56,337 nucleotides of DNA from assembly GCA_018829185.1 (NCBI GenBank), contig JAHJUI010000001.1, forward strand, positions 1 to 56,337, given 5' to 3'. Source of the DNA: Nanobdellota archaeon (GTDB lineage Archaea > Nanobdellota > Nanobdellia > SCGC-AAA011-G17 > PNOQ01). This document shows positions 1-56,337 of the stretch, piece after piece. A model generated the notes under the pieces. The model had not been told where the DNA came from, searched no databases, and saw nothing but the letters and a program-made list of their open reading frames with translations. A program made the translations under genes and the position numbers. The first letter of the stretch is position 1. Each line of letters opens with the position of its first letter.

Positions 1-139
1 AACAGGAATGTTTTGTTTGAAACAAAAATATGGATCTAGTGTTAGCTCCAAATCTGCTAAAACAATCAAAGCAGATTTGTATGGCAGAATGCTCTGCCAC
101 AATTTATTTGGCGCGTTTAGAATGATTTAGGACAGCGCC
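1..139 (+). mobile_element. 3' end of an IS5-like DDE transposase and probable right end of the IS
   Basis: Frame from nt 2 reads TGMFCLKQKYGSSVSSKSAKTIKADLYGRMLCHNLFGAFRMI* (TAG 128-130), resembling the C-terminal (E)xxFxxxKxxxG...HNL segment of IS5/IS4-type transposases. GACAGCGCC (131-139) is a plausible terminal IR. Truncated by the window edge. Confidence 0.65.
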
Positions 140-191
140 GTGATGTATAAAAGATATATAAAACCTGTGTTTTCAAAAATAAAGAAAAAAA

Positions 192-216
192 GGAAAAAGA
201 GCTCACCTCTTTTTCC
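192..216 (-). terminator. Hairpin plus U-tract downstream of ftsZ
   Basis: Perfect 10-bp stem GGAAAAAGAG-N5-CTCTTTTTCC, followed on the minus strand by a long T run. Confidence 0.6.
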
Positions 217-285
217 CAAAAAGCCTCAAAAGCGGGTCGAGTTCTGAGGGAATTAAGGGGGTTAAAACAGAATTTAGTAACCCGC

Positions 286-1371
286 TTATTTGAGCATGTC
301 TATTCCGAGCTCTTGGCCTATTTGCCGAGATTGAGCAGCTGCGGCCCGTCCGTCTGATTTTCCAAGGATGTATGGACTCTTTACACCGGTGATAATACAC
401 ATTATCCTTAGTTTTCCATTCATACTTTCATCAATTCTTGCTCCCCAGATTACATTTGCGTCAGCATCTAGGGCTTCAGTAATCATTTCACCAATCTTAT
501 TAACTTCATCAAGAAGCAAGTCATCTCCACCAGTTATGTGTATCAAAGCTCCGCTAGATCCTTCATAACTTACATCCAGTAACGGATTTGTCAAAGCTCT
601 TTGTACAGCTTCATGTACTCTATTTTCAGTATCTGAATCACCAATACCAATAACAGATACATCTCCATTTGCCATAATTGCTCTTACATCAGCATAATCT
701 AAGTTTACTAATGAAGGTACAGCAATTATTTCTACAATTCCTTTAATCATAGTAGAAATTAGCTCATTAGCAACTGCAAATGCTTGTTTTATTGGTAAAT
801 TTCCAGCGATTTGTACTAATCTATTATTATCTATAACTATAACAGTATCACATACTTGTCTTAATTGTTGTAATCCAAATTCTGCCTTATCACATCTTGC
901 TCTTTCAATATCGAAAGGCATAGTTACAGCAGCTATTACAATACTTCCTTGTTCTTTTGCTACTTGTGCTACAACAGGCGCAGTTCCAGTTCCAGTTCCT
1001 CCCCCTAATCCAGCACAGATAAATACCATGTCTGCTTTGCTAACCATACTCTTTAGTTCTTGAATACTCTCTTGAGCAGATGCACGACCTTTATCAATAA
1101 ATCCACCGCAACCAAGCCCTCTTGTAAGTTCTTTTCCAATTAGGCATTTCTTATCTGCAGAAGTAATATCCAAATGTTGTTTGTCTGTATTAACAGCAGC
1201 TACTTCTGCCCCCTTAATACCTTTTTTGTAAAGCCAGTTAACAATATTGTTTCCAGCTCCCCCAGCACCAAGTACTACTATTTTTGCTTGTCCAACTTCA
1301 AAATCCCCATCAAAAGCTGCTTGGGAATTGTTATCCATGTTTTTTAATGCATCTTGTATAATGAATTCCAT
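286..1371 (-). CDS. ftsZ: Cell division protein FtsZ
   Basis: GAGGAGNN, NTD, GLGGGTGTG tubulin signature, VNLDYADV; 361 aa. Confidence 0.98.
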   Translation of the reverse strand: MEFIIQDALKNMDNNSQAAFDGDFEVGQAKIVVLGAGGAGNNIVNWLYKKGIKGAEVAAVNTDKQHLDITSADKKCLIGKELTRGLGCGGFIDKGRASAQESIQELKSMVSKADMVFICAGLGGGTGTGTAPVVAQVAKEQGSIVIAAVTMPFDIERARCDKAEFGLQQLRQVCDTVIVIDNNRLVQIAGNLPIKQAFAVANELISTMIKGIVEIIAVPSLVNLDYADVRAIMANGDVSVIGIGDSDTENRVHEAVQRALTNPLLDVSYEGSSGALIHITGGDDLLLDEVNKIGEMITEALDADANVIWGARIDESMNGKLRIMCIITGVKSPYILGKSDGRAAAAQSRQIGQELGIDMLK

Positions 1372-1696
1372 TTTTTTCGTTTTCCCCCATAGGTTTTTTT
1401 ATATACTCAATTACAATAAACTTTATATTTGAGTGATTTCATATTTACTTCTAGAAAGAGTTTTTGAAACGCCAATTTCGAAATCTCAGACAAGATAAAT
1501 CAAACTATTAGTAAAATTCGAAAGTTCAAATCACGCACAACCTGAGTTCATCGCCAAATAAATTCAAGTTTAATTGTGAACTTTGCTAGTATATTCTATA
1601 ATTCTGTAAAAATTTATATTTAAAGGTTGCCTAACTACAATCTATATATTCCGGTATATAAATATTCATTAATTTAATTTCCAAATATCCAAAAGA

Positions 1697-2983
1697 ATGG
1701 TTAAATTTAACTTCAATCCCGGAGATAAGATCGAGATAACAACAAAAAAAGAAGCTCTTTCTGGATTATTTATGCCTAGCAAAGAAAATACTTTTATTTT
1801 AAAATTAGACAATGGATACAATCTAGGAATTGATAAAAAAAATATCAAAAAAGTAAAATTATTATCAAAATACAAAGAAAAAAAACCGAAATCTTCTAAA
1901 GTAAAACAAAACTCTAAATTACCCACAATTACAATCTTACATACAGGTGGAACAATTGCTTCTAAAGTTGATTATGAAACAGGGGGAGTAATAGCTAGAT
2001 TTTCACCTGAAGAATTACTGGAAATGTTCCCAGAATTAAAGAAAATTGTCAATCTAAAAAGCAGATTAGTCTCAAATATGTGGTCAGAAGACCTAAACTT
2101 CCAACATTACAATCTACTCGCTAAAGAAGTGGAAAAAGAGGTAAAAGCAGGAGCAGACGGGGTGATTATTACACACGGAACAGATACATTACATTATACT
2201 TCATCCGCTTTAGCATTTATTCTAGAAAACCTAAAAATTCCAGTTATTTTAGTAGGATCTCAGAGAAGTTCAGATAGGGGTTCTTCAGATGCAGCATTAA
2301 ATCTAATTTGTGCTTGTAATTTCATTGCAAACTCTAAATTCCAAGATGTAGCAATCTGCATGCATTCTTCAATGGAAGATGAGTCTTGCTATATTCTTCC
2401 AGCAACTAAGTCAAGAAAACTACATAGCTCCAGAAGAGATGCATTCAAAGCAATAAATACTGATCCAATTGCCTTAGTAGATAAGCAAGGAAAAATTGAA
2501 TATTCCCAAAAAGTAAAACAAAAAAAAGGAAAACTAAACCTAAGACTCTTTAAAGAAGTCAAAGTAGGAATTTTGAAGGCACATCCAAATATGCTTTCAA
2601 AAGAAGTTTCCTTTTACAAAGATTATGATGGATTAATTTTAGAAGGAACAGGATTAGGACATTTTCCAATTAATAAGACAGATAGCTCAACAACAGAAAA
2701 TGAAAAAGTATTTACTGAATTAAAGAAACTGTCTAAAAAAATCCCAGTAGTAATGACATCTCAATGCATTTTCGGAAGAATTAACATGAATGTTTACACA
2801 ACAGGAAGAAAATTACAAGAAATTGGAGTTCTAGGCAATGGTCTTGATATGACAACAGAAACAGCATTCATAAAATTAGCTTGGCTTCTAAGCAATTTCA
2901 AAAAACAAGATGTATTTGAATTAATTTCTGAAAATATTTCTAATGAAATAAATGAAAGAATAAAAGACGATTTCTTAGAATAA
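1697..2983 (+). CDS. gatD: Glu-tRNA(Gln) amidotransferase subunit D
   Basis: N-terminal LKLDNGYNLGI domain plus asparaginase motifs TGGTIAS, THGTDT, GSQRSSDRGSSD. Confidence 0.96.
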   Translation: MVKFNFNPGDKIEITTKKEALSGLFMPSKENTFILKLDNGYNLGIDKKNIKKVKLLSKYKEKKPKSSKVKQNSKLPTITILHTGGTIASKVDYETGGVIARFSPEELLEMFPELKKIVNLKSRLVSNMWSEDLNFQHYNLLAKEVEKEVKAGADGVIITHGTDTLHYTSSALAFILENLKIPVILVGSQRSSDRGSSDAALNLICACNFIANSKFQDVAICMHSSMEDESCYILPATKSRKLHSSRRDAFKAINTDPIALVDKQGKIEYSQKVKQKKGKLNLRLFKEVKVGILKAHPNMLSKEVSFYKDYDGLILEGTGLGHFPINKTDSSTTENEKVFTELKKLSKKIPVVMTSQCIFGRINMNVYTTGRKLQEIGVLGNGLDMTTETAFIKLAWLLSNFKKQDVFELISENISNEINERIKDDFLE

Positions 2984-3006
2984 AAAAAGAAAAAAAGTTA
3001 AAATTT

Positions 3007-3192
3007 TTATTTCTTGAATAGATAAAATATCATATATAGACCTGCTAAACCTACCAAGGCATATACTGTAGTTATCAACCAATCTACTCTAAAGATTGCA
3101 GTAACAAGGTTAAAATCGAATAAACCAAGTCCCCAGTTGATACCACCGATGGTTACCAAAACAAGCACGATCCATTCTAATACATTTCTCAT
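3007..3192 (-). CDS. DUF378-type small membrane protein
   Basis: LVTIGGINWGL...FNLVTAIF...VYALVGLAGL; GGAGGTG RBS upstream. Confidence 0.85.
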   Translation of the reverse strand: MRNVLEWIVLVLVTIGGINWGLGLFDFNLVTAIFRVDWLITTVYALVGLAGLYMIFYLFKK

Positions 3193-3318
3193 GTTGTCAC
3201 CTCCTTTTAAGTCTTAAATAATAATTATACTCTTGTTCTTGACGTTTTTAAAGGTTTCTGATTTCAAAAAACCAATCAAAAGAGTTTTAAAGCTTTCTCT
3301 ATTCATTTTCTTGAAAAA

Positions 3319-4710
3319 ATGACAGATTTAGAACATTTAGACAGACCAGAACTAGAAAAACTAGTGGAAACTTTACAAAGAGATCAAGCACACACATTAG
3401 AATTTTTAAGGACATTTACAAGATCAGATTTTTCAAGGCATACAGAAGAAATGATACAAGAAGTTTTAGCTTATGCCTTAACACAGTCTAATTTAATTTA
3501 TGGAATAAATCGTTCTACTTATTTTGAATATGATACATTTAGCGATTGTTTTGTAGGAAAATATTCCTTGGGCTCAACAACTACCGAAGAATGGTTTGAA
3601 GCAATGCGAGGACTTTTAGAAATAGGAAATATAGAAGAAGTAGTAAAGCAGGGTATTAGTCATTTAGTCCCTTTAGATTTAGTAATTCCGCTTGATTCAC
3701 CATCCATTTTCAAAACTTTAAGAAACGAAAGAAAGTCTTATCTTGGGCAACCAATAGAATATACAGAAGTAGATAAAAAGGTAGTAGGACAGTTAGGAGA
3801 ACCTTTTGTAGCAATCACATTAAAAGGTGCAGAAGGAAAAACTATTGGTTTTATTTATGGAAGCAATCTCGTTACACATGATCCAATAGAAATTTCAAAT
3901 GAGCAATTAGATTCTTTTAATAGTATAAGATATCCCGCGGCTCAAAGATTAGAATTCATAAAAATTAACCAAGAAATAAAACATAAAAGAATCCAATTAA
4001 GCAGAGGGGTGGGTGCAGCACGAGTAGCCCATGATATAAGAAATAAGTTAGTTGTTGTAATAGGGGGAAATGTTAATCTTCTAACACGCCTAATGGAAGA
4101 AAAAGATTGGGAAGCTACAAAAGAACCAATAGAGGTTATATTGGAGGAAGTAAATTTAATTGATATGGAACTTAGACAAATAATGGACTTTTCAATACCG
4201 GCAAATCCAAAACCAGAAAAATTTAACTTACTTCCAGATCTTAGAACTCTAGTAGAAAGTACAGTTAATGCATGTCCCCATTTAGACAGGAAAAGACCAG
4301 ATTATGAAATAGATTCAGATGTTCCAGAGTTATGTATTTATGCAGATCGTAGTCATCTAACTAGGAATGTATTATCTAATTTGATTAGTAATGCAGTAGA
4401 TGCAATCTGTGATGAAAGAACAGCTGCAGGATATGTGGCCGGAGTGCCCAATATTTTAAAAATAAAAGTTAAGGCAGCAGAACAAGGCCGAATAATAATA
4501 AAGAATAGGTAGTATATGGAACCAGATATTTTAGCTAGATTAGAGTCCGGAGAAGGGTTTGGAACCACAAAAGGGGAACGTGGAACAGGATTAGGTTTTT
4601 CAATAGCTATGAAATATGCACTAGAAAACAATTGTGGGTTGGAAATAAGTAGTGATGAAACAAAAGGAACAAAAGTTTGTTTATCAATTCCTTACGATTC
4701 CCCAGAATAA
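3319..4710 (+). pseudogene. Sensor histidine kinase interrupted by one in-frame TAG (4510-4512)
   Basis: H-box AHDIRNKL and N-box NLISNAVDA lie before the stop; TTKG...GTGLGF G2-box lies after it in the same frame (ORF 4516-4710). Confidence 0.8.
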
Positions 4711-4746
4711 AAACTTTTATAAAATCATAAAATAAAATTTCTATTA

Positions 4747-5823
4747 ATGGAAAAAGTTTCAATTGTCAAGTGTAATAACTATAATAATAAAATAATAAGA
4801 AAAGCATTATTAGATTCTTTAAAAAATATTGATTTCCATTTTAAAAAAGGAAGTAAAGTTCTAATAAAACCAAATTTAATTGCTCCGCAAAAGAAAGAAG
4901 CAGGAGTAACAACTCACCCCGTTATTGTTGAAGAACTTTGCAAAATCCTAAAAGAGCACAAATGCAAAATATTTATTGGGGAAAGTGCAGCCTTCAATAC
5001 AGATATAGCGTTTAAAACTTGTGGGCTTGAAAAGTTAAAAAAATATGCTACTTTAATTAATTTTGAAGGAGATAAGAAAAAGTTTGTTACGTTAGCAGGT
5101 GTAAAAAAAGTTCCTCTTGCAAAATCATTATTTGATGTTGACTTAGTTGTTAATGTCCCAAAACTAAAAACACATTGTTTGATGCAAACAACATTATGCG
5201 TAAAAAATCTTTACGGCTGCATCCCAGGAAACTTAAAAGCAATTTACCATAAAACAATACCTAATAATCAAAAATTTGGAAAGTTCTTATTAGCAATTGA
5301 AGAAAAAATAAATCCTCAATTAAATATAATTGATGGAGTTTTAGCTTTAGAAGGAAATGGTCCTGGAGCATCTGGAAAACCAATAAAAGCAAATGTAATA
5401 ATTACTGGAAAAAATGCAAGAGCAATAGACATTGTAGCTTCTGAATTTATGGGATTTAAATCCAATCAGATTATCACAAATAAATATTCAAAAATTAAGA
5501 AAAAAGATATTCAAGTTGTTGGGTCTGCTAAAGATAAAAAAATGAAATTCCTAAGACCCCAAACATTCTATGGTCCATTAGCTCATTGGATAGCCGGACT
5601 TTTAGCTAAACATAAGATAGATTTTGATTACGATAAATGTACTAAATGTGGAACATGTGAAAGACAATGCCCAGTAAAGGCAATAAAATTAGATCCTTAC
5701 CAAAAATGTGACCATAAAAAATGTATTCTTTGCTTATGTTGTATAGAAGTTTGCCCAGCAAAGGCAATTTGTCTAAAAGAACATTGGTCTGTAAAAGTTA
5801 TTAGAAAATTAACTAAAACTTAA
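4747..5823 (+). CDS. DUF362 protein with C-terminal 2x[4Fe-4S] ferredoxin domain
   Basis: VLIKPNL, TTHP, PKLKTH, KNLYG, EGNGP; two CxxCxxCxxxCP motifs. Confidence 0.9.
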   Translation: MEKVSIVKCNNYNNKIIRKALLDSLKNIDFHFKKGSKVLIKPNLIAPQKKEAGVTTHPVIVEELCKILKEHKCKIFIGESAAFNTDIAFKTCGLEKLKKYATLINFEGDKKKFVTLAGVKKVPLAKSLFDVDLVVNVPKLKTHCLMQTTLCVKNLYGCIPGNLKAIYHKTIPNNQKFGKFLLAIEEKINPQLNIIDGVLALEGNGPGASGKPIKANVIITGKNARAIDIVASEFMGFKSNQIITNKYSKIKKKDIQVVGSAKDKKMKFLRPQTFYGPLAHWIAGLLAKHKIDFDYDKCTKCGTCERQCPVKAIKLDPYQKCDHKKCILCLCCIEVCPAKAICLKEHWSVKVIRKLTKT

Positions 5824-6146
5824 GCAGCACATTCACAAGCAGTTAGAGACTCATTAACAGCATCTAATTCATCATTAAAAACAACTTTATTCCTTGCTTT
5901 TATTCTATGTGCAAAAGGACACTCTTCAATATGATATTTATTACTTGCTTTTGAAGAAACATATTTTTTCTTTTTAGTTTTTTTATTTTCTATTTTTTCA
6001 ATTTTAGCACTTAATTCATTTACTGCTTGCATAATTGTTCTTTGAGAGGCTCTCATTCCCATAATATCATTTTGCAATGCAAGTACATCACTTCTAACTA
6101 AAGCAAAAGAATACTTTACATTGTCCTCAATTTGTTCGGTTTTCAT
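5820..6146 (-). CDS. Coiled-coil protein with C-terminal Ada-type Zn-binding motif
   Basis: YVSSKASNKYHxxxCPFAxRI...CxC pattern. Confidence 0.65.
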   Translation of the reverse strand: MKTEQIEDNVKYSFALVRSDVLALQNDIMGMRASQRTIMQAVNELSAKIEKIENKKTKKKKYVSSKASNKYHIEECPFAHRIKARNKVVFNDELDAVNESLTACECAA

Positions 6147-6152
6147 TTTGAT

Positions 6153-6515
6153 TTAACCCTCATAATTTAAAATTTCCATGGGAGATGTTGAAGAATCAAT
6201 AGGATAGCCCATACTTTTAGCATATGCATCCATTACAACCCTTTCTATTTTTTGGTAAACCTTTTCTGGGTTTTCTATCATTTCAGGGTTTTCTATCATT
6301 TCTGGGGTTATCTCAAGTTTTGCCAGTAAATTTTCTATATTGACTCTCCTTTCTCCCCAAAGAATTGGCTTTCCATCCTCTTCAAGGACATCGGTTAAAC
6401 CATATTTTGAATTACATCCTACAGCAAAAAGCTTGCCCTCTGGCATACCTGGAAGGTTCTCTCCATCAGTTCTTCCATATCTTAATGGAATTTGATAAAA
6501 TTCGTCGTTTTTCAT
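6153..6515 (-). CDS. Hypothetical protein (contains PEMIEN tandem duplication)
   Basis: 120-aa ORF with TATA-like element upstream; no recognised family. Confidence 0.6.
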   Translation of the reverse strand: MKNDEFYQIPLRYGRTDGENLPGMPEGKLFAVGCNSKYGLTDVLEEDGKPILWGERRVNIENLLAKLEITPEMIENPEMIENPEKVYQKIERVVMDAYAKSMGYPIDSSTSPMEILNYEG

Positions 6516-6595
6516 ACCTTAAATATTGGTTTTACCCTTTATAAACATTTCTATTTGTAACTACTGTATAGAAATAACACAATCATAACCGCAGT

Positions 6596-7078
6596 TTAAC
6601 TCATCTTTTTCATTCTTTTTAACATGTCTTTTGTATTGCCTTCAATAAAAATTAAATCTTTACTTACTTTAAAACCTCTTTTTTCATGCCAACTTAAGGG
6701 AAATTTTTTATTTTTAAAGGTAATAGATTCAGACTTAACACAGTTATATTTTTTTACTGCTTTACTATACAAAGCTTTACCTAACTCCAAACCAGCACCA
6801 GACTTTTGATAATCTGGATGAACAAAAATGTCTCCATTAACTAAATGGTTACCATCGCTCCAAGGGACAACAGAAGCAAAATAACCACCAACAATTTTTC
6901 CATCTATCTCGGCCAAAAAAGCTAAATCTGGTTGTTTTTTAAGCATGTGGTTCAAATACTTTTCAGCTTGCTTTGTAGTCCATTTTTCTCCAGAATATTT
7001 TTTAGTATAAGTTTGAGAATAAATCTTAGCTAATTCTTTTATATCTTCTTTTTTAGCATTGCGTATTTTTAAGGCCAT
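6596..7078 (-). CDS. GNAT family N-acetyltransferase
   Basis: IRNAKKEDI start, IFVHPDYQKSGAG acetyl-CoA motif A, HEKRGF. Confidence 0.88.
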   Translation of the reverse strand: MALKIRNAKKEDIKELAKIYSQTYTKKYSGEKWTTKQAEKYLNHMLKKQPDLAFLAEIDGKIVGGYFASVVPWSDGNHLVNGDIFVHPDYQKSGAGLELGKALYSKAVKKYNCVKSESITFKNKKFPLSWHEKRGFKVSKDLIFIEGNTKDMLKRMKKMS

Positions 7079-7152
7079 TAAAATAATTAAACCTTATTAG
7101 TTTTTAAAACTTTTGAAAACACTTATAAACAATCAAACTTAGTTTCTAATCA

Positions 7153-7668
7153 ATGGATAATAAAAAGCTAGGAATAATATTAATTGTAGTTTGTATAGCC
7201 TTAGGTTTTTTAATATTCAATTTTAATAATCAATTAAATGATCAAGCAGAAGCAAGTTGCAGTTGCTCTGAGATGGAAGATGGTGGTTTTTGTCCGCATG
7301 AAGAAACAACACCATGGTTTACTTACCTCGGAATAATTTTGCTTGCAGGATTGGTTGCATTGGGAATTTACTTAATATTCTTTGAAAAATCACAAAAAGA
7401 AATAGTTTCAACTTTAGAAAAACAAAAAGAAGATTTAAACCAAGAAGAGAAATTTAATATTTTATTAATGGGGTTAGACTCTTATGAGAAAAAAGTAATA
7501 AAAGCTATCAAAGAACAAGACGGAATAACTCAACAAACATTAAGATTAAGAACAGATTTACACAAATCAAAATTGAGTATAGTATTAGAGGGCTTAGAGA
7601 AAAAAGGCCTAATAGCAAGAAAAGAAAAAGGAAAAACAAAACAAGTCTTCCTGAAAATAGCCCTATAA
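7153..7668 (+). CDS. Membrane-anchored wHTH (MarR-like) regulator
   Basis: Two TM segments around a CxC...CPH loop; C-terminal GITQQTLRLRTDLHKSKLSIVLEGLEKKGLI. Confidence 0.8.
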   Translation: MDNKKLGIILIVVCIALGFLIFNFNNQLNDQAEASCSCSEMEDGGFCPHEETTPWFTYLGIILLAGLVALGIYLIFFEKSQKEIVSTLEKQKEDLNQEEKFNILLMGLDSYEKKVIKAIKEQDGITQQTLRLRTDLHKSKLSIVLEGLEKKGLIARKEKGKTKQVFLKIAL

Positions 7669-7780
7669 ACGATAAGACCCAAGAATTCTTAAGATAAACC
7701 CTCTTTTTGACCTTCAGTTTCAGCCCCTAGATATATATCCAAGCTTACCTAGTAAATACTGGATAGCTAGGAGGTGAAAT

Positions 7781-7990
7781 ATGAAAAAAAACAATTTGAT
7801 TGCAGTTGTGATTGTAGCGTTATTGATTGTAGGAACGATTTTCGTTTCAGCTGCATTTCAAGAAGAAAAGGAAGAGTTTTCTGTAAAAGAACCACAAACT
7901 TGTGGAAATCCTCAACAAACTTGCGGACAAGATACTTGCAAACAAGAATGTGGGGGAAATTGCGGAATCCCTAACTGCGGTTGCAGTTAA
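7781..7990 (+). CDS. Small exported Cys-rich protein
   Basis: GGAGGTG RBS; hydrophobic N-terminus; 7 Cys in the last ~30 aa (CGGNCGIPNCGC). Confidence 0.75.
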   Translation: MKKNNLIAVVIVALLIVGTIFVSAAFQEEKEEFSVKEPQTCGNPQQTCGQDTCKQECGGNCGIPNCGCS

Positions 7991-8007
7991 CTCTTTTCTT
8001 TTTCTTT

Positions 8008-8298
8008 TTAATGAATTTCTTCTAATCTTTTTGCTAATCCATTGGCTTCACGTGTAAGAATTCCAATTTGGCTGCTAGGACGATCTATTCCTGCAAACAT
8101 CTCAGACAAACAGTCAATACAACTATAAGCATAGCCCAAATATTCTCTTGCAGCATTATAATTGCCAGACAGTATATATTCCTCGGCTTGATCTAAATTT
8201 TTTCTAGCACTTCTCTCTTGCAAACCCATATTCCTACGAAAAGGTTTATACTTTCTCTCCCACCTAGTAGAGCGAGCAAGTTTCTTTAAAGCATCCAT
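8008..8298 (-). CDS. Hypothetical protein
   Basis: 96-aa ORF filling the intergenic gap. Confidence 0.55.
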   Translation of the reverse strand: MDALKKLARSTRWERKYKPFRRNMGLQERSARKNLDQAEEYILSGNYNAAREYLGYAYSCIDCLSEMFAGIDRPSSQIGILTREANGLAKRLEEIH

Positions 8299-8337
8299 TG
8301 CAAGAAAAAAGAGAATAAGAAATGTTTTTAAAGTTTT

Positions 8338-10092
8338 CTAAGAATAATAATATTCTCCTTTACTTCTTTGCTCTTTATCTAATTGACTATCTCCTTTATT
8401 AATTCTAGGACGATTAGTATCTTTATCCTTACGATAAGTAATATCTAACATTTTCAAAACACGATTCATTCCTTCTCTTTTTGTACAAGGACCATAAACT
8501 TCACCATTTACAGAAGGAACACCCTCAAAAACTAACATTGAATCAGCAATATACTCAGTAAATTGAACATCATGATCAACAACAATTGCAGCTTTCTCTT
8601 TCTTAAGAATAAATTCTTTAATAACTTCTGCAACTTTTAATCTATCTTCAACATCAATAAAAGCAGAAGGTTCATCTAAAGCATATAGCTCTGCTTCATT
8701 CCCAAGACAAACAGCAATGTAAACTTTCTGTAATTCACCACCACTTAAACTTGAAATTTCAGAATCAATAACTTTCAACAAACCTAATTTCTCAAGAATA
8801 TTTTGTTTATACCAGCCAGTTTTATAATCTTTTGACTTTTCTAACCATTCCCTAACAGTTCCTTTCACAATTTCTGGATATTGTTCCTTATATGAAATTT
8901 TAATCTTATCAATTTTTCCAGTAGTTGGCTTTTCCAAACCAGCTAATAATTTTAAGAAAGTAGTTTTACCTAAACCATTAGCACCCATTACAGCCATTAC
9001 CTCAGCTTTGTGAACATTGCCTTTATTTGTTTTTAATTCAAAACCTTTAAACTTTTTTTCAAGTTCTGGAAATTCAAATAAGATTGCTGGTTCAGTAGTC
9101 TTGCCTTCAGGTGCTTTTGCAAAAACAATACCATAGTCTCTAAATCTAACATTATCATCTGGTAAAAATCCATCTAAATATTCATTAATACCTCTTCGAA
9201 CTCCCTTGCTTTGTGAAACAACACCATAACCAGCTTGTTTACCATAAAGAATTTGTATTTCATCAGAAATATAATCTAATGTAGCTAAATCATGTTCAAC
9301 AACCATAACAGCAGAATCTTTTGATAATTCTCTAATCAACTTTGCAACTTTTATTCTAGAAGTAACATCTAAGAAACTTGCAGGTTCATCAAAGAAATAA
9401 AAATCAGCTTTTTTAACCATTGCAGCAATAATAGCAACCTTTTGCATTTCTCCACCACTTAATTTACTTAAATGTCTATCCATTAAATGATCTAATTGTA
9501 ATTCTTTAACAAGTTTATTACTTTGTTTTCTTTCATCAATTTTTTCTAACAAATCTTTAACTTTTCCTTTGTAAAGTTTTGGCAATAATTCAATTCTTTG
9601 TGGTTTGTAAGAAACTTTTAATTTTCCATTATATAATTTTTTAAAATATTCATGCATAGCAGTTTTAGAAAAATGCTTGATTACTTTTTCTTTATTTCCT
9701 TCTTCAGAATAATCTCCTAAATTTGGAATTAAATTTCCAGATAATATCTCTAAAGCAGTGGATTTACCAATTCCATTTCTTCCAAGTAAGCCAACAACAG
9801 TTTTTTCTTTTGGAATAGGTAAACGAAATAACTCAAAATTATTTTTTCCAAATCTTTGGACTGGTTCTTCTTTTAACTTTTCTGGAAGATTAATAATTTG
9901 TATTGCTTGGAACGGACAGCGATTTTGGCAGATTCCACAACCATTACACAACATTTCATCAATAGCCGGTTTGTCTCTTTCTTGAGTAATACATTCTTTT
10001 CCAGTTCTATTTACCGGACAAACCCTCATACAAAGAAAGTTACCACAACTAATGGGATTACATTTCTGTTTGTTAATAATTGCTATTCTCAT
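8338..10092 (-). CDS. rli: Ribosome recycling ATPase ABCE1/RLI1
   Basis: N-terminal Fe-S Cys clusters, two ABC domains (GRNGIGKS, GANGLGKT, LSGGE), RPRINK C-terminus. Confidence 0.97.
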   Translation of the reverse strand: MRIAIINKQKCNPISCGNFLCMRVCPVNRTGKECITQERDKPAIDEMLCNGCGICQNRCPFQAIQIINLPEKLKEEPVQRFGKNNFELFRLPIPKEKTVVGLLGRNGIGKSTALEILSGNLIPNLGDYSEEGNKEKVIKHFSKTAMHEYFKKLYNGKLKVSYKPQRIELLPKLYKGKVKDLLEKIDERKQSNKLVKELQLDHLMDRHLSKLSGGEMQKVAIIAAMVKKADFYFFDEPASFLDVTSRIKVAKLIRELSKDSAVMVVEHDLATLDYISDEIQILYGKQAGYGVVSQSKGVRRGINEYLDGFLPDDNVRFRDYGIVFAKAPEGKTTEPAILFEFPELEKKFKGFELKTNKGNVHKAEVMAVMGANGLGKTTFLKLLAGLEKPTTGKIDKIKISYKEQYPEIVKGTVREWLEKSKDYKTGWYKQNILEKLGLLKVIDSEISSLSGGELQKVYIAVCLGNEAELYALDEPSAFIDVEDRLKVAEVIKEFILKKEKAAIVVDHDVQFTEYIADSMLVFEGVPSVNGEVYGPCTKREGMNRVLKMLDITYRKDKDTNRPRINKGDSQLDKEQRSKGEYYYS

Positions 10093-10490
10093 TTCTTTTT
10101 CATTACTCCCTGCTTAATTTTTTTAGCTTTAATAATTTCAAAATTTTCTCCAATAAACTTTCTAACACTTTTACTTATTTCTTTATCAACACACATTATT
10201 AAAAAAACCCTATTTTTTCCAAACACAATATCAATATCAAAATTTTTGTCCGAGAAATTATATCTTCTATCAACAAATTCAGAAAGTTTTCTTTTTATTC
10301 TTTTGTCTCTTTGGAACTTTTCATCATATTCTTCATATTCAACAAAATATTCTCCAGCATTACACCCTTCTACATAATCTAAAAGAGAAATTAATTTAAC
10401 CAACCTTAACAATATTGATTTTTCTTTCTTAAACTCAAAATGGCTATATTTTCCATTATTTCCAATTCCATAAATTATACCTTTTTTCAT
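10089..10490 (-). CDS. Hypothetical protein
   Basis: 133-aa ORF overlapping the ABCE1 start (ATGA coupling). Confidence 0.6.
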   Translation of the reverse strand: MKKGIIYGIGNNGKYSHFEFKKEKSILLRLVKLISLLDYVEGCNAGEYFVEYEEYDEKFQRDKRIKRKLSEFVDRRYNFSDKNFDIDIVFGKNRVFLIMCVDKEISKSVRKFIGENFEIIKAKKIKQGVMKKK

Positions 10491-10529
10491 AAAAAATAAA
10501 AGAAATTAGTTATTTAATAAGATTATGGT

Positions 10530-10880
10530 TCATATTTCACTTCTAGATATTTCAGGTATAGCTACAATTGCTCTTTCTTCCATTTCCCTTTTATTTGGAA
10601 TAGCTGAAAATAATTCAAAACCAACAAAGATAGTTCCATCTTGATATTTCTTACTAATTATTTTGGCTTTTTTAGCATATTTCATCATTTCTTTTGTTAT
10701 ATTAAAAACCTTAAGATTTTCACTTGCATTCAAAACTTCAATGCCAATAAAATCATTTCTATAAGAAATATCAACAACAAAACCCCCAATCATTATGTTT
10801 CCTTTTACTTTGCCATTTTTGTAAATAAACAAAATATCGTCTTTTTCATTATAACTTATTTTTGTAATTTTTCCTTCCAT
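10530..10880 (-). CDS. DUF2283-like protein (putative antitoxin)
   Basis: ISYNEKDDILFI...VVDI...FIGIEVLNAS pattern. Confidence 0.75.
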   Translation of the reverse strand: MEGKITKISYNEKDDILFIYKNGKVKGNIMIGGFVVDISYRNDFIGIEVLNASENLKVFNITKEMMKYAKKAKIISKKYQDGTIFVGFELFSAIPNKREMEERAIVAIPEISRSEI

Positions 10881-11221
10881 CTTTCAATCTCCTTGTCCCA
10901 ACTTCTCCACCTTTTAATAATAGTCAAGACATATAAACTTTTTGGTTTAAAAATCACTGGCAGAACAATAGTTTTATCAGAATCTTTTGATTCAAAATAA
11001 AGAACATATTTTTCTTCATTTCTAAACTTTTGCTTCTCTTTTGTAGCAAATTTTAAATTTTCTGGATTTAACAAATTTGTTTCTACTTCATTAAATGAAA
11101 CACCCCGCCTAACTGAATTTAACGTACAATGGTTATCTTTTTCATTATATTCTATCTGAGATTTATTATATTTCTTTAATTTATTTTTAATTATCTCTAA
11201 ATCATTGCCATCTACTAACAT
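10856..11221 (-). CDS. DUF4258/RelE-like protein (putative toxin)
   Basis: H...RRGVSFNEVETNLLNP...LYVLTII; overlaps the DUF2283-like gene. Confidence 0.55.
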   Translation of the reverse strand: MLVDGNDLEIIKNKLKKYNKSQIEYNEKDNHCTLNSVRRGVSFNEVETNLLNPENLKFATKEKQKFRNEEKYVLYFESKDSDKTIVLPVIFKPKSLYVLTIIKRWRSWDKEIERWKEKLQK

Positions 11222-11287
11222 GAAAGTGTAAAAACTTATTACTTTATAAATTTTATTGGTGTACTTGTCACAGTGGCAGAAATCTTT

Positions 11288-11539
11288 CTAAGCTCTGCGA
11301 TAAGCTTCTCTACCCCTTTCAAAGAAAGTTCTTTCTTCAGTTCCTTCTTCTGGTTGAGGAATCCTTTCTAATTTCATAGCCAAAGCAGAAACAATACTTC
11401 TCGAGTGTGGAAAGGAAATTCCTCCATCAAAATCAAGCCTTACTCTTTCAGAATCCATAGCATCAAGAATGCTTTCAGTTGTGTAACCATTTTCATAAAC
11501 AGCCCTAAACTCTTTTGGAATGTCGTTAGGTATATCCAT
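11288..11539 (-). CDS. Hypothetical protein
   Basis: 83-aa ORF downstream of the NUDIX gene. Confidence 0.55.
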   Translation of the reverse strand: MDIPNDIPKEFRAVYENGYTTESILDAMDSERVRLDFDGGISFPHSRSIVSALAMKLERIPQPEEGTEERTFFERGREAYRRA

Positions 11540-11563
11540 TTCAAAAAAGAGAGTAAATAAAAC

Positions 11564-11950
11564 TTAATAAATCTTTCTTTCTTCTTTAAGCTTTTCAATA
11601 ACTTTTCTATATTCAAAACCAAGATCTAATTTAATTGCTTCTTCATATGAAAACCAACCAGAATCAGATATTTCTTTTTCATCTAACTTAATATTACCTT
11701 TAAAATCACCTAAAAATGTATATATAGGAATTTTAAAATAAGACATTGTAAAAAATAATTCTTTTTCTTTAAAATCAAGATTTACTTCTTCTTTAACTTC
11801 CCTTCTTAATGTTTGTTCTTTACTTTCTCCAAATTCATTAGTACCACCTGGACAAACCCAAGTATTAGGACAAAGAACTTCAGAGCTTACTCTTTTAACT
11901 AAAAATATTTTCTTATCTTTTAATATTATGCCTGCGCTTACAAAAACCAT
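11564..11950 (-). CDS. NUDIX hydrolase
   Basis: PGGTNEFGESKEQTLRREVKEEVNL Nudix box; start reassigned to ATG 11950 (MVFVSAGII). Confidence 0.88.
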   Translation of the reverse strand: MVFVSAGIILKDKKIFLVKRVSSEVLCPNTWVCPGGTNEFGESKEQTLRREVKEEVNLDFKEKELFFTMSYFKIPIYTFLGDFKGNIKLDEKEISDSGWFSYEEAIKLDLGFEYRKVIEKLKEERKIY

Positions 11951-12021
11951 AAACTTTAGAAAAATAACTGTTTTATAAGCTTTTTCAAAAAGTTTAAATA
12001 TAACTTGTGATTCCCATCCGC

Positions 12022-12527
12022 ATGGCATACACAATAGAGCATTGCAGCAGTGAAGATTTACTTGATGAAGTTTACGAAAATATTGTACACATTGCAGAAA
12101 GTGGAGGAAGGTTGGATATCGACACATTCGCAGATCCATACAAATTTGAAGAAGGAGAGCGAAAGATTGCATGGTCCTTTGCTGAAGAAAATTATGGTGC
12201 CTTAACAAATGCCAATCAAATAGCTAAGAGAGAACTTCACCCGAAATATTTAACAGCAGGAAAAAGAAGGGCTGCAGGAATTGGTTGTTTAATCGGCGCA
12301 GCATTAGGATATGCCGCAGGTAGATTGCTTGGTGGAAATGGTGCAGTACTCGGCGGGTTTGGAGCCTTGTTTGGGGTGTGGCAATCGCCCCAGCAATAGA
12401 AGTCCAAACCGAGAACATTACAAGTAGGATAATAAGAAAAAAAGGCCTTGAAGAATTCTTTGAAGGAATGTTTGATTTTGAAGCAAGCAGGAAAAATGCA
12501 CTTGCAAAACTAAAAACTCCAGAATAA
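12022..12527 (+). pseudogene. Glycine-zipper membrane protein with apparent 1-nt frameshift at G4 (12373-12376)
   Basis: One extra G joins ...GFGALFG to GVAIAPAIEVQ...KLKTPE* (TAA 12525-12527), followed by a T-rich terminator. Confidence 0.65.
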
Positions 12528-12696
12528 TTTCTTTATTTTTCAAATAAAAAACATTAATCTATATTCTGCAGTATATATTTGTCACAGTTTGATAGTTAAA
12601 CAATATAGTTACTGTATTACAATTATGTTTATAAATCTTTTACGTCTTGCTTTTTACATACTTAATAGTTAAAACACTTTAGGGGGGTGTTATCAA

Positions 12697-15600
12697 ATGA
12701 ATAAACAAGGTAAAAGAAATATAACTATTTCTATTTTTGTTATAATGATTGCAGCATTGTTTGTAATAGGAACAGATGCTAGTGGTTTAGTATTAGGAGA
12801 GAGAGGAGATGGAATCATTCCTGATGGAGGAGATTTTTGCCCACCAGGAGATTGTTGTACAGCCAGTGGCGGATTGGGATGTAATGATCCTGAATGCACA
12901 GATATAGTTTGCGCTATAGATTCTTGGTGCTGTGATGTTGCATGGGATGATATATGTGCTGATGAGGCAATACAATATTGTGCAATATGTGGAGGATCTT
13001 TTTGTGGAGATGGAATAATAAACGGAGACGAAGAATGCGATGGAGATGATTTCGGCGGACTAGATTGTTCCGATGTTGGAGAATATATTTATGGTGATTT
13101 AATCTGTAATGAATTCTGCGAATTTGACACATCAGAATGTGATTATGATGATAATAACCCAAGTGTAAGGATTATACAACCAAATCAACCAACTTATTAT
13201 CAAGGAGAAGTTTATGTACTTTCTGAAGTTACAGATGTACACCCTGGTTCTGGAATAAAAAATGTTACAGTTCAGTTTGCAGAAGATGGTAATTGGTGGA
13301 CAGAATTTTTCGGAATGGATAATAATCCACTTAGTTCTCCTTATTGGGAATATTATTGGCCCTCCTTAGATGATACATGTACACAATATGCAACTGCTTA
13401 TGTTTTAGCTGAAGATTATGCTGGAAACACAGATAATGATGTTGCAACCTTTGGAATAGACAACCAAGACCCTGTAACTACAAAACATGTTTCAGAACCA
13501 AATGAACCTTTTGGGGATGGAAATTATTATGTAACACCAGATACTGAATTTTCATTTACAGCACAAGATATTTGGGAAGATTGTGGTTCGGGTGTTGATG
13601 AAACATATTATAGTGTTAATGAAGGAGATTTCCAAGTATATACAGGACCATTTTCATTACAACCTGGTTGCGGTCAAACTATAGAATATTATAGTGTAGA
13701 TAATGTGGGTAATGTAGAAGACACACATTTAGAAGTAGACCATGTAGATGACTTACCACCAATAACTAATAAAACTTTTGATGGTCCAACATATGGTGAA
13801 AATGACTACTACCTAACTAAAGGTACATTAGTAATCTTATCTGCTGAAGATCAAAGCCCAGATGGAAATAGTTGTCCGGTGGGAGTAGATTATATTTACT
13901 ACGAAATTTGGTGGGATAGTGATGAAGATGGAATAGTTGATACAATGGTTGATAAACAATATGTTTATGATGACCATGTTGAATTTCATTTCCAAGAAGA
14001 TTGCATACATGAAATAAGATGGTATGCTGTAGATTTGCTTGGGAATGTTGAAACAATGCACTATCAAGAACACAAGGTTGATACTGAAGGTCCGATATTA
14101 ACTAAAGAATTGATTGGAACACAAATTCCAGATGAAGGATTTACTTGGATAACCCAAGACACTGAAATTCACCTTGAAGCAGTTGACCCAGGTTATTGTG
14201 CAGTTGACGATGTTACAATTTATTGTATGTACACTGTAGACGATGGAGATCCAATTGAATTTGTTTACGATATACCATTTACATTTGGTGAAGATTCTGT
14301 ACATTATTTAGAATGTTGGGCAGAAGATGCTTTAGGAAATGTTGGTAATGTCATAGAAGAAATAGACAAAGTAGACTCAACAGCACCAGTAACTACTAAA
14401 ACATTTGATGGAATTACTTTTGATAGTGATTATTGGTTAAGACAAGATACATGGATTTGTTTAGATGCAGAAGATGGTGGAGATATTTGCCATATCGGAG
14501 TATATGAAACATATTATAGATATAGAGTTGATGAAACAACATGGACAGATTGGATTATTTATGACGATTGCTTCCAATTTGATGAAGATTCTATGCATGA
14601 AATAGAATTTTATTCAGAAGATTTATTAGGAAATGAAGAAACCGTAACCTACCAAGTTCATGAAGTTGATACAGTGCCACCAACAATTGTAAAATGGGTA
14701 AATGATGAAGGATATCATCAAAGTGGAGAAGATATAACTGTTTGTGCAAACATAACAGATCTAAAAGGAACTTTAGACCCAGAAGTATTTGAACCTGGTG
14801 TCGGAGTTAATCCAGAAACAGTTATGGCTTACTTTGAAGGAGAAAATCCATTAGACCCAATTGAATTAGAAAGGATTGGACTAACAGATACTTATTGTGC
14901 GACTTTCCAACTATACGAATGCGGAGAATGGGAAGTATTTGTAGAAGCTGAAGATTGGCTAGAAAATTATGCATATGAAAATGGTGCTACTATTGTAATA
15001 GATGATGTACCGCCATTTCCAGAAGTATTAATACCTCACGCAGGTGATTGGTACCATGATGGAGAAGTTTTCTCTGTTTATGCACCAGTGTTTGATTTTG
15101 GTGGGGATGAACTATTCTGTCCACCATGGGATTGCCCAGATTGCCCTGCAAGTGGGGTAGATTATTGTACTTTCTATGCAATTGACTACGACTTTGAAGG
15201 AATTGATCCAGAGGACATACAAAATATTTGGGATTTAATAGAAGAACTAATAGATATGGGTTACCAAGTACCAGTTCAAGAATTAGGAACTGTTCCTGCC
15301 GTAGATAATATTTGTTCTGGTTATTTACAAATTCCATACGAAAGCGGGCTGACAGATGCTGTATTCCTTGCAGTTGATGCAGTTGATAATGCAGGAAATA
15401 TGTACTCATGGCTAGCATTAAATCCATGGTTAAGCCCAATAACAATGAACATAGACAATGAAGGACCACAAGTAATTATAACAGATATAGATGGTTTGTC
15501 TCAACCAGTAACAAGTGAAGATTTTATAACAGTAAAAGCAGACATAGAAGAATTTGAATCTCAACCAGATGATTGTATGGGAGAAATTTACAAATATGTT

Positions 15601-16332
15601 GAAATGGAAGACAGAGGTTATGAACTAGTTGATACTGGAATGGTTCTTGACGGAAATGTTATTGGTTATGAGTGTACAATAGCTGATGAGATTCCAACAT
15701 ATGTAGACTCAGAACTTGTAGAAAGTGGAGAATACCAACTTAGGGTTGTTGTTTGGGATAATGAACAAAACACAGGTTATGGCACAACTGGTTTTATTAT
15801 AGACAACGATAGACCATACATGGGAGTAATCAGCCCAGAATATGAAGGGGTTTACGAAGATATGATTGTGCCTATTGCATTGTATCTAGATGACGAACAT
15901 ATAGGAATCGATGATGAGACTGTGTTAGCAAGAATACATGAAATTGGTTGGTTTGGAATGGACTTTTGTTTCGGCGGTTGTGAAGAAACAGGATGGATTC
16001 CCCTAAACAACTTGGGAGACGGAATCTATGGTATAGAACTAGACTTAACTGATTACGGAATGACTGGAGACGTAGAATACAACTTTGACGCAATTGCATG
16101 TGACTATTTGTACATTCCAAGTAACGATCCATCAGACCCATTAGGAATTGATATGGAGATGGATAGAAACAACATACACTGCAGGCAAATAAGAAGACAT
16201 CACGCAGAAGAAGAAGAACCAATCTGTGGAGACGGAATAGTCAACGGTGGAGAAGAATGTGAAGACAGTGGAGACTGCAATGTTGAAGGATATTGCATGG
16301 AAGACTGTACATGCTATTATGGACCAGTGTAG
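12697..16332 (+). CDS. Large acidic secreted surface protein with Cys-rich ends and repeated Ig-like (OmpL47-like) domains
   Basis: Signal peptide; CGDGIxNGxEEC at both ends; repeated Y(S/A)xDxxGNxE units; very D/E-rich; 1211 aa. Confidence 0.85.
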   Translation: MNKQGKRNITISIFVIMIAALFVIGTDASGLVLGERGDGIIPDGGDFCPPGDCCTASGGLGCNDPECTDIVCAIDSWCCDVAWDDICADEAIQYCAICGGSFCGDGIINGDEECDGDDFGGLDCSDVGEYIYGDLICNEFCEFDTSECDYDDNNPSVRIIQPNQPTYYQGEVYVLSEVTDVHPGSGIKNVTVQFAEDGNWWTEFFGMDNNPLSSPYWEYYWPSLDDTCTQYATAYVLAEDYAGNTDNDVATFGIDNQDPVTTKHVSEPNEPFGDGNYYVTPDTEFSFTAQDIWEDCGSGVDETYYSVNEGDFQVYTGPFSLQPGCGQTIEYYSVDNVGNVEDTHLEVDHVDDLPPITNKTFDGPTYGENDYYLTKGTLVILSAEDQSPDGNSCPVGVDYIYYEIWWDSDEDGIVDTMVDKQYVYDDHVEFHFQEDCIHEIRWYAVDLLGNVETMHYQEHKVDTEGPILTKELIGTQIPDEGFTWITQDTEIHLEAVDPGYCAVDDVTIYCMYTVDDGDPIEFVYDIPFTFGEDSVHYLECWAEDALGNVGNVIEEIDKVDSTAPVTTKTFDGITFDSDYWLRQDTWICLDAEDGGDICHIGVYETYYRYRVDETTWTDWIIYDDCFQFDEDSMHEIEFYSEDLLGNEETVTYQVHEVDTVPPTIVKWVNDEGYHQSGEDITVCANITDLKGTLDPEVFEPGVGVNPETVMAYFEGENPLDPIELERIGLTDTYCATFQLYECGEWEVFVEAEDWLENYAYENGATIVIDDVPPFPEVLIPHAGDWYHDGEVFSVYAPVFDFGGDELFCPPWDCPDCPASGVDYCTFYAIDYDFEGIDPEDIQNIWDLIEELIDMGYQVPVQELGTVPAVDNICSGYLQIPYESGLTDAVFLAVDAVDNAGNMYSWLALNPWLSPITMNIDNEGPQVIITDIDGLSQPVTSEDFITVKADIEEFESQPDDCMGEIYKYVEMEDRGYELVDTGMVLDGNVIGYECTIADEIPTYVDSELVESGEYQLRVVVWDNEQNTGYGTTGFIIDNDRPYMGVISPEYEGVYEDMIVPIALYLDDEHIGIDDETVLARIHEIGWFGMDFCFGGCEETGWIPLNNLGDGIYGIELDLTDYGMTGDVEYNFDAIACDYLYIPSNDPSDPLGIDMEMDRNNIHCRQIRRHHAEEEEPICGDGIVNGGEECEDSGDCNVEGYCMEDCTCYYGPV

Positions 16333-16347
16333 GAGAAACAATAAAAA

Positions 16348-16800
16348 ATGAAAAAAATAATATTGTTCATGGTGTTGTTCATGCTTTTTATTAGCATGGC
16401 ATCTGCCGGACGATGGCCATTAATAGGAGGTTCAGGCCCAGGAAGTTCTGGAGACAATAACAATAATAACCAAGACACAGGTGGAGGAAATCCGGGCGGA
16501 AATCCAGGTGGTTCAACTCCAACTGCAACAACAGTCACTGAAATAGAAGAAGAAACAGAAACAACAGAAAACACAGAAGACGAAAACACAGAAACCTTTG
16601 CAGATAACAATGAAGGAACAACAGAATCACAAGGTAATTGGTTTACAAACCTAATTACAGGTGCAGCTATTGGTGGTGGTGAAAACGCAGCATGGACAAT
16701 AGGAATATTAGCTCTGATAATCATAGCAGCGTTTTTAATATACACAGTATTCTTCAAGAAGAAAAAACCTGTAGCAAAACCATTTGAAACAAAAAAATAA
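16348..16800 (+). CDS. Secreted low-complexity protein with C-terminal TM anchor
   Basis: Signal peptide, G/N/T/E linker, ITGAAIG motif, TM, KKKK tail. Confidence 0.8.
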   Translation: MKKIILFMVLFMLFISMASAGRWPLIGGSGPGSSGDNNNNNQDTGGGNPGGNPGGSTPTATTVTEIEEETETTENTEDENTETFADNNEGTTESQGNWFTNLITGAAIGGGENAAWTIGILALIIIAAFLIYTVFFKKKKPVAKPFETKK

Positions 16801-16831
16801 TTTTTTTTCTTTTTATTAAAATAACAAAAAA

Positions 16832-17428
16832 ATGAAAAAAATATACTTAATATTCATAATAACTGTACTTCTTACAAATTTAATAGCAGCAAGCGAATGT
16901 TGTCCAGATTGTGAAACAAGTGTTAAAGTAACTGCAAAAATGCAAGAATTAGAAGTTTCGCATGATCACTCAGTATTATTAATCTATGGAAGAATAAAAA
17001 ACAAAGAATGTGCAGTAGCAGAAAATGTTTTCTTAAAATTAAATTATAAACCAAATGATTATGAAATGGGTCCAGAAATAACAGTTTTTCCTTTTGAAAT
17101 CCTTCCAATGGGTTATTTAATGCCATATGGATCAAGACCTTACTTTTTCATAGTTGAATTGGATCATTATTTCCCTTACGGTCCAGTAGAGCCTGGAGAT
17201 TCAATGGAAACTAAATTCTATGTATCAGCACACGGATCAAACTTCAATAAAGTAAAATCAAAAGTTATGAGTTTCATCCCAAAAGAAGAAGATACCCCCA
17301 TTGAAATAGAAGAAGAAATAATAGAAAAAGAACCTATTGAAGAAGAAACTAAAGAACCAATAAAAGAAACACCAATAAGCAAAACAATCGAAAAAGTAGA
17401 CTTAAACAAAGTAAAATTATTTAATTAA
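16832..17428 (+). CDS. Secreted hypothetical protein
   Basis: Signal peptide, beta-rich core, acidic PIEEE tail. Confidence 0.7.
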   Translation: MKKIYLIFIITVLLTNLIAASECCPDCETSVKVTAKMQELEVSHDHSVLLIYGRIKNKECAVAENVFLKLNYKPNDYEMGPEITVFPFEILPMGYLMPYGSRPYFFIVELDHYFPYGPVEPGDSMETKFYVSAHGSNFNKVKSKVMSFIPKEEDTPIEIEEEIIEKEPIEEETKEPIKETPISKTIEKVDLNKVKLFN

Positions 17429-17479
17429 TTTTTTTCTCTTTTTAAAATAAATTATGAAACAGAAACCTTTAAATATCCA

Positions 17480-17516
17480 TAACATCTAAATCTTAAATAT
17501 TAAGATTCACGTGTTA
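17480..17516. promoter_or_regulatory. Inverted-repeat operator upstream of the AbiE pair
   Basis: TAACA-N4-AATCTTAA-ATA-TTAAGATT-N4-TGTTA just downstream of the BRE/TATA-like GAAACCTTTAAATA. Confidence 0.6.
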
Positions 17517-17524
17517 AGGGAAAA

Positions 17525-18046
17525 ATGGCAAAAAATATTGAAATTAAAGGACTTTCTGAAAAAGAGATCAAAATAATCTCGGACTTTGAATTTAGAAAAA
17601 AATATTACTTCACCCGAGAAGATATTGCCAAACATTTTAAAAACAAAAAAGAGATGATAAATACTTTGTATAATTTAACCAAAAAGAAAAGAATAGTAAG
17701 GCTTAACAAAAATAAATACTTTTTAATTCCAATAAGGGCAAGGATTGGAAAATGGACAGATGACCCGTTTATAGTTGTAAATGAAGTCCTTAATGGAAAA
17801 GATTATTTTATTGGGGGGTGGGCAGCAGCAAATTACTGGAAATTAACAGATCAAATTCCCTTTAAGTATGATATTTACACAACAAGGAGACAGGGAAATT
17901 ATAAAATATTGGGAATTAATTTTATTTTTCATAGGACTACAAAAACAAATATAGAAAAAAGAAGTGTAATAAAAAAGGCAAATGGTGATCAATTTAGAGT
18001 ATTGGCTAAAAAGGAAACTAAAGAATGGATGAAATCAGAAAAATAA
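17525..18046 (+). CDS. abiEi: Type IV TA antitoxin, AbiEi-like
   Basis: N-terminal wHTH, YFIGGWAAANYWKLTDQIP motif. Confidence 0.8.
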   Translation: MAKNIEIKGLSEKEIKIISDFEFRKKYYFTREDIAKHFKNKKEMINTLYNLTKKKRIVRLNKNKYFLIPIRARIGKWTDDPFIVVNEVLNGKDYFIGGWAAANYWKLTDQIPFKYDIYTTRRQGNYKILGINFIFHRTTKTNIEKRSVIKKANGDQFRVLAKKETKEWMKSEK

Positions 18047-18801
18047 GTATGGATGATTTAAAGGAAATCATTGCAAAGAAAGGTTTTACTTTGCCCTGGT
18101 TAATAAAGGATTACTATCTTAGTCTGATTCTTTATTTAATAAAAGATTTGGAAGGGATTTATTTCAAGGGGGGAACCGCACTAAACAAAATATTTCTTAA
18201 ACATTCAAGACTTTCTGAGGATATTGATTTTAGTGTAACAAAAGATGTTAAAAAGTTAAAATTAGAAATTTCTAAAATAATAATAGATTCCAAATTTTTT
18301 GAAAAAATTACTTATGATAAATCTGTTGAGGGATTTTTAAGAATAGTTGTTCATTACAATTTGGAAGGTCAAAAAGGCAATATCTTTATTGATTTGAATG
18401 AAAGAGCAAAACTAAGCTTGAAACCAGAAAAACATAAATTAAATCATTTTTATTCTAGTCTCATTCCTGAATTTTATGTGAATACTGTTGCAGAAGAAGA
18501 GTTAATTGCTGAAAAAATTGCTGCTTGCATTGGAAGAAATAAACCAAGAGATCATTTTGATGTTTATAAGCTAATTAAGGCAGGCATTCCTATTAATTTC
18601 AAACTTGTAAAGAAAAAGTGCCATGATTCTGGAACTGAGTTTTCTATAATAAAGATGTTTAATAATGCCAATAAACTGAAAAATAGGTGGGATAAAGATA
18701 TGATTTCTTTATTGGCTGAACCAATTTCTTTTAAGGAGGTTATACAATTTTTATCAAAACATTTTAAGTTGAAAGAGGAAAAAAAGAAATTAAAAAAATG
18801 A
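18025..18801 (+). CDS. abiEii: Type IV TA toxin, AbiEii nucleotidyltransferase
   Basis: KDY, FKGGTAL, RLSEDIDF, AEKI, RxKPRDHFD motifs. Confidence 0.92.
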   Translation: MDEIRKISMDDLKEIIAKKGFTLPWLIKDYYLSLILYLIKDLEGIYFKGGTALNKIFLKHSRLSEDIDFSVTKDVKKLKLEISKIIIDSKFFEKITYDKSVEGFLRIVVHYNLEGQKGNIFIDLNERAKLSLKPEKHKLNHFYSSLIPEFYVNTVAEEELIAEKIAACIGRNKPRDHFDVYKLIKAGIPINFKLVKKKCHDSGTEFSIIKMFNNANKLKNRWDKDMISLLAEPISFKEVIQFLSKHFKLKEEKKKLKK

Positions 18802-18954
18802 AGTCAAAAGATATTTCTCAAACTATTGAAACTGTTAAAAACACTGGAGATTCAGGAGAATAAAAAGTTTAATTTCTTTTTTATTTCTTAAATAAACAAC
18901 CGATTTTCTGGAATCGAAAGATTTAAAAGATTTTCTTGATTCTCAATTTTTGCA

Positions 18955-19332
18955 ATGGTGGATAATAAACTTAAGAGATTTTTTACAACTGGGCAATATA
19001 CTTTTGATTATGCAGAAGGAAGTCTTTTTGGATATTTTAAAGGTCTTGCAAAATCTGCTGTTAGAGGGGTTTCTCTTGGTTTTTTAGCAGATACTTTGTT
19101 GAATAAATTAACAGATGGAGCGTGGGATAGTACATTTTTAACAGCAGCAGGGGGAATTGTTGATTTTGGGATGTTTGGCATCAGGTCTTTATATGTTTTT
19201 GGAATGAATAGTAGAAGTCCTGAAATTTATGAAGATTATAAATCTGTTTCATTAGAAGGAAATTTTAAGGAAATGAGAAAGTTGGCTGGCGAATATAATG
19301 AAGAAGAACGATTAAGAAGAGAAACAAACTGA
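18955..19332 (+). CDS. Hypothetical membrane-associated protein (cassette 1)
   Basis: 125-aa ORF between repeat copies. Confidence 0.65.
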   Translation: MVDNKLKRFFTTGQYTFDYAEGSLFGYFKGLAKSAVRGVSLGFLADTLLNKLTDGAWDSTFLTAAGGIVDFGMFGIRSLYVFGMNSRSPEIYEDYKSVSLEGNFKEMRKLAGEYNEEERLRRETN

Positions 19333-19446
19333 AAACCTTTTGAAATTTCTTTATTTCTTAAAAAATAAATAAACAGCCAATTTGCTGGAATCGAAAGCTT
19401 TAAAAGATTTTCTGGGTTCCGTGTTTTAAGGTGATAGGAGATTAAA

Positions 19447-19686
19447 ATGAAAAAAAGAATATTAGTAGAATTAGCAAATACACATGATATAGATGGACTT
19501 TTTTCAAAATTAATTGGAGAGCAAATAACTGTAAGAAAAATAACTGGTAGCACTAATTGGATAGAAGTTCTTGCTGTTCAAGGAACACAATATATAGTAC
19601 TTAATGACCCAACTGATGAAAGCAGAGCAGGAATACACCCTTATGGAACAGATCTTGTTTATTGGGTACATTGTTGTAAAGAGTAA
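19447..19686 (+). CDS. Hypothetical protein (cassette 2)
   Basis: 79-aa ORF with GGAG RBS between repeat copies. Confidence 0.65.
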   Translation: MKKRILVELANTHDIDGLFSKLIGEQITVRKITGSTNWIEVLAVQGTQYIVLNDPTDESRAGIHPYGTDLVYWVHCCKE

Positions 19687-19804
19687 TCATAATTTCTTTT
19701 TTATTTCTTAAAAAACATATAACACAACAACTACCGATTTGCTGGAATCGAAAGGTTTAAAAGATTTCATAGATTCCCACTTTTACTTTTAAGGGGGTAT
19801 TAAA

Positions 19805-20098
19805 ATGGCGGAAACTAAAAGATTATCACTAAGTGGTTTTTTTGGATTATTATCTGCGGGTGCTGGGGTAGGTGGATTAACAGCAATAATAGAGAATTTG
19901 GGAGAGAGAGCAGTTGTGATGAATGCTTATTTAGCAAACGTACAAGAAATAAATCATGAAACCATTCAGTCTTCATTAGAATTAGCAGGTAGTGTGGGTT
20001 ATACCGGTGCAGCCATAGGAATGGTAATCTGTGGTATTGCTGGAGTAGCTGCGGCTTACTCTAATTATGTGGCAAACAATGAAAATGTTTTCAAATAA
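19805..20098 (+). CDS. Hypothetical two-TM protein (cassette 3)
   Basis: 97-aa ORF, GGGGGT RBS, Gly/Ala-rich hydrophobic helices. Confidence 0.65.
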   Translation: MAETKRLSLSGFFGLLSAGAGVGGLTAIIENLGERAVVMNAYLANVQEINHETIQSSLELAGSVGYTGAAIGMVICGIAGVAAAYSNYVANNENVFK

Positions 20099-20342
20099 TT
20101 TCTTTTTTATTTCTTAAAAAACAGCCAGCCCAAATAAGAGAACAATTCTTTTTTGTGCAAAAACGCCTATTAAATGTGCAAAAACTCTTTATACACAAGG
20201 TTGATAAAGACATTTTAAATTTCTATTTCATCTCAAATATCATTACTAATTCGTAATAATCAAACAAAAATATTTATAAATCAAATTCTTCTAAAAACAA
20301 ATGTGTATACTTTCACAATCTTCTTCTGACGTCGATTTAAAT

Positions 20343-20450
20343 AACAAAACTGTGAAAAGGTGTTATTCGGGAAAATAACTAAGAAAAATTCCCTTCTTTT
20401 GCCATTTAAGGCTAAATTTTACTTCTATTTGCGAATCGCAACCAAAATTT
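20343..20450. repeat. ~108-bp imperfect direct repeat, copy 1 (copy 2 at 22238-22345)
   Basis: AACAAAACTGTGAAAAGGT...GGGAAAATAACTA.GAAAAATTC...CTTTTGCCATTTAA...GAATCG...AATTT in both copies. Confidence 0.85.
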
Positions 20451-20560
20451 GGGATAAAACTTCCACGCCGAACGCAACTCTAAACACTTATAACACAAAT
20501 AAAGCTTACAAAAGTAAATTAGTTAGTGAATTTCAAAAGAACAACTTCTAATCAAACTTA

Positions 20561-21496
20561 TTACTTCAACTTTTTCTTTAACTCTTTATATTCTTTCATA
20601 TAAAGCTTTATTGTAGGCTTTAAATCGCGACCTTCCTCGTAAGCCTTTAAAGATTCATAATACTCAATTCTATTATTAACACCAATATTGATTGGTGGCA
20701 AGCTATGTTTAATAAGTATATTATTTAATAAAATTCTTCCAACTCTACCATTTCCATCTCTAAATGGATGAATATTTTCAAATTGGTTATGAACAACCGC
20801 TCCAAGCACTAATCCTGGATATTTTGTTTTATTATTGTTATACCACTCAATTAATTCGCTAAGGAGATGAACTATCCTTGGAGGGGATGCTCCTTCGTGG
20901 ATAATATTTCCTTTACTATTAATCACAACTACATCTTCACCTTTTTTCCTTAGTTTTCCAGCAAATTGTTCAGAGTTTTTGAATATAATTTTATGTATTT
21001 TCTTTATAAATTCTAATGAAATGTGTTCCTTTGTAGTTCTAATATAAGAAATTGCTTCATTCACACCAAAAGCTTCGGCAATATCTTCTTTTGATCTATC
21101 TGGCCACTTGTCTTTTTCTAACAAGTCTTTTACTTCTTTTTGGTTTAATTTGCTTCCTTCTATTGCATTAGTATTATAGACAAATATTTCCGAAAATTCT
21201 TTCCAATCTTGTTTTGAAAGATGTGTTATTTTTAAAGGAATTTCTTTTTCTAAAGTTTTGATTTCTTCTATTTCTTCCTTAGATAATTCAAAGTGTAAAG
21301 GATCTTTTATAATATTATATTTGTGCATTTCTTCTAAGATCAACTTTTCTGCAATTTCTTTCCTTTCATTTAATTTTTCTTTTTTTAAATCCTGGCCCAA
21401 ATATTTTCTGAATTTATGGACTTTTGATCCCTCCCTATAAGAATGAGCTAAAAAATATTTAATTCGTTTTCCAACTTTCCTTTTTTCAATATGCAT
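20561..21496 (-). CDS. Fic family protein
   Basis: NAIEG and canonical HPFRDGNGRVGR motif. Confidence 0.93.
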   Translation of the reverse strand: MHIEKRKVGKRIKYFLAHSYREGSKVHKFRKYLGQDLKKEKLNERKEIAEKLILEEMHKYNIIKDPLHFELSKEEIEEIKTLEKEIPLKITHLSKQDWKEFSEIFVYNTNAIEGSKLNQKEVKDLLEKDKWPDRSKEDIAEAFGVNEAISYIRTTKEHISLEFIKKIHKIIFKNSEQFAGKLRKKGEDVVVINSKGNIIHEGASPPRIVHLLSELIEWYNNNKTKYPGLVLGAVVHNQFENIHPFRDGNGRVGRILLNNILIKHSLPPINIGVNNRIEYYESLKAYEEGRDLKPTIKLYMKEYKELKKKLK

Positions 21497-21505
21497 AACT
21501 ATTAT

Positions 21506-21571
21506 TTAGGTGACTACATATTTAAAGGTTTCGGTCTTAGGTGACTACATTTTACTAATTTTGTAGTCACC
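21506..21571. promoter_or_regulatory. Triple GGTGACTACA sites around the fic promoter
   Basis: TTAGGTGACTACAT at 21506 and 21537 flanking the TATA; inverted TGTAGTCACC at 21562. Confidence 0.7.
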
Positions 21572-21595
21572 AAAAATGCAATAAAAGATATTGTG

Positions 21596-21632
21596 TAATT
21601 GGCCACAGGCCAGCCGAGCGCAACTCTAAACA
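21596..21632. repeat. 37-bp GC-rich perfect direct repeat (left of tspO)
   Basis: TAATTGGCCACAGGCCAGCCGAGCGCAACTCTAAACA, identical at 22165-22201; partial copy at 20467-20490. Confidence 0.95.
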
Positions 21633-21666
21633 AACATTTAAAAACAATTAAAATAATTAAACTTAA

Positions 21667-22128
21667 ATGAAAAACATCCTAAAACTAATCATCGCATTAG
21701 TAATCTGCCAATTAGCAGGCGGAATAGGATCTTTATTCAATATAGTTTCTATATCAACTTGGTACACAACTCTAGTAAAACCAAGTTTCAATCCACCAAA
21801 CTGGATATTTGCTCCTGTTTGGATATTCTTATTTTTGTTAATGGGAATTTCATTATACCTAATATGGACAAGTAAAGGAAAACACAAATATGCAATAAAA
21901 TTATTCTCCATCCAATTACTATTAAATGTTCTATGGAGTGCTTTATTCTTTGGCATAAAATGCCCTATATGCGCATTCGTTGAAATAATAATCTTATGGA
22001 TATTTATCTTATTAACAATGCTAGAATTTTACAAAATCAACAAAACAGCTGGATACTTACTGATCCCTTATCTAGTTTGGGTAACCTTCGCAGCAATCTT
22101 AAACTTCTTTTTATTTATTTTAAATTAA
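21667..22128 (+). CDS. tspO: TspO/MBR tryptophan-rich sensory protein
   Basis: WYTTLVKPSFNPPNWIFAPVW, QLLLNVLWSALFF, LIPYLVWVTFAAILN. Confidence 0.95.
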   Translation: MKNILKLIIALVICQLAGGIGSLFNIVSISTWYTTLVKPSFNPPNWIFAPVWIFLFLLMGISLYLIWTSKGKHKYAIKLFSIQLLLNVLWSALFFGIKCPICAFVEIIILWIFILLTMLEFYKINKTAGYLLIPYLVWVTFAAILNFFLFILN

Positions 22129-22164
22129 TCTGAAAAATTGTTAAAAACTAACTTTTATTTTTTC

Positions 22165-22201
22165 TAATTGGCCACAGGCCAGCCGAGCGCAACTCTAAAC
22201 A
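22165..22201. repeat. 37-bp GC-rich perfect direct repeat (right of tspO)
   Basis: Identical to 21596-21632. Confidence 0.95.
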
Positions 22202-22237
22202 CTTAAAACAAACACTTCTTTATGAAGTTTATAATAA

Positions 22238-22345
22238 AACAAAACTGTGAAAAGGTATTACTAGGGAAAATAACTACGAAAAATTCTCTCCTTTTGCCAT
22301 TTAAAGGTCAATTTGACCCCCGTTTGGGAATCGTAGACAGAATTT
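22238..22345. repeat. ~108-bp imperfect direct repeat, copy 2
   Basis: Aligns to 20343-20450. Confidence 0.85.
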
Positions 22346-22661
22346 GCCTTTAAAGCTTGTAAAGCACTTTCCTTGCCCTGCGCTGCCTTGAGAGCTCTAC
22401 ACGTAAAAAAGAAAATCTATTTTTTAATGTAACTTTTTTTGTACTTATTACTTTGGTATTTTGGTTGAAAAAAGGAGATTAACCCTTAATAATCTGTACT
22501 TATCATTATTTTTATTGGTTTAATATTTACTTTAATTGAAATGTAAGTATAATTTTATTAGTTGTTTTTAGGATAAAATTAATATAAATCACTTTTTACA
22601 CAAGAACTACTTTATACACCAAGTTTTTTAACCCGGCTTTGTGTAAATAGTTTTAAGTTAG

Positions 22662-22775
22662 CTTACTTTTACACAGAAAATTGATGAATTGATAAAAAGT
22701 TCTAAAAAAGGTTATAGGTCTAGAGCAGAGGTTGTGAGTGATGCTGTTAGAAGGCTATTAGATTCTAAAAAGTAA
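22662..22775 (+). pseudogene. 5'-truncated ribbon-helix-helix (CopG-like) gene
   Basis: Reads QKIDELIKSSKKGYRSRAEVVSDAVRRLLDSKK*; in-frame stops upstream, no start codon or N-terminal beta strand. Confidence 0.7.
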
Positions 22776-22860
22776 TTCTATTATCAATTTTTAAAATAAC
22801 TTATGGAGGTTCTAAAATTGAATAGAAAGCTTTAAAATATTTGAAATTTAAGAAAGAAGT

Positions 22861-23634
22861 ATGTCTAAAAAAGAAAAAACAAAGAACATAACTGGCTGGC
22901 TGTTATTTTTTATTATAACCTTAGTGATAATTAGTCCTTTTCTAAATCTTTATACTCTTTTTACACAACTAGAATCTTTGGGATTTGCTAGCATAATAGA
23001 ATCATTGGCAATGGTAAGTTTGTTTATTTTAGCAGGTATATTCTTATGGAAGAAAAAACCATATGCTTTAAGATTCGCAAAGGTTTTCTTGATTACCCAA
23101 GGAGCCATAAATGTAGGCATGTTCTTTTTTTATTCTTATTCTCCTAAGGCTAATTTATTTTCATTTTTTGGTTATTTCCTAGTATGGGCCCTTTACTTAT
23201 ATAATTCAAAAAAAGTGAAAAAGATTTATGGTAATTTAAAAGAAAAGTCATCTGGCCTTCAAATATGGCCAATTCTTGCAATTATATATGCATTTATATT
23301 TAATATTTTTGGGATAATTTTTTCTGTTATTGCATTAATTAATATTTCAAAGAATAAAAAATTAAAAGGTTTTGCATTGTCAATAGTTGCTTTAGTAATT
23401 TCAATTATAGTCTTTGGGGGGTTCTTAGCATATGGATTTTTAGCAGTTATCAATGAAGGTTCAGGAGTGCCTGAAGAGATTGAAATACCCTGCCATGATT
23501 ATTGTTATGATGTTTCTGGTGCTGTAGAGTATAGTATGGAATATAATGTTATAGAAGAAAGTTATATGTGCTCTTGTTTAGATGAATTTTCGGGTGTTAT
23601 AGAGCAAAAAGTATATCCCTATATCCAAAATTAA
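22861..23634 (+). CDS. Multi-pass membrane protein with C-terminal Cys motif
   Basis: ITGWL start, about 7 TM, YLYNSKKVK, CxxxC...CxC tail. Confidence 0.7.
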   Translation: MSKKEKTKNITGWLLFFIITLVIISPFLNLYTLFTQLESLGFASIIESLAMVSLFILAGIFLWKKKPYALRFAKVFLITQGAINVGMFFFYSYSPKANLFSFFGYFLVWALYLYNSKKVKKIYGNLKEKSSGLQIWPILAIIYAFIFNIFGIIFSVIALINISKNKKLKGFALSIVALVISIIVFGGFLAYGFLAVINEGSGVPEEIEIPCHDYCYDVSGAVEYSMEYNVIEESYMCSCLDEFSGVIEQKVYPYIQN

Positions 23635-23726
23635 ACATTTTTTAACCCAAAACCTTTATAAAACAAGGGCATTATTAGTTTTTTTGTAATAAGAATCAGT
23701 TTAGGGGTGTTTAAGGGGCTAATGAA

Positions 23727-24674
23727 ATGAAACTTGTAATCAATATTCCTTGTTATAATGAAGAAAAAACTCTTCCTTTAGTTTTAAGAGAATTACCTAA
23801 AAAGATTAAAGGAGTAAGTGAGATAATAGTTCAAATCGTTGATGATGGTTCTACAGACAAAACAGTTGCAGTTGCTAAGAAATTAGGCGTTAAAAACATA
23901 ATTATTCATAAGAAAAACAAAGGATTAGGCATTGCCTTTAAACATGGAATGCAAGCTGCTTTGGATTTAGGGGCAGATATCTTTGTTAATACTGATGCAG
24001 ACAATCAATACCCTTCTAAGTACATTCCAGCCCTAGTTGAGCCTGTTGTTAAGCAAAGAGCAGATTTAGTCATTGGAAATAGAAAACCTTGGAAGGTTAA
24101 GCATTTTTCACCATTAAAAAGAGGACTTCAATGGTTTGGTAATGGGCTTACTAGGAAGATTTTGGGTAGTAATGTTCCAGATACAGTTTCAGGTTTTAGA
24201 GCTTATAGTAAAGATGCAATGTTAAGGATTAATGTTGTTACAAAGTTTAGTTATGTTTTAGATACAATAATGCAGGCAGTTCAAAAAGATCTAAGAATAG
24301 AATCTATTGAGATTAGTACAAATGCTCCAACAAGAGATTCAAGATTATTTAAAAATATTTTTCAACATATGCAAAAGTCTGGAGTGAATTTGATTAGGAT
24401 ATTTTACCTTTATGAGCCTTTGAAGACTTTTCTTTATGCTTCATTAGTTCCTTTTGTTTTAGGTTTAGCATTATTGATTAGGTGGTTTTACTTTTATTTT
24501 AATAACTTAGGGGGAGGAAATCTCCAATCTTTGATTATGTCTTTGATATTATTGATTACAGCTGGTTTATTGTTTGGATTAGGTATTATAGGAGATTCAA
24601 TGAAAGCAAATAGAATGTTAATAGAAGATACTTTGTATAGTTTAAAAAAGAAAGATTATGATGTGAGGAAGTGA
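23727..24674 (+). CDS. Glycosyltransferase family 2 (polyprenol-P glycosyltransferase-like)
   Basis: IPCYNEE, VDDGSTD, DADNQY, SGFRAY, two C-terminal TMs. Confidence 0.93.
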   Translation: MKLVINIPCYNEEKTLPLVLRELPKKIKGVSEIIVQIVDDGSTDKTVAVAKKLGVKNIIIHKKNKGLGIAFKHGMQAALDLGADIFVNTDADNQYPSKYIPALVEPVVKQRADLVIGNRKPWKVKHFSPLKRGLQWFGNGLTRKILGSNVPDTVSGFRAYSKDAMLRINVVTKFSYVLDTIMQAVQKDLRIESIEISTNAPTRDSRLFKNIFQHMQKSGVNLIRIFYLYEPLKTFLYASLVPFVLGLALLIRWFYFYFNNLGGGNLQSLIMSLILLITAGLLFGLGIIGDSMKANRMLIEDTLYSLKKKDYDVRK

Positions 24675-24680
24675 AAGAGA

Positions 24681-25733
24681 TTGAAAATTCTTTTTCTGAC
24701 AAGAAAATATCCTCCAACAATCGGTGGAATGGAAAATTATAGTTATAATCTTGTAAAATATTTTAAAAAAATAAACAATGAAACTTATTTAATTGCTAAT
24801 ACAAAGGGAAATAAATTTATTCCATTATTTATGTTTGGTTCTTTTTTTAAAGCATTATATTTAATTTGGAAAAATAAAATAACTGTTCTTCATTTAGGAG
24901 ATGGTATGCTTGCATTTGAAGGAAAACTTATAAAGAAATTAACAGGAGTTAAAACAATAATAACTATTCATGGATTAGATATAACCTATAAAAATAGGCT
25001 ATATCAAAAAATTATTCCAAAATCAATTAATAAATTAGATAAGGTAATTTGTGTAAGTAACAATACTAAAGAACAATGTATTAAAAGAGGAATTACAGAA
25101 AATAAAATTGTTGTGCTTCCAAATGGGATAAATCCAAAAGAATTTGTTTTAAAAGGTACAAAAAAAGAATTAAGAGAAAAATTATCTAAAAAATTGAATC
25201 TTAAATTAGAGAACAAAAAAATTTTATTAACCACCGGGAGATTAGTTGAAAGAAAAGGTGTTTTTTGGTTTGTAAATGAAGTAATGCCCAAATTAAGTAA
25301 AGATTGGATTTATTTAGTTTCTGGAGAAGGAGAAGATAGAATCAAGATAGAGAAATCAATTAAAAAGAATAATTTAGAAAAACAAGTTTTTTTGTTGGGA
25401 AAAACAGACTTTGATACCTTAAAATTGCTTTATAATTCAGCAGATTTGTTCATTATGCCAAATATATCTGTTGAAGGGAATATAGAGGGTTTTGGGATTG
25501 TAGCAATTGAAGCAGGATCTTGTGGGTTACCAGTTATTACTTCCGGAATAGAAGGGATAAAAGATGCTATTATTAATGGAAAAACTGGTTATTTAGCAAA
25601 AGAAGGAGATATAAAGGAGTTCATAAATAAAATAAACCTCCCAAGTTTAAATAAAGAATTAGTAAAAAAAACTACCAAAAAAAATTTTGATTGGGAAAGA
25701 ATAATCAAAGAATATAAGAAGGTTTTAGAATGA
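24681..25733 (+). CDS. Glycosyltransferase family 4
   Basis: YPPTIGGME, GRLVERKG, EGFGIVAIEAGSCGLP. Confidence 0.93.
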   Translation: MKILFLTRKYPPTIGGMENYSYNLVKYFKKINNETYLIANTKGNKFIPLFMFGSFFKALYLIWKNKITVLHLGDGMLAFEGKLIKKLTGVKTIITIHGLDITYKNRLYQKIIPKSINKLDKVICVSNNTKEQCIKRGITENKIVVLPNGINPKEFVLKGTKKELREKLSKKLNLKLENKKILLTTGRLVERKGVFWFVNEVMPKLSKDWIYLVSGEGEDRIKIEKSIKKNNLEKQVFLLGKTDFDTLKLLYNSADLFIMPNISVEGNIEGFGIVAIEAGSCGLPVITSGIEGIKDAIINGKTGYLAKEGDIKEFINKINLPSLNKELVKKTTKKNFDWERIIKEYKKVLE

Positions 25734-26935
25734 ACAAAATAAAAAATTTATGTTTTTTTTCATTTATTGGTTCAGATAATTTAGGAGATGAAGCAGTTTT
25801 TTATTCGATGATTACTAATTTTAAAAATACAAACCATCATTTAAGTGTAATTTCAACAAATCCAGATAAAACTAAAAAATTATTAAAAGATTTGGATATT
25901 AGAAAATTAAAAATAATTAATGTTAAACATAATTTAAATGTTATTAAAGTAATAAAAAAATCAGATATTTTTATTTGTGGGGGTGGAGGTATTATTCAGG
26001 ATCAAACGAGTATTTTCAATCTCCCTTTTTTCTTATCTAAAGTTTTTTTAGCAAAATTTTTTAAAAAAACAATAATGTTTTATGGAATAGGGGTTGGTCC
26101 CCTTAAATCTAGATTAAGCAGATTATTAACAAAAATCGGTCTAAATTTTGCGGAAATAATTACTGTGAGGGACAATAAGTCTAAAAAAATTTTAATAAAT
26201 TGTGGGGTTAAAGAAAAAATAATTAATGTAACTGCAGACCCTGCAATTTCCATTAAAAAAAGTTTAAAAAAAGAAATAAGTTTGTTAACGCTAAATAAAA
26301 AGATTAATTCGGAAAAGTTAATTATGGTAATTTGTTTAAGACATTGGTTCGATACGTATAGATTCATGCCGGTAAAATTAGTTAAAGCTTTGGACTTTCA
26401 AACTAAAAAAGATAAAAAGAAATATGAAAATTTTATTAATGAAATTAGCAAATTTTTGAATTATTGTAATGAAAAATTAAAATATCAATTAATTTTCCTA
26501 CCATTTTGGATAAATCGAGATAACAAAGTTCATAGAAATATTATTGATAAATTAGATAATAAAAAAGATATTTATTTATTAAATAAAGAGTACTCCCCAA
26601 GTCAAACAAAAGGGATAATTCAAAAGGCAGATTTTGTTTTAGGAATGAGGCTCCATTCATTAATTTTAGCAACAACTAGTAAGACCCCTTTCATTGCAAT
26701 AAACTATTCACAAAAAGTAAGAAATTATCTAAAAATGTTATTTTCAAAAGACTCTTTGGTGGATAAAATTTCAGTAAATCCAGAAAATTTTTCATCTGAA
26801 GAACTAATAGAAAAATTAAATTTTATTCTAAAAAACAATACATTCACTTCAGAAAATTTTAAAAAAAATTTTAAGAAATTATTAAAAAAAGAAAAAGAAA
26901 ATTTTATTTATTTGAAAGAGGTAATTAATAAATGA
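25730..26935 (+). CDS. Polysaccharide pyruvyl transferase (CsaB/WcaK-like)
   Basis: NLGDEA, GGGGIIQD, GVGP, TVRD, ADPA, GMRLHSLI. Confidence 0.9.
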   Translation: MNKIKNLCFFSFIGSDNLGDEAVFYSMITNFKNTNHHLSVISTNPDKTKKLLKDLDIRKLKIINVKHNLNVIKVIKKSDIFICGGGGIIQDQTSIFNLPFFLSKVFLAKFFKKTIMFYGIGVGPLKSRLSRLLTKIGLNFAEIITVRDNKSKKILINCGVKEKIINVTADPAISIKKSLKKEISLLTLNKKINSEKLIMVICLRHWFDTYRFMPVKLVKALDFQTKKDKKKYENFINEISKFLNYCNEKLKYQLIFLPFWINRDNKVHRNIIDKLDNKKDIYLLNKEYSPSQTKGIIQKADFVLGMRLHSLILATTSKTPFIAINYSQKVRNYLKMLFSKDSLVDKISVNPENFSSEELIEKLNFILKNNTFTSENFKKNFKKLLKKEKENFIYLKEVINK

Positions 26936-28425
26936 AAAAAGACAATTTTATTTATCTGGGGATTTTTATAATTTTATTGGTTATATGCGGAATTTTTATC
27001 CATAGTGGGGTGAATCATGGATCCGATTACGGCAGAATTTGGCAAACTGCCAAAATGTCCATAGAAGAAGGGCCTTTTTATGCATTAAATACATTTATGC
27101 CTATTAGTTCCACTTATCTTTACTCTATTTTTTTATCTTTGTTTGGATTCGGTTTTAAAATAACTTTCATAAATTTAATATTTGCAGCACTGTCCATTTT
27201 ATTATTATTCAGTATAATCAAAAAGTTAGACATTTCTAAAAAAATCCCAATTTTTTCATTAGTATTTTTGCTTTCTAGCACATTATTTTTTTATGAATTA
27301 GTGGATCCAAGGCCATATCTCATGGCAAATTTTTTTATTTTGATGTCTATCAATTTATTTTTAAATTATCTAAAAAACCCAGGAAAAAGATATTTATTTT
27401 TATCGGCACTTTTTTTAGCATTGTCAGTATATACGCAAAACCTTTTTATAATTGGATTGCTGATACCCGGTTTTTATTTTTTAATTAGTAGATTAGGTAG
27501 CAATAAAATGAAATTTTTAGATATAATTTATTATTATTCATTTATTTTATTAATTTTAAGCCCGTGGTTAATCTATAGGTTTATAATTGCAGGATTTGAT
27601 TTTTATAGAGCCCCATTAACTTGGATGTATCAGGAAAACTATTGGTCTAAATTAAATATAGATCTATATTCTAGGCCGATTCCAAGATCGTGGGAATATT
27701 ATAAATACTTCATAAATAATATCAAATTTATTTTTCCACTTTCTTTTTTGTTAATTTCGCTATTTTCATTTTTTAAAAAATTAGATAAATATTATTTATT
27801 CATTTTATCTTGGGCAGCCATATTTACTTTACCCATAATTTTAGGCAAAATTCCTGCAGAGGAGAGATATTTGTTTCCATTACTTTTCCCATTTTTAATC
27901 CTAATTGCATTGGGAATGCACGTCATATATAAAAAATACATAATTAAACTTAATAAACTAACCAAGATAACAATTTTAATTTTTGTATTAATTTTGGTTA
28001 TGTCAAATTTTATCATAATTTCTGAAAACATCCAAACCAAAATGGATAAAAAAGAGAAAGATCTTTTGGATTTAAGGGAATTTAAAGAAGAAATTGTTCC
28101 AAATAAAAATATTTATTTTAGATCTCATTTAATTGCCCCAATCTTTCCAAATAACAAGGTATATTCTATAACAGATTTAGAATTAAAAGATGCAATAGAT
28201 TTAATTGGATGGGAATCTGAAAAAGAAGTGAACATGGTAATGATAAAATATAATCTTAAATATTTAATTTTGTACAAATCAGAATATTGGGAAAAAGATT
28301 TCCATGTTTGGATAACTATGGCTAATGGAAGAACCCCAAAACATTATATAAAAATAGAAAATTCAAATTGTTTTAGCAAAATTAATGAATCTAAAGATTA
28401 TAAATTATATAAATTCGTATGTTAA
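26932..28425 (+). CDS. GT-C fold membrane glycosyltransferase (ArnT/PMT-like)
   Basis: About 11 TM, RPY and ERYLFP motifs, soluble C-terminus. Confidence 0.7.
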   Translation: MKKDNFIYLGIFIILLVICGIFIHSGVNHGSDYGRIWQTAKMSIEEGPFYALNTFMPISSTYLYSIFLSLFGFGFKITFINLIFAALSILLLFSIIKKLDISKKIPIFSLVFLLSSTLFFYELVDPRPYLMANFFILMSINLFLNYLKNPGKRYLFLSALFLALSVYTQNLFIIGLLIPGFYFLISRLGSNKMKFLDIIYYYSFILLILSPWLIYRFIIAGFDFYRAPLTWMYQENYWSKLNIDLYSRPIPRSWEYYKYFINNIKFIFPLSFLLISLFSFFKKLDKYYLFILSWAAIFTLPIILGKIPAEERYLFPLLFPFLILIALGMHVIYKKYIIKLNKLTKITILIFVLILVMSNFIIISENIQTKMDKKEKDLLDLREFKEEIVPNKNIYFRSHLIAPIFPNNKVYSITDLELKDAIDLIGWESEKEVNMVMIKYNLKYLILYKSEYWEKDFHVWITMANGRTPKHYIKIENSNCFSKINESKDYKLYKFVC

Positions 28426-28426
28426 A

Positions 28427-29380
28427 ATGAAATTTAAAATTAAAAAGCACATTGGTATACTTGTTTTAGTAACAATAGTAATACTTTTCGTAGATTATCT
28501 AAAAAATCACATAAAAGACTTCCAACAACTTTCATTAGTAAATCCAATATATATTTTGATTTTGGCAATAATTTTTATATTTTATTTATCCTTAAACGGT
28601 ATTTTATTAAAAACCTTGATGGAACCATTTAATATAAAACTTAAAAATTTAGAAGCTTTCGGATTATCAATAATAACTAATTTTTATAATTATATAACCC
28701 CCTTTAGGGGTGGAGCGGGGGTTAGAGCGATTTATCTTAAGAAAAAACATAATTTTTCTTATGTTCATTTTTTTGCCACCCTTTCAGCAATTTACATTCT
28801 CATTTTTCTAATTGGTAGTTTAGGGGGATTAATTAGTATGGGCTACATTTGGTTAAATTATGGAATTTTTGATTATTTAATATTCTCAGTCTTTTTGATT
28901 TTCTTTTTGTTCTTACTTTTAATCATTTTCTTTTCACCAAAACTATCTAAAAGAAAAAATAAATGGATCAATAAAGTCATTGAAATAATAAATGGGTGGC
29001 AGTTAATTAAAAGTAATAAAAAAATTATTATAACAACATTAATAATTTCATCATTACAATTAGTTTTAATGTCCATGAATTTCTGGATTGCTTACCGCTC
29101 ATTTGGAATAGAAATTGAATTTTTCAAAGCATTATTCATAGCATCAATTAACTCTCTTTCAATGCTTTTGGCTATAACACCAGGAAACTTAGGAATTGGA
29201 GACGCAATTAATGTATTCTCTGCTGGGTTGGTAGGTATAGGGGTAGCCGGGGCAATAGGGGCAACAGTTTTGAGAAGGGGGGTAACCCTTTTAGTGATCT
29301 TCATTATGGGCCCAATCTTTTCATATATCTTATTAAAACATAACCCAAACAAACAAAAAAATGAACACGAAAAGAAATAA
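28427..29380 (+). CDS. Flippase-like protein (LPG synthase TM domain)
   Basis: NYITPFRGGAGVRAIYL and ITPGNLGI motifs; start set at ATG 28427. Confidence 0.85.
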   Translation: MKFKIKKHIGILVLVTIVILFVDYLKNHIKDFQQLSLVNPIYILILAIIFIFYLSLNGILLKTLMEPFNIKLKNLEAFGLSIITNFYNYITPFRGGAGVRAIYLKKKHNFSYVHFFATLSAIYILIFLIGSLGGLISMGYIWLNYGIFDYLIFSVFLIFFLFLLLIIFFSPKLSKRKNKWINKVIEIINGWQLIKSNKKIIITTLIISSLQLVLMSMNFWIAYRSFGIEIEFFKALFIASINSLSMLLAITPGNLGIGDAINVFSAGLVGIGVAGAIGATVLRRGVTLLVIFIMGPIFSYILLKHNPNKQKNEHEKK

Positions 29381-30083
29381 AAAAATAAAACCTTTTGAAA
29401 AAGAAATCAAAAATAGTCTTGATGAAGCTATTGATTATATCAAAGAACCCAAACACATCAAAATATTAAAAATTTTAGTTGTTTTAATTGTAATAGGGCT
29501 CCTAGGATTTCTTATTTATAATAACATTCTAATAAGCAAAGAATTTAATTATTTTTATGATATTGGGGGGGAAAGAGATACTAAAAAGCCTTATTTGATT
29601 CCCGCAAAAAGAGTTTCCGATATAATTGTTGAAGAGGGGGTTAATTATAGAAACTTGACAGGACATTTAGTTTATTTTGATGTTCTAGTAAGTAGGGGTG
29701 CTGAGAATATAAATATAGAAGCCAGATATAAAGAAAATTTTCCAGAAAAAGCTAAATTTTACATCGGGGCGAGAGATAGAGAAGAGTGGCATTATAAAAA
29801 TAGTAAAATTTATGATTCTAGAGAATATAATCAAACTGGAGACTGGTCAATAGCAAAAACAGGGTTTAGTATAGAAGAAGACAATATTTCCATTATGAGG
29901 GGTAAATTAATTTTAGCTTTTAATATTCCTTATTTAGATCAAAACGAAACAGAATATGCAAACTACATAAATAATTATATTCCAATAGATTACATCAACC
30001 TTACAATATATAAGCCAGGGATGATTGAAAGAATAAAGCGCGGAGAATCATTTTTAGAGGCATTAAAAGGAGTTATGAATTAA
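29361..30083 (+). CDS. Membrane-anchored hypothetical protein
   Basis: Single N-proximal TM; operonic overlap. Confidence 0.65.
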   Translation: MNTKRNKKIKPFEKEIKNSLDEAIDYIKEPKHIKILKILVVLIVIGLLGFLIYNNILISKEFNYFYDIGGERDTKKPYLIPAKRVSDIIVEEGVNYRNLTGHLVYFDVLVSRGAENINIEARYKENFPEKAKFYIGARDREEWHYKNSKIYDSREYNQTGDWSIAKTGFSIEEDNISIMRGKLILAFNIPYLDQNETEYANYINNYIPIDYINLTIYKPGMIERIKRGESFLEALKGVMN

Positions 30084-30084
30084 G

Positions 30085-30474
30085 ATGAAACTATTATTTA
30101 AATCACATAACGCATCACTTGTAAGCCATGCATTTCAAACAATTTTGGTTACATATTTAATTCTATTCTTAATAGAACAAACCTGGGCAGGATTCGTTTC
30201 AACATACTTAAATTTAAACTATTTACTTATAGCAGTAATTATCCTAGGAATTCTAGACCTCTTTTCAGAGCATCCAAAACAGAAAAAACAAAAAACAACA
30301 AAAAAAGATTATATTTTAATAAGTTTACTAGGAATCATAAGTTTTGCAATAATAAAATACAAAACAATTGATTTAGGTTGGCTAAGTTGGACAATCTCAA
30401 TCATAGCAGGAATATTAATCATATTATTAAGTTTATTAATATTAGAAGAAGATGAAACAAACAATACAAAATAG
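30085..30474 (+). CDS. Four-TM hypothetical protein
   Basis: Hydrophobic 129-aa ORF in operon. Confidence 0.65.
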   Translation: MKLLFKSHNASLVSHAFQTILVTYLILFLIEQTWAGFVSTYLNLNYLLIAVIILGILDLFSEHPKQKKQKTTKKDYILISLLGIISFAIIKYKTIDLGWLSWTISIIAGILIILLSLLILEEDETNNTK

Positions 30475-32020
30475 TTTTTACCAACTATTAACAATATACA
30501 CAATTTTAGTTCTATTAATTAGTTTAAACTTATTTTGGAAATATTCCTTACAAATGAGTATATTTGCAATAATAGTAGCAATTTTAGGAATATCAACAAT
30601 AACTAAAGAAAAACCTTCTAAACCTAAAAAAATACATATTTGGTTATTCATCCTGGCAATAATAACGACAATAGCACTAAGAGTAATACCTTACCTAAAA
30701 AACCAAATTCCATTAGGATATGATGCAGGAATTTACAAATATGCAATTGAAAGCGGATTAAGCAATGCAGACAAGTGGATAGTTACTCAAGTAACAATGG
30801 AACCATTCTTTTTATACCTGATGGAACCACTAAAATTATTCTTTTCATCACAAACACTTCTAACTTACGGATTCATTGCTTTCTGCCTAATCTTAGGATT
30901 AGCAATATATTTAACAACAAAAGAATATTTCAACAAAACCACAGCAATAATAGCCTTCCTAATCTATTCAGTATCAATTATCCAATTTCTAACATTTAAT
31001 TACATGTACTACAGAAATGTAATAGGATTAACATTAGCATTATTTTCAATTTATTTTTTAAAGAAATCAGAAAACAATCCAAAATTAATTTACCTATTCA
31101 TCTTGCTAGGAGCATTAACAGGAGCAACACACAGACCAACTTTCTACATTTTTGGCTTAAGCTATTTAGCTTATGCCTTAACATCACCATATAAAGATAA
31201 ATACAATTTCAATATATTAAAAAAGAATATAATAAACGGAATCCTAATACTAGTAATAACATCATTATTCTACCTAGGAAGATTTAAAGAAGCAATTTTC
31301 TCAATTTTACCTTCTGTTTTTCAAGGTTTCATACAAACAGGACAATCACCAGGAACATTCATAAACTTCCTAACATACCAATACTCAACATTAGCATACT
31401 TACCATTTGCATTATTAGGATTATTCACATTAATAAAAAACAAAAAACTAAATATTCTTTTCTTCTGGACAATAATAACAGCAATAATAGTATACTTCCA
31501 ATTTTTCTTCTATAACAGATTCATAATACATCTAGACATAGCATTAATTATACTAGCAGCATACGGATTCTCAATAATAATAAAACACAAAAAGAAACTA
31601 GGAATAATAATATTAATCCTAATGCTCTTCTCAGCAGCTTTCGTAACATTTAACGAAGCAACACACACATACCCAGAAATAAAAGAAGAACTACAAACAA
31701 TAGAATACCTAAACAATACAGAAGAAAACGCATATGTAATGGCCACATCATCAATATACTCACTATGGGTCCTAGGATACAGTAATAGAAAGACAATCGC
31801 TCCAGGCTTATTTGATTACAATCAACACAATGAAGCACAATGGAATACGTTCTGGACAACAACTAACATAAACGAAATAAAGACATTCCTAGACGTTTAC
31901 GAAAAACCATTATACATTTTCATAGGTCAAAAACAAAAAGACAACCTAGCTCAATTTAATACTTGTTTTGAAATCTACAAGAAAGATTTAAATAATAAGA
32001 TTTACAAATATACATGTTGA
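30452..32020 (+). CDS. GT-C fold membrane glycosyltransferase-like protein
   Basis: LRxxP...PLGYDAGIY loop, many TMs, extracellular C-terminus. Confidence 0.7.
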   Translation: MKQTIQNSFYQLLTIYTILVLLISLNLFWKYSLQMSIFAIIVAILGISTITKEKPSKPKKIHIWLFILAIITTIALRVIPYLKNQIPLGYDAGIYKYAIESGLSNADKWIVTQVTMEPFFLYLMEPLKLFFSSQTLLTYGFIAFCLILGLAIYLTTKEYFNKTTAIIAFLIYSVSIIQFLTFNYMYYRNVIGLTLALFSIYFLKKSENNPKLIYLFILLGALTGATHRPTFYIFGLSYLAYALTSPYKDKYNFNILKKNIINGILILVITSLFYLGRFKEAIFSILPSVFQGFIQTGQSPGTFINFLTYQYSTLAYLPFALLGLFTLIKNKKLNILFFWTIITAIIVYFQFFFYNRFIIHLDIALIILAAYGFSIIIKHKKKLGIIILILMLFSAAFVTFNEATHTYPEIKEELQTIEYLNNTEENAYVMATSSIYSLWVLGYSNRKTIAPGLFDYNQHNEAQWNTFWTTTNINEIKTFLDVYEKPLYIFIGQKQKDNLAQFNTCFEIYKKDLNNKIYKYTC

Positions 32021-32493
32021 AAATGAAGAAAAAAGCAAAGAAAGTCAAGAAAAGAGTAGCTAAAAAATCAGCTAAGAAAAAGGTAATTAAAAAACCAAAG
32101 AAAGAAAATAAAAAGAATTACATAAAAGGAATTATAATAGCAATCCTAACCTTAATAATTATCTCATTAGCAATAGGTTTCTTTACAACTTTAAACTACC
32201 TAGAAGCATTTAGAATAATCTTTGGATCAGTTTACGTTCTTTTCCTTCCAGGATTTATATTCACATATGTATTCTTCCCAAAAACAAGAGAAACTAAAGA
32301 AAAAGGCTCAATAGATTGGATTGAAAGAATAGCATTAAGCTTCGCATTATCAATTGCAGTTGTTCCATTAATAATATTCTACTTAAACTTAGCAGGAATA
32401 CCAATAAACACTTTAAACTCTTTCTTAACAATACTGGGAATAATAATTATTTTAGTAATAACTTTAAGAATAATTAATCGCTCATCTCGTTGA
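32014..32493 (+). CDS. DUF1616-type membrane protein
   Basis: LFLPGF...FP...IDWIERIALSFALSIAVVP. Confidence 0.8.
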   Translation: MLKMKKKAKKVKKRVAKKSAKKKVIKKPKKENKKNYIKGIIIAILTLIIISLAIGFFTTLNYLEAFRIIFGSVYVLFLPGFIFTYVFFPKTRETKEKGSIDWIERIALSFALSIAVVPLIIFYLNLAGIPINTLNSFLTILGIIIILVITLRIINRSSR

Positions 32494-32504
32494 TAGTCTC
32501 GCAA

Positions 32505-33869
32505 TCATTTTAGTTTAACATCTTTTTGCACTTCAATTAAAACATAATATCCCATCTTATCAGAACCTATTCTTTTAATTATTTTTTCTTTCATTAGTTT
32601 GGTTAAATCTCTCTTTAATGTTCCTAAGGGGGTTTTCAAATTATTAACCAACTCTTCTCTTTTTGCATTATTATGAATTTTGATGTAATTTACAATTAGT
32701 GTTTGCCTTTTTTCAGATTCACTTACTGGCTCACTTACTGGCTCACTTACTGGCTCACTTACTGGCTCACTTACTGGCTCACTTTTTATTATTACGAAAA
32801 AATCTTTTTCAGTTAATTTAAACTCCACACTATTTTTATTTTGTTCACAACTTTCTTTTATTCTTTTAATCCCAGTACCAACTCTTTCCATAAAAACAGT
32901 CCTAGACAGTAAATCTGCAATTAATCTGTTTCTTAACCTACTTCTTGTTCCAAATTCTTTTTTAGAAACTAATGAATTTCCAGGATTATTAATTATTAAT
33001 TCATCTTTTAATTTTTCAATAGCAACCTCGCCATTATCAAAATAATCTCTGTGGACAACTGCATTAACAATTGCTTCTCTATAAGCTTTTTCAGGGAACT
33101 GAGGATATTCTTTTCTTTTACTCCCAATTATTTCAAATCTAACTGGAACACATTCATTAAGATATTGTATGGCAAATTCTATGTTCCCAACAATTCCCCT
33201 ATCAACTTCTTTTTTATCAAGTATGTCAATTCGTTTATTTCCTTTAAACCTAACACATCTTATTTTAGAATTTCCTATGTATTTGTATGGCTCTTTTGCA
33301 AAAAATAAAACTCCTGCATTAGTCATCCCTTTTTTAGTTAATAACTTTAAATTTTTTAGAATATCTTTTTTGTCTAAATTATTTGAAATTCTCGCAAGTT
33401 TTAAATAATAATTAAATTTCTCATCATCAAAATCTTCAAATTTAAAATCAGAGCAAATTTGCTCATCAAATCTAATTTTACCTGATTTTATGCTTAAATC
33501 AATTATTTGGTTTCTGTTCATTTTCTGAGAATTTGCATTCATTCTCATGTAAAAACCATCTGAGCAAGAATAAGGTTTATCTTTGCCTTCGGCAATATCA
33601 ATTATTAATATTTTTTCAAATGATTTTAATTTAATAATTATAGAAGGGTCGCAGTTTCTCGCGATATCCTGAATTTGTGATTTAAGTTTATTTGTTAAGT
33701 TTATTCCTTTGATATTATTTTTGTCATTTATTCCCAAAAAGATTTTTCCTCCGCTAGCATTGGCAAAAGCAACAATCTCTTGAGCAATCTTTTTGTCTAA
33801 ATTTTCTTTAAACTCAATAAATTGTCCCTCTCCTTCTTGCAATACAAATCTTAATTCTTTTTTATCCAT
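32505..33869 (-). CDS. Schlafen/AlbA_2 + HATPase-like + wHTH protein
   Basis: GEGQFIEFK, AFANASGG, REAIVNAVVHRDY, ERVGTGI, RIGSDKMGYY. Confidence 0.88.
   Translation of the reverse strand: MDKKELRFVLQEGEGQFIEFKENLDKKIAQEIVAFANASGGKIFLGINDKNNIKGINLTNKLKSQIQDIARNCDPSIIIKLKSFEKILIIDIAEGKDKPYSCSDGFYMRMNANSQKMNRNQIIDLSIKSGKIRFDEQICSDFKFEDFDDEKFNYYLKLARISNNLDKKDILKNLKLLTKKGMTNAGVLFFAKEPYKYIGNSKIRCVRFKGNKRIDILDKKEVDRGIVGNIEFAIQYLNECVPVRFEIIGSKRKEYPQFPEKAYREAIVNAVVHRDYFDNGEVAIEKLKDELIINNPGNSLVSKKEFGTRSRLRNRLIADLLSRTVFMERVGTGIKRIKESCEQNKNSVEFKLTEKDFFVIIKSEPVSEPVSEPVSEPVSEPVSESEKRQTLIVNYIKIHNNAKREELVNNLKTPLGTLKRDLTKLMKEKIIKRIGSDKMGYYVLIEVQKDVKLK
32719..32784. repeat. 12-bp tandem repeat (5.5 units) encoding SEPV
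   Basis: (TCACTTACTGGC)x5 + TCACTT. Confidence 0.97.
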
Positions 33870-34118
33870 ATTCTACATTATATCTGGCCATATTTGGCCA
33901 ATGTTGGCCATTCTTTTCTTACTTAAAGTTTGAATAATATCTTCCATTTTTATTCACTTGTTAATGTTTCAATAAATTATTTAATTGAACTATAAATTCA
34001 TATATGGACTAAGTAACATATAAATCTTTTGATTGAAGAATTTGATAAAGCATCTTATATTAATTCATTAATAAACATATAAAGCAAATCCCCTAAAGAG
34101 AGTAAAAATAAAGAAACA

Positions 34119-35696
34119 TTAATTTTTCTTTTTAATTCTTTTTTTTCTATAAAATACAAAGTAAAACAATAAACCTAAGATTACAATTAAACCAACAACA
34201 GTTAGAGCTGTTGAAGTATTAGTACCAAACAACCCATCCATTATTGCTGCACCTGTAATTCCTTCAAAACCAGTATCTGGAGTAGCTTCTTGTGCAGTTA
34301 TTTCTTCTATAACCTCTTCAGTTTCTTCTTCAACTAAGGCTTCTTCCTCAACTAAAGGTTCTTTAGTATCATTAATTCTCCCGCCAGAAGTAAATCTTGA
34401 ACTTCCGCCACCGGTAGTTACTGCTGCAGGCAATACTTCAGCACAACCATCTATATTGCTCCAATCACTCCAAGCTCCAGTAGGAGGACATACACATCTG
34501 TTTCCTTCCCAAACTCCATTAGTATTTTCACAAAGAGTAATAGGTGCAATTACACATTCCCCCGTAGGAATTAAGCAAACTTCATCATTTTCAATATCAC
34601 AATCTGAATCTTGATTACATTCACCACACCCCACATTTCCATTCCAAACAGTTAAGTCTGGACATTCACAATGAGCATGATCTGTAGGAGTATTTGCTCC
34701 CATCCAAATTCCATTTGTATTCAAACAAAGTTGTTCATCATTTACATTTCTACCTTCTAAAACAGCAAATTCTGTAAAATGAGTTATTTCAAAAGTTAAA
34801 GTGTTTGCAACTGTATCAACAATGGTTGGAATTTCAATCCAAGAGCTACCATCATGATAAGAAACATAAAGATTATTTTCATCTGCATTAGCAACAAGTA
34901 ATTCTTCCCTAGTGTAAGGCAAAGTAATTGTAATTGCCGGATCAAAAATAGTCCCATCAGCCCCAAAATCAAAAGTCTTTCCTACTAATTTTACATTTCC
35001 AACCTCAGGACTAACTGTTGGTTGTACTAATTGTCCTGTAATTGAGGTAACTCCTCCAGGAACATTTGGAATATCTAAAATAGCACTACTATAATCTATT
35101 GAAGCAGGAGTTCCAGATACAACACTAAATGACTTTTCATAAGATGTAAAATCAAAAGTTGTTGAACCTTCGAAATAAACATAACCATTGGATGGCTCAC
35201 CAAAAACAGTAGCTTTAACATTTACTGTTTTTTCAACAAAGAATCCTGGAAGTTTTGAAGCATCTATAGTTAAACTGTAAGTTATTGTTCCTGGACCACT
35301 ATCTGACCCATATCCATAACCATATCCAAAGTCCTGATAATCAGGATTACCAACTGACCCATATCCATATCCATAGCCATAACCACCATTTAAATTAGAA
35401 ATTTCAACTGAATTAACAGTTAAAAAACTACAATCATTTGTATTATCAGAATTAATCTTACAACTAAAATAATTTTCACCATCATTAAACATAAGATTTG
35501 TATAGTCTATTGGTAAAAACTCACCATCATTAACAGTAACTACAATCTCAAAGTCTTCTGTAGAATAATCAGAAAAATCAATATTATCCAAATCACCAAT
35601 ATTTACGCCAATAGCCTCTGCAGGCCCTAAAAACAATAGAATACTGATTACAAAAAAAGTTAACATAATACTAGTTAAATGTCTTTTTGCTTTCAT
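34119..35696 (-). CDS. Cell-surface protein with GYGYG repeats, Cys-rich modules and C-terminal TM
   Basis: Signal peptide, GYGYGYGYG, ITHFTEFAV domain end, Cys modules, ITGAAI-TM-RKKR. Confidence 0.85.
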   Translation of the reverse strand: MKAKRHLTSIMLTFFVISILLFLGPAEAIGVNIGDLDNIDFSDYSTEDFEIVVTVNDGEFLPIDYTNLMFNDGENYFSCKINSDNTNDCSFLTVNSVEISNLNGGYGYGYGYGSVGNPDYQDFGYGYGYGSDSGPGTITYSLTIDASKLPGFFVEKTVNVKATVFGEPSNGYVYFEGSTTFDFTSYEKSFSVVSGTPASIDYSSAILDIPNVPGGVTSITGQLVQPTVSPEVGNVKLVGKTFDFGADGTIFDPAITITLPYTREELLVANADENNLYVSYHDGSSWIEIPTIVDTVANTLTFEITHFTEFAVLEGRNVNDEQLCLNTNGIWMGANTPTDHAHCECPDLTVWNGNVGCGECNQDSDCDIENDEVCLIPTGECVIAPITLCENTNGVWEGNRCVCPPTGAWSDWSNIDGCAEVLPAAVTTGGGSSRFTSGGRINDTKEPLVEEEALVEEETEEVIEEITAQEATPDTGFEGITGAAIMDGLFGTNTSTALTVVGLIVILGLLFYFVFYRKKRIKKKN

Positions 35697-35862
35697 TTTG
35701 ATATGTCTATATATATATACATATATGCATTATCCCTCTTTTTATAAACTTTTCGGTGACAACACTTAGTAACAACATCTTTTGCATTACAAAACACCCA
35801 ATTTTCTTTTTTTGAGCAAAGCTCTAGAAAGACTTAAAAACAACAACCAATTCTACAAAAAA

Positions 35863-36183
35863 ATGCAAAAATCAATAGTAGAACTCTTCACAAGCGTAAC
35901 ATGTCCACATTGTCCTAGATCTATCCTTATGCTTAAAGAATTAGAAAGAGATGACATAGAACCAGTTTTCCATTCTGTAAACTCAAGCAATGGAAGAGAA
36001 AAAGCAGAAGAATATAAAATTCTCTCAGTACCAACATTCATAATAACAGGACCAAAAATAACAAATAAAATAGGATTAAAAAGTCCTTCATTAGAAAAAC
36101 TAAATGAGGCAATAGACATCTCACAAGGATTAAAAGAATTCCCTAAAAAAAGATCATTTTGGGATATATTTAAAAGAAAGTAA
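35863..36183 (+). CDS. Thioredoxin/glutaredoxin-like protein
   Basis: ELFTSVTCPHCP and SVPTF; start at ATG 35863. Confidence 0.88.
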   Translation: MQKSIVELFTSVTCPHCPRSILMLKELERDDIEPVFHSVNSSNGREKAEEYKILSVPTFIITGPKITNKIGLKSPSLEKLNEAIDISQGLKEFPKKRSFWDIFKRK

Positions 36184-36197
36184 TTCTAAATAAAAAC

Positions 36198-36338
36198 ATG
36201 GCAAAATGCTCATTATGCGGAAAAAGAATTGAAACAACTTTTCTAGGTAAAATTAGGGGAACTTTTTATAAGGGAAAACCAGTATGTCCAGAATGTCAAA
36301 AAACTGAATTAAATAAAAAAGTTGAAATTCCAAAATAA
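36198..36338 (+). CDS. 46-aa zinc-ribbon protein (not in ORF track)
   Basis: MAKCSLCGKRIETTFLGKIRGTFYKGKPVCPECQKTELNKKVEIPK*; two CxxC. Confidence 0.8.
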   Translation: MAKCSLCGKRIETTFLGKIRGTFYKGKPVCPECQKTELNKKVEIPK

Positions 36339-36354
36339 GCCCTTGTAGCTTAGT
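36339..36354 (+). pseudogene. Orphan tRNA 5' fragment (positions 1-16)
   Basis: GCCCTTG-TA-GCTT-AGT; 6 of 7 positions pair with CAGAGGC at 37507-37513 (one G-U pair, one C/A mismatch). Confidence 0.6.
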
Positions 36355-36397
36355 AAATAAGAAAAGTTTATAAGGAAAGAAGATAACCCCTTTTTAA

Positions 36398-36485
36398 GCC
36401 CTGATAGCTCAGGCAGTTAGAGCAGCAGATAAAAAAGCTGAATCTCGTAAACTGCAGGTCGAGGGTGCGAATCCCTCTCGGGGCT
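36398..36485 (+). tRNA. tRNA-Thr(CGT) with 14-nt non-canonical intron at 30/31 (36429-36442)
   Basis: Acceptor GCCCTGA/TCGGGGC; D-stem GCTC/GAGC; BHB GAG-CAGC-AG^A...GCTG-AA^T-CTC; spliced arm GCAGT-CTCGTAA-ACTGC; own TATA at ~36361-36373. Confidence 0.9.
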
Positions 36486-36495
36486 TTTTATTAAA

Positions 36496-37479
36496 ATGAC
36501 TAGAATCTATTTTAAAGAAGAAAAAGTAAGAAAAAAATTCTTTACAGATGTTTTAATCAATTCTAATTTCAAAACATGGAAAGAATTAAGAATTAATTTA
36601 AAGATTTCAAAAACCGCTTTAGAAAATTACAAAAATGGAAAATTAACTATACCTGGAGATTTTTATGAAAGTATTATTACCTTTTTACCTAAAAAATTAA
36701 AAGAAAGTTACAACACCCAAGTTTATTCAAAAAAAGACAACTGGGGGGCAATAGAAGGCGGAAAAAAAAATTATGAAAAAAACAAATGGATATTTGAGTT
36801 AGGTAGAAAAAAAGCATTGAAATCAATAAGAAAAATACACCAAATTTCTGATGCAGAAATAAACAAAAATTTCGAATTAGATTTTTATGAAGTTATAGGG
36901 GCATTTATTGGAGATGGATTTTTTAATAAATATGGGAGCTCTTACATTATTCAATTTGCGGGAGATTCAAGATATGATTTTGATTATTATAAAAATAAAA
37001 TTATCCCGGTGATATCTAGATTATTTGATAGAAAACCATTCATAAGGACAAAAGGAAACTGTATGTGGATTACATTTAATTCAAAAAAACTTTTTTATGT
37101 ACTAATAAAAAGATTTCATATGCCAAAAGGAAAAAAGGTTTACACTGTTAAAATCCCCGAGGAAATTTTAAAAGATAAGAATAAATTAATTTACACATTA
37201 AGGGGTATTTTTGATACAGATGGATGTATTTTTGTGGACAAAAGAAAAACTTACAAAAAACTTTATCCCAGAATAGCATTGCAATTAACTAATAAACCTA
37301 TTATAGAACAAATTTATCTTGCACTGAGCTCTTTAAATATAAAATGTGGTATATCAGAGAAAACAAGAGGTAACGCATATACAATCCAAATAAATGGTTT
37401 TAAAGAAGTAAAGAAATACATAGACACAATTGGTTTTTCAAACGAAAGACACCTTAATAGGATAAAACACTTTTCGTAA
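36496..37479 (+). CDS. Free-standing double-motif LAGLIDADG homing endonuclease
   Basis: EVIGAFIGDGFF and TLRGIFDTDGCI; C-terminal IGFSNERH; no intein splice residues. Confidence 0.92.
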   Translation: MTRIYFKEEKVRKKFFTDVLINSNFKTWKELRINLKISKTALENYKNGKLTIPGDFYESIITFLPKKLKESYNTQVYSKKDNWGAIEGGKKNYEKNKWIFELGRKKALKSIRKIHQISDAEINKNFELDFYEVIGAFIGDGFFNKYGSSYIIQFAGDSRYDFDYYKNKIIPVISRLFDRKPFIRTKGNCMWITFNSKKLFYVLIKRFHMPKGKKVYTVKIPEEILKDKNKLIYTLRGIFDTDGCIFVDKRKTYKKLYPRIALQLTNKPIIEQIYLALSSLNIKCGISEKTRGNAYTIQINGFKEVKKYIDTIGFSNERHLNRIKHFS

Positions 37480-37514
37480 AGTGGATATCCCAGGTTCGAA
37501 TCCTGGCAGAGGCT
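37474..37514 (+). pseudogene. Orphan 3' part of a tRNA-Thr(CGT) (positions 33-73)
   Basis: T-CGT-AA-AGTGG-ATATC-CCAGG-TTCGAAT-CCTGG-CAGAGGC-T; perfect T-arm. Confidence 0.85.
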
Positions 37515-37528
37515 TTATATAATAACCT

Positions 37529-37816
37529 TTAAAGAGCCATCCATAATGCATTGCGTTTTGCAACAATTCCATCAATTTCTTGGATATATAATCTTAAAGC
37601 TTCATCAGCTTCAATATCTCCCCCCAATCTTTCAGAATATCTTTCAGTTAATTTTGAAGTAAATCCCAAACTCTCCCCGCCTTCAGGGGTAAAAACACTT
37701 CCATCTACCATTCTTACTGGGCCTTCACTAACTAAAACCATTCTAAGTAAATCGTGTTTTGGGTTTATAGCCCTTAAATCTTTTTGTGCTTCTTTAACAG
37801 CTTTTACATAATTCAT
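37529..37816 (-). CDS. Hypothetical protein
   Basis: Start set at ATG 37816 (MNYVKAV) after GGAGG RBS. Confidence 0.65.
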   Translation of the reverse strand: MNYVKAVKEAQKDLRAINPKHDLLRMVLVSEGPVRMVDGSVFTPEGGESLGFTSKLTERYSERLGGDIEADEALRLYIQEIDGIVAKRNALWMAL

Positions 37817-37968
37817 TTTTGATCCTCCATTAAATCTTATTTTTAGTAATCTCCCAAATTTATAAATCTTTCTATTTGTAACCACTGCTAAGAAACAACA
37901 TAACCGAAACACTTATATACTATAGAATATAGGTTTTAACTACCTTAGTTAAGGGAGGGAAACAAAAA

Positions 37969-38865
37969 ATGAATAAAATATTAACAATATTAATGATTTT
38001 CATACTTTTAATAGTTCCACTTGCAGCTTTAGCTCAAATGGATTCAGAAGTTGAAAATCCAAATGAAACTGTTGAGGAACCAGTAGAAGAACTTCAAGAA
38101 GATGAAGCATGGTTCCCAGAAGAAGAAACTAGTGATGAAACTACTGAAGAAGAGGCTGAAGAAGAAGGAACTCAATGTACTGAAGGAATTGGCGCAATTG
38201 AGCCTTGTTATGCAGGATTTAGATTTGTTGAATGCGTAAACGGATATTGGAATGTACATGTACCTACAATAGGAAGTTGTAATGTAGAATGTATTGAAGA
38301 TTCAGATTGTTTAAGGGAACAAGTTTGTATGGAAGAAATCTATAAATGTGTAGTTGTTGAACAAGAAACTGAAGGACCTCAAAAGGAAAATCCAATTGAA
38401 GACGTACCTTTTTGGGATCCTACAAAAGAACAACTTTGTAAGGACACAGGCGGATCTTGGGTAATTGAAGTTACTACAGAAGACGTAGAAGAAGCTCATT
38501 GTGACTGTGGAGAAAATACTTGGAACAATGTTGAAGGATGTCAAGTTGTAGAAGATTCTAATGACAATGATGACAATGATAATGACAACGATAATGACAA
38601 TGGAAGTCACACTTCAGGTAGAGGGGCTATTAGAATTTACAGAGAACAAGAAGCTGAAGAAGAAACTCCAGTTGAAGAAGAAGCTACTGAAGAGGTTATA
38701 GAAGAAACAACTGAACAAAAAGGTTTCTTAAACCAAATTACAGGTTTTTTCGGAGCATACGGAGATAAAGTAAGTCAAGAAGCTAGTTACTTTTTATACC
38801 CACTTTTAGGTATTTTACTAGTTGGTTTAGTTATCTTTGGTGTTAGACAAGTTTCTTTACATTAA
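37969..38865 (+). CDS. Acidic Cys-rich surface protein with C-terminal TM
   Basis: Signal peptide, CxxDxDC, LCxxTGGxW module, (ND)n tract, ITGF-TM. Confidence 0.8.
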   Translation: MNKILTILMIFILLIVPLAALAQMDSEVENPNETVEEPVEELQEDEAWFPEEETSDETTEEEAEEEGTQCTEGIGAIEPCYAGFRFVECVNGYWNVHVPTIGSCNVECIEDSDCLREQVCMEEIYKCVVVEQETEGPQKENPIEDVPFWDPTKEQLCKDTGGSWVIEVTTEDVEEAHCDCGENTWNNVEGCQVVEDSNDNDDNDNDNDNDNGSHTSGRGAIRIYREQEAEEETPVEEEATEEVIEETTEQKGFLNQITGFFGAYGDKVSQEASYFLYPLLGILLVGLVIFGVRQVSLH

Positions 38866-38942
38866 ATTTTTTCTTTTTTTCTTTTTAATTAATTCTTAGA
38901 ATAAAAACTTTTATAAATCAACTCTTTCTCAGATTTTACTAT

Positions 38943-39139
38943 GTCGGGGTGCCGGAGTCTGGAAAAAATCTCCATGAGAAATTATGAGATATTCTAGCGG
39001 GCAGGTCCGGATTAACGAAAGGTGATCTGGTGCTAAACTTAAGTTTTCCAGGAAAAAAGAAATCCTGTGGCTTAGTGCCTACGAGGGATATCTAAACATT
39101 TGATTGTTGGATACTCGAATTCAAATCCCTTCCCCGACA
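38943..39139 (+). tRNA. tRNA-Leu(TAA) with four introns (~38967-38997, 39006-39036, 39044-39061, 39088-39119)
   Basis: Spliced product GTCGGGG-TG-CCGGAGTCTGGAAAACGG-G-CAGGA-CTTAAGA-TCCTG-TGGCTTAGTGCCTAC-GAGGG-TTCAAAT-CCCTT-CCCCGAC-A; each junction forms a BHB or relaxed BHB. Confidence 0.88.
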
Positions 39140-39230
39140 TATTTTTTTCTTACACTGTGACAAAGTTATATAACTATAAAAAACCCAATTAGTTAATTTT
39201 AAAAATAAGTACATTATTGTAATTCTTATT

Positions 39231-39304
39231 GCCTCAGTGGCTTAGCCTGGTAGAGCACCGCATTGGTAATGCGGAGGTCGGGGGTTCAATTCCCCTCTGA
39301 GGCT
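39231..39304 (+). tRNA. tRNA-Thr(GGT), intronless
   Basis: GCCTCAG/CTGAGGC acceptor; CCGCA-TTGGTAA-TGCGG anticodon arm. Confidence 0.96.
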
Positions 39305-39344
39305 TTCAAAACCTTTAAAAACCCCTTATTTTACCTGTCTAACA

Positions 39345-39803
39345 ATGGATATCAAAAAACAATACAAAAAAATAGAAAATAAATTCAAATTACCTAATTT
39401 TGATAAATTCGATAAAGAATTTGAGATATCTACCTTAGATACAGATGATTTTCTATTAAGAAATGTAAGAAGAAGAATGAACAATAAACTAACTTTCTTT
39501 ACTCAAATCTTTGACACAATTTTATTTCCAAATCCAAATTCATTAATTTCAATGCACGAATCAAAATCTTGTTCAGAAGAAGAAAAAATCGAAATAATGA
39601 AGTTCTACAATAAATTAATGATTTTAGAAAGAGAAGCACTTTCCTTTGATATTGAACCAGATGACAAAAAAGAAGCAGAATTCATAAACAAACTTTGGAA
39701 ACAATGGACAGAGATAAAAAAAGAAACAAATAAATTAGTTGAAAAAATGAAAGAATCTTGGAAAGACGAAGATAAGAAAATTAAGAATCATTATTTTGGC
39801 TAA
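39345..39803 (+). CDS. Hypothetical helical protein
   Basis: 152-aa ORF upstream of the pilus operon. Confidence 0.75.
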   Translation: MDIKKQYKKIENKFKLPNFDKFDKEFEISTLDTDDFLLRNVRRRMNNKLTFFTQIFDTILFPNPNSLISMHESKSCSEEEKIEIMKFYNKLMILEREALSFDIEPDDKKEAEFINKLWKQWTEIKKETNKLVEKMKESWKDEDKKIKNHYFG

Positions 39804-39840
39804 AGAAAATTATATAAACACTAATTCTTTGTTTAATTAC

Positions 39841-40506
39841 ATGAATAAAAGAGGCCAATTTTACTTAATCATAGTTTTAGTTCTAGCTTTTTTAATCTAC
39901 GGAGTTACTGGAAAAACAAATAGCATAGAAAAACCAATTTTATTTCAAGATTTTTCAGATCTTTCAGAAAATTATGTTACTGAATCAAAAAATATTGTCA
40001 ATGATGCATTGTACAGTAACAGTCTAAATGTAGCAACAGATTTAGATTCTTTCACACAAGAATTTTTAGTTTATGCAAAACAAAAAAATCCTTCAGTAGG
40101 AATTGTTTACGTTTATAAAGAAGGAATAGATGTGAGGGTAGCAAATTATTTAGATAATCCAATTGCAACATATGATCGAACAATTTCCGCTGCAAATCAA
40201 GAAGTAGTAGAAAGAGTAGTTTTTAATGTAGGTGGAAAAGAATTCGTACACCAAGTTCCATTAAAATTACAGGACTTTGGAACAGAATGGTATACTTCAT
40301 CTGGAGGCCTAGTACCACTACAAATTAGTGTAGGGGGAATTTTACATAATTTTGGAGATTTTTCTGGAACTGGTCCAGAATTTAAAGTGCTTGTTAGATC
40401 AGAAACAACTGAAGATACATTCGATATAGGAAATGTAGACCAAGGAATCACATACTCGCCACCATCAAAAGATTTAAATAATGTAATTCAAATTTACAGA
40501 TCATAA
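39841..40506 (+). CDS. Class III signal peptide protein (minor pilin-like)
   Basis: MNKRG/QFYLIIVLVL; start at ATG 39841. Confidence 0.75.
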   Translation: MNKRGQFYLIIVLVLAFLIYGVTGKTNSIEKPILFQDFSDLSENYVTESKNIVNDALYSNSLNVATDLDSFTQEFLVYAKQKNPSVGIVYVYKEGIDVRVANYLDNPIATYDRTISAANQEVVERVVFNVGGKEFVHQVPLKLQDFGTEWYTSSGGLVPLQISVGGILHNFGDFSGTGPEFKVLVRSETTEDTFDIGNVDQGITYSPPSKDLNNVIQIYRS

Positions 40507-41069
40507 TGAAAAAGAGAGGCATAACACCATTAATTGCATGGGTATTATTATTTGGTTTCGCCGTAGCAGCTGGAGCTTTCATTTATGGTTGGGTGGGAGA
40601 TTGGCTCCCAGGAATACAACTACAAGCAAAACCAGAACTTTATTGTGATGATGTTCAAATTTCTTTTGAAGATTCTTGTAGGCTTCTGGATGGGGGGGAA
40701 AGTAAAAACCTAAACCTAACAATTAATAATAAAGGAAGTTTTACAATAACAAGACTTACTGTTCAAAGAACTGCAGGAGCAACAGGTTCTTGTTTACAAT
40801 TAATAGAAATTACACCATCAGATCCTCCAAAATCTTTTGAAGTTCCATTTAATGCTACTTTAACAAGTTTAGTAAATTTATCAGATCCAAATCAAGCCCC
40901 CTATATGAAAAATTGTGTGGTAGCAGCAGGACAGGCAACAACAAATTCAAATCTTAATTTCACAGAAATATCTGTTATTCCTTGGATAAACAAAGACGGA
41001 GAAACTTTCCCTTGTGTTGACAAAAAGATAACTTTAAATAATATAGATTTACTAAATAGAATATGTTAA
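40506..41069 (+). CDS. Archaeal type IV pilin
   Basis: MKKRG/ITPLIAWVLLFGF. Confidence 0.85.
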   Translation: MKKRGITPLIAWVLLFGFAVAAGAFIYGWVGDWLPGIQLQAKPELYCDDVQISFEDSCRLLDGGESKNLNLTINNKGSFTITRLTVQRTAGATGSCLQLIEITPSDPPKSFEVPFNATLTSLVNLSDPNQAPYMKNCVVAAGQATTNSNLNFTEISVIPWINKDGETFPCVDKKITLNNIDLLNRIC

Positions 41070-41072
41070 GAG

Positions 41073-41585
41073 GTGAGAAATATTAAACTACCAGCATTAT
41101 TTATTCAAGAAAAAAAAGATTTAGTTTTCAATAAGAAAGGTATCTCTCCTTTAATCGCTACTGTATTATTAATAGCGTTTGTAATTTTAATAGCAATTCT
41201 AGTTTGGTTCTGGTGGGATAAAATTATAAGGGCAGAAGCAGAAAAAGTTGGAGTAGAAACAGTTGGAGCAATTTCCTGTTCTCAAGAAATTAGCTTCTCG
41301 ATTTCAAATCCAACATGCCATACAGGAGCAATAAACTTTGACATAGAGAACACAAACACCGGAAATATTTACAAGTTTAAAGTAAGGACCAAAGTAGGCA
41401 ATAATTTTTTAGAAGTAATTGAATTAGCAACTCCATTACAAGCTTCAGAAGCAACACAAGCAGGAGTAAATTATAATGAGACTCTTGGAGCACCAGATTC
41501 AATAGAAGTAATTCCAGAAGTTCTTTCAAGTGGTGCAACAATTACCTGTAATGAACAATCACAAACTGCATTCATTACTTGTTAG
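41073..41585 (+). CDS. Archaeal type IV pilin
   Basis: NKKG/ISPLIATVLLIAF. Confidence 0.88.
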   Translation: MRNIKLPALFIQEKKDLVFNKKGISPLIATVLLIAFVILIAILVWFWWDKIIRAEAEKVGVETVGAISCSQEISFSISNPTCHTGAINFDIENTNTGNIYKFKVRTKVGNNFLEVIELATPLQASEATQAGVNYNETLGAPDSIEVIPEVLSSGATITCNEQSQTAFITC

Positions 41586-41658
41586 CAACCATAACATTTA
41601 AAAACACATAAACTAGAAATTAAACTATAATGTTTTATAAAAAAGGAGGTGGAAAAAA

Positions 41659-42153
41659 GTGAAATCAAAAAAAGGTATATCTCCATTGATCGCTACTGTT
41701 CTATTGATTGGATTTACAATCGTTTTAGCAGCATTAGTTATGAGATGGGGTGGACAGTTCTTTAGACAACAAACTGACGTAGTTGGCTGTGAATCCGAAG
41801 GACAAATACAATGTACATCTGGAGTAGATTTAGTTATAGAAAATGTATTAGGCGGGGTAAATGAAACTACAATTAATGTACTAAACAATGGAAATTATGA
41901 CATTGGCGAAATACAATATGTAGTTCTGGATGCCAATGGAGTAACTCTTAATTCTACAAGAGATATAACCGGAATAACGTCGTTAGCAGGAGATTCAGTT
42001 ACACTTGACATACCAGTATTAGTCAGTACAACAATAGGAAAAGTTAAAGTTATCCCAATCTTGAACTATGAAATGAAAGACGGATCAACAAGTTGTATAG
42101 TCCATTGTTCAGAAACTACAAAGACTGTTTCAGGCGTTACAGTAACTCCATAA
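41659..42153 (+). CDS. Archaeal type IV pilin (probable major pilin)
   Basis: KKG/ISPLIATVLLIGF; own TATA, strong GGAGGTG RBS and T-tract terminator. Confidence 0.88.
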   Translation: MKSKKGISPLIATVLLIGFTIVLAALVMRWGGQFFRQQTDVVGCESEGQIQCTSGVDLVIENVLGGVNETTINVLNNGNYDIGEIQYVVLDANGVTLNSTRDITGITSLAGDSVTLDIPVLVSTTIGKVKVIPILNYEMKDGSTSCIVHCSETTKTVSGVTVTP

Positions 42154-42186
42154 ATATATTTTTTTCTTTTTTTTAAATTATAAAAA

Positions 42187-42696
42187 ATGAAAAGAGGCGA
42201 CATTTGGATATCAGCGGTACTATACATAGCTTTAGGAGTTATGGTTCTAACAATTATTTTAGCTGCAGGTTTACCGGTAATACAAAAAATGAAAGACCAA
42301 TATACATTAAGTCAAACAAAAGAAATAATGTTTAGAATTGATGAAACAATACGTTCTGTTTATAGTCAAGGCCCGGGCGCACAAATTCCCTTAAAAACAA
42401 ATATTAATCGTGGAAATTTAATGATAAATGAAGATCAAGATACCATAACCTGGTCATTTACAAGTAAAGTTGTAAAGTCAGAACCAGGAGAACCGATACG
42501 AGAAGGAAATTTAATTATTTTAACAACAAATACTTCTGTTAGTGACCAATACATAATAGACATGACCTTAAATTACACTAATTATGTGGATATACAAACA
42601 CCAGAACAAATTCAATTTGTAGGGTCAAATCAAATTTTAATTAGAAATGAAGGATCAGCGGCAGATCACGTTAATATTAGTATAACTGAAATATGA
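42187..42696 (+). CDS. Minor pilin-like protein
   Basis: MKRG/DIWISAVLYI; SQGPG motif. Confidence 0.75.
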   Translation: MKRGDIWISAVLYIALGVMVLTIILAAGLPVIQKMKDQYTLSQTKEIMFRIDETIRSVYSQGPGAQIPLKTNINRGNLMINEDQDTITWSFTSKVVKSEPGEPIREGNLIILTTNTSVSDQYIIDMTLNYTNYVDIQTPEQIQFVGSNQILIRNEGSAADHVNISITEI

Positions 42697-44264
42697 AAAA
42701 ATTACCTATCTTACAAAAAAAAGAGAAACCCTTGTTTAAGGTAGAATTACAACCTACCATTCCAGAATTTCCAGATGTACCAAAACATAAAGTGAATATA
42801 AGATATCCCCTAATAGCTCCTTATTCTTATGCCCATATTTTTTGGGATAATAAAAGTAAAGAATTAATTTATTACGTAGAAGAACCAGTTCTAAATCCAG
42901 AAGAAAAAAATATTCTAAACTTATTAGAAGAAGGAATTAAAGAGTTAATAAATATAAGTTATTTAAATGTAAAAAAAGGAGAAACTTTAATAGTCTACTT
43001 AGAAAAAAATCTAAAAGTTTTATTAAATGAATTAAGAATAGAAGTTTCAAAAGATTCTTACTTAAAATTAATGTATTTCATTTATAGAGATTTTGTAGGT
43101 CTTAACGAAGTTGAGCCATTACTTTGCGATTATTTCATTGAAGATATTGAATGTAATGGGGTAGGATTACCAATTTACATAGTTCACAGAAAATATAGGA
43201 ACGTAAGAACAAACATAGAATTTGATTCAACACATCAATTAGCTTCCTTTGTAGAAAAACTTGCACAAAAATGTGGGCAATATGTTTCATATGCAAATCC
43301 TTTGCTAGATGGAGCATTGCCAGATGGATCTAGAGTAAATGCAACTTTCACTGAAGATATTTCATCAAGAGGACCAACATTTACAATCAGAAAGTTCACA
43401 AGAAATCCTTGGACACCAACGCAATTAATGTACTTAAGAACGGCATCACCAGAAATTTTAGCATACCTTTGGCTATTAATAGAATATGAAAGAAACATAA
43501 TGGTAATTGGAGGGACCGGTTCAGGTAAAACAACATTCCTTAATGGATTAATCTTTTTCATTCCCCCTTCTGCAAGAGTAGTTTCAATTGAAGATACCAG
43601 AGAACTTAATTTAGAACACAGCAACTGGTTACCTAGCGTTGCAAGAGAAGGAGTAGGACTTTCAAACATATTAGGACAAAAATACGGAGAAGTTTCTTTA
43701 TTTACCTTATTAAGAGAAAGTTTTAGACAAAATCCAGACTATGTAATAGTTGGAGAAGTAAGAGGTAAAGAAGCATATGTTTTATTCCAGGGAATGGCAT
43801 CAGGACATCCCTCTTTTGGTACAATGCACGCAAATTCTGTAGACACAATGATAAAGAGGCTAGAAACACATCCAATCAATTTATCTCCTTCCTTAGTAGA
43901 AACAATGGATGTAGTAGCAGTAATGACTCATGCTAAAGTTAAAGGAAAAGAAGTAAGAAGAATGAGAGAATTAGTAGAAGTAATTGCTGTAGGGGAAAAA
44001 GGAGATTCTACAATAAACAAAATATTCGTATGGAATCCCCAAACAGATTCTTTCATGTTCAATGGCAATAGCCATGTTTTCAAAAAACTAACTATCCAGC
44101 ACGGAGTAAGTGAAGCGGAATTAAATGCAGAATTAGATAGAAGATCAAAATTGTTAATAAAACTATATCAAAATAGAATATTTGATTTCCATGCAGTTCA
44201 AATGGTCATAAATGAATATTACAAAGATCCAAAAGCAGTTTTAGCCAAATTTGGTGTAACATGA
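42693..44264 (+). CDS. Type IV pilus assembly ATPase (FlaI/TadA/VirB11 family)
   Basis: GGTGSGKTT, SIEDTREL, RQNPDYVIVGEVRG, GHPSFGTMHA. Confidence 0.95.
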   Translation: MKKLPILQKKEKPLFKVELQPTIPEFPDVPKHKVNIRYPLIAPYSYAHIFWDNKSKELIYYVEEPVLNPEEKNILNLLEEGIKELINISYLNVKKGETLIVYLEKNLKVLLNELRIEVSKDSYLKLMYFIYRDFVGLNEVEPLLCDYFIEDIECNGVGLPIYIVHRKYRNVRTNIEFDSTHQLASFVEKLAQKCGQYVSYANPLLDGALPDGSRVNATFTEDISSRGPTFTIRKFTRNPWTPTQLMYLRTASPEILAYLWLLIEYERNIMVIGGTGSGKTTFLNGLIFFIPPSARVVSIEDTRELNLEHSNWLPSVAREGVGLSNILGQKYGEVSLFTLLRESFRQNPDYVIVGEVRGKEAYVLFQGMASGHPSFGTMHANSVDTMIKRLETHPINLSPSLVETMDVVAVMTHAKVKGKEVRRMRELVEVIAVGEKGDSTINKIFVWNPQTDSFMFNGNSHVFKKLTIQHGVSEAELNAELDRRSKLLIKLYQNRIFDFHAVQMVINEYYKDPKAVLAKFGVT

Positions 44265-44518
44265 CCTTAGATATGATTCAACAAAATTCAAATAGTCTGG
44301 TGGAGGTTTCTCAAAACTTCTCTAGGCTTGAAAGAGATAAAGAGATATTGATAACACAATTAGAAGAAGCAAAACAAACCAAAAAAAGAACACAAATCGT
44401 AATTCTTTCAGGAAAAATAAAAAAATTAGATAGAGAAATGGATGAAATGAGAGTTTTTATTTTAAAAGTTTTAACGAATTTACATAGATTAGTTGAAGAA
44501 CAACAGAATGGTATCTAA
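44261..44518 (+). CDS. Small coiled-coil hypothetical protein
   Basis: Overlaps both neighbours in the operon. Confidence 0.6.
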   Translation: MTLDMIQQNSNSLVEVSQNFSRLERDKEILITQLEEAKQTKKRTQIVILSGKIKKLDREMDEMRVFILKVLTNLHRLVEEQQNGI

Positions 44519-45893
44519 TATACAACAAACATCAAAGAGAATAAACGAACTGACACAAGAAATTAAGTCAGTGCAAGTTTACAAGGAAAGATTTCTAAAA
44601 CAATTAAAAGAATTAGATTTACAATTAAGTTCAGGCGGAATAACTAAATTAGAACATAGAAGAAAATTAGCTTCGTTATTAAAAGGAAAAACAAACAAAG
44701 AAGCTTTAAATTATTATAACGTTACCTTAAGTAATTCATATAATGAAATAAAAGCAGATATAAGTCAAATTTATAAGATAATTCAACCTGAAAAATCAAC
44801 ATACATCCAATTTAGAGGGTCTAAAAGAGAAAAAGAATTACCAAAAACAGAAAAACATCTTTTCGCAGGAAAAAAATCAGAAATACAAGGAGAATTTGCA
44901 TTATCTAAGGAAAAAGAAAAACTTTACATGGCTGAATTAAATATAAAAGAGGAAGATATTAAAAAATTCATAAAATCACAGAAAAAAGATTCTCCAAAAA
45001 GCAGTGTTTTAGCAGAATATACTGTCTACAAAACAAACCCTTATTCAAAGATGGCTAACACTTATTTAGAAAATGTTAGCTTTAAACTAACAAAAAAATA
45101 CCCCCAACTTTTAGAACCACTGTTTGAAGCTTTAAAATTAGCAAATATAAAATTACTTTCAAAAACATACTTAAGCATAATTTTATTCTCAACAATTTTA
45201 GCTTTTCCAATTGCCGGAATATTAACTTTCATCCTTACATTAAGCATATTAAAAACAATTTTGTATGCCTTCTTAGGTTCAATATTAACTTTATTTTTAT
45301 TATATGCATATCCATTTAGTGTCATTAACGGAAGAAGAAAGAAAATAAAAAATGAATTAGTATTTGCAATAGTACATATGGCAGCAGTAGCTGGATCAGG
45401 AGCCAAACCAACAAGGATTTTTAAATTATTAGCAGATTCAAAAGAATATACAGAATTAGAACCCGAATTAAGAAAAATATTAAATTACATGAATATTTTT
45501 GGATACAGTTTAACAACCTCATTGAGGGCAGCATCTGAAACAACACCTTCACCAGAATTTAAAGAATTATTAAATGGAATCATTTCTACAGTAGAAACCG
45601 GGGGAGATATAAAAAGATACCTTTCAGATAAAGCCGACGATGCATTAAATAGATATAGATTAGACCAAACAAAATATTTATCCGCAATTTCAGCATATTC
45701 GGATATTTATACCGGAATATTGATTGCAGCCCCTTTATTATTTGTTGTTATCTTAGCAATAATAGAAAAAATATCTCCGGATTTTGGAACCATGACAGTC
45801 AATACAATCGCATCGATTGGGACATTTGTGTTATTACCTTTCCTAAACATAGCATTCATATTATTCCTTGAAATAACTAAATCAGATATATAA
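44508..45893 (+). CDS. T2SS-F/TadC-like pilus membrane platform protein
   Basis: HMAAVAGSG, TPSPEFKELL, ETGGD, TMs; start at ATG 44508. Confidence 0.9.
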   Translation: MVSNIQQTSKRINELTQEIKSVQVYKERFLKQLKELDLQLSSGGITKLEHRRKLASLLKGKTNKEALNYYNVTLSNSYNEIKADISQIYKIIQPEKSTYIQFRGSKREKELPKTEKHLFAGKKSEIQGEFALSKEKEKLYMAELNIKEEDIKKFIKSQKKDSPKSSVLAEYTVYKTNPYSKMANTYLENVSFKLTKKYPQLLEPLFEALKLANIKLLSKTYLSIILFSTILAFPIAGILTFILTLSILKTILYAFLGSILTLFLLYAYPFSVINGRRKKIKNELVFAIVHMAAVAGSGAKPTRIFKLLADSKEYTELEPELRKILNYMNIFGYSLTTSLRAASETTPSPEFKELLNGIISTVETGGDIKRYLSDKADDALNRYRLDQTKYLSAISAYSDIYTGILIAAPLLFVVILAIIEKISPDFGTMTVNTIASIGTFVLLPFLNIAFILFLEITKSDI

Positions 45894-45894
45894 A

Positions 45895-46752
45895 ATGAAA
45901 CTAAAAACAAAACACTATGTAGCATTCGGACTAGGTGCACTTATACTTCTTTTAGATTTCTTATTATTGCTTTCAGTACAATCTAGGTGGTTTAGACCAT
46001 TAATAGCTGTAGGAGTAATTGTAGGAATCTTTCCATTATGGCTAGACACTTTAACAGAAGCAAGAAGACATAGGGAATTAGAAGAAAAATTCTTAGAGTT
46101 TGTAAGGTCCCTTGCAGATACAGTAAAATCGGGCATACCAATTCCCAAAGCAATCACTCAAATTTCTACAATGGATTATGGGGCATTAAACCCTTATATT
46201 AAAAAACTTTCAAAGAAAATAGAGTGGGGAATCCCATTAAGAACAGCCCTATCTAGTTTTGCAGAGGATACAGAAAACACTTTGATCAAAAGATCAATGT
46301 CTATCGTTATAGAAGCTGAACAATCTGGAGGAAATATCCAAGATGTTTTAGAATCGGTTACAGAATCTGTTTTACAAATGAGAAAAATTAAAGATGAAAG
46401 AAGAGCAAGCGCATTCTCACAAACAATTCAAGGATATTTTGTCTTCTTCATATTCATTGCAATTATGATAGTTTTACAGGTTTATTTATTGCCCCAATTA
46501 GCAGACATTGGAACTTATGTTATGGCCGGAATTGGTGGAGGTCTTGCCGGAATAGTAAATGAATCAGTAGAACAAACATCTTCTAATTTAAATTTTCAAA
46601 CAATATTTTCATCATTAATATTAATACAAGGACTTTTTGCAGGATTATTAATTGGTAAGTTTTCAGAAGGAACTTTAAAACCAGGTTTGAAACATTCTTT
46701 AATATTAATGGCTGTAGGTTATCTATTATTTTCAACTATTGCAGGATTTTAA
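45895..46752 (+). CDS. Second T2SS-F/TadC-like protein
   Basis: FVRSLADTVKSG, DYGALNP, SGGNIQDVL, GLKHS. Confidence 0.92.
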   Translation: MKLKTKHYVAFGLGALILLLDFLLLLSVQSRWFRPLIAVGVIVGIFPLWLDTLTEARRHRELEEKFLEFVRSLADTVKSGIPIPKAITQISTMDYGALNPYIKKLSKKIEWGIPLRTALSSFAEDTENTLIKRSMSIVIEAEQSGGNIQDVLESVTESVLQMRKIKDERRASAFSQTIQGYFVFFIFIAIMIVLQVYLLPQLADIGTYVMAGIGGGLAGIVNESVEQTSSNLNFQTIFSSLILIQGLFAGLLIGKFSEGTLKPGLKHSLILMAVGYLLFSTIAGF

Positions 46753-46754
46753 AA

Positions 46755-47495
46755 ATGAAAAGAGGACTTACACATATAGACTGGGCAATGAGTATAGGTT
46801 TATTCATAATTTATTTAGTCATAGTATTTATTTTATTCAAACCAGGAATTACAGATGAATACACTCCAGATTTCTTATCTTCAATTATAAAACAAGGAAT
46901 AGAAGAAAATTCATCAATAACAATTGAAAGAACTCCCATTTTCATTGAAGTAACAAGTTTGCCAGTTGGTGGAGAAGATGATTACAAAATAGAAATACAA
47001 AACCCAACATTTTGGGTTGATGGGTTCTCAACAGTAGTAAACCAAAGTTTAGCAGAAAAACCATTTGATTATAGTGGAGGAATTTTATATTTTGAAGAGT
47101 TTTTAACACTTGGTTTAAAAGCAAAATATTGGGCATTAACTTCAGATGAAATAACTTACGCCCCAACAGTAAGCGGAATAGAAATAGTAAACACTGACTA
47201 TGTGAGTTATGCTTTTGGAGTTAAAGAAAAAATATCTGGAATCTACAAAACAAAATTTGAAACTGAAATAAATAATACAGATTATAATACCTTAAAAGAA
47301 CAATGGAATTATCCAAGTAGAAAAGAATTTGAAATTTTCATATATGAAGGGCTAGACTTAACAAACCCAATTTATACAATATCAGAAAACATAGAGCCAA
47401 CAAATGAACAAGTAAATGTTCTACAATGGAGCGAGTGGTTAATAAACGAAAATAGTTCAAGAGAAATAATAACAATAATGGTAAGAACATGGTAA
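46755..47495 (+). CDS. Minor pilin-like protein
   Basis: MKRG/LTHIDWAMSIGLF. Confidence 0.72.
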   Translation: MKRGLTHIDWAMSIGLFIIYLVIVFILFKPGITDEYTPDFLSSIIKQGIEENSSITIERTPIFIEVTSLPVGGEDDYKIEIQNPTFWVDGFSTVVNQSLAEKPFDYSGGILYFEEFLTLGLKAKYWALTSDEITYAPTVSGIEIVNTDYVSYAFGVKEKISGIYKTKFETEINNTDYNTLKEQWNYPSRKEFEIFIYEGLDLTNPIYTISENIEPTNEQVNVLQWSEWLINENSSREIITIMVRTW

Positions 47496-47878
47496 AAAGA
47501 GGATTCATGAAAACAGTAGAAGCAACATTTGCAGTAGTTTTATTTTTAGTATTTTTAGCTTTTCTAACATTAAATCAATACAAAGCACAACCAGAACTAG
47601 TACCGCAAGATGTTACTTTAATACAAGATACAGTTTTTAATGAAATACAAACAAATCCAGTTTATAGAGCAAACGCATTAAGTTTAGAACAACTAGAACT
47701 AAATCTTTTTATTAATTCAACAGTTCCAGAAAGATATAACCATAACATAACAGTATGTGAAGTGGGTCCTTGTCAACCTCTGGCAATAAACACTAAAGAA
47801 GAAATATATGTAGACACATTAGTTATCTCTAATACCACTAAAACAGCTTATTTAACATTATACCTTTGGCAAGAATAA
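47489..47878 (+). CDS. Minor pilin-like protein
   Basis: MVKRG/FMKTVEATFAVVL. Confidence 0.72.
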   Translation: MVKRGFMKTVEATFAVVLFLVFLAFLTLNQYKAQPELVPQDVTLIQDTVFNEIQTNPVYRANALSLEQLELNLFINSTVPERYNHNITVCEVGPCQPLAINTKEEIYVDTLVISNTTKTAYLTLYLWQE

Positions 47879-47913
47879 TAATCTTTATAAGTAAAATCGA
47901 ATTCTTGAAATGA

Positions 47914-48663
47914 ATGAGCCCAACAAAAAAAGGAATACACTTTACAGAAGAAATAATTTATCCCTTGCCGCTAACAGTTGAGATGGCACTCAATGCAATT
48001 TACACTGTTTATGGTTGTGGGTCATGGACAAGTTATGGGCATATTTTACACCACCTTATGGGGGACATTGGCGTAAAATATAAATTTGCAGACGCAAATA
48101 TTTTAGATCTTTCTGAATTTGAAAAAATGAGTCCTGGTGATGAACCTGTTCATGGTGGCAAAATAGCAATTAAAAGCCCAGTAGAATTCAACGATTTCAG
48201 GAAACTTCCTTCAAAAACAGAATTAGTTTTACTTTCAGTTGTTCCAGGGAGGATAAGCAATTTAAGGGGGGATCATGGAGAAATAGTGAAAGAGATAGAG
48301 GACTTAGAAAGCAGAACAGGCGTAATTGAATTTATATTGAAAAAACTTAGAGACCCTAAAACAGATCCAAGCATGGTACATGATGCATTGACTAAAGCCC
48401 AGTCTGCCTTAGTGTACCTTCGTTTAAGAGGTAAAGAAAAAGAACCAATAGCTGACAAAATAAAAAGAAAACTTGAAGAATATCAAAGAGTAAGAGACCT
48501 TGAAATAAGAATAGAAAGACCACACGAAATAGTTAAAAGTGCAGACCTTTCCAATATTAGCTTTAGACCAACTTCAGACAGATTAATTCTAGGTGTTGAC
48601 TACGTAGTTGATGAATTCATTGCAGAAGAAGCATTAGAAAAATTAGTTAATTGTTTTTCATAA
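47914..48663 (+). CDS. Hypothetical protein
   Basis: 249-aa ORF with own TATA-like element. Confidence 0.65.
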   Translation: MSPTKKGIHFTEEIIYPLPLTVEMALNAIYTVYGCGSWTSYGHILHHLMGDIGVKYKFADANILDLSEFEKMSPGDEPVHGGKIAIKSPVEFNDFRKLPSKTELVLLSVVPGRISNLRGDHGEIVKEIEDLESRTGVIEFILKKLRDPKTDPSMVHDALTKAQSALVYLRLRGKEKEPIADKIKRKLEEYQRVRDLEIRIERPHEIVKSADLSNISFRPTSDRLILGVDYVVDEFIAEEALEKLVNCFS

Positions 48664-50512
48664 ATTCATAAATCAAATCAACATTATCAACAATCTTACA
48701 ATTAAATCCTTCTGGAAAATATTTCAAATAATGGCTCCAAGCATATCTTTGATCTAAAAACACAACAACGCCCATATCAGTTTCACTTCTAATACAACGG
48801 CCGGCATTTTGAAAGGTTTTAATAAAAGCAGGAAAGAAATAACCATAATCCATACCCTTTGCAAATTTGATATCATAATATCTAATTAGTTGTTCTGTTT
48901 CTAAATCTGGTTTACCTAGAGGCAATCCAACAACAATTACCCCCTTTAATAAATTACCAGGAAGATCAATTCCTTCTCCAAAACTGCCTCCAGAAACGCC
49001 CAAAAGAATAGCCCCTTCTTCTTTAAAAGATTTAAATTTTTCAATTAATTTTTCCCTATCATTTTTATTTAATTCAGGCAATTCATTTATAATATTCCGT
49101 TTAGTCAAACCATGCAAAAAAACAAAAATATCATCCCTTAATTTATAACTGGGGAAAAAAACAGCAACATTCCCATTTATTGCCTCAACTACTTTATTAA
49201 TATTTTCAGCAATTTCTTTATACATTTTTTCACTTCTCATAGTAAACTTAGTAGAAGTTTTAGGAACAATCAAATTCAATCTGTTTTCGCTAGGAAATGG
49301 ATTTTCATAATCAACTTTTATCACATCATCAAATCCCAATAAATCATCATACATATCAATTGGCCAAAGAGTGCCAGACATGCAAATAACTGAATGAGCA
49401 TTCTCTATAATTGGTTTTGTTAAAAAACTTGGATCTAAACATCTATAACCTAACGAAGTAAAAGGTTTGTTATTCTTTGAAAAACCTCTAGTTAAAATCC
49501 TTGCAAAACCTTCATCAGGACCAGTCCAAGCTTCTAAGAAGTGAGCTACACCTCCAATATAACTCCTTTTTTTCTCTTCCCTCACAGCATCTGCAATAGA
49601 TTTAAACTCAACAATTAATTTTTCATAAGCATCAATTCTTTCAACTTCATCAAAAAATTCTTGTCTTTCTATTAACCCCTCATTTTTCTGTAAAGGAATA
49701 TTTTTACTAAAATTTAAAATAATTTCTTTAATTTCTTTAAAAATTGGTTCTAACTCTTGATTAAATTGTCTAGCTTCATTTATTGCCCCATCTAAATTAA
49801 AAGTACTTAAATTATTTGTAAGTAAATCTCTACATTTACTTGGCAGATTATGTGCCTCATCAAAAATAATAATACTTTGACTTAATTCTTTATTCATTTT
49901 TTTAAACAAACTGTCTCTGATACTAGGAGAAAGCATATGATAATAATCCCCAATAATCACATTAGCTTTTTTACCAATTTCAGTACTTATTTCGTAAGAG
50001 CAAAACTTTTTATCTTCACAAGCTTCACAAACCTCTTGAACATGCCTTGGTTTTTCTTTTAATTCATCTAATAACAATTGTTTTTGAAGTATTTTGCTTC
50101 CATTTTGAATATTTTGATAGAACTCACAAATTTCTTTATCTTTTACTTCTTTACAATATTCTGCAAACTCATGACTGCCCAATAAATCAGTTCCAGAAAC
50201 AGGACACATCCACTTCTTTCCAATAAAATCAACAGCTTTAAAATCAATTTTATATTTATCTTTAATTTCCTTTAAAGTTTCAACAGCAATATGGTGCTGA
50301 GTATGTCTGGGAGTTAAGAAAAAAACAGTTTTATTATTTTTAATAGCATATTTTAAAGTTGGACCCAAAACACCAGCAGTTTTTCCAACTCCTGTTGGGA
50401 CATGTGCAAGTACGTGTTTCTTATATTTCACTGCTTTATCAACTATCTTAATAAAGTTATCTTGTGCGTTCCTTATATTTTCATAAGGGAAAAGAAAATC
50501 CTCTTTATTCAT
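48647..50512 (-). CDS. xpd: XPD/Rad3/DinG family Fe-S DNA helicase
   Basis: PTGVGKT, four Cys, DEAHNL, SGTL, EGIDL, QNAGRCIR. Confidence 0.93.
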   Translation of the reverse strand: MNKEDFLFPYENIRNAQDNFIKIVDKAVKYKKHVLAHVPTGVGKTAGVLGPTLKYAIKNNKTVFFLTPRHTQHHIAVETLKEIKDKYKIDFKAVDFIGKKWMCPVSGTDLLGSHEFAEYCKEVKDKEICEFYQNIQNGSKILQKQLLLDELKEKPRHVQEVCEACEDKKFCSYEISTEIGKKANVIIGDYYHMLSPSIRDSLFKKMNKELSQSIIIFDEAHNLPSKCRDLLTNNLSTFNLDGAINEARQFNQELEPIFKEIKEIILNFSKNIPLQKNEGLIERQEFFDEVERIDAYEKLIVEFKSIADAVREEKKRSYIGGVAHFLEAWTGPDEGFARILTRGFSKNNKPFTSLGYRCLDPSFLTKPIIENAHSVICMSGTLWPIDMYDDLLGFDDVIKVDYENPFPSENRLNLIVPKTSTKFTMRSEKMYKEIAENINKVVEAINGNVAVFFPSYKLRDDIFVFLHGLTKRNIINELPELNKNDREKLIEKFKSFKEEGAILLGVSGGSFGEGIDLPGNLLKGVIVVGLPLGKPDLETEQLIRYYDIKFAKGMDYGYFFPAFIKTFQNAGRCIRSETDMGVVVFLDQRYAWSHYLKYFPEGFNCKIVDNVDLIYEFMKNN

Positions 50513-50558
50513 ATGATTTAGAATTCTAGTTAGTTTATAAAGTTAATTAGTGTGTTTG

Positions 50559-51314
50559 TCATAATGATAGTATAATAGTTAACAAACCTAAACCCCAACA
50601 ATACCAAGCAAAGTAATGAAATTTCTTATTAATAACTAACTTCATCAACAATTTCAATGAAATATAACCAAATACAAAAGAAAATATAAAACCAATTAAT
50701 AAATCTAAATTAAAAACAACATTAGAACTTTCAAGTAAAGTAGCACCTAAAATAGCTGGAATAACAAGTAAGAATGAAAATTTAAACACTTTAACTTTAT
50801 CAACACCTTTTAACAAACCCATACTAATTGTTGCACCACTTCTAGAAATTCCAGGAATAATAGCTAAACCTTGCATCAATCCAATCCAAATACTATCCCA
50901 ATAACTTAGTTTCTTATTGCTCTCTCTTCTCTCAGAGAAAAAAAGCAAAGTTCCTGTAACTAACAAAGCAATTCCAACAACAGTTAAATTAGAAAAGAAA
51001 CTTGCAAATAAATCTCTAAAGGTAAATCCAATAGCTGCAGTAATAATTGAACCAATTATAATAAACAAAGATAGTTTTCCATACTCGGATTTAAAATCAA
51101 AAGTAAAAAATGCTTTAATAACTTTTACAATATCTTTCCAGAATACAATAAAGATAACTAAAAGAGTTGCAAAATGCAAAAACACATTAAATGAAACATC
51201 TGGGTTCAAACCAAACCAATTCTCAATAATTGCCAAATGTCCACTAGAAGAAACCGGCAACCATTCTGTAATGCCTTGTATTGCTCCAAGTATTGCACTT
51301 TGTAATAAAGTCAT
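50559..51314 (-). CDS. uppP: Undecaprenyl-diphosphate phosphatase
   Basis: QGITEWLPVSSSGHL and PGISRSGATI; start at ATG 51314. Confidence 0.95.
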   Translation of the reverse strand: MTLLQSAILGAIQGITEWLPVSSSGHLAIIENWFGLNPDVSFNVFLHFATLLVIFIVFWKDIVKVIKAFFTFDFKSEYGKLSLFIIIGSIITAAIGFTFRDLFASFFSNLTVVGIALLVTGTLLFFSERRESNKKLSYWDSIWIGLMQGLAIIPGISRSGATISMGLLKGVDKVKVFKFSFLLVIPAILGATLLESSNVVFNLDLLIGFIFSFVFGYISLKLLMKLVINKKFHYFAWYCWGLGLLTIILSL

Positions 51315-51432
51315 AGTCAAATTTAGAATTCTGTGTTTTAAAAAAGTTGTGGAAAAGCAGGAATAACATCACTATGACAACAATGACAACCACGCAAGAA
51401 TGATTTATAAATGAAAACTTGTTATTTATTGT

Positions 51433-52332
51433 ATGGATAAACAAATAATAAATGACTTTGTAGATTATACATCAACAAAACAAATAGCAAGGAAATATAA
51501 TTTAGATTTAAAATATATAAGGACGTTATTGATAAATCAACTAGGGAAAGAAAAGTATCTTAAAATTGCCCATACAATAGGGGCAAAAACTGTTTCTAAA
51601 AAATTGAAAGATCCCTCTTACAGAAAAAATTATTCTGAAAAAATGAGCAATTCTGTTTCAAAATCAATAAAACAAAAAATGAAAAATAAAAATTTTAAAG
51701 AAAAGTGGCTTAAGAAATCTAATGAAGCTTCTAAAAAAGGACTTTCTAAAATTAACTTTCTTTTAGAAACAAATGAAGAGTTTAGAAAAAATTGGGTTAA
51801 GAATTGTTCAAAAGGTGGAAATAAAACTTACAAACTTAAAAAAGGAGCATTTGATATAAATAATTTAGAAGCCAGAAAAGAAGGTTCATTAAGAGGTTTA
51901 CAAAACACTTGTAGAAACAAAATAGGCCCTAAAAATGAAAAAATGTATAATCATTTTGAAAAAAGCATAGCTAATTTAATATTAAAATCTGGATATAATT
52001 ATGAATATGAAATAATCTTCAAAGATAAAAATCCAAATGGATTCATAAGCTGTGATTTTAAGCTAATTGGAATAAAAAATGAAATATTGATTGAAGTAAC
52101 TTGCTGGGACAAATTCAAAGAAAAAGCAATTAGCCTAAACAAAAAATTTATTATTTTGAAAAAACAATTAAAAAACTTTGAATATATAGTGGTAGCGCCC
52201 ACTAAAAGATTTAGCGAACGTTATTCTGAATTTTTAAATCCAGAGATTAATTGCTTAAGTTATTATGAATTTAAGAATAGATTGAATATGATAGCGGGAG
52301 TCAGATTTGAACTGACGACCTCTGGGTTATGA
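51433..52332 (+). CDS. Putative PD-(D/E)xK (Vsr/DUF559-like) endonuclease with basic helical N-terminus
   Basis: FEKSIANLI...YEYE...SCDFKL...LIEV core; last 13 codons run antisense through tRNA-iMet. Confidence 0.7.
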   Translation: MDKQIINDFVDYTSTKQIARKYNLDLKYIRTLLINQLGKEKYLKIAHTIGAKTVSKKLKDPSYRKNYSEKMSNSVSKSIKQKMKNKNFKEKWLKKSNEASKKGLSKINFLLETNEEFRKNWVKNCSKGGNKTYKLKKGAFDINNLEARKEGSLRGLQNTCRNKIGPKNEKMYNHFEKSIANLILKSGYNYEYEIIFKDKNPNGFISCDFKLIGIKNEILIEVTCWDKFKEKAISLNKKFIILKKQLKNFEYIVVAPTKRFSERYSEFLNPEINCLSYYEFKNRLNMIAGVRFELTTSGL

Positions 52333-52397
52333 GCCCAACGGGCACTCCTAGTTGGACATTTAGCTCAATGAAGGGCTAAATTCTGCCCCATCCCGCT
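52292..52397 (-). tRNA. Initiator tRNA-Met(CAT) with 31-nt D-loop intron at 15/16 (52352-52382)
   Basis: A1-U72 AGCGGGA/TCCCGCT; three G-C pairs closing CT-CAT-AA; BHB GGGC-AG^A-ATTTAGC...GCTAAAT-GTCC-AA^C. Confidence 0.93.
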
Positions 52398-52484
52398 ACA
52401 ATTATGAAAAATTAGTCCTTTTTAAAGCTTTTTAAATCAAAAACTTTTTATACTTAAATTATTAAAAAATAGGGAGGTGATACA

Positions 52485-52649
52485 ATGGCAAAAAAAGGAA
52501 AATTCCCAACATTTGCATGGATAGTTTTAGTGTTAGGTATCTTGTGGTTATTAGGAGAATTAGGGATATTTGCAGCAAGCGTACCATGGTTACCAATAAT
52601 TTTAATAATAGTTGCAATTGGTTGGCTTGTAGATCGCTATAAAAAATAA
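52485..52649 (+). CDS. 54-aa two-TM protein (not in ORF track)
   Basis: GGAGGTGA RBS; MAKKGKFPTFAWIVLVLGILWLLGELGIFAASVPWLPIILIIVAIGWLVDRYKK*. Confidence 0.8.
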   Translation: MAKKGKFPTFAWIVLVLGILWLLGELGIFAASVPWLPIILIIVAIGWLVDRYKK

Positions 52650-52722
52650 TTTTTTCTTCTTTTTTATTATTTTAAAGAACATTAGAAACCTTTAAAAACA
52701 AAAATCATGCCTATTTTTTCAT

Positions 52723-52806
52723 GCCGAGATCGCATAATCTGGTATTGCGCAGGATTGCTAATCCTGTTTCCTTATGGATATCTGGGTTCAAATCCCAGTC
52801 TCGGCG
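52723..52806 (+). tRNA. tRNA-Ser(GCT)
   Basis: GCCGAGA/TCTCGGC, CAGGA-TTGCTAA-TCCTG, long variable arm, G73. Confidence 0.96.
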
Positions 52807-52852
52807 TTTAACAACTTTTATAAACAATTTCTAATTCTATTTTATTACCAAA

Positions 52853-53314
52853 ATGAAAGAATATGTTAAATCAATATTAGCAACAGTTTTAGTTCTAGCA
52901 GGTTTAACAGTAGCCATTAAGGGATCAAATTTTGCATATTCAGCACTTGTGGACAGAAGGGTTTCTAAAACAAGAACAGGGATGATTATGAATGCCCTTA
53001 GAGAAACAATGGGCACAGAAAACAATACATTAAGTTTAGAAAACGTTGTAGTTAATTATGGGAGCGGGTGGACAGGAAAATTTTATGCGGATCTAGAAGT
53101 TCAGTTTGTAGATTATCCACCATCAAGAAATTCAGAGAAGGATTATATCAGAATAACTGCCGATGTAAGAGGGAGCGAAAAAGAATATATTTACAAGGCA
53201 GAAGTAACTCCTTTGGGAGACATTAGGATAACAAATCCCGAAGCACCACCCCACATTGACCTTTCTAGATCACTTGAGAAAGCATTAGGAATAGAACAAG
53301 TAACTTCTTGGTAA
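52853..53314 (+). CDS. Hypothetical membrane-anchored protein
   Basis: 153 aa with N-terminal hydrophobic helix. Confidence 0.65.
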   Translation: MKEYVKSILATVLVLAGLTVAIKGSNFAYSALVDRRVSKTRTGMIMNALRETMGTENNTLSLENVVVNYGSGWTGKFYADLEVQFVDYPPSRNSEKDYIRITADVRGSEKEYIYKAEVTPLGDIRITNPEAPPHIDLSRSLEKALGIEQVTSW

Positions 53315-53428
53315 ACATTTAAAAATAAAAATCATGCCTATTTCTTTGTGTAAAAATCATTTAATCTGGTGTAGAATAGGATTGTTAGTGCCCCAGTATA
53401 TATAGATTAAAATCCAGTTCTCGGCGTT
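53313..53428 (+). pseudogene. Decayed duplicate of tRNA-Ser(GCT) with its promoter
   Basis: Shares TTTAAAAA.AAAAATCATGCCTATTT, TAATCTGGT, AGGATTG and TCTCGGCGTT with 52686-52808; stems broken. Confidence 0.85.
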
Positions 53429-53429
53429 C

Positions 53430-54005
53430 TTAATCCACAAAGATAAATTCATTAGGATAACCCTTCTTTAGAACCCCATTTTCCATATTTAAGAGGGGAA
53501 TATAATTATGTAACAATCTTAATTGTGTTGTTAATCTAAATGAAAAACTTTCAATGATGCAATTTTTTCCAAACCATAATTCTAGCATTGGGACTATTTT
53601 TCCGTTAAATATTTCCATTGTTTCTTTCCCTTGGCCACCGTCCATTATAAAAGACCAAATTAGTTGACCGTCCCTTTCCCCAAGAAAGCTCTCATAAAAA
53701 TATTCAGTATTTTTTGTTTTAGTTTTCATTTCCTTTTTAAATTCTTCAATAAAAGTTTTTTTTGTAATACCAATTTTAAACTTAACAATATAAAGCTGCC
53801 TTGCAGGCAAACTAGAAGTGCCATATCTTGAAGTGTCAAGATAAGCAAAATAATTTAGTAAACCTTCTTGTTCTAGCTGTTTCCTCTTCCTATTTACAGT
53901 CATAACAGCTATTTTTGTTGCTTTTGCTATCTTGTTATCAGATACTCTAGGATTTTTTACCAATTCCTTTACGATTTTGACTTCTTTTTCGTCTAATTTT
54001 CTCAT
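53430..54005 (-). CDS. Lrp/AsnC-type HTH transcriptional regulator
   Basis: LDEKEVKIVKELVKNPRVSDNKIA...TVNRKRKQLEQEGLL; start at ATG 54005. Confidence 0.8.
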   Translation of the reverse strand: MRKLDEKEVKIVKELVKNPRVSDNKIAKATKIAVMTVNRKRKQLEQEGLLNYFAYLDTSRYGTSSLPARQLYIVKFKIGITKKTFIEEFKKEMKTKTKNTEYFYESFLGERDGQLIWSFIMDGGQGKETMEIFNGKIVPMLELWFGKNCIIESFSFRLTTQLRLLHNYIPLLNMENGVLKKGYPNEFIFVD

Positions 54006-54112
54006 TTTATTGATTTTTTTAGTTCTTTTATAACATTTTATAGGCATAACTTATATAAATAACTTTCGATACTAATAATTATGGTATATTAACTACCATA
54101 TGGAGGTTAAAG

Positions 54113-54328
54113 ATGAACACAATTACAATATCTGGAAAAGGAGAATATGGTTCAATACTTTTTGCTAAAGGAGAAGGCAGAGAAATTTATTACGGATCAA
54201 GGGGTAATGGCCTTGAAGATTTAACACCTGACGATTTTTCAAGAGTTTCAATGGATGATTTAGATGTAAGGAAGATTGGAGACACTTTTTACGAATTTTT
54301 TCCAACAGAAAATCAAGGGAGCACTTAA
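54113..54328 (+). CDS. Hypothetical protein
   Basis: GGAGGT RBS; first gene of a tight three-gene unit. Confidence 0.65.
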   Translation: MNTITISGKGEYGSILFAKGEGREIYYGSRGNGLEDLTPDDFSRVSMDDLDVRKIGDTFYEFFPTENQGST

Positions 54329-54329
54329 A

Positions 54330-54965
54330 ATGGATTTAAGCGAAATAATGGAAATAGTTGGTACAGAAGTTAATGCTAGGGAGTTTTTAGAAAAAGCTCT
54401 TAAAGCAACTGAAGGAAGCACAGGGGTTCAAAGATTAGTTTATGGACTTTATCTTGCAGCTTCAACAGACCCTTTAACTAAAGTTCCTAACAGGAGACAT
54501 TTTAATGAAAGGCTTGAAGATGAAAGAAGGTTAAGCTATCAGAATGGACTGGGGGTTATATTATTTGACATAGATAATTTCCATGAGTATAACAGAAAAA
54601 ATGGAGAATCTCAAGGAGATATTGCTTTATCAACTGTTGCAAGAATTATCGCAGAGCAAACAAGGTTTGAAGATGTTATTAGATATGGTGGAGAAGAAAT
54701 TTTAGTTCTGTGCCCTGGGGCGGGTTTAGATGAAACTAAAACTGTTGCTGAAAGAATAAGGGAAAGTGTAGAATCTCAACAAATACCTTTTGCATATTTT
54801 GACAAGGATATTTTTCCTTTAGATCCCGGCTATGAACATGTCACAGTTACAGCAGCAGTTTCTACATTAAATAGGGGAGAAAGCGATATAGTTAAAGCAA
54901 TTATAAAAGCAGACAAAAAATTAGGGGAAGGAAAAGAAATAGGGAGGAATAAAGTTTATAGTTAA
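54330..54965 (+). CDS. GGDEF-domain (diguanylate cyclase-like) protein
   Basis: DPLTKVPNRR, FDIDNF, NxxxGxxxGD, RYGGEEI, GRNKV; start at ATG 54330. Confidence 0.92.
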   Translation: MDLSEIMEIVGTEVNAREFLEKALKATEGSTGVQRLVYGLYLAASTDPLTKVPNRRHFNERLEDERRLSYQNGLGVILFDIDNFHEYNRKNGESQGDIALSTVARIIAEQTRFEDVIRYGGEEILVLCPGAGLDETKTVAERIRESVESQQIPFAYFDKDIFPLDPGYEHVTVTAAVSTLNRGESDIVKAIIKADKKLGEGKEIGRNKVYS

Positions 54966-54966
54966 A

Positions 54967-55407
54967 ATGAAAAAAATAGATTTAACCAAATTCGAAACAG
55001 TTTTATACTGTCCTAGCAGAGAAGATGGTTCAGAGACCGTTATAGTAGACAACGGGGTGGATGAAGTAGAAGAATGTAGCAGGAAGGGGTTGGATATCAA
55101 ATTAAGCGAACTTGAGTTACAAAAGTTTGTTATTAAAAGGAGATTTGGGCTTATACCAGAAATCTATATTCTAAAACCAAAAAGAGGACTAGCAAAATCC
55201 AATGGAAGCCAGGTTAGAATAGGAAAAAAATCTTACCCAAGAGTTTTTTATTCTCCATTTTATGATTCTTTATTCGATGAATCTTTTACCAAGCTTGGCA
55301 GTTTAAGGTATTTGGAAACTGATGGAATCAGAGTAAGAGAAGTAAGGGACGATATGAGAAAACTTAACTTCAAGAAAGGAAGATTATATGAAATAACTGC
55401 AGCCTAA
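54967..55407 (+). CDS. Hypothetical protein
   Basis: 146 aa, starts 1 nt after the GGDEF stop. Confidence 0.65.
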   Translation: MKKIDLTKFETVLYCPSREDGSETVIVDNGVDEVEECSRKGLDIKLSELELQKFVIKRRFGLIPEIYILKPKRGLAKSNGSQVRIGKKSYPRVFYSPFYDSLFDESFTKLGSLRYLETDGIRVREVRDDMRKLNFKKGRLYEITAA

Positions 55408-56168
55408 TTTTTTATTTCTTTTGTTCTTTTTATTTCTAAATCAAAACTTTCAACTAATTTTTTAATCTTTTCTTTCTCAGTTCCTAACCCTTTCCAATCT
55501 AAAATAACTAAATCAGCTTTTTTAGAATTTCTTTCAATCATTTGCTTTAACATTTCTTCATCTAAGTCTTTTAAATTATATTTAGCACAAACATGACCGA
55601 TTGCAATACTTCCATCTAAAATTATTTTCTTAAAATTTGGAGTATGATGTAAACCTCCAATTCCAATGGCAGTTCTAAATTCTTCCCCTTTCCAATTCAA
55701 TAAAACTCCGATAACTTCTGCAATTACTTTTCCGGCTTCTTTATTTAACCAAGCATCTTCATTACTGCCTATTTCAATAAACATGCAAGGTTTTTCTAAA
55801 TAAGGGCCATGATGAGTCACTTCTTGCACAACTTCAAAACCTCCTAATTTCCTTTTCTCAAGTTCAATCAAAGCTTTTTTCAAATACCCCGCAGGGGCAA
55901 CACATAATTCCCTGTCCCTGCCACCAAGTTCAGCTTTTCCAAAATTTCCAGGAGCATGAACACTTAAAGAATTAACTTTAGCTTGACTTTCGTGCTTTGT
56001 AGCAAAAATAAACATATCAGCATTAATTTCCTTATCAATATTTTCACAATTATAACTTTTCTCATCTCTTAAAACATATTCAATTCTTTTCTCATCTAAA
56101 CAAGAAGCAATATTCATTCCTGCTTTATCTTGTTTTGAAATAATCACAACAATTTCCATAGAATTCAT
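55404..56168 (-). CDS. dtdA: Archaeal D-aminoacyl-tRNA deacylase (DTD2)
   Basis: TKHES, SVHAPGN, EVTHHGP, FIEIGS, GIGGLHH. Confidence 0.93.
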   Translation of the reverse strand: MNSMEIVVIISKQDKAGMNIASCLDEKRIEYVLRDEKSYNCENIDKEINADMFIFATKHESQAKVNSLSVHAPGNFGKAELGGRDRELCVAPAGYLKKALIELEKRKLGGFEVVQEVTHHGPYLEKPCMFIEIGSNEDAWLNKEAGKVIAEVIGVLLNWKGEEFRTAIGIGGLHHTPNFKKIILDGSIAIGHVCAKYNLKDLDEEMLKQMIERNSKKADLVILDWKGLGTEKEKIKKLVESFDLEIKRTKEIKN

Positions 56169-56186
56169 TAAAACAAAACTCTTTAT

Positions 56187-56337
56187 TTATCTTTCGAAAC
56201 AAGCTCTGGTGCAACCCTTAAAAAAGTAATTAAAAATTAATTGCTTTCTATCTAAATTGTAAGCAATTAATTTGCTTATCAATTCCACTTTTTGGGTTGC
56301 AAAAGTTTTGTTTCTCAAAACAGAGCCATATTTTCTT
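56187..56337 (-). mobile_element. 3' end of a second IS5-like transposase and probable IS end
   Basis: RKYGSVLRNKTFATQKVELISKLIAYNLDR...; candidate IR GCTCTGGTGCAACCC at 56203-56217; truncated by the window edge. Confidence 0.7.

Follow-up and report, generated by a model that had tools for sequence, protein, structure and literature searches.

The locus

The window, by which we mean the whole 56,337-nt stretch of DNA that was analysed, comes from a tiny groundwater archaeon, a DPANN of the Woesearchaeota type. In what follows, G000 is the window's own genome, L050 and L051 are metagenome contigs, and the other G numbers are compared genomes. The features of interest are all on the + strand, and their layout is as follows. 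A 46-residue ORF at 36198..36338 of the ORF list matches Zn_ribbon_8 with an E-value of 5e-4, below the Pfam cut-off, and tblastn synteny shows that throughout the order this Zn-ribbon gene is conserved on the left side of tRNA-Thr(CGT). Next is a 16-nt segment, GCCCTTGTAGCTTAGT (36339..36354), which begins on the first base after the Zn-ribbon TAA stop and reads as the 5' stump, tRNA positions 1 to 16, of a broken resident tRNA-Thr(CGT). A TTAAATA box in the 3' end of the Zn-ribbon gene, about 27 nt before the stump, is possibly the promoter of that resident gene. The left end of the cassette (36355..36397), which can be aligned with its counterparts in L050, G156, and G048, consists of a purine-rich stretch and a TATA-like box, a putative promoter for the inner tRNA and the nuclease. 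The box, TTTATAAG at 36367-36374, was located by eye, and its end is about 24 nt upstream of the inner tRNA. Rfam, ARAGORN, and the fold identify an intact tRNA-Thr(CGT), the putative replacement gene, at 36398..36485. A 10-nt spacer read from the sequence, TTTTATTAAA (36486..36495), separates it from the ATG of a gene (36496..37479) that, by its ORF, its Pfam hit, and a match to PI-PfuI, encodes a free-standing double-motif LAGLIDADG homing endonuclease of 327 aa. Finally, BLAST and alignment to L051 delimit a 3' remnant of the resident tRNA-Thr(CGT), about positions 28 to 76, at 37468..37514. Promoter, complete tRNA, and nuclease gene thus form a cassette of about 1.1 kb, 36355-37467.

The succession of stump, TATA box, intron-bearing tRNA-Thr(CGT), 327-aa ORF 10 nt later, and 3' tRNA part had been described in an earlier sequence-only reading, and it holds base for base. 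The gap between the outer pieces was put there at roughly tRNA positions 17 to 32; it is smaller, with about 11 nt, positions 17 to 27, of the resident gene replaced by the cassette. The remnant overlaps the nuclease ORF and supplies its last three codons and its stop. This TAA, at 37477-37479, is the A36–A38-like end of the remnant's CGT anticodon loop, and so the loop does provide the stop codon, as that reading had stated. At the other end of the ORF, the discriminator T of the inner tRNA and the spacer make a run of five Ts, which might act ahead of the nuclease start codon as a leaky terminator of the archaeal kind.

The assembly is independently backed, since the junctions of the window are reproduced in the separate metagenome contig L050. 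Logan contigs of run X5, from another study, match 36035-36373, 36430-36697, and 37389-37900 with no differences. No RNA run is among the sequencing runs listed for the stretch. An Rfam search of 35500-40000 at E ≤ 10 returned no group I intron and no RNA family other than tRNA. At the far left of the window, ARAGORN called a tRNA-Lys with a 590-nt intron (3-682), which was rejected as a false call because it overlies an FtsZ-like coding region.

The two motifs of the nuclease are IGDGFF, whose D140 is invariant in 8/8 orthologues, and FDTDGCIF, where the position of D242 is D or E in 8/8. The Pfam family LAGLIDADG_3 matches residues 234-313 only, with 36.6 bits against a cut-off of 22.5, and the best match of known structure is PI-PfuI (1dq3), with an E-value of 1e-6 over residues 126-318. 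By motifs, profile, and solved member, the protein belongs with the single-chain, two-motif LAGLIDADG homing endonucleases. Its gene is of the free-standing kind: no intron or intein surrounds the ORF, the flanks lack tRNA positions 17 to 27, and translation starts at the gene's own ATG. Residues 1-125 form an extra N-terminal domain that matches no Pfam family even at E ≤ 10; its likeness to helix-turn-helix folds in a structure atlas is sub-threshold (TM 0.41-0.42) and is a lead only. Over 984 nt, dN/dS against L050 is 0.10, indicating purifying selection. Together with the conserved acidic motif residues, this makes the nuclease look intact and active.

Origins of the outer and inner tRNA sequences

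The sequence-only reading supposed that relatives should have an empty allele, an intact tRNA-Thr(CGT) right after the Zn-ribbon gene, and such alleles exist. In L051, which resembles the window at 65% aa identity in the thioredoxin and 74% in Zn-ribbon DNA, the Zn-ribbon TAG is directly followed by one intact 75-nt tRNA-Thr(CGT), with no nuclease. G050, G039, G235, and G192 likewise have the Zn-ribbon gene and then an intact tRNA-Thr(CGT), with no nuclease match in the fetched flanks. The locus is therefore found both filled (G000, L050) and empty (these five). Among the contigs of four sequencing runs, whose uncovered parts are uninformative, none shows the junction of an empty allele, with the two flanks of the cassette linked.

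The remnant is close to the L051 gene: 93.5% over 46 nt by BLAST (E 1.3e-14), and 22/25 and 33/36 identical in alignments to the tRNA, versus only 15/25 to the inner tRNA. Its T stem is paired 5/5, and it retains a perfect T arm, CCAGG/TTCGAAT/CCTGG, and the acceptor strand CAGAGGC. The anticodon loop has 8 nt, with one extra T relative to L051, and an exact-match search of the window with the L051 3' half found nothing owing to this 1-nt insertion and the mismatches. A compensatory T-stem change between remnant and L051 argues that both were functional genes when they diverged. The stump is identical at 15/16 bases to the 5' ends of the intact tRNA-Thr(CGT) genes of G050, where the gene follows the Zn-ribbon gene, and of G048. 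A search of the window with the G050-type 16-mer, allowing up to 2 mismatches, gives a single match, at the stump, with 0.04 expected by chance. By their sequences, then, the outer pieces are the remnants of a resident tRNA-Thr(CGT) gene, as the sequence-only reading had it.

The fit between the two pieces is imperfect. The sequence-only reading would have the old tRNA ends act as homology arms; at 16 nt, the stump is a short candidate for such a part, and its acceptor bases are closer to the G048/G050 type (15/16) than to the L051 type (12/16). The pairing of the stumps at 6 of 7 acceptor positions, claimed earlier, stands only if one G.U is counted, and there is one C.A mismatch. The stump's GCCCTTG does not fit the remnant's CAGAGGC, which needs GCCTCTG, and this counts against reading the locus as a homing cassette. 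The two pieces may thus stem from different gene copies, or co-conversion from a donor may have given the stump its sequence. L050, from a strain about 96% identical over the region, differs from the window at 2/16 stump bases, and its remnant has changed further, with 7/57 differences clustered in the anticodon stem. Gene content right after the remnant also differs between G000 and L050, and one variant strain (X7) diverges directly after the remnant.

These details bear on whether stump and 3' part could be exons or halves of a working tRNA, separated by a giant bulge-helix-bulge intron or encoded as a split gene. Archaeal introns at unusual positions do occur in the same genome, as in the D loop of tRNA-Thr(TGT) (G000:C26:3226-3328), close to the tRNA position of the cassette break, and LAGLIDADG genes are known within archaeal rRNA introns, according to the survey in PMC6125680. 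Joined, however, the pieces would lack positions 17 to 27 and with them the 3' strand of the D stem, and would have an 8-nt anticodon loop and a C.A in the acceptor stem; the further changes in the L050 anticodon stem, the absence of any 3' part in G156, and remnants that vary from 12 to 47 nt in other genomes point the same way. Hence the flanks are not what a homing endonuclease encoded in such an intron would have, namely exons that can be spliced at a bulge-helix-bulge to give a working RNA. Nor do the halves resemble a split tRNA of the Nanoarchaeum type, as they lack positions 17 to 27 and decay between strains; complementary leaders were sought by eye only. We regard a working tRNA made from these pieces as scarcely credible.

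The inner tRNA is a different gene. It scores 45.6 bits with the Rfam tRNA model, at E 1.2e-7 and against a cut-off of 29, a stretch of 23 nt standing in place of 9 in the model, and ARAGORN calls it Thr(cgt) with a 14-nt intron when introns are allowed and 'tRNA-???' when they are not. Exon 1 is at 36398-36428, the intron at 36429-36442, and exon 2 at 36443-36485. The intron folds into a CAGC/GCUG helix with an AAU bulge, and the helix and a 3-nt bulge are kept in G000, G156, and G039. The D loop lacks GG, and the T loop is TGCGAAT; G039 and G156 share the intron end GCTGAA and a TGCRAAT T loop. Identity of the inner tRNA to the L051 gene is 44/74 (59%), versus 79-81% to the native tRNAs of G039 and G192, which belong to other families (f16 and f9), and 87% to the cassette tRNA of G156. 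Two stem differences preserve pairing: at acceptor pair 4-69, the C-G of G000 is matched by T-A in G156, a compensatory change, and at pair 5-68, L050 has C-G for the T.G of G000. The inner tRNA is thus of a foreign type, native with its intron to other families of the order; the sequence-only reading had noted that its sequence is different. Having the same anticodon as the resident gene, it is an isodecoder and not, as first called, an isoacceptor. ACG makes up only 3.1% of Thr codons, and a tRNA-Thr(TGT) gene is present; the host may therefore suffer little when the resident gene is lost, and its being spared may be less important than was supposed, a point against the homing reading.

Recurrence of the cassette and the nuclease family

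Further instances, a survey for which was proposed with the sequence-only reading, exist. The same cassette is in L050. It recurs in G156, of family f28, whose nuclease is 57% identical in amino acids: the stump GCCTCTGTAGCTTAAT, the promoter, the intron-bearing tRNA, and, 7 nt later, the nuclease lie there behind a different upstream gene and without any 3' part. A related arrangement in G331, from another order, has its parts in an order unlike that of the window, namely stump, intact tRNA-Thr(CGT), promoter, nuclease, and a 3' fragment whose acceptor strand pairs 7/7 with the stump. The matching of anticodons is repeated in G230, the one other instance with the anticodon kept in the remnant, where remnant and intact tRNA both have CGT. 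In G000, G037, G230, and G331, remnants of at least 25 nt share only 15-16/25 bases with the intact tRNA beside them, and their T stems pair 5/5 in 4/4 genomes; a remnant so unlike its neighbour, yet with the T stem intact, argues for two different working genes and not for a decayed local duplicate. By eye, 3' remnants also follow an intact downstream tRNA in L026, L028, L036, and L039. The stump is still tRNA-like in both G000 and G156, though their nucleases share only 57% of residues, and it differs at 2/16 bases between the window and L050. It is thus a young stump beside an old cassette, which fits renewal through repeated insertion. By itself, 57% nuclease identity across families cannot separate vertical from horizontal descent.

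Homologues at E ≤ 1e-20 occur in 57/240 genomes of the order and in 8/24 of the own family, a patchy distribution. In 26 of the 36 nuclease loci examined, a co-oriented tRNA is at most 75 nt upstream, overlaps the ORF end, or is within 2 nt of it. The clades of the nuclease tree, for which 31 rows count and own_C2 and own_C26 are left out of account (both have long branches, own_C2 was translated in a wrong frame with internal stops, and own_C26 contains a read-through stop), track tRNA identity: Ala, Thr-TGT, Thr-GGT, and Thr-CGT. A scan of genome contigs with the single nuclease protein found nothing, and one with a 3-sequence alignment found only G048, already in the set.

A family whose tie to tRNA genes is long-lived across order and class, and whose tree groups by tRNA identity, might be thought a domesticated resident of tRNA clusters, acting in tRNA gene conversion or turnover or as a DNA-binding regulator, with the broken tRNA as a fossil. 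The strong purifying selection (dN/dS 0.10) and the loci that keep only short, decayed remnants would agree with this. However, a homing enzyme that is still active should be under such selection just as well, and the patchiness, the empty alleles in relatives, and the nearly undecayed remnant (33/36) speak against domestication. Nuclease copies broken by internal stops in G519, G175, and G012 are what a selfish gene cycling through gain and decay would leave. Domestication therefore strikes us as decidedly unlikely.

A second question is whether the tRNA moves at all. Six genomes, G048, G037, G044, G180, G221, and G230, have an intact tRNA-Thr(CGT) upstream of the promoter and nuclease and outside any visible stump, so the tRNA there need not be cargo. 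G048 is in the window's own nuclease clade, at a fork whose support is only 88/36; a segment of it aligns with the window's stump and promoter, and after the promoter-leader part its ATG follows directly. In addition, T-rich repeats flank the inner tRNA of the window and could mark a secondary insertion. One could then suppose that mobility is confined to the nuclease gene and its promoter, that the intact tRNA is a pre-existing tandem or locally rearranged copy, and that an old insertion into one of two copies was followed by shuffling. This is unlikely, in our judgement. In G000, L050, and G156, the inner tRNA lies within the borders of stump and remnant, and G331 has it in another order of parts; its type is not that of the resident gene in the closest relative (59%, versus 92% for the remnant), and compensated stem differences are not expected of a local duplicate. 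G048 and G331 both have a decayed stump-like stretch ending GGATAT before the intact tRNA. G037, G048, G070, G176, G114, and G148 have stump-like motifs some 56 nt upstream of the ATG, which were considered as decayed stumps, dropped, and left uncounted; a CCTTATAGTTAA-like motif in a nuclease-free tRNA spacer of the window's own genome (C13:9374-9390) suggests that they may be promoter-proximal.

Finally, tRNA genes are common integration sites, and integrative elements insert into them and restore them with their own copy of the 3' end. The cassette resembles these in having a tRNA target and in supplying the sequence that would restore its function. Hence a different kind of recombination at the tRNA gene, by an integrase-type element or an illegitimate rearrangement, might have brought in the nuclease as a passenger, and the shift in gene content right after the remnant between G000 and L050 would suit it. 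Unlike those elements, though, the cassette supplies a whole tRNA, the ORFs of its 1.1 kb include no integrase or other recombinase, and there is no att-type direct repeat of the tRNA 3' end. That one nuclease family lies against broken or intact tRNAs at 26/36 loci also argues against a passenger role, and we hold this explanation to be very unlikely.

A possible homing cassette with a replacement tRNA

We think it probable that the locus is a free-standing homing cassette that breaks a resident tRNA gene and supplies its replacement. The nuclease would cut nuclease-free tRNA-Thr(CGT) genes in the DNA of the D arm and anticodon stem, repair would copy the cassette from the filled allele, and the carried tRNA would restore decoding of ACG. 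The carried gene may itself escape cutting through its different D loop and anticodon stem, the DNA of the latter being split by the intron. A single TATA promoter would give a tRNA-mRNA co-transcript, from which tRNA 3' processing would release a nuclease mRNA with hardly any leader; nuclease expression might be held low by the oligo-T that follows the tRNA, and the ORF, without a stop of its own, would borrow that of the remnant. The claim that the host is spared without splicing survives in part: no intron or intein surrounds the nuclease, but the substitute tRNA itself needs archaeal intron splicing. Classical homing is precise, and the deletion of about 11 nt of target, unlike the precision expected of a homing cassette, counts against the proposal, as does the exact fit of the tRNA between promoter and ATG, for which it does not account.

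Free-standing nucleases cut alleles that lack them, while their own allele escapes because its sequence differs or because an intron splits the site. Intronless or collaborative homing of this kind is reportedly practised by T4 SegF and by the psbA nuclease of a cyanophage, which is next to an intron. The replacement tRNA of the window has both sequence differences and an intron, either of which could protect it, and here the protected gene is inside the cassette. The principle is already known from mobile ORFs of fungal mitochondria and from T4 SegB, and a tRNA gene of an archaeal chromosome is a variant on it.

The closest parallel is with mobile endonuclease ORFs that carry a foreign copy of the gene end they displace, described in PMC3630166 for atp6 of Allomyces macrogynus and for atp6, atp9, cox2, and nad3 of Glomus. 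In the cases described there, a LAGLIDADG or GIY-YIG ORF is inside the host gene, with the foreign replacement upstream and the native remnant downstream, and in some cases the ORF has no stop codon of its own or runs in phase with the host sequence (PMC3630166). Compared with a relative's gene, the native remnant is the more similar and the inserted copy the less similar piece, at 91-98% versus 64-81% in the fungi (PMC3630166) and 92-93% versus 59% here; in the window, the displaced piece matches L051 at 33/36 and the inserted copy at 44/74. Unlike the fungal ORFs, the archaeal cassette has a tRNA gene as host, leaves a 5' stump as well, which is not reused, and supplies a whole gene with an archaeal intron and its own putative promoter, so that no in-frame fusion to a new 3' end and no hybrid gene results.

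Another free-standing nuclease gene among tRNA genes is that of SegB, a GIY-YIG homing endonuclease encoded in the tRNA gene cluster of phage T4 (PMC2330249). As reported in that paper, its recognition site includes conserved tRNA-gene sequence, and its homing co-carries neighbouring tRNA genes and displaces the recipient's tRNA region. SegB is phage-borne and targets a T-arm motif (PMC2330249), whereas the enzyme of the window is a LAGLIDADG protein of an archaeal chromosome, the break is in the D arm and anticodon stem, and the broken target stays behind as stump and remnant. With the archaeal LAGLIDADG enzymes encoded in introns or inteins, including PI-PfuI, the nuclease shares the fold family, two motifs on one chain, and conserved targets in the translation apparatus. 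The archaeal group I introns listed in PMC6125680 number 39, all in rRNA, and 21 have LAGLIDADG ORFs. In contrast to these, the gene of the window is outside any intron or intein, with no self-splicing or bulge-helix-bulge element, and the host would be spared by a spare gene and not by splicing. A search of full-text literature, a scope outside which annotations in supplementary files fall, found no report of the arrangement.

If the proposal is true, a homing nuclease has colonised an essential-type RNA gene of a cellular chromosome by way of a spare gene, without intron or intein, and a strategy of fungal mitochondrial protein genes and the T4 tRNA region extends to archaeal chromosomes. 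tRNA genes would then move between lineages as cargo of selfish elements, which bears on tRNA gene phylogenies and on mosaic isodecoders in DPANN, and the unusually large number of disrupted tRNA genes in small archaea could be tied to mobile nucleases in a way that can be tested. Recognition sites in tRNA genes would be on the scale of 20 bp, and the natural clades (Thr-CGT, Thr-GGT, Thr-TGT, and Ala) would be a series for studying how LAGLIDADG specificity evolves.

A broader reading, which we put forward as speculative and rather doubtful, is that this diversified LAGLIDADG family is a standing system of horizontal tRNA-gene replacement across the DPANN class. Each clade would home into one tRNA species, overwrite the resident with a carried foreign isodecoder, and leave stumps, and the ensuing arms race would select tRNA genes that no longer match the nuclease site. 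Were this true, there would be a concrete cause for the frequent interruption of tRNA genes in small archaea. Candidate products of such an arms race are two non-canonical introns, one in the D loop of the genome's own tRNA-Thr(TGT) and one in the anticodon stem of the tRNA within the cassette, as well as D-loop and T-loop sequences that co-vary.

Architecture of the interrupted tRNA-Thr(CGT) gene

The window is contig C20 of genome G000 (826,748 bp in 27 contigs, 96% complete), and the sequencing runs that contain this stretch are groundwater metagenomes. On the plus strand, a 46-aa Zn-ribbon ORF (36198-36338) is followed by GCCCTTGTAGCTTAGT (36339-36354), a tRNA 5′ end extending to position 16, and by a TATA-like box (36367-36374), a complete inner tRNA (36398-36485), a ten-base spacer (36486-36495), and an ORF of 327 aa (36496-37479). 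A second tRNA piece, comprising the anticodon arm, variable loop, T arm, and 3′ strand of the acceptor, spans 37468-37514. Here, the outer pieces are called the stump and the remnant, and the segment between them the cassette. The sequence-only reading had described this arrangement as a promoter, a tRNA-Thr(CGT), and a LAGLIDADG gene lying inside a broken tRNA-Thr(CGT). Small corrections aside, that description is correct, since the coordinates of the ORF and tRNA calls and the Rfam, ARAGORN, Pfam, and PI-PfuI results agree with it.

In the related genomes G050, G037, G044, G048, G180, G221, G039, G235, and G192, an intact tRNA-Thr(CGT) begins 0-38 nt after the Zn-ribbon gene. The closest informative relative is the metagenome contig L051, with 65% amino acid identity in the neighbouring thioredoxin and 74% DNA identity in the Zn-ribbon gene; its 75-nt tRNA-Thr(CGT) lies directly after the Zn-ribbon stop and is followed by another gene, with no nuclease. 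BLAST aligns window 37472-37517 to the 3′ part of this tRNA at 93.5% over 46 nt. Counted back from its 3′ terminus, the remnant agrees at 33 of 36 bases, and one of the differences is a compensated T-stem pair, A-T vs. C-G. Relative to L051, the window is without tRNA positions ~17-27, a target loss of 11 nt, and has one additional T in the anticodon loop. The stump matches the tRNA 5′ ends of G050 and G048 at 15 of 16 bases and that of L051 at only 12, and 2 of its 16 bases differ from those of L050, a metagenome strain ~96% identical to the window. Stump and remnant form six of seven acceptor pairs, including one G·U, and acceptor bases 4-5 of the stump are not complementary to the remnant; this mismatch may reflect either drift of the stump or import from a donor. 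Judged by these alignments, the outer pieces belong to a broken resident tRNA-Thr(CGT) gene.

The inner tRNA

The inner tRNA scores 45.6 bits in Rfam (cut-off 29), with 23 nt where the model has a 9-nt anticodon-loop region, and ARAGORN, run with introns allowed, identifies a Thr(CGT) gene containing a 14-nt intron. Identity of the inner tRNA is 59% to the L051 tRNA and 87% to the tRNA of a cassette in G156, a genome of another family. Against the native tRNA-Thr(CGT) genes of G039 (family f16) and G192 (family f9), which adjoin the Zn-ribbon gene and have no nuclease, it is 79-81%. Like the tRNAs of G039 and G156, the inner tRNA has no GG in the D-loop, its T-loop reads TGCRAAT, and its intron, located where theirs is, ends in GCTGAA. 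The inner tRNA, then, is foreign to the window's lineage. Its intron region, whose bases are identical in G156 and G039, is predicted to fold into a relaxed bulge-helix-bulge shape, as follows: a 3-bp helix (GAG/CUC), a 3-nt bulge (AAU), a 4-bp helix (CAGC/GCUG), and a loop. The acceptor pairs show compensated changes among G000, L050, and G156. ARAGORN finds no second tRNA-Thr(CGT) in the genome, in which ACG makes up 3.1% of the Thr codons of long ORFs; the genome also has a tRNA-Thr(GGT) at window 39231-39304 and an intron-bearing tRNA-Thr(TGT) at C26:3226-3328.

The latter, outside the window, carries a ~29-nt D-loop insert after position ~15, near the tRNA position at which the cassette interrupts tRNA-Thr(CGT), and its Rfam match is limited to the 3′ 61 nt. 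In tRNA-Thr of several families of the order (noted in window 36398-36485 and in stretches L022, L057, L058, and L059), the D-loop GG is replaced by AGTTAG or AGTCAG and the T-loop has T-G-C for T-T-C. These changes occur together and look like a co-varying tertiary elbow pair.

The nuclease family and recurrence of the cassette

The 327-aa ORF matches Pfam LAGLIDADG_3 above threshold and the intein endonuclease PI-PfuI across both motif domains. Homologues at E ≤ 1e-20 are present in 57 of 240 genomes of the order, including 8 of 24 in the window's own family, and also in other orders of the class. We examined 36 loci, 30 from the first homologue set, including the window, and 6 additional. 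At 26 of these, a co-oriented tRNA is present: it either stops 8-74 nt short of the ATG or overlaps the final 9-81 nt of the ORF, except in one locus, where it begins 2 nt after the ORF stop. Three of the remaining 10 are cut by contig ends and one is a pseudogene. In five loci, the nuclease stop codon (TAG or TAA) is tRNA positions 13-15, and G000 itself contains three further copies, these too touching tRNAs. In a maximum-likelihood tree of 33 rows, of which two are faulty (own_C2 and own_C26), the enzymes cluster according to tRNA species, as Ala, Thr-TGT, Thr-GGT, and two Thr-CGT groups. One clade (support 100/99) unites the window with L050, G048, and G156. The window and L050 ORFs differ at 41 of 984 nt (dS 0.17, dN 0.017, ratio 0.10), and the motif acids are kept in eight of eight orthologues.

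The order of parts in L050 is the same as in the window. In G156, where the nuclease is 57% identical and the upstream gene differs, a stump, GCCTCTGTAGCTTAAT, is joined to a AAGTAAAAATTTATAAAC-type promoter segment as in the window. Next comes a tRNA of the inner-tRNA type, also with an intron, which 7 nt separate from the nuclease; this cassette lacks a 3′ remnant. G331, of another order, has a nuclease ~39% identical, and its 5′ stump (GCCTCGG...) runs directly into an intact tRNA-Thr(CGT) whose acceptor differs. Promoter and nuclease come next, and then a 3′ fragment; the acceptor strand of this fragment, CCGAGGC, forms 7/7 pairs with the stump. In G230, the tRNA-Thr(CGT) ahead of the promoter and nuclease is intact and contains an intron, and behind the nuclease lies a tRNA 3′ half that starts at position 27 and has the anticodon CGT. 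The G037 remnant is 35 nt, and shorter remnants were seen by eye in G221, G044, and G070. G048, a sister lineage, has a homologous promoter segment immediately before the nuclease ATG and an intact tRNA upstream. In all four cases of remnants of at least 25 nt, only 15-16 of the last 25 bases are shared with the neighbouring intact tRNA and the T stem is perfect; therefore, remnant and working gene descend from different functional tRNAs.

Other, paralogous LAGLIDADG genes of G000 include one whose stop codon overlaps the first bases of a tRNA-Gln(TTG) and one with an internal TGA, convergent with a tRNA-Met (G000:C2:19847-20519; G000:C16:30989-31642). An intron-bearing tRNA and tRNA-Glu(TTC), with a zinc-ribbon-like gene after the pair, are duplicated at 75-77% identity (C13:9254-9493 and C26:20238-21194). 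In the C26 copy, a LAGLIDADG gene separates the two tRNAs and the tRNA-Glu contains three extra inserts; this single genome thus holds both a filled and an empty paralogous site. Several nuclease genes have, ~20 nt ahead of their TATA box, a repeated TGTCA...TGTCA (or GTGACA...GTGACA) and then GGACC/GCACGG (upstream of the ATG in stretches L035, L036, L037, and L039; G000:C2:19785-19810).

Proposed mechanism, precedents, and surroundings

The data establish that the resident gene is broken, that an empty allele exists, that a foreign, working tRNA lies within the borders of the broken gene, that the layout recurs, and that the nuclease, a member of a tRNA-associated family, is intact and under selection. 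We propose that the nuclease would cut the D-arm/anticodon-stem DNA of nuclease-free tRNA-Thr(CGT) genes, and that repair of the cut gene would copy the cassette. The carried tRNA would maintain ACG decoding, and its gene would escape cutting owing to a divergent site that is also split by the intron. Both tRNA and nuclease may be expressed from a single promoter; the run of five T that follows the tRNA would then dampen read-through into the nuclease. The stump is still tRNA-like in both G000 and G156, despite the divergence of their nucleases and the fast change of the stump between strains, which fits repeated fresh insertions better than one ancient event.

To our knowledge, archaeal LAGLIDADG genes so far described lie in rRNA introns or inteins. 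One survey places 39 of 39 archaeal group I introns in rRNA (PMC6125680). A full-text literature search, covering main article texts, found no report of free-standing LAGLIDADG genes at archaeal tRNA genes. In phage T4, the free-standing nuclease SegB lies in a tRNA cluster, has a recognition site in tRNA-gene sequence, and carries adjacent tRNA genes with it (PMC2330249). In fungal mitochondria, mobile endonuclease ORFs insert into atp6, atp9, cox2, or nad3 and bring a foreign copy of the gene's end, the native end staying downstream; identity to the gene of a relative is 91-98% for the native piece and 64-81% for the inserted one (PMC3630166). These ORFs are the nearest precedent, and the same signature is found here, with the remnant at 92-93% vs. 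59% for the inner tRNA.

Window and L050 are 98.6% identical over 3.5 kb upstream, 95.9% in the cassette region, and 93.4% in the downstream block; this stepped divergence suggests recombination around the locus. Directly after the remnant, gene content differs (window 37515-37530 vs. L050 6650-7280): the window has a 96-aa minus-strand ORF, for which no Pfam family was found, and L050 a different small ORF. The switch marks a rearrangement breakpoint at the tRNA end. Further on, a ~40-nt promoter-like stretch (37858-37900; TTTATAAAT plus flanks) has dozens of matches at 85-100% identity in most related genomes, which makes it a promoter or regulatory motif of wide distribution. The tRNA locus is flanked by cysteine-rich, acidic, low-complexity ORFs (34119-35696, minus strand; 37969-38865, plus strand) that have CxxTxGxW-like motifs in common and C-terminal membrane anchors. 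An ARAGORN call, with introns allowed, of a tRNA-Lys with a 590-nt intron at window 3-682 (minus strand) is false because the stretch is an FtsZ-like coding region. After the stop of the FtsZ-like gene, near 225-285, lies a small GC-rich hairpin (GCGGGT...ACCCGC).

Follow-up and report, generated by a model that had tools for sequence, protein, structure and literature searches.

The window analysed here, a stretch of 56,337 nt from a Nanobdellota archaeon (assembly GCA_018829185.1, contig JAHJUI010000001.1, forward strand), contains a locus of 197 nt at 38943-39139 (+) that is read here as a tRNA gene cut into five exons. An earlier note, made from the sequence of the window, had proposed a single tRNA-Leu(TAA) in which removal of introns of 31, 31, 18 and 32 nt at 22/23, 30/31, 37/38 and 53/54 gives a product of 85 nt. 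This proposal is borne out by the ARAGORN call of the joined exons, by 10 intron-free relatives, by an environmental allele without the introns and by the splicing motifs. We conclude, with a probability of about 0.9, that the locus is a functional single-copy tRNA-Leu(UAA) gene of a groundwater Woesearchaeota (DPANN) archaeon, interrupted by four bulge-helix-bulge introns. The structure of the gene, its boundaries, its motifs, its single-copy status and the presence of the splicing enzymes are established at the level of DNA sequence.

Exons, introns and the need for the gene

The 5′ end of the locus is a G-rich 7-mer that starts at position 1 of the acceptor stem, and the 3′ end is its exact complement followed by the discriminator A. 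All exons and introns lie on the forward strand. Exon 1 (38943-38966, 24 nt) supplies the 5′ strand of the acceptor stem, positions 8-9, the 5′ strand of the D-stem, the D-loop and position 22; its end is confirmed by environmental contigs from metagenome runs X6 and X4 that run directly into exon 2. Intron 1 (38967-38997, 31 nt) interrupts the D-arm at 22/23 and is not present in the 10 intron-free relatives or the X6 allele. Exon 2 (38998-39005, 8 nt) comprises the 3′ strand of the D-stem (23-25), position 26 and positions 27-30 of the anticodon stem, which is interrupted at 30/31 by intron 2 (39006-39036, 31 nt). Exon 3 (39037-39043, 7 nt) holds position 31 and anticodon-loop positions 32-37, including the anticodon TAA, and is followed at the canonical 37/38 site by intron 3 (39044-39061, 18 nt). 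Exon 4 (39062-39087, 26 nt) contains position 38, the 3′ strand of the anticodon stem, a variable arm of 15 nt and the 5′ strand of the T-stem. Intron 4 (39088-39119, 32 nt) lies at 53/54, the junction of T-stem and T-loop, and exon 5 (39120-39139, 20 nt) completes the gene with the T-loop, the 3′ strands of the T-stem and acceptor stem and the discriminator A; CCA is not encoded.

The joined exons (85 nt) were called tRNA-Leu(taa) by ARAGORN. Cut positions taken as linear coordinates yielded no tRNA, whereas the same numbers taken as canonical tRNA positions gave Leu(taa). All seven acceptor pairs form in the spliced product, the 15-nt variable arm contains a 3-bp stem, the anticodon is TAA, and the D-stem consists of 3 bp closed by a G13-A22 mismatch. 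RNAfold returned a cloverleaf for this product (−34.2 kcal/mol). The long variable arm, leucine anticodon and discriminator A73 that define a class II tRNA-Leu are thus all found, A73 being a mark of leucine identity, and the core of the molecule is common to the Leu(CAA) and Leu(TAG) tRNAs of the same genome.

In unspliced form the gene was missed by ARAGORN and by the Rfam tRNA model when the whole window was searched, although both found three other tRNA genes there. It was also missed by the intron option of ARAGORN on the excised locus and by Rfam at E<=10 on a 501-nt stretch. Several other accounts of the inserts were rejected. A split or permuted tRNA gene is ruled out, as the five exons follow one another in order on a single strand, all inside 197 nt. 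Group I and group II introns, whose catalytic fold takes hundreds of nucleotides, are likewise ruled out for inserts of 18-32 nt, none of which matched an Rfam intron family at the gathering score or at E<=10. A C/D-box guide RNA within an intron was rejected because the only match, to snoR9, was at chance level (14.1 bits against a gathering score of 90). Finally, the introns were not copied from the exons: the longest words that they have in common with the mature tRNA are 4-6 nt, a length reached by 303-1998 of 2000 shuffles.

The earlier note had asked for a check that no other Leu(TAA) gene exists. Four search routes through the 96%-complete assembly found no second Leu(UAA) gene: ARAGORN run on the full assembly with introns permitted, Rfam tRNA at E<=1 (37 matches in the assembly), blastn-short with the mature sequence against the assembly, and a scan for GC-rich acceptor pairs anchored on the T-loop (82 candidates). 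In the last of these, this locus had the longest span among the tRNA-like candidates, 197 nt compared to 161 nt or less. The other leucine tRNA genes found in the genome have the anticodons CAA and TAG. TTA accounts for 57.1% of leucine codons and occurs 52.7 times per 1000 codons (480 ORFs of at least 200 codons), and the interrupted gene is the sole predicted decoder found for this most used leucine codon.

The gene is flanked by an ORF that ends at 38865 and by a tRNA-Thr(GGT) at 39231. A TATA-box-like element, TTTATAAA (38910-38917, +), preceded by an A-rich stretch, starts 33 nt upstream of tRNA position 1 and may act as the promoter. A TTTWWAA motif starting between −37 and −29 occurs in 24 of 39 tRNA genes of the genome, including this one, compared to 2.1% of random positions. 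Three nucleotides after the discriminator is a run of seven T residues (39142-39148, +). Oligo-T runs are archaeal terminators, and this one is a likely site of transcription termination.

Boundaries from relatives and environmental alleles

A solver that relied only on the motif, removing bulge-helix-bulge candidates and passing each product to ARAGORN, was ambiguous, with several accepted solutions per gene. At this locus it accepted 12, so motif and ARAGORN alone do not fix the structure. Taken as a rough guide, the same solver suggests at least 14 further interrupted tRNA genes in the genome. The best solutions had three introns for the genes at 20229-20389 and 21053-21193 of contig 26, two introns for those at 19:13376-13532, 18:6200-6323, 13:9254-9373 and 25:36783-36897, and one intron for eight others.

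The boundaries used here do not depend on the splicing motif, because they are fixed by the intron-free genes of relatives and by environmental contigs. BLAST of 41 genomes (that of the window and 40 relatives) gave matches in 27, mostly to exon 4, which is 100% identical over 25-28 nt to several relatives. The mature sequence was then aligned to 19 relatives' loci with a spliced aligner that left the acceptor stem free to vary. For two of these loci (L002 and L013) the 5′ halves were not placed; the other 17 each gave a product with all seven acceptor pairs and an ARAGORN call of Leu(taa). Ten of the 17 are intron-free (L004, L005, L007, L010, L011 and L014-L018), with a core nearly letter-identical to the joined exons. 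Two (L006 and L008) carry a single intron, at 37/38, and four (L009, L012, L019 and L020) carry two introns, the boundaries in L012 being uncertain with two gaps and an odd anticodon loop. When an intron-free relative's gene was used as the query throughout the order, matches were found in 236 of 240 genomes.

The remaining relative of the 17, L003, belongs to another family of the same order (genome G038) and has a Leu(UAA) gene of 181 nt with four introns: about 13 nt in the D-loop, 28 nt at 30/31, 14 nt at 37/38 and 40 nt in the T-loop at 59/60. The window gene has introns at two of these positions only. Two congeners of L003 (L104 and L106) have genes of 160 nt with three or four inserts, depending on whether two gaps in the D-loop are one intron of about 45 nt. 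One further match (L107) was spurious and another (L105) was interrupted by a contig end. Introns at 30/31 occur in five lineages (the window, L003, L009, L019 and L020), all with four of four central pairs, and in L019 one of these pairs is kept through changes on both sides. Outside the window gene, introns at 37/38 were found in L003, L006, L008, L009 and L019.

Environmental assemblies contributed further evidence. Nine studies contained the DNA of this locus, in groundwater metagenomes and in one run with no label other than 'metagenome'. A contig of 1939 nt from run X6, which belongs to a different study, matches 38700-38966 with 3 differences in 267 nt (98.9% identity) and then continues straight into exons 2, 3 and 4. 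In a second X6 contig exon 4 is joined directly to 39120-39139. We read these contigs as the allele of a close relative, an allele that shares the upstream flank and acceptor stem of the window gene and has none of its four introns; relative to the window gene it carries a compensated pair change in the variable arm. The junctions 38966|38967, 38997|38998 and 39119|39120 are thereby fixed at the DNA level. The earlier note had found the boundary of intron 1 ambiguous within a run of A residues. This ambiguity is now resolved: the intron-free allele reads four A residues followed by CGGG, and only cuts at 38966|38967 and 38997|38998 give that sequence.

Another study (run X5) yielded contigs that match 38700-39047 and 39093-39314 without differences. 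The first extends from exon 1 through the first two introns and exon 3 into the start of intron 3, and the second covers most of intron 4, exon 5, the spacer and the tRNA-Thr gene. As these contigs are identical to the window, the intron-bearing form is not an assembly artefact. A contig from run X4 extends from 39058 through exon 4, intron 4 and exon 5, also without differences. The same run contains a third form of the gene with another 5′ flank, lacking introns 1 and 2 and carrying a different intron of 16 nt at 37/38; it also appears to have an intron inside the T-loop. At least three forms of the gene co-occur in these aquifers, with zero-, two- and four-intron forms in groundwater. The public contigs break repeatedly within the gene (at about 38966, 39047, 39057 and 39087-39093), a consequence of exons that are common to co-occurring strains. 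Three further runs contain 99-100% of the sampled words of a 5-kb stretch around the locus. No RNA run was listed among those containing this stretch, and the one metatranscriptome compared with it (X14) yielded no matching contig, a result that carries no information on expression.

Splicing motifs, enzymes and predicted order of removal

We scored the motifs at the homology-fixed boundaries with a strict geometry, in which the 5′ bulge consists of two exon bases and one intron base, the 3′ bulge of two intron bases and one exon base, and the 4-bp central helix pairs exon positions −5 to −2 with intron positions n−5 to n−2. The core of 3-nt bulge, 4-bp helix and 3-nt bulge fits all four introns, with 4, 4, 3 and 4 of 4 central pairs, respectively. 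Intron 1 has four central pairs (one of them G-U), an outer helix of 4 bp and an inner helix of 0 bp, with a 5-bp helix following after one unpaired A. In intron 2 the central helix GGCA/TGCT is flanked by an inner helix of 8 bp and an outer helix of 1 bp. Intron 3 has three of four central pairs (one A-A mismatch), an inner helix of 4 bp and an outer helix of 1 bp that lengthens to 6 bp upon removal of intron 2. The central helix of intron 4, CGAG/CTCG, is accompanied by an inner helix of 7 bp and an outer helix of 1 bp. These scores agree with the earlier description of introns 2 and 4 as clean and introns 1 and 3 as relaxed.

When introns of the same lengths were placed at random in the window, 0.08-0.15% of placements reached four central pairs with a flanking helix of 4 bp or more, and 0.8% reached three or more with such a helix. 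Within the precursor no other site equals introns 2, 3 and 4 in their motif class, and the class of intron 1 is matched elsewhere only at the site of intron 2, an intron of equal length. The strict hBHBh′ form, for which both flanking helices have at least 2 bp (PMC3728597), was found at none of the four: the inner helix of intron 1 is 0 bp and offset by one nucleotide, the outer helix is 1 bp in introns 2 and 4, and that of intron 3 is 1 bp until intron 2 has been removed. We conclude that the motifs are relaxed variants in which the cores are strict and the flanks are relaxed.

The host assembly (826,748 bp in 27 contigs, 96.3% complete, about 30% G+C) contains one gene for the splicing endonuclease EndA, on contig 23, with a match to PF01974 of 97.7 bits. 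No paralogue was found in the assembly at E<=10 with the EndA protein as query. The predicted protein has 177 residues from an internal Met and contains both the N-terminal domain (PF02778) and the catalytic domain (PF01974). It is collinear with the Methanocaldococcus jannaschii enzyme (M. jannaschii, 1A79) over residues 5-177 with two single-residue gaps, and the alignment revealed no inserted loop relative to 1A79. In the alpha subunit from Nanoarchaeum, by comparison, the conserved His is preceded by six additional residues. A single gene of about 170-180 residues, one N-terminal and one catalytic domain and the lack of a gene for a second subunit are the features of an alpha4-type gene, and all were found here; the host EndA therefore looks, from its sequence, like a plain one-subunit enzyme. 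Of 304 relatives of this protein in public genomes, almost all of the best 80 carry the title Woesearchaeota, Nanoarchaeota or Nanoarchaeia. Head to head with the EndA gene is one that appears, from its HxHxDH motif, to be RNase Z-like, and an RtcB ligase is encoded on contig 13 (match of 528 bits).

In the published view, as put in a passage of Kaneta 2018 (PMC5829648), one-subunit (alpha4) endonucleases cut strict motifs only, and the same article ties broad specificity and non-canonical introns to inserted loops. The relaxed flanks of introns 1, 2 and 4 are at odds with the strict-motif view and count against our reading.

From these elements a pathway can be proposed, in which transcription, cleavage, ligation and any order of splicing are those that the sequence predicts. 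Transcription would run from the gene's own TATA-type promoter to the T7 run. Each intron would then fold with the adjacent exon bases so that a 4-bp helix lies between two 3-nt bulges, and the single EndA, of one-subunit architecture like the M. jannaschii homotetramer, would cut both bulges of all four motifs. RtcB would join the five exons into the 85-nt class II tRNA. The ends would then be trimmed and CCA would be added post-transcriptionally, as it is not encoded.

The earlier note had also proposed that splicing is ordered, since the outer helix of intron 3 needs intron 2 to be removed first. Removal of intron 2 would restore the anticodon stem, which is the outer helix of intron 3. In three contexts, the predicted cost of forming the intron 3 motif fell from 8.0 to 4.4, from 5.7 to 4.2 and from 4.7 to 3.1 kcal/mol once intron 2 was absent. 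The growth of the helix from 1 to 6 bp and the falling cost lend modest support to removal of intron 2 before intron 3, an order that is plausible on these folding predictions. The order is not obligatory, because introns 2 and 4 themselves have an outer helix of only 1 bp; evidently the host enzyme would not need a longer one. The claim of ordered splicing therefore stands as a preference and not as a requirement.

In the minimum-free-energy fold of the 197-nt precursor (−64.7 kcal/mol) the central helix of intron 1 is formed, with pairing probabilities of 0.93-1.00. The central helices of introns 2-4 are absent from this fold (0.00-0.03), as the D-stem and alternative registers compete with them. 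When the motifs were imposed one at a time on the full precursor, the cost was 5.4, 3.8, 4.7 and 2.1 kcal/mol for introns 1 to 4, respectively. Intron 4 is thus the cheapest to form, and the easiest cuts would be those of intron 4 and then intron 2. A precedent for such an order comes from Cyanidioschyzon merolae, in which RT-PCR showed that introns are removed in an order set by motif stability (PMC3728597).

Alternative readings and known systems

The locus could be a decaying or non-functional copy, with the working tRNA made from an intron-free gene on missing DNA or with the assembly mixing strains. The assembly is 96.3% complete in 27 contigs, the intron-free form in X6 had depths of 11.4 and 3.8 compared to 2 for an intron-bearing fragment in the same run, and three of the four central helices lie outside the minimum-free-energy fold. 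However, the X6 form sits in the same upstream flank, which identifies it as an allele of the same locus and not as a second locus, and the intron-bearing form assembles identically in the independent study X5. Every stem of the spliced product is intact and all four junctions keep the core, which drift would not preserve; the promoter motif and T-run are also intact. Relatives moreover keep multi-intron Leu(UAA) genes, one other with four introns. We consider decay very unlikely.

Slighter still is the chance that the gene is real and has fewer true introns, either because inserts are kept as an expanded loop or removed in some other way or because the boundaries differ. The 12 motif-only solutions speak for such a reading, as some of them cut the D-arm and anticodon arm elsewhere and some also excise part of the variable arm, but in 10 intron-free relatives and in the X6 allele the gene agrees with the joined exons at precisely the junctions used here. 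Furthermore, the inserts are covered by no Rfam family beyond chance-level matches, and they are too short for group I or group II introns. We give the least credence to an assembly or binning artefact, in which the inserts would come from mis-joined reads of the leucine tRNA genes of co-occurring relatives. Although the breaks of public contigs inside the gene and the co-occurrence of at least three gene forms in these aquifers are what such mis-joining might leave, X5 and X4 contigs span exon and intron parts with 0 differences, and 99-100% of the sampled words of the 5-kb stretch recur in three further runs. The preferred reading is a functional gene with four introns.

Several consequences follow from a four-intron gene. 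For annotation, neither ARAGORN nor the Rfam tRNA model detects the only gene found for a tRNA by which 5% of all codons are read. For enzymology, all four motifs would have to be cut by an enzyme that is collinear with the M. jannaschii protein, which lacks the loop, and in three of these motifs a flanking helix is weak or displaced. For evolution, the zero-, two- and four-intron forms in groundwater, together with relatives that have zero to four introns, provide a natural series for the arrival or loss of introns. Three features lift the gene slightly above the routine: it is the sole decoder found for the most used leucine codon, the endonuclease is free of inserts, and the zero-, two- and four-intron forms co-occur in groundwater, with an intron-free allele in a nearly identical flank. 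It is possible, though on balance doubtful, that the four introns differ as a block between near-identical genomes of the same aquifer type through a single recent event, for instance if a DNA copy of the spliced tRNA took the place of the gene or if introns were gained in a burst. If so, intron turnover would be fast enough to watch in natural populations, and a plain one-subunit endonuclease without an inserted loop would cope with relaxed motifs at four positions.

Disrupted genes of this kind have been suspected before. A section of Kaneta et al. (2018; PMC5829648) describes the tRNA sets of DPANN and Asgard archaea as incomplete and suspects unidentified disrupted genes. A survey of complete Nanobdellota genomes (bioRxiv 10.64898/2026.05.13.725050) gives a median of 35 tRNAs per genome with tRNAscan-SE, and its discussion of missing tRNAs considers split genes or losses as possible causes. 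Interrupted genes such as the one described here would be a simpler explanation than either. Our literature search found no paper on multi-intron tRNA genes in Woesearchaeota specifically, and among the main texts covered it found no peer-reviewed statement of an archaeal tRNA with four introns.

Several known systems resemble this gene in part. The tRNA genes of Thermoproteales (Pyrobaculum, Thermofilum and Caldivirga) also contain several short bulge-helix-bulge introns each, many at non-canonical positions in the D-arm, anticodon stem and T-arm, which are removed by a protein endonuclease and a ligase, as set out in portions of the review by Fujishima and Kanai (2014; PMC4033280). These hosts differ in being hyperthermophilic crenarchaea with a two-subunit (alpha-beta)2 endonuclease that has a specific loop, whereas the present host is a small AT-rich DPANN archaeon with one detectable one-subunit EndA that has no insert relative to 1A79. 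In the red alga C. merolae, Soma et al. (2013; PMC3728597) describe up to three introns per tRNA gene, located in the D-arm, at 37/38 and in the T-loop and associated with relaxed motifs. That system is unlike ours in being eukaryotic and nuclear, with a heterotetrameric endonuclease, some permuted genes and a maximum of three introns.

The Asgard archaea provide a further parallel. Valentin-Alvarado et al. (2024; PMC11291895) report, in their account of three Asgard genomes, multiple introns in over half of the tRNA genes, and an October 2026 preprint (10.64898/2026.10.13.758758) reports as many as five intervening sequences for a single Asgard tRNA gene. As described in these sources, the tRNA genes contain many inserts, which lie at sites compatible with a bulge-helix-bulge and are partly missed by standard tools, especially in the D-arm; the introns were recognised against compact relatives, which is the same logic as that used here. 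The differences are in lineage, Asgard as opposed to DPANN, and in number, with up to five per gene there compared to four here. The earlier note had suggested that four introns may be exceptional. The present gene does exceed the 'maximum of three introns' that the 2014 review gives for tRNA genes of Thermoproteales (PMC4033280), but the Asgard preprint reports up to five and the gene of L003 also has four. The gene is thus neither a new kind nor a record in intron number, and it adds to the known multi-intron tRNA genes.

Leu(UAA) gene forms in groundwater

The region of the window surrounding the Leu(UAA) gene (38700-39400) was compared with public contigs of the groundwater sequencing runs X4 and X6. 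In these runs the gene co-occurs in at least three forms, one with four introns, one with none and one with two. The intron-free form has the same flank as the four-intron form. The two-intron form has another flank and contains a different 16-nt intron at position 37/38, as well as a likely intron in the T-loop. In the spacer between the Leu gene and tRNA-Thr, the X6 form has four other nucleotides in place of window positions 39140-39229. In intron 3 of an intron-bearing X6 fragment, the A run carries deletions of 2 nt and 1 nt.

Intron sequences in relatives

The Leu(UAA) gene of L020 (1402-1546, minus strand) is from genome G007, which belongs to the same family as the window's genome. A 10-nt stretch of its 31-nt D-arm intron, CAGGACTTAA, reproduces the spliced junction spanning the gene's own 30/31 intron site. 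A match of this length was reached by only 5 of 2000 shuffles. The junction copy hints at an origin of the L020 D-arm intron by duplication of part of a gene copy that was intron-free or spliced. The window's four Leu(UAA) introns were without a junction-copy signal of this kind.

The 30/31 introns of the Leu(UAA) loci L003 (genome G038) and L009 (G040) have a run of about 16 nt in common, TTGCTAAACTCAGATT, even though the two genomes belong to different families. The window's 30/31 intron has only the 3' end in common with them, and that end is constrained by pairing.

Other candidate interrupted tRNA loci

Two further loci were found in the window. Plain ARAGORN could not assign an anticodon to a tRNA with a 14-nt insert at 36397-36486 (plus strand; Rfam 45.6 bits). 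Allowing introns, or applying the motif solver, makes it Thr(CGT), the insert then falling near position 32 in the anticodon arm. A tRNA-like locus of 106 nt at 52292-52397 (minus strand) scored 27.4 bits with Rfam, under the cut-off of 29; the motif solution that fits it best, tRNA-Met(CAT), has a single 29-nt D-arm intron. This candidate intron has a central helix of 4/4, an inner helix of 6 bp and an outer helix of 3 bp. tRNA-Ser(GCT) (52722-52807) lies about 325 nt away on the opposite strand.

Elsewhere in the genome, paralogous tRNA genes on contig 26 (20229-20389, 161 nt) and contig 13 (9254-9373, 120 nt) have identical acceptor stems. The best motif solutions are candidate Ile(TAT) genes with three and two introns, respectively, the longer paralogue containing an additional insert, about 31 nt long, in the D-arm/anticodon-stem region. 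A 157-nt tRNA-like gene on contig 19 (13376-13532, minus strand) has the loop CTGTAGA and pairs C1 with G72 in its acceptor stem; it is most likely tRNA-Tyr(GTA) containing two or more introns. The ARAGORN assignment of this locus as Phe with a 77-nt intron is a miscall.

The EndA neighbourhood

EndA lies on contig 23 (locus L021, 9079-12336), head to head with a 296-aa ORF of metallo-beta-lactamase fold containing an HxHxDH motif; the ORF downstream of EndA is 291 aa. Judged from its sequence, the 296-aa ORF probably encodes RNase Z, in which case two tRNA-processing genes would have one divergent promoter region in common.
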